Shown: piece by piece, positions 1-5,438 of the stretch
Layout: every line of letters starts with the position of its first letter
Position numbering within the stretch: position 1 is the stretch's first letter
DNA from: a virus
Taxonomy: Duplodnaviria > Heunggongvirae > Uroviricota > Caudoviricetes
Length of the DNA stretch: 5,438 nucleotides
Reading direction: 5' to 3' (one strand)
IMG/VR virus record: IMGVR_UViG_2778261417_000007
Made by a program: the position numbers and the translations under genes
The notes under the pieces: generated by a model
Told to the model about the DNA's origin: nothing
Databases searched by the model: none
What the model saw: only the letters and a program-made list of their open reading frames with translations

Positions 1-438
1 AACTGATGGAGATGGAAGCCACGGGAGCACCTCAAAAACACCATCATACACTAAATCAGTAAGTTGGCACCATTACCCAAAATCTCTTACTTGAGAAACG
101 GCCTATTTGAGATTTCAGTCGTGGCAGGATGATCAGTTGATTCGAGTATTGACGCATTTACGTTCTGAACGGCTGTAATAAAGTTGCGGGAGAGAAATGC
201 CGCTAGTATTTTGTAATTAATTGAATGCCGACGGTTTAATGAGAAGTCAAGAACACTACTTGTACTATAATCGTTCGATGTTAGTGAGGGTTTGATGCAA
301 AAAATGAAGTGATTGACCCTAAATTTGCGCGATCAGCGACAGATTGTACACCGAGATCCTGTGGGCTGGAATTTGCAGAGAAATACCGAAAATGATATCC
401 AATATTGTTTTCAGTTCCTACATCATACCTGATAAGGG

Positions 439-444
439 TATAAT
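439..444 (+). promoter_or_regulatory. Candidate sigma70 -10 hexamer (TATAAT) upstream of the cargo operon
   Basis: Perfect TATAAT 34 nt upstream of the ATG at 478. No convincing -35 at 16-18 bp spacing (TTCCTA at best) and no clear Shine-Dalgarno before the ATG. Weak, sequence-only call. Confidence 0.2.
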
Positions 445-477
445 CATAAAAATTAGGATAATTCAAGTTATAATTGT

Positions 478-894
478 ATGAATAAAAACGACCTTGAAGC
501 ATTATCTGACACTAGGCTTAATGAGGCCAAATGCTTGCTTGATCATGGCTTTTTTCATGGTGCATATTATCTTTGTGGGTATGCAGTTGAATGTGCATTG
601 AAGGCCTGTATTGCCAAGTCATTTTTACAACATGAGTTTCCAAACAAAAAAGTCGTAAATGATTCATATACTCATGATTTGTCGCAACTTCTCAAAATTG
701 CCAACTTACATCAAATTTTGATTGCTGACGCAAAAAATGATGTTTCGTTGGAGATTAACTGGTCGGTCGTTAAAGACTGGAGCGAGCAATTTAGATACGA
801 CAATAACATAAGTAAAGCTATGGCCGAACAATTGTTTGATGCTGTAGGTGACCAAAATTCTGGAGTTTTGAAATGGGTAAAAGCACACTGGTAA
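478..894 (+). CDS. Hypothetical protein with HEPN-like helical signature (138 aa); first gene of two-gene cargo cassette
   Basis: Intact 138-codon ORF in an AT-rich block. N-terminal segment LNEAKCLLDHGFFHGAYYLCGYAVECALKACIAKS and later SYTHDLSQLLKIA resemble the conserved helices of HEPN-fold proteins (pattern recognition, not a search). Canonical R-x(4-6)-H motif not found. Its stop overlaps the next ORF by 22 nt. Confidence 0.6.
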   Translation: MNKNDLEALSDTRLNEAKCLLDHGFFHGAYYLCGYAVECALKACIAKSFLQHEFPNKKVVNDSYTHDLSQLLKIANLHQILIADAKNDVSLEINWSVVKDWSEQFRYDNNISKAMAEQLFDAVGDQNSGVLKWVKAHW

Positions 895-1274
895 TCGGCA
901 GAGAGTTGACAAAAGATATGGAATTCTCAGGTCAATTTTTATTAAAAAAACTCAAGTTACAGAATTTAACCATTGATGCTGCAATGTGGTTTTATTACCC
1001 AGATCTATCTTGGAGATATATTTTAGTTATCAGTGACTTCTCAGAACGTGGACCGGCAGAAATATATAGAAAAATCAGTGAGATAAATAGAAACAGCATA
1101 TCAAAAAAGTATAAGCCGATACCATTAGAAGCAATTGAGGCTAAGGGGGATTCAGCTTTTATTTATAAAATGTTAAAAGGATTTGCTAGAGTCAACGATG
1201 GTAAAGTTCGCGTTTCTAATTCTATGGTAAATGGTTTAGAAATCGTTGACTGTCTGATCTATGAGTTAAAATAA
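873..1274 (+). CDS. Hypothetical protein (133 aa); second, translationally coupled gene of the cargo cassette
   Basis: ATG at 873 preceded by GGAG (862-865) at 7 nt spacing. Overlaps the upstream ORF by 22 nt in a different frame. No motif I can recognise (no NTase G[SG]...DxD, no obvious HTH). Same AT-rich composition as 478-894. Confidence 0.55.
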   Translation: MGKSTLVIGRELTKDMEFSGQFLLKKLKLQNLTIDAAMWFYYPDLSWRYILVISDFSERGPAEIYRKISEINRNSISKKYKPIPLEAIEAKGDSAFIYKMLKGFARVNDGKVRVSNSMVNGLEIVDCLIYELK

Positions 1275-1345
1275 GAAATCTCTTGCTGGGTATCATTATT
1301 GTTTAAATGACTTTTGATTTTCAATAATCAACTTGTCATAATTAA

Positions 1346-1374
1346 GTCACCGGAGTTTGAACTCCTCCGGTGAC
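1346..1374. other. Perfect stem-loop (10 bp stem GTCACCGGAG / CTCCGGTGAC, 9 nt loop) at the boundary between AT-rich cargo and the nin module
   Basis: Inverted repeat read directly from the sequence. No T-tract follows on the plus strand (TTCTGCGC); on the minus strand it is followed by TTAATTAT. Could be a boundary/processing hairpin or a weak terminator. Confidence 0.4.
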
Positions 1375-1397
1375 TTCTGCGCTAAACGGGGACGTTT

Positions 1398-1499
1398 ATG
1401 CGCACATACAATCCAAACTCTCTTCTCCCTTCACAGATGCAGAAATGCACCTGCGATATCTTGCATCCAGCGTTTGATCTCTGCGGAGGTGAAGCGTGA
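1398..1499 (+). CDS. ylcH: Small 33-codon ORF ([33 protein letters not shown]), YlcH-like position immediately upstream of ybcN
   Basis: ATG at 1398 with GGGGA 5 nt upstream. Stop TGA 1497-1499 overlaps the GTG start of the next gene (GTGA). Length and position match my recollection of the 33-aa ylcH of DLP12; sequence identity not verified. Confidence 0.4.
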
Positions 1500-1951
1500 A
1501 CTTCCCACAAGATGGCATCAAACTGCATCGCGGTAACTTCACCGCTATCGGTCGGCAGATCCAGCCTTATCTGGAGGACGGCAAATGCTTTCGCATGGTG
1601 CTTAAACCGTGGCGCGAGAGACGCAGTCTTTCCCAGAATGCACTCAGCCACATGTGGTACAGCGAAATCAGTGAATACCTCATCAGCAAGGGTAAAACGT
1701 TCGCTACTCCAGCTTGGGTAAAAGATGCTCTCAAACACACATATCTCGGTTATGAAACCAAAGACCTGGTTGATGTCGTAACCGGTGATATCACCACTAT
1801 CCAGTCGTTACGCCATACCTCCGATCTTGATACCGGAGAGATGTATGTCTTCCTGTGTAAGGTTGAAGCCTGGGCGATGAATATTGGTTGCCACCTGACT
1901 ATTCCACAGAGCTGCGAGTTTCAGCTGCTGCGCGACAAGCAGGAGGCGTAA
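1496..1951 (+). CDS. ybcN: NinB-family recombination protein (YbcN-like, 151 aa), GTG start
   Basis: GTG start with GGAGG (1482-1486) 9 nt upstream. Contains the RSLSQN-type motif characteristic of NinB (lambda NinB has RSLDQN). Size and position match ybcN in DLP12 gene order. Confidence 0.85.
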
Positions 1952-2121
1952 TGGCTACACCGCTTATTCGTGTCATGAACGGACACATCTACAGAGTACC
2001 AAATCGTCGTAAGCGTAAACCTGAGCTGAAGCCATCCGAAATACCAACACTGCTCGGATATACCGCCAGCTTGGTTGATAAAAAATGGTTGCGACTGGCA
2101 GCAAGGAGGAGTCATGGCTGA
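1951..2121 (+). CDS. ninE: NinE protein (56 aa)
   Basis: ATG at 1951 preceded by AGGAGG (1941-1946); overlaps the ybcN stop (TAATG). Protein [56 protein letters not shown] matches prophage NinE as I recall it. The longer 77-aa track ORF is an in-frame upstream extension. Confidence 0.85.
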   Translation: MATPLIRVMNGHIYRVPNRRKRKPELKPSEIPTLLGYTASLVDKKWLRLAARRSHG

Positions 2122-2404
2122 TTTGAGAAAAGCAGCGCGTGGTCGGGAATGCCAGGTAAGAATCCCTGGCGTATGTAATGGCAACCCTGAAACGTCTGTA
2201 CTGGCACATATCCGGCTGACTGGATTGTGCGGCACCGGTACGAAACCGCCAGACCTGATTGCCACCATTGCATGTTCTGCCTGCCACGACGAAATCGACC
2301 GCTGCACGCATTTTGTTGACGCTGGATATGCAAAAGAATGCGCGCTGGAAGGTATGGCGAGAACGCAGGTTATCTGGCTGAAAGAGGGGGTAATTAAGGC
2401 GTGA
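2114..2404 (+). CDS. ybcO: YbcO-like Cys-rich protein (DUF1364 family, putative metal-binding nuclease; 96 aa)
   Basis: ATG at 2114 preceded by AGGAGGAG; overlaps ninE by 8 nt. Protein begins [23 protein letters not shown] and carries several Cys/His (C..C, CSAC, H). The 109-aa track ORF is an upstream extension. Confidence 0.85.
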
Positions 2405-2763
2405 ATACTTACCACATCACACTACCCTGGCCGCCGAGCAATAACCGCTACTACCGCCATAATCGAGGGCGCACGCACATCAGCGCAGAAGGGCAGGCAT
2501 ACCGCGATAACGTCGCCCGAATCATTAAAGGCTCAATGCTGGATATCGGTCTGGCTATGCCTGTGAAAATCCGCATTGAGTGCCACATGCCGGATCGCCG
2601 TCGCCGTGACCTGGATAATCTGCAAAAAGCCGCTTTTGACGCACTCACTAAAGCAGGTTTCTGGCTGGATGATGCTCAGGTCGTTGATTACCGTGTTGTG
2701 AAGATGCCTGTTACCAAAGGTGGGAGGCTGGAACTGACCATCACCGAAATGGGGAATGAATGA
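2401..2763 (+). CDS. rusA: RusA Holliday-junction resolvase (crossover junction endodeoxyribonuclease, 120 aa), GTG start
   Basis: Full-length match by recollection to RusA ([24 protein letters not shown]...[25 protein letters not shown]...TITEMGNE), including the acidic residues of the catalytic region. GTG start overlaps the ybcO stop (GTGA). Confidence 0.92.
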
Positions 2764-2900
2764 TGTTTGAGTTTTATATGGCAGAACTTCTTCGCCACCG
2801 CTGGGGGCATCTGCGCTTATATCGTTTCCCCGGTTCTGTTTTGACCGATTACCGAATACTGAAGAATTACGCCAAAACCCTGACAGGAGCAGGAGTATGA
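2760..2900 (+). CDS. ylcG: Small protein YlcG-like (46 aa)
   Basis: ATGATG start overlapping the rusA stop (ATGA). Translation [46 protein letters not shown] found by manual translation (below the ORF-track size cut-off). Matches the ylcG position in DLP12. Confidence 0.6.
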
Positions 2901-2985
2901 AGTCAGAGATAACAATCAACTAATACTGTTTTGTTGATTTTTGCTTGTAATTGGCGTTCTGGTCTGATTTTTGTGGAGTAAGTTG

Positions 2986-3369
2986 ATGCGTGATATTCAG
3001 ATGGTTCTTGAGCGTTGGGGAGCGTGGGCGGCTAATAATCATGAAGATGTGACCTGGTCGTCCATTGCCGCCGGTTTTAAGGGATTAATTACTTCAAAAG
3101 TAAAATCTCGCCCGCAATGTTGTGACGATGACGCGATGATTATTTGCGGGTGCATGGCCCGTCTGAAAAAGAACAACAGCGATTTGCACGATTTATTAGT
3201 AGATTATTATGTAGTCGGTATGACATTCATGTCACTGGCAGGTAAGCATTGCTGCTCTGATGGTTATATCGGGAAAAGGTTACAGAAGGCTGAGGGCATA
3301 ATTGAAGGGATGTTAATGGCATTAGATATCCGGTTAGAGATGGATATCGTTGTTAATAACTCTAATTAA
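2986..3369 (+). CDS. quuD: Late-gene antiterminator Q (QuuD-like, 127 aa)
   Basis: ATG at 2986 with GGAG (2975-2978) 7 nt upstream; the track ORF from 2971 is a TTG-initiated extension. Protein [24 protein letters not shown]... with Cys clusters (CCDDD...CGC, HCC), consistent with a zinc-binding lambdoid Q. Sits between the nin module and the lysis region, as Q genes do. Confidence 0.85.
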
Positions 3370-3385
3370 TATGCCAGTTGTTTAC

Positions 3386-3420
3386 TAAAAATTATTAAAA
3401 ATGGGGCGTTGCAACGCCCC
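3386..3420 (-). terminator. Rho-independent terminator for minus-strand (porin) transcripts
   Basis: Perfect GC-rich palindrome GGGGCGTTGCAACGCCCC (3403-3420). On the minus strand it is followed by ATTTTTAATAATTTTT (complement of 3386-3402). About 140 nt past the porin stop. Confidence 0.6.
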
Positions 3421-3433
3421 CAAAAATAAAGGG

Positions 3434-3460
3434 TAATATATAACAGAAGGTTTATATAGT
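3434..3460 (+). promoter_or_regulatory. Candidate late promoter (pR'-like) -10 TAATAT with downstream -10-like pause element TATAGT
   Basis: TAATAT (3434-3439) with a possible -35 TTGCAA (3409-3414) at a long 19 bp spacing. A -10-like hexamer TATAGT (3455-3460) would lie in the initially transcribed region, as in sigma70-dependent promoter-proximal pauses used by Q proteins. Hypothesis only. Confidence 0.2.
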
Positions 3461-3486
3461 TAGAAGCAAGGTTGTGCTCCTAAAGG

Positions 3487-3548
3487 AAGTGGCTTGAGGG
3501 AGCCACTTATATGTTGGGGAGGCAAAGCCTCCCGCAACATATCTTTTT
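3487..3548 (+). terminator. Tandem hairpins ending in a plus-strand intrinsic terminator (candidate tR'-like / quuD terminator)
   Basis: Hairpin 1: AAGTGGCT / AGCCACTT (3487-3508, 8 bp stem). Hairpin 2: 15 bp stem with one bulged G (3509-3523 pairing 3527-3542, loop AAA), followed by C then TTTTT (3544-3548). No T-tract on the minus strand after these hairpins. Confidence 0.6.
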
Positions 3549-3558
3549 CGTAATCAGA

Positions 3559-4641
3559 TTAGAACTGGTAAACCAGACCTACAGCAACGATATCATCGGT
3601 AGCAACGCCAGATGCTTTCGTGAAATCGCTCTTATCAATCAGGTTGATTTTGTAATCAACAAAAGTGGACATATTTTTGTTGAAGTAATAGGTTGCACCT
3701 ACATCAATATATTCAACCAGGTCCTGATCACCCCACGCACCCAAGTCTTTTCCTTTAGATTGCAGGTAAGCAACGGACGGACGCAGACCGAAGTCGAACT
3801 GATATTGTGCAACTACTTCGAAGTTTTGTGCTTTGTTGGCAATATGGTTATTACCAAAAACAGTCATGTTCTGGGTTTCAGAATAGGTGGTAGCCAGATA
3901 GATGTTGTTCGCATCATATTTCAGACCAGCTGCCCATACTTCAGCATTTTGACCAGATGCATTCAGGCTGTTGTTACCGTAGATAACCTGATTATTAGTG
4001 CGGTCAGATTTAGCATAGGTTGCACCTACACCGAATCCTTCATACTCATAAGTAGTGGAGAAACCGAAACCATCACCATTAGCTTCAGTTACGTCAGTGC
4101 GGTCATTTTTACCCTGATACTGAGCAGCAAAGTTCAGACCATCAACCAGACCAAAGAAGTCGTTGTTACGATAAGTTGCAACACCAGTGGTGCGACCAGT
4201 CATGAACACATCTGTTTGGGTCCAGGTATCGCCACCGAATTCTGGCAGAACGTCAGTCCACGCACCGATGTCATATGCTACACCGTAGTTACGGCCGTAA
4301 TCGATTGAGCCGTAGTCCCCGAATTTCAGGCCTGCAAATGCAAGACGGGTTTTGTCTTTGGAGGAGCCTTGAGATTCAGCGCGGTTGCCTTTGAATTCAT
4401 ATTCCCACTGACCGAAACCAGTCAGTTGATCGTTGATTTGGGTTTCACCTTTGAAGCCAAGACGGGCATAAGTAGTATCACCATCATCTGCATCATTAGA
4501 GGAGAAGTAGTGCTTGGCATTAACTTTCCCATATAGATCCAGCTTGTTACTGTCTTTATTATAAATTTCAGCTGCCTGAGCAGACATCGCCATCAGTACT
4601 GATGCAGCTACAGCAGAAATTGCCACTGTTAATTTTTTCAT
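3559..4641 (-). CDS. nmpC: General diffusion porin of the OmpC/OmpF/PhoE/NmpC family (NmpC/Lc-like prophage porin, 360 aa precursor)
   Basis: Signal peptide [23 protein letters not shown] then mature start [16 protein letters not shown]. Multiple aromatic-rich beta-strand motifs and a C-terminal ...VGLVYQF with terminal Phe, typical of 16-strand enterobacterial porins. Located between Q and the holin on the opposite strand, as nmpC in DLP12 and lc in phage PA-2 (recollection). Confidence 0.93.
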
Positions 4642-5229
4642 CGTGAGCCCTTTTTTTTGAACTATTATTAAAAAATGATGTCACTGCGCGATAAATATTC
4701 ATCTAATCAATGTGATTATTTCAAGATGTAAGTTTTAGTTTCTCATTTAATTTGTGAAGTAGATCTCTATTTTTATCTGAACTTTTTCTATCGAAACCTA
4801 TTTATGGCTCTTATTTGAACAAAAATAAACCTATTAGCTAATTTATATTAATGGTTGTTATTTATGGAGGTTCTATAATTCGGCAGTTTAATTTAAATCA
4901 ACTAAAAATAACGTCTGAAATTATTTATTGGTTATTTGTTGAGGTTTTCTTATGTATTTGTGGTGGTGTTTTGAACACTCGGTAGCATTCTCATAAATAT
5001 CATTCAGTGGTTTACGTACGTAAAAAATTGGTTATGCTGTTAAGAGTGGTTACTTCGTCACACAGCTTAAACCCGCCGTCGAGCTGGTTTTTCCATTTTT
5101 TGAGTCTCGATATTAGCTGATAACTCAATACCTGAGTTATTCACTGACTCCGAGTCTGTTACGTTTCTGCTTTTTTGCGATACGTTGTATTCCCTCAATT
5201 TACACCCGCTTTGTCTGCGAGGTGGGGTT
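4642..5229. promoter_or_regulatory. AT-rich divergent intergenic region: expected porin promoter (minus strand) and holin upstream signals
   Basis: About 590 bp without a convincing ORF between the divergently oriented porin and holin genes. Plus-strand candidate promoter -35 TTGAAC (4971-4976), 17 bp spacer, -10 TAAATA (4994-4999). Holin RBS GAGGTGGGG at 5219-5227. Exact promoters not resolved. Confidence 0.35.
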
Positions 5230-5438
5230 ATGAAATCCATGGATAAGTTAACAACGGGTGTCGCCTATGGCACCTCAGCAGGTAGTGCCGGTTACTGGTT
5301 TTTACAGCTGCTCGATAAAGTCACGCCCTCACAGTGGGCAGCAATAGGTGTGCTGGGTAGCCTGGTATTTGGCCTGCTGACGTACCTGACAAACCTTTAT
5401 TTCAAGATTAAAGAAGATAAGCGCAAGGCTGCGAGAGG
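5230..5438 (+). CDS. essD: Class II holin / pinholin, phage 21 S-like (EssD-like), 3' end beyond window
   Basis: ATG at 5230 with GAGGTG upstream. Translation [69 protein letters not shown]: two hydrophobic segments, a dual-start MKSM motif and a basic C-terminus, resembling S21/EssD as I recall them. Confidence 0.85.

Follow-up and report, generated by a model that had tools for sequence, protein, structure and literature searches.

The window, by which is meant the whole stretch of 5,438 nt analysed here, is a segment of a DLP12/phage-82-like lambdoid prophage, as its open reading frames and their Pfam matches indicate. Near-identical E. coli loci, as annotated in RefSeq, have the gene order of the window. 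The genes and other features are collected in Table 1. A slot for cargo, filled here by a cassette of two overlapping genes, separates the replication genes from the nin-like operon (ylcH-ybcN-ninE-ybcO-rusA-ylcG-quuD). We consider it probable, at roughly 60%, that positions 78-1311 form the variable cargo slot of this prophage and hold a putative toxin-antitoxin or abortive-infection operon of the HEPN kind. The cassette is genuine but ordinary prophage cargo; the original prediction recognized it as an island, and misplaced or misread its edges, its supposed leader and the neighboring hairpin.

Table 1. Features of the window, with coordinates, strand and remarks.
Feature	Position	Strand	Remarks
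IS1 end: terminal inverted repeat and start of insA	1-77	-	Cuts off the region upstream of the cassette
Relic of a P22AR-C-type antirepressor gene, last ~28 codons	93-178	+	Frame 2, stop at 176-178
Non-coding spacer	179-424		Accompanies the E. coli version of the cassette
Conserved 5' region of the cassette	425-477	+	-10-like TATAAT at 439-444; weak -35
HEPN-domain protein (ORF1), 138 aa	478-894	+	HEPN-T clade (like AF0298, TT1696); putative RNase/toxin
Partner (ORF2), 133 aa	873-1274	+	No Pfam family; putative antitoxin/regulator; GGAG at 862-865 as ribosome-binding site
3' tail of the cassette, to the backbone junction	1275-1311	+	Klebsiella cassettes align up to 1286
Promoter-like site TTGATT-17 nt-CATAAT, TG before the -10	1314-1342	+	Conserved linker
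Hairpin, perfect 12 bp, 9-nt loop (UUUGAACUC)	1344-1355/1365-1376	+	Backbone linker ahead of ylcH
ylcH	1398-1499	+	First nin-like backbone gene; RefSeq annotation of relatives
ybcN	1496-1951	+	RefSeq annotation of relatives; weak Pfam NinB match, below cut-off
ninE, ybcO (PF07102), rusA (PF05866), ylcG, quuD (PF06530)			Follow ybcN in this order
nmpC/ompC-type porin gene, intact	3559-4641	-	Start of essD next

The cassette stands out by its base composition. Its GC content is 0.357 (78-1311), against 0.51 for the stretch from ylcH to ylcG (1398-2900), a gap of ~8 standard errors as calculated from those counts. Both genes contribute (HEPN gene, 0.369; ORF2, 0.333), and the difference is also seen at third codon positions (0.345 and 0.306, respectively, vs. 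0.44-0.59 in the backbone genes). In two relatives that lack the insertion sequence, L001 and L002 (an O26-type prophage), the cassette is the 1234-bp window of lowest GC content in ~13.4 kb (at 6051 and 6101, respectively). A check of GC and codon-position composition thus supports the low-GC block that had been predicted. The boundaries assigned to it are less accurate. The block had been said to be strongly AT-rich from position 95 on, while 95-300 is only mildly so (GC ~0.40). An ordinary composition from ~1380 onward was not found either: quuD (0.427) and nmpC (0.44) are AT-rich as well, and the segment 4642-5229 (0.33, with 200-nt windows down to 0.235) exceeds the block originally flagged in AT content. 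On the left, L002 shows a GC step from 0.473 to 0.358 at the stop codon of its antirepressor-like gene. In L001, which represents the lineage of the window itself, the upstream gene is itself AT-rich (0.392), and the left compositional edge is hence not sharp.

The left end of the window is made up of two fragments. Bases 1-77 carry the terminal inverted repeat and insA start of an IS1 element and are multi-copy in E. coli: they match features annotated as 'IS1 family transposase' in 4960 of the 5426 genomes, with a median of 10 copies. Their reverse complement is identical at 68 of 76 positions to the left end of IS1. In cassette-bearing relatives without the insertion sequence, the alignment begins exactly at base 78. 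No IS1 at the 77/78 site was found in any of the 5426 complete E. coli genomes searched, nor did the junction of IS1 and cassette have an exact match among species-representative genomes, and the element would have been inserted later than the arrival of the cargo. The second fragment is the relic of an antirepressor gene, whose upstream part is cut off by a TGA (92-94) and a recombination junction (93). In L002, whose homology to the window begins at 93, an intact gene for a 202-aa protein with a P22AR C-terminal domain covers the equivalent of 93-178 in the same frame, its end corresponding to 178; this protein matches anti-repressor PHROGs. Positions 93-171 are, moreover, 81% identical to the 3' ends of P22AR-C-type genes in two other relatives. 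The intact in-frame gene and these matches together identify 93-178 as what remains of an antirepressor gene. The sequence left of ~95 had been read as the 3' end of an upstream gene with its stop at 92-94; since 1-77 is IS1 and relatives without it align from base 78, that stop is not a gene end. What was taken for a left edge at 95 is actually the IS1 junction at 77/78 plus the gene relic.

Downstream of the relic, the non-coding spacer occurs in one copy each, unannotated and at an identity of at least 99%, in 186 E. coli genomes; it is missing from the Klebsiella, other enterobacterial and Acinetobacter versions of the cassette. The nucleotide similarity of divergent cassettes to the window begins at 425, 433 and 477, and for those that are 70-75% identical, homology begins at 425/433. 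Shortly behind this point lies the TATAAT hexamer. The heptamer GTATAAT (438-444) is kept in three enterobacterial versions, those of the window, L020 and L013, the counterpart region in the last reading TGTATAAT. A consensus promoter scan did not call the site at 439-444, because its -35 is poor. Judged from the position of the hexamer, a putative transcript would start at ~450 and have a 5' UTR of ~27 nt. With this putative promoter of its own, the gene pair would not depend on the early operon of the phage for its transcription. The stretch 425-477 contains no clear ribosome-binding site that would serve the HEPN gene.

On the right, the junction with the backbone can be placed from relatives with other cargo, in which backbone homology begins at 1294, 1303 or 1310-1314, that is, 30-50 bp before the hairpin. 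A query with 1100-2100 recovered the ybcN region from 2971 genomes; in the majority, the alignment starts only at 1310-1314, with further alignment starts at 1294, 1303, 1369 and 1378. The linker that follows carries a promoter-like site with 9 of 12 consensus matches and an extended -10, both hexamers of which are kept in relatives with different cargo, and then the hairpin. Site and hairpin are also present together in L020, where the downstream genes differ. Being common to relatives with differing cargo, the hairpin belongs to the backbone linker and does not mark the end of the island. The perfect 10-bp inverted repeat that had been noted at the right edge is therefore real, and even 12 bp long, but it does not sit at the edge. 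Likewise, the alignment of relatives that had been proposed for fixing the junctions confirmed a slot with other occupants and at the same time shifted both of the edges that had been given.

The hairpin itself is a conserved structure. The 101 nt around it fold with a z-score of -5.84, and none of 200 shuffled sequences folds as well. A pattern anchored on the loop and the right arm retrieved more than 120 IMG/VR contigs, and all 44 distinct variants of the hairpin among them fold. Several stems are altered on both sides (GCCGCCGG/CCGGCGGU, GCUGAUGG/CCAUUGGU and CGACAGA/UCUGUUG), and G.U pairs occur in the + sense in 33 of the 44 variants; both observations favor a structure at the RNA level on the + strand. 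A comparison of the folding energies of the two strands (23 vs. 21 variants) was uninformative. TGAAC and GGTGAC were fixed in the search pattern, so the conservation of these bases is not evidence. Only 2 nt separate the promoter-like site from the hairpin, so that the predicted transcript start would fall inside the left arm.

The content of the slot varies widely among prophages with this backbone. In K-12, it is occupied by ybcL-ybcM, in strain E20 by an antirepressor fragment and a 309-aa gene, in strain 41 by a 118-aa gene and in CUVET16-394 by an inverse autotransporter. Other occupants encode an AraC-type regulator, an alpha/beta hydrolase (esterase), a NADAR protein (PDC-M42C), an HNH/LexA-DB protein, a NACHT NTPase and a HEC-07 candidate. 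Among 104 viral contigs that contain the linker and at least 1300 bp upstream of it, the proximal 400 bp upstream of the linker fall into 61 clusters; the cassette described here accounts for 4, and a divergent copy for 1 more. The cassette is present in 186 of 5426 complete E. coli genomes. A second copy of the linker in L002, 123 bp long and 87.8% identical, comes with a truncated ylcH and lies 2.3 kb upstream of the complete ylcH, and the two copies form direct repeats that bracket the antirepressor gene and the cassette. Two further relatives each have two linker copies, 1.9-2.4 kb apart. Duplicated linkers around cargo are the footprint expected if exchange takes place by recombination at the linker, and cargo would be swapped in this way at ~1312-1397 plus the start of ylcH.

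The number of clusters, the alternative occupants and the patchy presence in E. coli bear out the prediction of a horizontally acquired, moron-like cargo. Like the morons of lambdoid phages, the cassette is variably present at the same junctions and has a lower GC content than the flanking genes; like lambdoid accessory genes, it is set among early genes. It may also have its own promoter, the TATAAT being kept across cassettes 70-75% identical, with a poor -35. The cassette differs from these morons in two respects. No terminator of its own was found (0 terminator-like sites in 1-1600, and the flanking hairpin belongs to the backbone), and exchange apparently takes place at a conserved, sometimes duplicated, linker rather than by simple insertion between two genes.

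Other readings of the non-coding DNA and of the block as a whole have to be considered. The block occupies the same place in several prophages of STEC, as it would if it were ancestral phage backbone with a gene-specific bias. An ancestral, contiguous backbone should have no alternative occupants, however, and these were found in large number at the same junctions; the same gene pair also recurs in unrelated prophages and, in other phyla, outside phages, which makes an ancestral origin extremely improbable. The region 95-477 had been described as an unusually long untranslated leader of ~380 nt with embedded regulation, either a regulatory RNA or H-NS silencing, for which it would be a nucleation site. 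Its GC content of 36-40% is of the kind that H-NS binds, and putative H-NS binding to DNA of 36% GC is plausible as a generic possibility. The region is also conserved with the cassette, at 99% identity or more, in the 186 E. coli genomes, but this identity reflects recent clonal spread and is therefore uninformative on constraint. Against such a leader, 95-477 is a composite of the gene relic, the IS1 junction and a spacer absent from divergent cassettes, the shared sequence starts only at ~425, and the conserved -10 lies close to the HEPN gene. No Rfam family matched anywhere in the window at E ≤ 1, and the folding of 179-477 compared with shuffled sequences (z = -0.83 and +0.06 on the two strands) reveals no excess of RNA structure. 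We thus regard the leader as very unlikely.

The hairpin could be a terminator or attenuator, shielding the nin-like operon from the upstream cargo and in effect terminating the latter. It would then be the counterpart of tR2 in lambda, an intrinsic terminator situated directly before ninB, the first gene of the nin region, and thus at the equivalent position. The strong, G+C-rich stem and its conservation with compensatory changes agree with this role. On the contrary, tR2 has the U-tract of a canonical intrinsic terminator, while the hairpin of the window is followed by UUCUGCGC, without a U-tract, and therefore does not qualify as a usual moron terminator; the terminator scan of 1-1600 returned no site. 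It is also preceded, at 2 nt, by a conserved promoter-like site, an arrangement that fits a 5'-stabilizing hairpin or an operator at least equally well. A terminator is hence rather doubtful, and the hairpin may serve as a terminator-like insulator, as a 5'-terminal stabilizer of transcripts that begin at the linker promoter, or as an operator. The promoter and the hairpin, with UGAAC in its loop, may together constitute an uncatalogued structured RNA or operator ahead of ylcH that regulates the nin-like operon and is also used as the linker for recombination, at what would be a hypervariable hotspot of cargo and defense genes in DLP12/phage-82-like prophages.

The first gene of the cassette encodes a protein that has the helical-bundle fold of the HEPN superfamily (PF05168/HEPN-T) and scores above the cut-off in Pfam. 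Its closest structural neighbors, AF0298, TT1696 and the HEPN domain of sacsin, are also those of AbiV. The similarity is distant at the sequence level: AbiV and the HEPN-T proteins with solved structures (AF0298, TT1696 and ST0689) are only 17-19% identical to the cassette protein, and none of them comes from a lambdoid prophage slot. A search of the PDB sequences with the HEPN profile gave no match, and NCBIfam gave none for either protein of the pair. With PADLOC, the HEPN protein weakly matches the candidate model PDC-M28A (E = 1.8e-7). A literature search on PDC-M28, the relevant PHROG identifiers and ylcH returned nothing relevant. Nine residues are invariant across 23 homologues (R13, E38, K42, H66, N94, W95, W101, R106 and Y107). 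The catalytic motif Rx4-6H was not recognized in these 23 homologues, as no histidine follows the motif arginine, R106, at a distance of 4-6 residues. An alternative invariant histidine, H66, lies upstream of R106. AF0298 and the AbiV-like HEPN-T proteins have been described as a variant in which such an alternative upstream histidine could complete the active site (PMC3710099). Judging from these residues, the cassette protein nonetheless appears to keep a plausible alternative active site, and it would act as a latent RNase toxin.

The second gene starts 22 nt inside the first (overlap 873-894), and the two genes are therefore probably translationally coupled. The partner matches only phrog_5760. 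No Pfam, NCBIfam or PDB sequence match was obtained for it, Pfam with lenient settings yielded nothing beyond scattered noise across 43 partner homologues, and Foldseek found nothing significant in the PDB. The profile of the partner matched only pyruvate oxidase among PDB sequences, at chance level. Nor did the partner match any PDC-M28 model of PADLOC, the only match being PDC-M02B (E = 0.048). The partner has neither the GS and DxD motifs of nucleotidyltransferases nor a PF01909 match, so that adenylylation of the toxin is unlikely; it would restrain the HEPN protein by binding instead.

The pair is strictly conserved. Relatives of the HEPN protein are present in genomes of at least 591 species, and the partner family has 783 representatives. 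Related loci were gathered with the HEPN alignment, and pairing was scored in the best 80 loci. In all 80, as in the window, the HEPN gene comes first and is followed immediately, in the same orientation and usually with an overlap, by a gene for a partner homologue. These loci belong to Acidobacteriota, Chloroflexota, Planctomycetota, Desulfobacterota, Bacteroidota, Nitrospirota and Proteobacteria. The contexts are diverse: one locus lies in an island rich in toxin-antitoxin genes (Fic, VapBC, HicB and PIN), in a member of the Chloroflexota the pair is inserted within the pur operon, and in Klebsiella, other Enterobacteriaceae and Acinetobacter it occupies cargo positions of prophages, adjoining AbiH and umuDC in Acinetobacter. 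Among deposited phages, megablast with 78-1380 found no match, and tblastn detected a HEPN homologue in a single one of 50,697 genomes, that of a Klebsiella phage.

Strict pairing, coupling, small size, mobility and genomic contexts are hallmarks of toxin-antitoxin and abortive-infection systems. The most likely role we infer for the pair is therefore that of such a module, a variant of HEPN/MNT, which would benefit the lysogen or the prophage. It resembles such modules without being classed as a member of HEPN/MNT, since motif, partner and gene order all depart from the canonical form. In the type VII HEPN/MNT (HepT/MntA) systems, the antitoxin gene lies upstream, whereas the HEPN gene comes first in the cassette. 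Their HEPN proteins are of the DUF86 family and possess the Rx4-6H motif; that of the cassette belongs to the PF05168/HEPN-T clade and lacks it. Their antitoxin is a minimal nucleotidyltransferase (GS...DxD), features of which the cassette partner is devoid. AbiV differs in another way, its partner being an RNA antitoxin (bioRxiv 10.1101/2024.05.05.592566) and not a protein.

The pair could, instead, have no part in toxin-antitoxin function or defense, the HEPN protein being a non-catalytic binder of nucleotides or RNA with some other role in regulation or lysogenic conversion. The lack of Rx4-6H means that the protein could be non-catalytic, and some HEPN domains are indeed non-catalytic binding domains (PMC3710099). 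The slot also carries non-defense cargo, such as the AraC regulator and the esterase, and the location inside the pur operon in Chloroflexota points in the same direction. However, the invariant R106, H66, E38 and K42 are in keeping with the alternative active site that has been proposed, and AbiV, with the same nearest structural neighbors, is reported to be an RNase (bioRxiv 10.1101/2024.05.05.592566). The strict pairing, the mobility across phyla and the occurrence in toxin-antitoxin islands and as prophage cargo are, furthermore, typical of toxin-antitoxin and abortive-infection modules. A role outside these systems is thus unlikely, and the toxin-antitoxin or abortive-infection module is preferred. 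That the HEPN-T protein and its ~130-aa partner represent an undescribed, widespread class of such modules and that, jointly, the promoter and hairpin of the linker are an uncatalogued RNA or operator is a tentative proposal, to which we give clearly less than even odds. In this putative class, the RNase would have an alternative His/Arg active site and be controlled by a partner that is not itself an enzyme and may descend from a minimal nucleotidyltransferase.

As a compositional island, the cassette is a textbook prophage moron and in itself unsurprising. The slot that holds it is precisely bounded and hypervariable in a very common family of E. coli prophages, and searches for its short conserved linker can bring together further cargo, among it candidate defense genes (NACHT, HEC-07 and NADAR proteins occur in this slot). 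The cargo of the window is a strictly conserved two-gene family without an assigned function, which departs from HEPN/MNT in every diagnostic feature. Since the cassette is common in STEC prophages (O157, O26 and O111), a role in defense or addiction, if true, would bear on the dynamics of phages and prophages in these pathogens.

The slot upstream of the linker, the conserved backbone ahead of ylcH, can be filled by other cargo: in the viral contig L028, it encodes a 159-aa protein containing RNNLFH, an Rx4H-like motif. Neither Pfam nor PADLOC gave a match for this protein; it could be an unrelated, putative HEPN-like toxin. The gene upstream of the cassette in L001, the closest relative of the window, is also AT-rich, with a GC of 0.392, and perhaps represents another piece of cargo. 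For a gene in a prophage, its RefSeq name looks doubtful. The HEPN-partner pair is, in addition, inserted in a Chloroflexota locus (L011:3001-3800), between purM and purH, inside a purine biosynthesis gene cluster; the two genes overlap there by 22 nt, identical to the overlap in the window.

Features in the window (W) and in its relative L001
Feature	Coordinates	Strand	Remarks
IS1 copy end, with insA start	W 1-77	minus	insertion point 77/78
Promoter-like site TTGAAA-18-AATAAT	W 1324-1295	minus, leftward	10/12 matches
A/T-rich short inverted repeat TTGATT...AATCAA	W 1314-1331		overlaps -35 of the linker promoter-like site
G+C-rich inverted repeat GGGGCGTTGCAACGCCCC	W near 3403-3420		A/T runs on its flanks; by eye only
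G+C-rich inverted repeat GGGAGGCAAAGCCTCCC	W near 3517-3533		by eye only
Gene upstream of the cassette	L001:5442-5936		RefSeq 'T6SS-associated protein TagO'; phrog_1848 (unknown function)

At the left edge of the block, no complete E. coli genome of the collection carries IS1 at the insertion point found in the window. The flagged block is not the most AT-rich part of this DNA: the region 4642-5229, which separates the nmpC-type porin gene from essD, has a lower GC (0.33 overall; 0.235-0.30 per 200-nt window). The porin gene itself is intact and encodes 360 aa; according to the annotation, an IS5 element adjoins its K-12 counterpart. Both G+C-rich inverted repeats lie within 3400-3545, in the stretch that separates quuD from the porin gene's 3' end, and by eye they look like terminators.

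Two small sites accompany the linker's promoter-like site. The A/T-rich repeat is present in most aligned relatives (K-12, L005 and L020; partially in L004 and L006); it might serve as an operator or fold into another small hairpin. The leftward promoter-like site would yield antisense RNA against the 3' end of ORF2, the partner gene; this site may be a chance match in AT-rich DNA.

The hairpin/ylcH linker occurs in two direct-orientation copies around cargo in the O26-type prophage L002, as well as in L050 and L056. In L002, the copies (4924-5046 vs. 7246-7368) are 123 bp long and share 87.8% identity. This arrangement suggests that modules are exchanged through recombination at the linker.

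What the first reader, a model, noticed from the sequence alone, without database searches (positions are those of the whole stretch)
478..1274. Two-gene AT-rich cargo operon (HEPN-like protein + unknown partner) in a prophage variable slot: candidate undescribed defence / toxin-antitoxin-like system
Two small ORFs (138 and 133 aa) overlap by 22 nt, and the second has a well-placed GGAG, so they look like a translationally coupled operon. They sit in a visibly AT-rich block immediately upstream of the conserved nin recombination module. In DLP12 this slot holds different cargo (ybcL/ybcM, as I recall), and lambdoid prophages commonly carry accessory and defence genes at such positions. The first protein has a HEPN-like helical signature, a fold recurrent in abortive-infection and toxin modules. 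The second matches nothing I recognise. The function is entirely inferred.
Basis: partly seen in the sequence, partly recalled or inferred. Interest (0 to 1): 0.85.

Follow-up and report, generated by a model that had tools for sequence, protein, structure and literature searches.

The report
Conserved HEPN gene pair, unknown partner
Two overlapping small genes carried as cargo in an E. coli lambdoid prophage are one copy of a widespread, uncharacterised module (a HEPN protein plus an obligate partner from an undescribed family) that most likely acts as a toxin-antitoxin or abortive-infection pair, although nobody has tested this.

Summary

The pair is near-obligate. B follows A in 80/80 genomes from many phyla and in 42/42 viral contigs, and A precedes B in 95/97 B-anchored metagenome loci. 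The 22-nt overlap is itself conserved, with a start codon exactly there in 74/80 loci. No third gene is conserved.

In lambdoid phages the cassette (about 432-1286, with its own TATAAT) always sits between the replication and nin genes, a slot whose cargo varies. Outside phages its neighbours are mostly housekeeping genes, so defence-island enrichment is not seen.

Verdict: a new variant of the HEPN two-gene module. Toxicity and defence are inferred, not shown.

The parts
415..444 (+). Promoter-like element that travels with the cassette: perfect -10 TATAAT at 439-444 preceded by GGG, and a weak -35-like TTCCTA at 415-420 (18-nt spacer).
   Evidence: Read from the sequence. The TATAAT with GGG, and an aligned GTTaCAAC element upstream, are kept in 11 of 15 diverged cassettes (74-79% DNA identity) from other lambdoid phages. 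The tool's sigma-70 scan did not call it, because the -35 is weak. Function is inferred, with no transcript data.
432..1286 (.). Approximate extent of the mobile cassette: about 45 nt of leader, gene A, gene B, and about 10 nt of trailer.
   Evidence: blastn of the window against diverged lambdoid viral contigs. Similarity starts at about q432-437 (range 410-478) and ends at about q1274-1286, unless the adjacent nin genes are also shared.
478..894 (+). Gene A: 138-aa HEPN protein of the PF05168 'HEPN-T', AF0298-like type. Invariant R13, E38, K42, H66, R106, Y107; no Rx4-6H.
862..894 (+). Dual-coding junction. A's Gly129-Val130 codons supply the Shine-Dalgarno GGAG (862-865). A's Lys132/Trp133 codons (AAA TGG) contain B's ATG (873-875). 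A's His137-Trp138-stop codons (CAC TGG TAA) also encode B's Leu6-Val7 (CTG GTA).
   Evidence: Read from the sequence. A start codon lies exactly 22 nt before the end of A's stop codon in 74/80 genome loci from many phyla (61 ATG, 10 GTG, 3 TTG). G129 and W133 of A are invariant in 103/103, and L6 and V7 of B are invariant among close relatives.
873..1274 (+). Gene B: 133-aa basic protein (pI 9.3) of an undescribed family. Predicted alpha/beta fold (H-E-E-H-E-H-E-E) with a conserved C-terminal hairpin signature, roughly IRFSxNxINGxxIEDAYIYR. It is the obligate partner of A.

Best explanation
The two genes are one copy of an ancient, self-contained, horizontally mobile two-protein module.

Gene A encodes a small HEPN protein of the PF05168 'HEPN-T', AF0298-like type. 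I take it to be the effector: an RNA-targeting, probably RNA-cleaving, protein. It would use the alternative active site in which a His from the insert between helices 2 and 3 (H66) works with the motif Arg (R106) and a helix-2 acid (E38), in place of the canonical Rx4-6H.

Gene B encodes its obligate protein partner. B's translation is locked to A's by a conserved 22-nt dual-coding overlap, so that B is made whenever A is made. I take B to bind A and hold it in check, or gate it, as a protein antitoxin or regulator would. B lacks nucleotidyltransferase catalytic residues, so it would not work by AMPylation.

In this E. coli lambdoid prophage the module rides as a 'moron' with its own promoter-like element, in the accessory slot between the replication and nin genes. 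There it would act as an addiction or abortive-infection type function for the lysogen.

Shown: the pairing, the coupling, co-divergence, the HEPN fold, the conserved residues, the mobility, the slot, and that B is not an MNT.
Inferred: RNA cleavage, toxicity, neutralisation by B, expression in the lysogen, and any phage defence.
For: - Pairing is near-obligate in both directions: B lies directly downstream of A in 80/80 genome loci and 42/42 viral loci, and A lies upstream of B in 95/97 B-anchored metagenome loci. The two exceptions are an orphan and a decayed remnant.
- The junction is conserved across phyla, with a start codon at exactly -22 in 74/80 loci and the SD and ATG built from invariant A codons.
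- A and B co-diverge: Mantel r 0.89, with 0/999 permutations reaching it. A is more conserved (52% against 34% mean identity).
- No third gene is conserved and the neighbours differ in nearly every locus. This is the behaviour of an autonomous mobile module. One locus sits in a PIN/HicB/Fic toxin-antitoxin island.
- In lambdoid phages the cassette always lies between O/P and ybcN/ninE/ybcO/rusA. It carries a conserved TATAAT, and the slot's cargo varies.
- HepS, a proven HEPN abortive-infection protein of Gifsy-1, occupies the equivalent accessory region (PMC13043305).
Against: - Nothing here shows toxicity, RNA cleavage, A-B binding, expression or defence.
- PF05168-type ('Class II') HEPN proteins have never been shown to be toxins or RNases (PMC7641770).
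- A is mildly acidic (pI 5.8; family median 5.9) while B is basic (9.3; family median 8.2). This is not the pattern expected for an RNA-binding toxin with an acidic antitoxin.
- The gene order, HEPN first and partner second, is the reverse of HepT/MntA.
- Outside phages the immediate neighbours are mostly housekeeping genes. Only 3/137 match a defence ATPase and 2/137 an addiction-module component.
- PADLOC gives only a weak hit of A to an unpublished candidate, and nothing for B.
Confidence: 0.45

Rival explanations
1. The pair is a non-toxic accessory complex that binds RNA or nucleotides and has a regulatory or stress-related role. A would be a non-catalytic HEPN, as proposed for sacsin and MtlR. 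It would have nothing to do with addiction or phage defence, and the prophage copy would simply be a passenger.
For: No canonical Rx4-6H in any of 103 sequences. Class II PF05168 HEPNs have no demonstrated toxicity. The closest structures (TT1696, AF0298, ST0689, sacsin HEPN) are not proven nucleases. Chromosomal neighbours are mainly housekeeping, for example inside a purine-biosynthesis operon in Chloroflexi. There is no clear defence-island enrichment. A is unusually well conserved for a conflict gene, at about 50% identity across phyla.
Against: The distribution is patchy, the genomic context is different in almost every genome, and the pair occurs in prophage accessory slots and in a TA island. 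These features fit a mobile selfish or conflict module better than a housekeeping factor. The invariant polar triad E38/H66/R106 is what is predicted for an alternative HEPN active site, and is not what is expected of an inactive binding domain.
Confidence: 0.25
2. B is a highly degenerate minimal nucleotidyltransferase, so the pair is a derived Class II HEPN/MNT module. The MNT would have lost catalysis and would now neutralise or regulate the HEPN protein by binding alone. This concerns the origin of B and is compatible with the best explanation.
Confidence: 0.25
3. The roles are reversed: B is the effector or toxin, and the HEPN protein A is its antitoxin, sensor or substrate-binding subunit.
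For: B is basic (pI 9.3) and A acidic (5.8), the usual charge pattern for a nucleic-acid-targeting toxin with an acidic antitoxin. In most type II operons the downstream gene is the toxin (general knowledge). B keeps near-invariant polar residues Y65, R113, D126 and Y130, which could form an active site. HEPN was originally proposed as the substrate-binding or antitoxin subunit of MNT pairs (history recounted in PMC3710099).
Against: In every HEPN two-component system tested so far, the HEPN protein is the toxin. A is the more conserved partner and carries a plausible catalytic triad. B has no similarity to any known toxin or enzyme family.
Confidence: 0.12
4. The ORFs are chance open frames in AT-rich DNA and do not encode proteins.
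For: None beyond the absence of a strong Shine-Dalgarno before A and the lack of a tool-called promoter.
Against: Both proteins have hundreds of homologues across phyla with conserved residues. Both have confident structure models, with pLDDT 93-94. Synteny is conserved.
Confidence: 0.01

Closest known systems
Class II HEPN/MNT modules (PF05168 HEPN + PF01909 nucleotidyltransferase; for example the AF0298, TT1696 and ST0689 type), as defined by Yao et al. 2020 (PMC7641770) after Makarova and Koonin
Class I HepT/MntA type VII toxin-antitoxin (SO_3166/SO_3165; PF01934 + PF01909)
   Different: A has no RX4HXY. The partner has no nucleotidyltransferase motif, so AMPylation is unlikely. The gene order is reversed, and the HEPN belongs to a different Pfam family.
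HepS, the solo HEPN abortive-infection protein of Salmonella prophage Gifsy-1 (Sargen et al. 2026, PMC13043305)
   Same: A small HEPN protein encoded in the accessory region after the replication genes of a lambdoid prophage. It shows that such cargo can be a real defence.
AbiV of Lactococcus (HEPN RNase with an RNA antitoxin; bioRxiv 10.1101/2024.05.05.592566)
   Same: Anantharaman et al. 2013 place AbiV with AF0298-like HEPN-T proteins because both have the alternative conserved His at the same position. It is a two-component antiphage system with a HEPN effector that is tolerated by the cell.
PADLOC candidate PDC-M28 (component A; profile of 138 positions)
   Same: A and its distant relatives hit PDC-M28A at 1e-7 to 1e-10 over about 100 residues. 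It is a HEPN protein of the same size.
   Different: The hit is weak and partial, B matches no PADLOC model, and I found no publication on the candidate.

Membership tests
HEPN superfamily, PF05168 (HEPN-T) | Match to the Pfam PF05168 profile above its gathering score | tested here: met
   27.8 bits against a cut-off of 22 for the window protein. 41/41 family members match, best E 6e-11.
HEPN superfamily, PF05168 (HEPN-T) | All-alpha HEPN fold superposable on solved HEPN domains | tested here: met
   [not shown]
Catalytic HEPN RNases (canonical) | Rx4-6H motif | tested here: not met
   R106 is invariant, but no His occurs at positions 108-113 in any of 103 sequences.
AF0298-like HEPN-T / AbiV-type alternative active site (Anantharaman 2013) | Motif Arg retained, a conserved His N-terminal to it from the insert between helices 2 and 3, and an acidic residue in helix 2 | tested here: met
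   R106, H66 and E38 are each 103/103. In the model, H66 lies between helix 26-46 and helix 78-87, and E38 lies in helix 26-46. Definition from PMC3710099. Catalytic activity itself cannot be tested here.
Class I HepT/MntA (type VII TA) | HEPN toxin with RX4HXY (PF01934/PF08780) | tested here: not met
   No such motif. The Pfam hit is PF05168 only.
Class I HepT/MntA (type VII TA) | Adjacent MNT (PF01909) with GSX10DXD, encoded upstream | tested here: not met
   B lies downstream. No PF01909 hit in 63 members. GP rather than GS, and no DxD. hhalign against an MNT profile gives 0.06%.
Class I HepT/MntA (type VII TA) | Neutralisation by AMPylation of a Tyr of the toxin | not testable with these tools
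   Needs biochemistry. Y107 next to R106 is invariant, but the partner lacks the transferase motif.
Class II HEPN/MNT (PF05168/PF01909) | PF05168 HEPN without RX4H, with a conserved Tyr | tested here: met
   Definition in PMC7641770.
Class II HEPN/MNT (PF05168/PF01909) | Neighbouring PF01909 nucleotidyltransferase that keeps GSX10DXD | tested here: not met
   [not shown]
HepS (solo HEPN Abi of Gifsy-1) | Stand-alone HEPN with RX4-6H and no conserved partner gene | tested here: not met
   [not shown]
AbiV (type III TA) | PF18728 HEPN_AbiV protein with an RNA antitoxin | tested here: not met
   1/41 members gives a weak PF18728 hit. The partner is a conserved protein with a confident model.
PADLOC PDC-M28 candidate system | All components match the system's profiles | tested here: not met
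   A gives 1.8e-7 to PDC-M28A, over a partial stretch. B, including three distant homologues, gives nothing.
Toxin-antitoxin module (generic, protein-protein) | Two small co-directional, coupled genes forming an autonomous mobile unit | tested here: met
Toxin-antitoxin module (generic, protein-protein) | One product is toxic and the other neutralises it | not testable with these tools
   Requires expression experiments.
Anti-phage defence system (generic) | Enrichment next to known defence genes, or a protective phenotype | tested here: inconclusive
   3/137 immediate neighbours are PtuA-like and the rest are mostly housekeeping. Only the genes immediately flanking the pair (one on each side) were scanned. 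In phages the pair lies in an accessory slot whose cargo is mixed. The phenotype cannot be tested here.

The most novel reading that the evidence does not exclude
The pair is a previously unrecognised, phylum-spanning family of HEPN-based conflict systems. A new protein fold (B) would replace the nucleotidyltransferase as the controller of a HEPN-T effector that cleaves RNA through the non-canonical His/Arg/Glu site. In lambdoid prophages of E. coli (including O157, O26 and O103 STEC), Klebsiella, Citrobacter and Acinetobacter, it would work as an abortive-infection defence that B releases on sensing an incoming phage.
Probability: 0.3. Interest if true: 0.75.

Novelty: new variant of a known kind. 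Interest (0 to 1): 0.6.

Why it matters
- PF05168-type ('Class II') HEPN proteins are abundant, yet none has a demonstrated activity. This family has an invariant E38/H66/R106 triad and lives in a genetically tractable E. coli prophage. It would make the long-standing prediction of an alternative HEPN active site directly testable.
- It shows that a set of HEPN-T proteins likely to have been counted as 'standalone' in fact has an obligate partner from a family missing from Pfam, NCBIfam and PADLOC. That partner family has at least 783 cluster representatives.
- The 22-nt dual-coding junction, conserved across phyla, is a clean example of translational coupling fixed by constraints on both proteins.
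- The cassette is present in 3.5% of complete E. coli genomes, including Shiga-toxin-type prophages. If it is an addiction or abortive-infection module, it bears on prophage stability and phage resistance in pathogens.

Tried and rejected
- **A as a HepS relative.** Rejected: no sequence match, a different motif, and an obligate partner.
- **Known defence system.** PADLOC gives only a weak hit to candidate PDC-M28A, and the name appears in no paper.
- **A conserved third component.** None was found by all-against-all clustering of 786 neighbouring ORFs.
- **Defence-island context.** Not supported by scans of the immediate neighbours.
- **Structured RNA or repeats in the cassette or its 464-nt upstream region.** No Rfam hit and no meaningful repeats.
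- **Intrinsic terminator after B.** None by the scan. The strong hairpin at 1344-1376 lacks a U-tract and belongs to the conserved nin-leader junction, not to the cassette.
- **Minus-strand ORF 281-502.** No family hit and not annotated in RefSeq, so I treat it as spurious.
- **Literature searches by accession, PHROG id and description.** Nothing found.
- **Pattern design for a B-anchored scan.** This failed twice. I replaced it with a hand-made degenerate pattern for IEDAYIYR.
- **Apparent A-B fusion in L085.** Not used as evidence, because a single-base assembly error cannot be excluded in this metagenome-assembled genome, whose sequencing method the tool outputs do not give.

Full report
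**1.

The window contains ORF A at 478-894 (138 aa) and ORF B at 873-1274 (133 aa), on the + strand, overlapping by 22 nt. A GGAG at 862-865 lies 7 nt before B's ATG. GC content is 0.32-0.39 across 400-1400, against 0.47-0.55 in the genes that follow. Those genes are ybcN/NinB-like, ninE, ybcO, rusA, ylcG, the Q antiterminator and, on the other strand, an intact ompC/nmpC-like porin.

An identical stretch lies in an E. coli lambdoid prophage integrated next to ybhC. There the order is int-xis ... exo-bet-gam ... repressor/cro/YdaT-O-P-ren-'TagO'-[A-B]-ylcH-ybcN-ninE-ybcO-rusA-ylcG-quuD-porin-lysis-terminase-head. RefSeq calls A a 'HEPN domain-containing protein' and B 'hypothetical protein'. 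The cassette is present at 99% identity or more in 190 of 5,426 complete E. coli genomes. These include O26, O103 and O157:H7 strains; in the O157:H7 strain it sits in a prophage with tRNA genes after Q, a layout I recognise as typical of Shiga-toxin phages.

**2. Protein A is a real HEPN protein of the PF05168 kind, without the canonical RNase motif**

Across 103 sequences R13, E38, K42, H66, R106 and Y107 are invariant, and no His follows R106 at +4 to +6. Anantharaman et al. 2013 (PMC3710099) described this pattern for AF0298-like 'HEPN-T' proteins and AbiV. The motif His is missing and the Arg is kept. A second conserved His, from the insert between helices 2 and 3, was predicted to form an alternative active site together with a helix-2 acid. 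In the model, H66 lies in that insert and E38 in helix 2. Whether this site cleaves RNA has not been shown for any PF05168 protein. Yao et al. 2020 (PMC7641770) state that these 'Class II' modules have had no biochemical study.

**3. Protein B belongs to a large family that no library describes**

B has no significant hit in Pfam, NCBIfam or PADLOC, and only PHROG 5760 'unknown function'. A Pfam scan of 63 diverse members shows no consistent signal. Sequence and profile searches of the PDB find nothing.

The word-indexed search found only 32 close clusters, in Escherichia, Klebsiella, Citrobacter and Acinetobacter. The exhaustive profile search found 783 representatives at E of 0.001 or less, nearly all 125-140 aa. 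The family signature is W39, W47, G60(P), Y65, R113, D126, Y130, and a C-terminal hairpin reading roughly IRFSxNxINGxxIEDAYIYR.

The model is confident (pLDDT 93.4), with the order helix, two strands, helix, strand, helix, two strands.

**4. Is B a diverged MNT nucleotidyltransferase?**

PF05168 HEPNs normally pair with MNTs, so this was the key test.

- Against: Foldseek finds nothing significant (best E 0.19, TM at most 0.40).
- Against: I built an MNT profile from relatives of HI0073, after confirming that my recalled sequence is identical to PDB 1no5_A. hhalign against the B profile gave a probability of 0.06%.
- Against: the defining GSX10DXD is absent. The motif is GP in 78 and GS in 6 of 103 sequences, and there is no DxD ten residues on.

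B therefore cannot be filed as an MNT. A very degenerate, non-catalytic nucleotidyltransferase-like fold remains possible but unproven.

**5. The two genes form an obligate, ancient pair**

The phyla include Acidobacteriota, Chloroflexota, Desulfobacterota, Bacteroidota, Planctomycetota, Nitrospirota, Verrucomicrobiota, Spirochaetota and several proteobacterial classes.

- In all 80 retained loci a B homologue lies directly downstream on the same strand. The same is true of all 42 viral contigs.
- In the reverse direction, a degenerate DNA pattern for B's IEDAYIYR motif pulled 120 metagenome loci, of which 111 encode true B homologues. Of the 97 with room upstream, 95 have A upstream.
- The two exceptions are an orphan B and a decayed remnant that still shows the tail of A.
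- A and B co-diverge (Mantel r 0.89, 0/999 permutations), and A is the more conserved partner (52% against 34% mean pairwise identity).
- No third gene is conserved. The largest neighbour cluster occurs in 7 of 80 loci, at no fixed position.

**6. The overlap itself is conserved**

In 74 of 80 genome loci a start codon (61 ATG, 10 GTG, 3 TTG) lies exactly 22 nt before the end of A's stop codon. Reading the window:

- A's Gly129-Val130 codons (GGA GTT) supply the GGAG.
- A's Lys132-Trp133 codons (AAA TGG) contain B's ATG.
- A's His137-Trp138-stop codons (CAC TGG TAA) are read in B's frame as Leu6-Val7 (CTG GTA).

G129 and W133 of A are invariant in 103/103, and L6 and V7 of B are invariant among close relatives. 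This is strong comparative evidence for tight translational coupling, which fits two proteins that must be made together.

One locus (L085) reads as an in-frame A-B fusion. It comes from a metagenome-assembled genome, and a single-base assembly error cannot be excluded, so I give it no weight.

**7. Context**

In lambdoid (pro)phage contigs the pair always lies between the replication genes and the ybcN/ninE/ybcO/rusA block, even where A has diverged to 58% identity. DNA similarity between diverged cassettes runs from about window 432 to about 1286. The mobile unit is therefore the two genes, plus about 45 nt of leader and about 10 nt of trailer.

That leader holds a perfect TATAAT (439-444) preceded by GGG. 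It is kept in 11 of 15 diverged cassettes, with an aligned GTTaCAAC element about 18 nt upstream. This suggests a promoter that travels with the genes, although the tool's scan did not call it and I have no transcript data.

The slot is variable:

| Prophage | Cargo in the slot |
|---|---|
| K-12 DLP12 | emrE, ylcJ, ybcK, ybcL, ybcM |
| MB98 | YajG-like lipoprotein + a hypothetical gene |
| 30821_1#117 (degraded prophage) | an inverse autotransporter + a hydrolase |

The conserved hairpin-ylcH-ybcN junction downstream is in 2,953 of 5,426 genomes, against 190 for the cassette. The slot's cargo is mixed, not specifically defensive.

Outside phages the pair sits in unrelated places. It lies inside a purine-biosynthesis operon in Chloroflexi, between housekeeping genes in Catalinimonas, and in a PIN/HicB/Fic toxin-antitoxin island in a Woeseiaceae genome. 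Of 137 immediate neighbours, 3 match the Septu ATPase PtuA and 2 match an addiction-module component. The rest are mostly housekeeping families. This is the pattern of a small autonomous mobile module, and it does not show defence-island enrichment.

**8. What it most likely is**

The best-supported reading is a two-protein HEPN module of the toxin-antitoxin or abortive-infection kind. A would be the effector, using the alternative His/Arg/Glu site. B would be a co-translated protein partner that binds and restrains or gates A. Enzymatic AMPylation is unlikely, because B has no transferase motif. In the prophage it would act as a moron conferring addiction or abortive infection.

The closest proven analogue by position is HepS of Gifsy-1, which is encoded in the equivalent accessory region (PMC13043305). 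HepS, however, is solo and has a canonical motif.

Weaknesses of this reading:

- No PF05168 HEPN has been shown to be toxic.
- A is acidic and B basic.
- The gene order is the reverse of HepT/MntA.
- There is no defence enrichment.

I put this reading at 0.45. The non-toxic RNA- or nucleotide-binding complex gets 0.25, reversed roles 0.12, and chance ORFs 0.01. The idea that B is a pseudo-nucleotidyltransferase by descent (0.25) concerns origin and is compatible with the main reading.

**9. Novelty**

Neither protein, the PHROG ids nor the PADLOC candidate name appear in the searchable literature. [quoted passage not shown]

The module is a new variant of a known kind: a HEPN two-gene module whose partner is not an MNT. 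It is not categorically new, and its function is untested.

Noticed in passing
window 1314-1376 (+): Just past the cassette there is a promoter-like site (TTGATT, 17-nt spacer, CATAAT with an upstream TG; 1314-1342), followed by a 12-bp perfect hairpin (1344-1355 / 1365-1376; fold z-score -4.0) with no U-tract. Phage 82's record annotates the homologous elements as a putative -35/-10 and a 'possible regulator-binding site' ahead of orf33 (ylcH). The junction is present in 2,953 of 5,426 E. coli genomes.
   Followed up: partly
L090-L102 (viral contigs), about 1.3 kb upstream of gene A; corresponds to window 1338-1475: Several E. coli prophages carry a second copy (84-88% identity) of the hairpin/ylcH-leader segment upstream of the cassette, so the cargo is bracketed by direct repeats of this junction. 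That would fit cargo modules being swapped by homologous recombination at a conserved linker.
   Followed up: partly
window 14-477: A 464-nt AT-rich stretch with no annotated gene lies between the 'TagO'-like gene and gene A. The E. coli cassettes share it from about position 78-93, but more distant cassettes do not. It has no Rfam match. The 73-aa minus-strand ORF at 281-502 has no family hit and is not annotated.
   Followed up: partly
window 3559-4641 (-): An intact 360-aa OmpC/NmpC-type porin gene (Pfam Porin_1, E 1e-153) sits between Q and the lysis genes. In K-12 DLP12 the equivalent nmpC is split by IS5. The 265-aa + strand ORF at 3511-4308 is its antisense shadow.
   Followed up: no
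window 4600-5000: A very AT-rich stretch (GC 0.25-0.30) lies between the porin gene and the lysis cassette, with no long ORF.
   Followed up: no
L085 5953-6777: In one Bryobacterales metagenome-assembled genome, A and B read as a single 274-aa fusion joined exactly at B's start (…HGVMK-LGQALWV…). This could be a natural fusion or a single-base assembly error.
   Followed up: partly
L006-L008 (Chloroflexota), 4001-4800 of L006: In Chloroflexi the pair is inserted between purM and purH inside a purine-biosynthesis gene string, on the same strand with short gaps. That is an odd home for a conflict module.
   Followed up: no
L001 14220-14714 (ends at window 13): The gene just upstream in this prophage is annotated 'type VI secretion system-associated protein TagO'. 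This is an unexpected label for lambdoid prophage cargo, and the gene is present in only some cassette-bearing prophages.
   Followed up: no
[not shown]
   Followed up: no

What the first reader, a model, noticed from the sequence alone, without database searches (positions are those of the whole stretch)
478..894. HEPN-like protein lacks the canonical R-x(4-6)-H catalytic motif
The sequence has HEPN-like helices (..AKCLLDHGFFHGAYYLCGYAVECALKACI.., ..YTHDLSQLL.., ..RYDNN..). I could not find an Arg 4-6 residues before any His. The His in THDL is preceded by Lys rather than Arg (KKVVNDSYTH). Either this is a non-canonical active site, a ligand-binding or non-catalytic HEPN, or my fold assignment is wrong. 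Each possibility changes the mechanistic expectation (RNase toxin versus sensor/regulator).
Basis: inference. Interest (0 to 1): 0.55.

Follow-up and report, generated by a model that had tools for sequence, protein, structure and literature searches.

The report
Prophage HEPN gene pair, non-canonical site
The gene encodes a genuine HEPN-fold protein of the classical PF05168 family, where loss of the textbook Arg-x4-6-His RNase motif is already documented; it is always paired with a small uncharacterised partner gene, forming a likely toxin-antitoxin or phage-defence cassette in an E. coli prophage.

Summary
The 138-aa product of 478-894 has two Arg (R13, R106) and no R-x(4-6)-H. None is conserved among about 200 homologues.

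The fold call is also right:
- Pfam HEPN PF05168 scores above its curated cut-off.
- The AlphaFold2 model has pLDDT 95.
- Its best PDB matches are almost all HEPN proteins.

The missing His is not an anomaly. It is a published trait of this family ("HEPN-T"; "Class II HEPN/MNT").

In 194 relatives, K42, H66 and Y107 never vary; E38 and R106 each depart in one sequence. These residues align with the conserved E-x3-K, H and R-Y of solved HEPN-T proteins. This matches the alternative His/Arg active site proposed in 2013, which as far as I could find is untested.

New here: the gene overlaps a 133-aa partner (873-1274) by 22 nt. The pairing is kept in 88 of 89 loci across many phyla. The partner has no Pfam family and no nucleotidyltransferase motif, and only weak MNT-like fold similarity.

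The cassette is low-GC cargo in the ren-ybcN slot of a DLP12-like prophage.

Best reading: a toxin-first TA/abortive-infection-like module. Activity was not tested. Interest is modest.

The parts
478..894 (+). HEPN-T (PF05168-type) gene, 138 aa; the predicted toxin/effector
   Evidence: ORF. Pfam HEPN 27.8 bits, above the cut-off of 22. PADLOC PDC-M28A 1.8e-7. phrog_5737. AF2 pLDDT 95.3. HEPN structures top the Foldseek list.
589..603 (+). Codons E38 (589-591) to K42 (601-603) on helix 2: the E-x3-K motif
   Evidence: E38 is present in 193/194 sequences (the other has a gap) and K42 in 194/194. They align to AxExAxK of 1ufb/1wol/1o3u by hhalign and MAFFT.
673..675 (+). Codon H66 (THDL): invariant His upstream of the motif position; candidate alternative catalytic His
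   Evidence: 194/194 His. Aligns with the conserved His of 1ufb, 1wol and 4nqf in three MAFFT modes. Matches the 'second conserved H' of HEPN-T described in PMC3710099.
793..798 (+). Codons R106-Y107 (FRYD): the retained Arg of the Rx4-6H position plus the family's conserved Tyr. The His position (R+5) is I111, or deleted in relatives.
   Evidence: R106 in 193/194, Y107 in 194/194; position 111 is I, V or a gap. Aligns to R-Y of RYPD in four solved HEPN-T proteins.
873..1274 (+). Partner gene, 133 aa; an alpha/beta protein of an unnamed family; the predicted neutraliser/regulator
873..894 (+). 22-nt overlap of the two reading frames (ATGGGTAAAAGCACACTGGTAA); implies translational coupling
   Evidence: Read directly from the sequence. 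The same 22-nt overlap occurs in 71 of 88 pairs across phyla and on plasmid pAJ4131.
14..1311 (.). Low-GC cargo segment carrying the cassette. It sits between the upstream cargo gene and the phage-82-like orf33/ybcN backbone.
   Evidence: GC is 0.31-0.41 here against about 0.50 in the nin genes. Homology to lambdoid phages resumes at about 1312. K-12 DLP12 carries emrE-ybcK-ybcL-ybcM in the same slot. The left edge was not mapped.

Best explanation
This is a self-contained two-gene cassette. It is carried as cargo in the ren-ybcN slot of a DLP12-like lambdoid prophage. Gene 1 encodes a classical-family (HEPN-T, PF05168) HEPN domain. It has lost the His of the Rx4-6H motif, as many members of that family have. 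It keeps the motif's Arg (R106). It also has an invariant His (H66) at the start of helix 3, plus E38, K42 and Y107. I infer that these form the alternative, metal-independent RNase site proposed for HEPN-T proteins, probably completed across a HEPN dimer, and that the protein is the toxic or effector component. Gene 2 is translationally coupled through a 22-nt overlap. It encodes a faster-evolving small alpha/beta protein, possibly a catalytically dead descendant of the MNT fold. I infer that it holds the HEPN in check by direct binding rather than by AMPylation. Release during stress or phage infection would then stop growth, giving plasmid/prophage addiction or abortive infection. Shown here: the fold, the family membership, the conservation pattern, the obligate gene pairing, and the mobile, sporadic context. 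Inferred only: RNase activity, toxicity, neutralisation and any anti-phage role.
For: HEPN membership: Pfam above its cut-off, and HEPN proteins dominate the fold hits. Invariant polar residues E38, K42, H66, R106 and Y107 coincide with the conserved residues of 1ufb, 1wol, 1o3u and 4nqf. PMC3710099 describes exactly this pattern (His of the motif absent, Arg kept, second conserved His N-terminal) and proposes an alternative active site. It also notes that HEPNs lacking the motif were toxic in a genome-scale screen. Pairing: 88/89 loci, 71 of them with the same 22-nt overlap. A fused ORF occurs in L085. Pairwise identities of the two proteins correlate (r = 0.71), with HEPN at 49.5% and the partner at 34.3%; a toxin more conserved than its antitoxin is typical. 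Autonomy: the flanking genes of about 60 loci fall into 164 Pfam families with at most 3 members each, mostly housekeeping. Mobile contexts: E. coli prophage, Acinetobacter prophage, one Klebsiella phage, and a 13.9-kb plasmid beside BrnT/BrnA modules, which are also toxin-first. The segment has low GC. The slot is a variable cargo site, comparable to where the HepS HEPN defence gene sits in Gifsy-1.
Against: No activity data exist for this family. Yao 2020 knew of none for Class II PF05168 HEPNs in general. I could not read model coordinates, so the proximity of H66 and R106 is not verified here. hhalign supports only the first 43 columns against solved HEPN-T proteins (prob 21%). The register of H66 and R106 rests on MAFFT and motif matching and on the span of the Pfam hit. 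Foldseek E-values are weak (0.07 or worse). Immediate neighbours are rarely defence genes. The cassette is rare in sequenced phages (1 of 50,697) and plasmids (5 of 72,556). No convincing own promoter was found upstream.
Confidence: 0.5

Rival explanations
1. Non-catalytic HEPN. The protein binds RNA or a nucleotide without cleaving it. It acts either as a stoichiometric translation blocker or as a ligand sensor/adaptor, and the partner modulates that binding.
For: The canonical catalytic His is absent. PMC3710099 allows that motif-less HEPNs act by binding, with MtlR and human sacsin as examples. The E-x3-K, H and R-Y residues could equally well line a nucleotide pocket.
Against: The same paper predicts inactivity for HEPNs that lack conserved charged or polar residues. 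This family has five such residues that are invariant or nearly so, including a His/Arg pair. About 50% identity across phyla for the whole 138 aa suggests strong functional constraint.
Confidence: 0.25
2. Split nucleotidyltransferase or type VII-like module. The partner is a divergent MNT. Either it modifies the HEPN (for example AMPylation of Y107), or it forms a KNTase-like two-subunit transferase in which HEPN E38/K42 supply substrate-binding residues.
Against: None of 215 partners has a G[GS]-x(8-14)-[DE]-x-[DE] motif. No PF01909 or any other Pfam hit occurs in 69 members. hhalign against an MNT alignment gives prob 0.3%. An exhaustive profile search finds 3,200 cluster representatives and does not spill into the very large MNT superfamily. 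Foldseek finds nothing significant. Gene order is the reverse of HepT/MntA.
Confidence: 0.12
3. A conserved non-toxic housekeeping heterodimer (for example an RNA-processing or stress factor) that merely hitch-hikes on mobile elements. It would be neither a TA nor a defence module.
For: Many loci lie among housekeeping genes, for example inside a purine-biosynthesis operon in Chloroflexota. Few neighbours are defence genes.
Against: The cassette is present in only 190 of 5,426 complete E. coli genomes, always at 99% identity or more. Distribution across phyla is patchy, with variable neighbours. Insertion between genes of an operon is itself typical of selfish cassettes.
Confidence: 0.1

Closest known systems
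HEPN-T / classical HEPN family (Pfam PF05168); solved examples TT1696 (1ufb), ST0689 (1wol), TM0613 (1o3u), AF0298 (2hsb)
   Same: Same fold and the same conserved residues: E-x3-K on helix 2, His before helix 3, and R-Y at the motif position. The His of Rx4-6H is commonly missing in both.
   Different: The window's family carries an extra roughly 40-residue helical insert between the His and the Arg. It has an invariant Cys (C39) and a near-invariant Cys (C44) in ECALKAC, and a C-terminal W-rich helix. A profile of the family finds no PDB sequence. Its partner is not a recognisable MNT.
Class II HEPN/MNT modules (PF05168 + PF01909), as defined by Yao et al. 2020
   Same: Two-gene module with a PF05168 HEPN that lacks RX4HXY but keeps a conserved Tyr. 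Not characterised biochemically, according to that paper.
   Different: Class II partners keep GSX10DXD and match PF01909; this partner does neither. Here the HEPN gene comes first. Class II is reported mainly in archaea and thermophiles, whereas this family is broadly bacterial.
[quoted passage not shown]
   Same: A small HEPN protein plus a small alpha/beta partner in one operon. The MntA structures appear among the partner's weak fold matches.
   Different: HepT has RX4HXY and belongs to DUF86 (PF01934). MntA is an active adenylyltransferase encoded upstream of the toxin. None of these features holds here.
AbiV (Lactococcus HEPN RNase)
   Same: PMC3710099 names it alongside HEPN-T as a family where the canonical His is often absent. 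Its structures appear in the fold hits. It has an anti-phage role.
   Different: The characterised AbiV does have 91-RNHKSKH-97 and is inhibited by an RNA. It is a larger protein (201 aa) and shows no sequence-level relation to the window protein.
HepS (Gifsy-1 prophage solo HEPN defence protein)
   Same: A HEPN gene carried in the accessory-gene region downstream of the replication genes of a lambdoid prophage.
   Different: HepS has a canonical R100-H105 motif and works without a partner.
PADLOC candidate system PDC-M28
   Same: All 116 HEPN family members match the PDC-M28A model (best 7.5e-12; window protein 1.8e-7).
   Different: The scores are modest for a full-length model. No PADLOC model, including any second PDC-M28 component, matches the partner. 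I found no paper describing PDC-M28.

Membership tests
HEPN superfamily, HEPN-T / PF05168 | Match to the Pfam HEPN model above its curated gathering score | tested here: met
   27.8 bits against a cut-off of 22; residues 12-118 match profile positions 10-102 of 117. Most homologues also carry PF05168.
HEPN superfamily, HEPN-T / PF05168 | All-alpha up-down helical bundle resembling solved HEPN domains | tested here: met
   AF2 pLDDT 95.3, all-helical. Six of the top 7 Foldseek PDB entries are HEPN proteins (TMq about 0.5, prob up to 1.0), although E-values are only 0.07-0.9.
HEPN superfamily, HEPN-T / PF05168 | Family-typical conserved residues: E-x3-K (helix 2), His before helix 3, and R-Y at the motif position | tested here: met
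   E38, K42, H66, R106 and Y107 are invariant or nearly so. They are co-aligned with 1ufb, 1wol, 1o3u and 4nqf in three MAFFT modes. hhalign independently confirms only E38 and K42.
Catalytic HEPN RNases (canonical) | R-x(4-6)-H motif at the start of the last core helix | tested here: not met
   Absent from the query and not conserved in 204 homologues. The R+5 position is I111 or a gap.
Catalytic HEPN RNases (canonical) | Metal-independent endoribonuclease activity at a dimer interface | not testable with these tools
Type VII HepT/MntA (Class I HEPN/MNT) | RX4HXY in the HEPN (PF01934 or PF08780) | tested here: not met
   No such motif. The Pfam hit is PF05168 only.
Type VII HepT/MntA and Class II HEPN/MNT | Adjacent PF01909 nucleotidyltransferase with GSX10DXD | tested here: not met
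Class II HEPN/MNT | PF05168 HEPN without RX4H but with a conserved Tyr | tested here: met
   (Y107 in 194/194). Definition taken from PMC7641770.
Toxin-antitoxin module (generic) | Two small co-directional, overlapping genes, sporadically distributed and found on mobile elements | tested here: met
   22-nt overlap in 71/88 pairs. Present in 190 of 5,426 E. coli genomes. Prophage, phage and small-plasmid contexts. Variable neighbours.
Toxin-antitoxin module (generic) | One product is toxic and the other neutralises it | not testable with these tools
   Requires expression experiments.
PADLOC PDC-M28 | Both components of the candidate system are present | tested here: inconclusive
   The A component matches. 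No PADLOC model matches the partner. The composition of PDC-M28 could not be looked up.

The most novel reading that the evidence does not exclude
The cassette founds a large, unnamed bacterial toxin-antitoxin or abortive-infection family: at least 581 species genomes for the HEPN, and about 3,200 clusters at 50% identity for the partner. In it, a HEPN-T RNase uses a His(helix 3)/Arg active site instead of Rx4-6H. It is restrained by a catalytically dead, MNT-derived protein. That would be an evolutionary bridge from enzymatic (type VII, AMPylating) to purely stoichiometric neutralisation. It would also be the first handle on what motif-less Class II HEPNs do.
Probability: 0.25. Interest if true: 0.55.

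Novelty: new variant of a known kind. Interest (0 to 1): 0.33.

Why it matters
The flagged feature, a HEPN without Rx4-6H, is already documented for this family, so on its own it adds little. The context is more useful. PF05168-type ("Class II") HEPNs are abundant. In 2020 Yao et al. knew of no biochemical study of them, and I found none since. This cassette comes from E. coli, is only 0.8 kb long, and belongs to a very widespread family. It has a near-invariant five-residue candidate site and an obligate partner of unknown family. That makes it a convenient system for testing whether motif-less HEPNs cleave RNA through an alternative His/Arg site. It could also show how such proteins are controlled without an active nucleotidyltransferase.

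Tried and rejected
- Direct sequence and profile searches of the HEPN against PDB sequences found no HEPN. I therefore retrieved real HEPN-T sequences with a consensus-like probe.
- hhalign of the family against solved HEPN-T proteins supports only helices 1-2. The register of H66 and R106 rests on MAFFT.
The Arg is retained as R106, and the Lys positions vary and have the wrong spacing.
- The partner as an active MNT was rejected: no motif, no Pfam hit, and hhalign prob 0.3%.
- The partner's C-terminal hairpin (RFSxNxxNGxxIEDAYIY) superficially resembles FGSxARGx5SDIDL. The match is not significant and the second carboxylate is missing.
- The exhaustive profile search with the partner did not reach any larger superfamily.
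- A conserved third gene or defence-island association was not found.
- No Rfam family occurs in the window, and no terminator or convincing promoter lies around the cassette.
- Literature searches for the protein accessions, for PDC-M28 and for inactive-MNT partners of HEPN found nothing relevant. A "HEPN-T" text hit in PMC13590631 turned out to be the phrase "HEPN-type".
Model coordinates cannot be read.

Full report
**Where the window comes from**

The 5.4-kb window is part of a DLP12-like lambdoid prophage of E. coli. Downstream of the finding lie the following genes:
- ybcN (1496-1951)
- ybcO (2075-2404)
- rusA (2401-2763)
- the Q-type antiterminator quuD (2971-3369)
- an intact ompC/nmpC-like porin on the minus strand (3559-4641)

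An identical stretch occurs in E. coli EC21Z-014. There the order is O/P replication genes, ren, a "TagO"-annotated gene, then "HEPN domain-containing protein", "hypothetical protein", orf33/ylcH, ybcN, ninE, ybcO, rusA, ylcG, quuD and the porin.

The full cassette is present in 190 of 5,426 complete E. coli genomes, always at 99% identity or more. Its GC content is 0.31-0.37, against about 0.50 for the nin genes. Homology to phage 82 and lambda-like phages resumes at about position 1312. In K-12 DLP12 the same slot between renD and ylcH-ybcN holds emrE, ylcJ, ybcK, ybcL and ybcM instead. The cassette is therefore exchangeable cargo in a known variable slot.

**Checking the observation**

- It has Arg only at 13 and 106, and His at 23, 27, 52, 66, 78 and 137. 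There is no R-x(4-6)-H.
- Among 204 homologues, 153 have no such string. In the rest it occurs at scattered positions, so it is chance.
- K57 and K58 lie 8 and 7 residues before H66 and vary across the family.

**Is it a HEPN?**

Yes.
- Pfam HEPN (PF05168) scores 27.8 bits against a gathering score of 22, over residues 12-118.
- An AlphaFold2 model built on 116 homologues has mean pLDDT 95.3 and is all-helical.
- Foldseek against the PDB returns ST0689 (1wol), TT1696 (1ufb), TM0613 (1o3u), SsR10 (2q00), AF0298 (2hsb) and 4nqf. Csm6, AbiV and the sacsin HEPN follow. E-values are weak (0.07 or worse) but probabilities reach 1.0.
- Plain sequence and profile searches against PDB sequences found no HEPN protein. 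The family is a divergent branch.

**What is conserved**

In 116 relatives, and in an extended set of 194 distinct sequences:
- K42, P55, H66, W101, Y107 and G129 never vary.
- E38, Y31 and Y35 are missing only in one gapped sequence.
- R106 is Arg in 193 of 194.
- C39 is conserved in 191 of 194.

I retrieved real HEPN-T sequences from the PDB and merged them with the family alignment. Three MAFFT modes gave the same register:
- E38 and K42 fall on the AxExAxK of helix 2.
- H66 falls on the conserved His of 1ufb, 1wol and 4nqf. 1o3u has Tyr at this position.
- R106-Y107 falls on the R-Y of "RYPD" in all four.

hhalign confirms only the first 43 columns, so the register of H66 and R106 is less secure than that of E38 and K42. 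TT1696 reads RYPDAH, a true Rx4H. At that position the window protein has I111, and many relatives have a deletion.

**What the literature already says**

Anantharaman et al. 2013 (PMC3710099) list HEPN-T (PF05168) as a family where the conserved His is often replaced and "a conserved H elsewhere … could contribute to activity". For the AF0298-type they describe exactly the pattern seen here: motif His absent, Arg present, and a second strongly conserved His N-terminal of the motif. They propose an alternative active site. They also note that motif-less HEPNs behaved as toxins in a genome-wide screen.

Yao et al. 2020 (PMC7641770) define "Class II HEPN/MNT" as PF05168 HEPNs without RX4HXY but with a conserved Tyr. 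They state that no biochemical study existed.

The absence of the motif is therefore a known, family-typical trait. The functional question it raises is a recognised one, and I found no later study that answers it.

**The partner gene**

ORF 873-1274 (133 aa) starts 22 nt before the HEPN stop codon.
- I collected 89 loci carrying a HEPN homologue, 80 of them from a scan in which at least 581 species genomes matched. They span Pseudomonadota, Acidobacteriota, Chloroflexota, Bacteroidota, Planctomycetota, Desulfobacterota and others. A homologous partner lies directly downstream in 88 of the 89, and in 71 with the same 22-nt overlap.
- The remaining locus (L085) has the two fused into one 274-aa ORF. 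It comes from a MAG, so this may be an indel error.
- Pairwise identities of the two proteins across 73 loci correlate (r = 0.71). The HEPN is the more conserved of the two in 98% of comparisons: 49.5% against 34.3% mean identity.
- The partner matches no Pfam, NCBIfam or PADLOC model, in one member or in 69.
- A word-indexed profile search found 1,673 cluster representatives. An exhaustive search found 3,200 at E of 0.001 or better and 1,480 at 1e-10 or better. Among the 150 listed, nearly all are about 125-135 aa and match the profile along their whole length.

**The partner's fold**

Its AF2 model has pLDDT 92.5 and the order alpha-beta-beta-alpha-beta-alpha-beta-beta.
- Foldseek gives nothing significant; MntA 7ae9 appears at rank 8.
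- hhalign against an MNT alignment gives prob 0.3%.
- None of 215 partners has a G[GS]-x(8-14)-[DE]-x-[DE] motif.
- The conserved residues are L12, G20, L27, D28, W39, W47, L49, G60, Y65, R113, D126, Y130 and R131.

The partner may descend from the MNT fold. It is not an active nucleotidyltransferase by any sequence criterion.

**Genomic context elsewhere**

The genes flanking about 60 loci fall into 164 Pfam families, none with more than three members. Most are housekeeping genes. Only a handful hit defence models such as PtuA, AriA-like, WYL and mad3.

In a Chloroflexota MAG the pair sits between purM and purH. In Acinetobacter it lies in a prophage next to umuDC and an AbiH gene. On the 13.9-kb plasmid pAJ4131 it lies beside BrnT/BrnA modules.

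It occurs in one of 50,697 phage records and five of 72,556 plasmids. A self-sufficient two-gene cassette dropped into unrelated neighbourhoods is typical of toxin-antitoxin modules.

**Interpretation**

The most likely reading (about 0.5) is a toxin-first TA or abortive-infection-like module. In this reading the HEPN-T protein is an RNase using H66 and R106, with E38, K42 and Y107 contributing. The translationally coupled partner neutralises it by binding. Everything about activity is inferred.

The rivals are:
- a non-catalytic RNA- or nucleotide-binding HEPN (about 0.25);
- a type VII-like or split-transferase arrangement in which the partner is a cryptic MNT (about 0.12), which the missing catalytic motif argues against;
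- a non-toxic conserved heterodimer (about 0.1).

A wrong fold assignment is very unlikely.

**Comparison and novelty**

The protein passes the membership tests for HEPN-T/PF05168. It fails those for canonical Rx4-6H RNases and for type VII HepT/MntA. It meets the HEPN half of the Class II HEPN/MNT definition but not the MNT half. All family members match the PADLOC candidate PDC-M28A, though modestly, and the partner matches nothing there.

I rate it a new variant of a known kind. The flagged feature is already explained. The obligate pairing with an unnamed, motif-less partner family and the reversed gene order were not described in anything I could find.

Interest is modest (0.33). Its main value is as a compact E. 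coli model for the still-untested motif-less HEPNs.

Noticed in passing
window 954-956 and 1263-1265 (partner residues K28 and E131): In the partner family these two positions are D28/R131 in 176 of 215 sequences. In the enterobacterial clade, including this window, they are K28/E131 (14 sequences). E/R, E/K and S/E intermediates also occur. This is a charge-swapped pair, suggesting a salt bridge between helix 1 and the last strand, and it supports the predicted fold.
   Followed up: partly
L085:4953-5777 (+), Bryobacterales MAG: The HEPN and partner are read as one fused 274-aa ORF. This is either a natural fusion, which would be evidence of physical interaction, or an indel error within the 22-nt overlap of a long-read MAG.
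   Followed up: no
window 592-594 and 607-609 (C39, C44): Two cysteines in helix 2 (ECALKAC) flank the E-x3-K motif. C39 is conserved in 191/194 sequences and C44 in 188/194. Solved HEPN-T proteins have Ala, Lys or Gly at these positions. Their role is unknown.
   Followed up: no
window 1344-1376: A perfect 12-bp inverted repeat, AAGTCACCGGAG(9)CTCCGGTGACTT, lies just upstream of orf33/ybcN. It corresponds to the 'possible regulator-binding site' annotated in phage 82 (X92588). It has no T-run, so it is not a typical intrinsic terminator.
   Followed up: partly
window 14-477: A 464-bp stretch without an annotated gene lies upstream of the HEPN start. It contains a perfect TATAAT at 439-444 but no acceptable -35 element, and no obvious Shine-Dalgarno sequence before the ATG at 478. 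There is no Rfam hit. The 73-aa antisense ORF at 281-502 is probably spurious.
   Followed up: partly
window 3559-4641 (-): An intact 360-aa OmpC/NmpC-type porin gene (Porin_1, E 1e-153). The orthologous nmpC of K-12 DLP12 is disrupted by IS5. The 265-aa plus-strand ORF at 3511-4308 lies antisense to it and is almost certainly not a gene.
   Followed up: partly
window 4650-5000: A very AT-rich stretch (GC 0.24-0.33) upstream of the porin gene. Only short ORFs lie there.
   Followed up: no
window 1496-1951 (+): YbcN (annotated as a DNA base-flipping protein) matches Pfam NinB just below its gathering score (21.0 against 23.8 bits). This suggests it is the divergent NinB counterpart of this prophage type.
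   Followed up: no
L007:2951-6332 (Chloroflexota MAG); also L008, L009 and L023: The HEPN-partner cassette is inserted between purM and purH of a purine-biosynthesis gene cluster, on the same strand. This is an odd place for a presumed toxin module.
   Followed up: no

Follow-up and report, generated by a model that had tools for sequence, protein, structure and literature searches.

The porin gene on the minus strand of the window (by which we mean the whole stretch of 5,438 nucleotides analysed here) is very probably a 'moron' of a lambdoid prophage of the DLP12/PA-2 type: an extra gene, here an intact nmpC/lc-type porin gene, that sits in the phage genome with a promoter and a terminator of its own. 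It would be expressed in the lysogen and would act there partly through the small RNA IpeX encoded in its 3' untranslated region (UTR). The original prediction had proposed an nmpC/lc-like prophage porin, and the protein is indeed 91.7% identical both to K-12 NmpC (with the insertion sequence IS5 removed) and to Lc of phage PA-2. As a module, the feature is already known: it is the well-characterised nmpC/lc–ipeX unit in its usual intact form. The elements of the window to which we shall refer are as follows.

2986-3369, plus strand: quuD, Q-type late antiterminator gene, convergent with the porin gene (Pfam Phage_antitermQ, E = 4e-53; RefSeq annotation of near-identical loci)
3393-3420, minus strand: intrinsic terminator of the porin/IpeX transcript, a stem-loop (3420..3403) followed by the T-run ATTTTTAATAATTTTT (terminator scan and fold)
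3395-3558, minus strand: porin 3' UTR, assigned as the IpeX small-RNA region, with its 3' end deduced from the terminator
3509-3548, plus strand: terminator-like hairpin, stem ATATGTTGGGGAGGC-AAA-GCCTCCCGCAACATAT at 3509-3542, then CTTTTT (plus-strand fold)
3559-4641, minus strand: coding sequence of the nmpC/lc-type porin (360 aa and a stop codon), ATG start
4573-4641, minus strand: signal peptide of 23 codons, ending AQA and followed by AEIYNKD
4642-4690 (upper limit approximate), minus strand: porin 5' UTR, with the ribosome-binding site AAGGG at 4648-4652, read from the sequence
4655-4690, plus strand: deduced promoter of the essD lysis operon, TGAACT ... TGTCAC, with +1 near 4690, back-to-back with the nmpC promoter
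4684-4740 (approximate), minus strand: putative core nmpC promoter region, by identity to K-12
4750-4770, no strand assigned: predicted CRP site 1, ATTTGTGAAGTAGATCTCTAT, a 21-mer identical to that annotated in the PA-2 lc record
5045-5065, no strand assigned: predicted CRP site 2, AGTGGTTACTTCGTCACACAG, likewise a 21-mer identical to that annotated in the PA-2 record
5072-5101, plus strand: second terminator-like element, upstream of essD, CCCGC-CGTCGA-GCTGG followed by TTTTTCCATTTTTT, of putative function
5230-5438 (truncated by the window end), plus strand: essD, holin gene of the phage 21 S type (Pfam Phage_holin_2_1, E = 1.8e-35; annotation of homologous loci)

The gene had been described as encoding a complete 360-aa porin of the OmpC/OmpF family with a signal peptide and a terminal phenylalanine, and on this the open reading frame (ORF), the Pfam Porin_1 match and the C-terminal VYQF all agree. 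In the six-frame ORF list the reading frame begins with ATG and has no internal stops, and it hides no frameshift or premature stop. Residues 29-360 align with the whole of the Pfam profile PF00267 (Porin_1; positions 1-337 of 337, E = 9.8e-154), scoring 512 bits against a curated cut-off of 23.7 bits. The solved structures of OmpC, OmpF, PhoE and OmpK align with the whole of the mature protein, from its first residue to its last (best E = 1e-137), and these end-to-end matches to trimeric porins suggest a 16-stranded beta-barrel that would assemble as a trimer and conduct small solutes. Residues 1-23 are those of PA-2 Lc, where GenBank marks a 69-nt sig_peptide; the cleavage point was judged by sequence, and it is at residue 24 that the mature solved porins begin to align. 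Together with this signal peptide, the protein carries the PEFGGD eyelet motif of loop 3 (L3), residues aligned with K16, R42, R82, D113, E117 and R132 of OmpF (the constriction residues, in OmpF numbering) and a C-terminus, VGLVYQF, that ends in phenylalanine, so that by alignment it bears the signal peptide, eyelet, pore constriction and C-terminal residue of a general diffusion porin. Exactly the same protein is present in NCBI, on 55 contigs and under names that include 'porin OmpD' and 'outer membrane porin protein LC', and it belongs to a 90%-identity cluster with 2741 members; a RefSeq protein of strain FREC5 is 99.7% identical to it. A 265-aa ORF on the plus strand (3511-4308), antisense to the porin gene, and two small ORFs in the spacer upstream of it are without Pfam matches, and were treated as shadow or chance ORFs.

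The setting of the gene is that of a lambdoid prophage. It lies on the minus strand, flanked by quuD (antiterminator) and essD (holin), an arrangement of the DLP12/PA-2 type, and all the other recognised genes of the window are on the plus strand, as the original prediction had it. Those recognised from family matches are a HEPN gene, ybcN, ybcO, rusA, quuD and essD, while ninE and ylcG were placed from the annotation of near-identical loci; the window also contains a 133-codon partner of the HEPN-domain gene, again on the plus strand. The product of quuD is a distant match to the solved structure of Q21. An antisense position within the late region had also been proposed, and more exactly the porin gene stands at the head of that region, between Q and the holin gene. 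Near-identical loci in RefSeq have the same gene order and lie within complete lambda-like prophages. The quuD–porin–essD layout is common to DLP12, PA-2 and all 36 of the phage records that match the porin locus, PA-2 itself being one of these. At the other end of the window, positions 1-77 correspond to an end of IS1.

Of 5426 complete Escherichia coli genomes, 3772 contain matches to the 1.6-kb porin locus and 2510 contain the spacer that separates quuD from the porin gene (that is, the 3' UTR). The K-12 copy had been described as disrupted by IS5, and this is so: nmpC of MG1655 is split by IS5B (9592-10786 of the locus sequence compared), which lies 58 nt before the stop codon and is flanked by a TTAG/CTAA target duplication. 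Excision of IS5 and one copy of the duplication gives an NmpC of 365 aa. The window is continuous at this point. It is 97.5% identical to DLP12 up to 3597 and resumes at 3617 with 89.8% identity, and therefore runs unbroken over the K-12 insertion point, which upholds the statement that no IS-like sequence is visible in this copy; the target tetranucleotide, CTAA in K-12, is here CGAA, a synonymous change. When a 281-nt probe across the K-12 IS5 site was required to be covered in one uninterrupted place, 2304 of the 5426 genomes (c. 42%) had the unbroken junction, from which it follows that an intact nmpC is the common state and K-12 the exception.

Within the coding sequence the resemblance to K-12 is uneven. 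Nucleotides 1-300 are 97-99% identical to those of K-12 nmpC, and the remainder 75-88%, so the allele reads as a mosaic with a K-12-like first 300 nt and a diverged remainder in which most of the divergence falls in surface-loop segments. The difference in length between the two proteins (360 vs. 365 aa) comes from deletions and substitutions in length-variable loop segments, and nearly all amino-acid differences coincide with the regions where OmpC, OmpF, PhoE and OmpN too are of unequal length, which by homology would be the surface loops L4 to L8.

It had also been said that the gene has its own terminator. A minus-strand terminator does exist, formed by the stem at 3420..3403, some 140 nt beyond the hairpin that adjoins the stop codon, but the stop-adjacent hairpin itself is oriented to terminate the plus strand. 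That hairpin (3509-3548), which ends 10 nt short of the porin stop codon, carries a T-run on its plus-strand side and no T-rich stretch on the other; a single bulged base caused the terminator scan to overlook it. It would halt plus-strand transcription coming from quuD, unless antiterminated, before this could enter the porin gene in antisense. The stem of the minus-strand terminator is unchanged in 10 homologues, in which variation is confined to the loop.

Between the porin stop codon and its terminator there is thus a 3' UTR of c. 165 nt (167 nt, at 3395-3561, if the stop codon is counted), which folds into five hairpins with a minimum free energy of -63.6 kcal/mol (z = -8.3). Over 3370-3561 the window is 97.4% identical to the ipeX region of K-12 DLP12, with five differences. 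Two of these fall in the terminator loop and one in a hairpin loop; a fourth is in the spacer next to quuD, and the fifth, within a stem, turns a pair into G-U on the minus strand. IpeX is a 167-nt RNA of DLP12 that is transcribed from the phage porin promoter within the porin transcript and then processed, and that represses OmpC and OmpF (PMC12197685, PMC5069750, PMC3617542); its place is between the stop codon of the phage porin gene and a Rho-independent terminator (PMC12197685). The segment at 3395-3561 agrees with IpeX in length and place and in its identity to DLP12, and on this basis we assign it as ipeX. The assignment draws on the DLP12 identity and the literature and not on an RNA family model: an Rfam scan of the whole window gave no matches at E <= 1. 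Among 10 homologues of the 3' UTR, including one from E. albertii, one of the 47 predicted pairs showed compensatory change, at 89% identity per column, which is too little variation for covariation to be informative. The original prediction had overlooked the IpeX region in the 3' UTR.

The degree of conservation of this region raises the question of whether the RNA, and not the porin, might be the main effector, the selected function being the removal of the OmpC receptor by the IpeX 3' UTR, with the porin protein mainly offsetting the permeability lost. Such a priority of RNA over protein is a possibility to be taken seriously, although we think it doubtful. It would account for the higher identity to K-12 of the 3' UTR than of the distal two-thirds of the coding sequence (97.4% vs. 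75-88%), and for the retention of the 3' UTR in a prophage remnant without quuD (strain A32); moreover, the 3' UTR is specific to the prophage copies of the porin, and repression of OmpC and OmpF by IpeX is documented (PMC5069750, PMC12197685). On the other hand, the coding sequence has stayed open across the 2741-member cluster, the 3' junction is unbroken in the 2304 genomes counted above, and divergence in the loops combined with conservation of barrel and eyelet is the pattern expected of a protein under selection. A dependence of IpeX on transcription from the porin promoter has been reported (PMC12197685), which makes the functions of RNA and protein inseparable by sequence alone.

The intact module that we favour, in which porin and RNA are both produced, presupposes that the gene is transcribed, and the original prediction had judged that it looks expressible. 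This is reasonable in view of the DNA in front of it. The 95 nt before the porin ATG are the K-12 sequence save for one extra base in a homopolymeric A-run, which is also the sole difference within the 5' UTR (4642-4690), where it is an extra A, and when the alignment is extended to 200 nt before the ATG, 188 of its 201 positions agree with K-12. In K-12, the nmpC promoter (PnmpC) is active within the interval -199 to -1 relative to the start codon, with a start site mapped to a G; CRP activates it at two operators, and OmpR, IHF and MprA repress it (PMC11677980). A scan for consensus sigma-70 promoters over 3300-5438 gave no sites, against 5.1 expected in shuffled sequence.

The gene could nevertheless be intact but silent, with H-NS-type silencing, repression by OmpR, IHF and MprA and the action of small RNAs shutting it down under most conditions, in which case the lysogen would have little phenotype. 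The 350 bp upstream of the porin gene are 25-30% G+C, and DNA this low in G+C is often silenced by H-NS. The repressors are those listed for PnmpC in the K-12 work (PMC11677980); nmpC mRNA has been reported as a target of the small RNA RybB (PMC3333887); and the intact nmpC gene of E. coli B is termed 'quiescent' in the title of Prilipov et al. (1998), as cited in PMC3333887. We nevertheless regard silence as unlikely. The near-identical promoter-proximal DNA of K-12 yields a transcript and is the chief source of mRNA for the transposase of the embedded IS5 (PMC11677980). Expression has also been seen for intact homologues. In LF82 lysogens, NmpC of prophage Perceval, the locus of which is 91.8% identical to that of the window, stands c. 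10-fold above the local background (PMC9928086), and CFT073 expresses both its nmpC genes, preferentially at 37 C, at the level of mRNA as well as of protein (PMC12890032). Nor did pairing of RybB and MicC with the 5' part of the window's porin mRNA prove better than chance, the best predicted energies (-16.6 and -17.1 kcal/mol, respectively) being equalled or bettered by 32/500 and 48/500 shuffled controls, which is not significant.

Late transcription of the phage might cross the porin gene in antisense. Primer Pdlp12Fw maps to window positions 4569-4588, and the amplicon that it begins is described as running from -121 to +650 of the regulatory region of the essD operon (PMC7918800 and its supplement), which places the published start of that operon at about window position 4690, on the plus strand. 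Plus-strand terminator-like elements stand on either side of the porin gene, at 3509-3548 and at 5072-5101; in a four-way alignment the stem of the latter has one mismatch in the window and is perfect in K-12. Relatives lacking the porin gene, which might have served to place the Q-dependent late promoter, were sought in the phage collection and none was found, the 3' end of quuD, the spacer, the porin gene and the region upstream of the holin gene always occurring together. If the Q-dependent late promoter lay between quuD and 3509, there would be a short leader RNA perfectly antisense to IpeX, and the Q-modified polymerase would have to cross the whole porin gene in antisense. The porin/IpeX transcript, ending near 3395, and plus-strand RNA from quuD, stopping at 3509-3548 unless antiterminated, would overlap convergently by c. 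150 nt, and it is conceivable, if decidedly improbable, that this forms a switch that shuts off porin and IpeX at the onset of late expression and dampens leaky late transcription in the lysogen.

The last alternative, that the gene is simply the host's own ompC, is refuted by locus context and identity values: the PGAP annotation 'ompC: porin OmpC' on near-identical loci, and a score of 518 bits with the NCBIfam 'porin OmpC' model (cut-off 484), would favour it, but that model is a 'subfamily' one and not an equivalog, identity to K-12 OmpC is 64.3% as against 91.7% to NmpC and Lc, quuD and essD lie on either side within a lambdoid prophage, and there is no micF upstream, no match having been given by the Rfam scan of the window. 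The RefSeq label 'porin OmpC' stems from the subfamily-level model and does not make the gene host ompC. With the NCBIfam equivalog models for PhoE and OmpF, the protein scores under the cut-offs.

How might the nmpC/lc module work in a lysogen? From its close homologues, we suggest that the porin would be transcribed from its own sigma-70 promoter, apart from the late promoter of the phage, with CRP turning this promoter on and OmpR, IHF and MprA turning it down; that the protein would be exported and assembled as a trimeric pore in the outer membrane; and that processing of the 3' UTR would release IpeX, leading to reduced synthesis of host OmpC and OmpF. The net effect would be the replacement of host porins by a phage-encoded one. 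By analogy, such replacement may alter permeability and deprive the cell of OmpC as a phage receptor, giving lysogenic conversion and superinfection exclusion. Work on PA-2, in papers of 1975-2006, is said to have described a switch of porins in the lysogen, loss of the OmpC receptor and exclusion of phages.

Lysogenic conversion has a classic example in prophage porins, which affect the permeability of the outer membrane to antibiotics and nutrients and the set of receptors open to phages and colicins; by way of IpeX, the modules that carry them also reprogramme the porins of the host. With its exact protein already public, and with uninterrupted copies in so large a share of complete E. coli genomes, the porin of the window brings no new biology. 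The value of the analysis is for annotation: the gene should be named nmpC/lc, with an ipeX 3' UTR, and not ompC, and should be treated as potentially expressed.

Among known systems, the K-12 porins OmpC, OmpF, PhoE and OmpN (62-68% identical to the window porin) have in common with it the Pfam family, the fold, the PEFGGD eyelet and the C-terminal YQF, but they are paralogues, encoded at other loci and under other regulation. The porins closest to the window porin outside Escherichia are chromosomal and OmpD-like, from Salmonella, Citrobacter and Enterobacter, with 77-80% protein identity over the full length. Homologues of QuuD and EssD were not found within 3 kb on either side of these OmpD-like loci, nor was an IpeX-like 3' UTR found after the porin genes. 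Several phage and RefSeq records call the prophage porin gene 'OmpD'.

A similar architecture, with a different gene, is seen in phage Lambda_ev087, which has a related Q. There, Q is followed by a plus-strand terminator, an antisense gene for an outer-membrane lipocalin (blc), a further plus-strand terminator and the holin gene. The DNA downstream of Q is unrelated to that of the window, and no sequence homology was found between the two leaders, so the likeness is one of architecture only.

The closest counterparts are the two that give the gene its names. NmpC (b0553) of the cryptic prophage DLP12 (qsr') of K-12 occupies the same position between quuD and essD, in the same orientation. Lc (protein 2) of the lambdoid phage PA-2 (GenBank J02580) is, like the window porin, the product of an intact gene, and PA-2 has both annotated CRP sites, the 3' UTR and the neighbouring genes as in the window; the two are 91.7% identical in DNA across 1861 nt, as they are in protein sequence, and share the 23-aa signal peptide. 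The loop segments of Lc differ from those of the window porin, as do those of K-12 NmpC, and PA-2 is a plaque-forming phage. In K-12, IS5 separates ipeX from the nmpC promoter; in the window, as in PA-2, ipeX is contiguous with an intact porin gene.

The porin allele (3559–4641, minus strand) is a mosaic, with 97–99% identity to K-12 in coding nucleotides 1–300 and 75–88% identity beyond, between flanks that are 97–100% conserved on both sides. The differences cluster in loop segments, a pattern that would fit recombination together with diversifying selection acting on the surface loops. At 3605–3608 the window has CGAA in place of CTAA, the target of IS5 in K-12 nmpC, so the exact IS5 hot-spot of the K-12 gene is absent; the difference is synonymous (codon ACT to ACG).

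In E. coli A32 (locus L090, 1421–2690), a porin gene with an IpeX-type 3′ UTR (IpeX being the small-RNA region) lies beside yedK, ybcM, ybcL and emrE. Neither quuD, the Q-type late antiterminator gene, nor lysis genes are present at this locus, so the porin module has persisted here in a prophage remnant. In phage PhiR68_2, isolated as a virion (L096, 2888–4031), the annotation splits the porin into two overlapping coding sequences, so it is probably frameshifted; judged from this phage, the porin seems to be dispensable for lytic growth. In phage Lambda_ev087, whose Q gene is related, the place taken by the porin in the window holds an antisense gene for the lipocalin Blc (L099, 4150–4674); antisense outer-membrane morons thus seem to have settled repeatedly in the slot directly after Q. 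Phage 434 isolate 434B, as sequenced, has the K-12-type quuD–nmpC::IS5–essD block (L009, 4189–6485), apparently acquired from the cryptic K-12 prophage DLP12. Since 434B carries this block, late gene expression tolerates 2.3 kb of antisense porin and IS5 between Q and the holin gene, essD.

Between the porin and quuD, the two transcripts would end as follows:

3403–3420, minus strand: terminator ending the porin/IpeX transcript
3509–3548, plus strand: terminator-like hairpin facing transcription leaving quuD

From the placement of these two elements, the porin/IpeX transcript and transcription out of quuD would converge and share about 150 nt (3395–3548), a region with strong predicted folding on both strands (z = -8.3 and -5.8).

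Towards the left edge of the window, two further features were found:

1–77: end of an IS1 element
478–1274, plus strand: two overlapping genes of the nin region, for a HEPN protein (138 aa) and a partner (133 aa)

About 5000 E. coli genomes contain IS1 copies that match positions 1–77, with a median of 10 matching sites in each, and the nearest relatives of the remaining window align only from position 78; this edge is therefore part of an IS1 insertion in the prophage, immediately upstream of the HEPN gene. Given this insertion, the prophage may be decaying despite its intact porin. The 138-aa protein has a HEPN domain (Pfam HEPN, E = 3e-6) and a weak PADLOC match to the defence candidate PDC-M28A (E = 1.8e-7), and its partner belongs to phrog_5760 (function unknown) and matched no Pfam family. 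The domain, together with the 22-nt overlap of the genes, suggests a toxin–antitoxin or defence pair. Some 186 complete E. coli genomes have this pair, which DLP12 of K-12 lacks.

On the other side of the porin, the published start of the essD lysis operon, as deduced from primer positions (PMC7918800), would lie near plus-strand position 4690, with TGAACT...TGTCAC upstream of it (region 4655–4740). As this lies within or beside the nmpC 5′ UTR, the porin and lysis promoters would be back-to-back. Further towards essD, the plus-strand hairpin at 5072–5087 has a perfect stem in K-12 (GCGGG), whereas the window, phage PA-2 and strain FREC5 (whose porin is 99.7% identical) have GCTGG; slightly downstream (5160–5175), K-12 has a 16-bp deletion relative to the same three.
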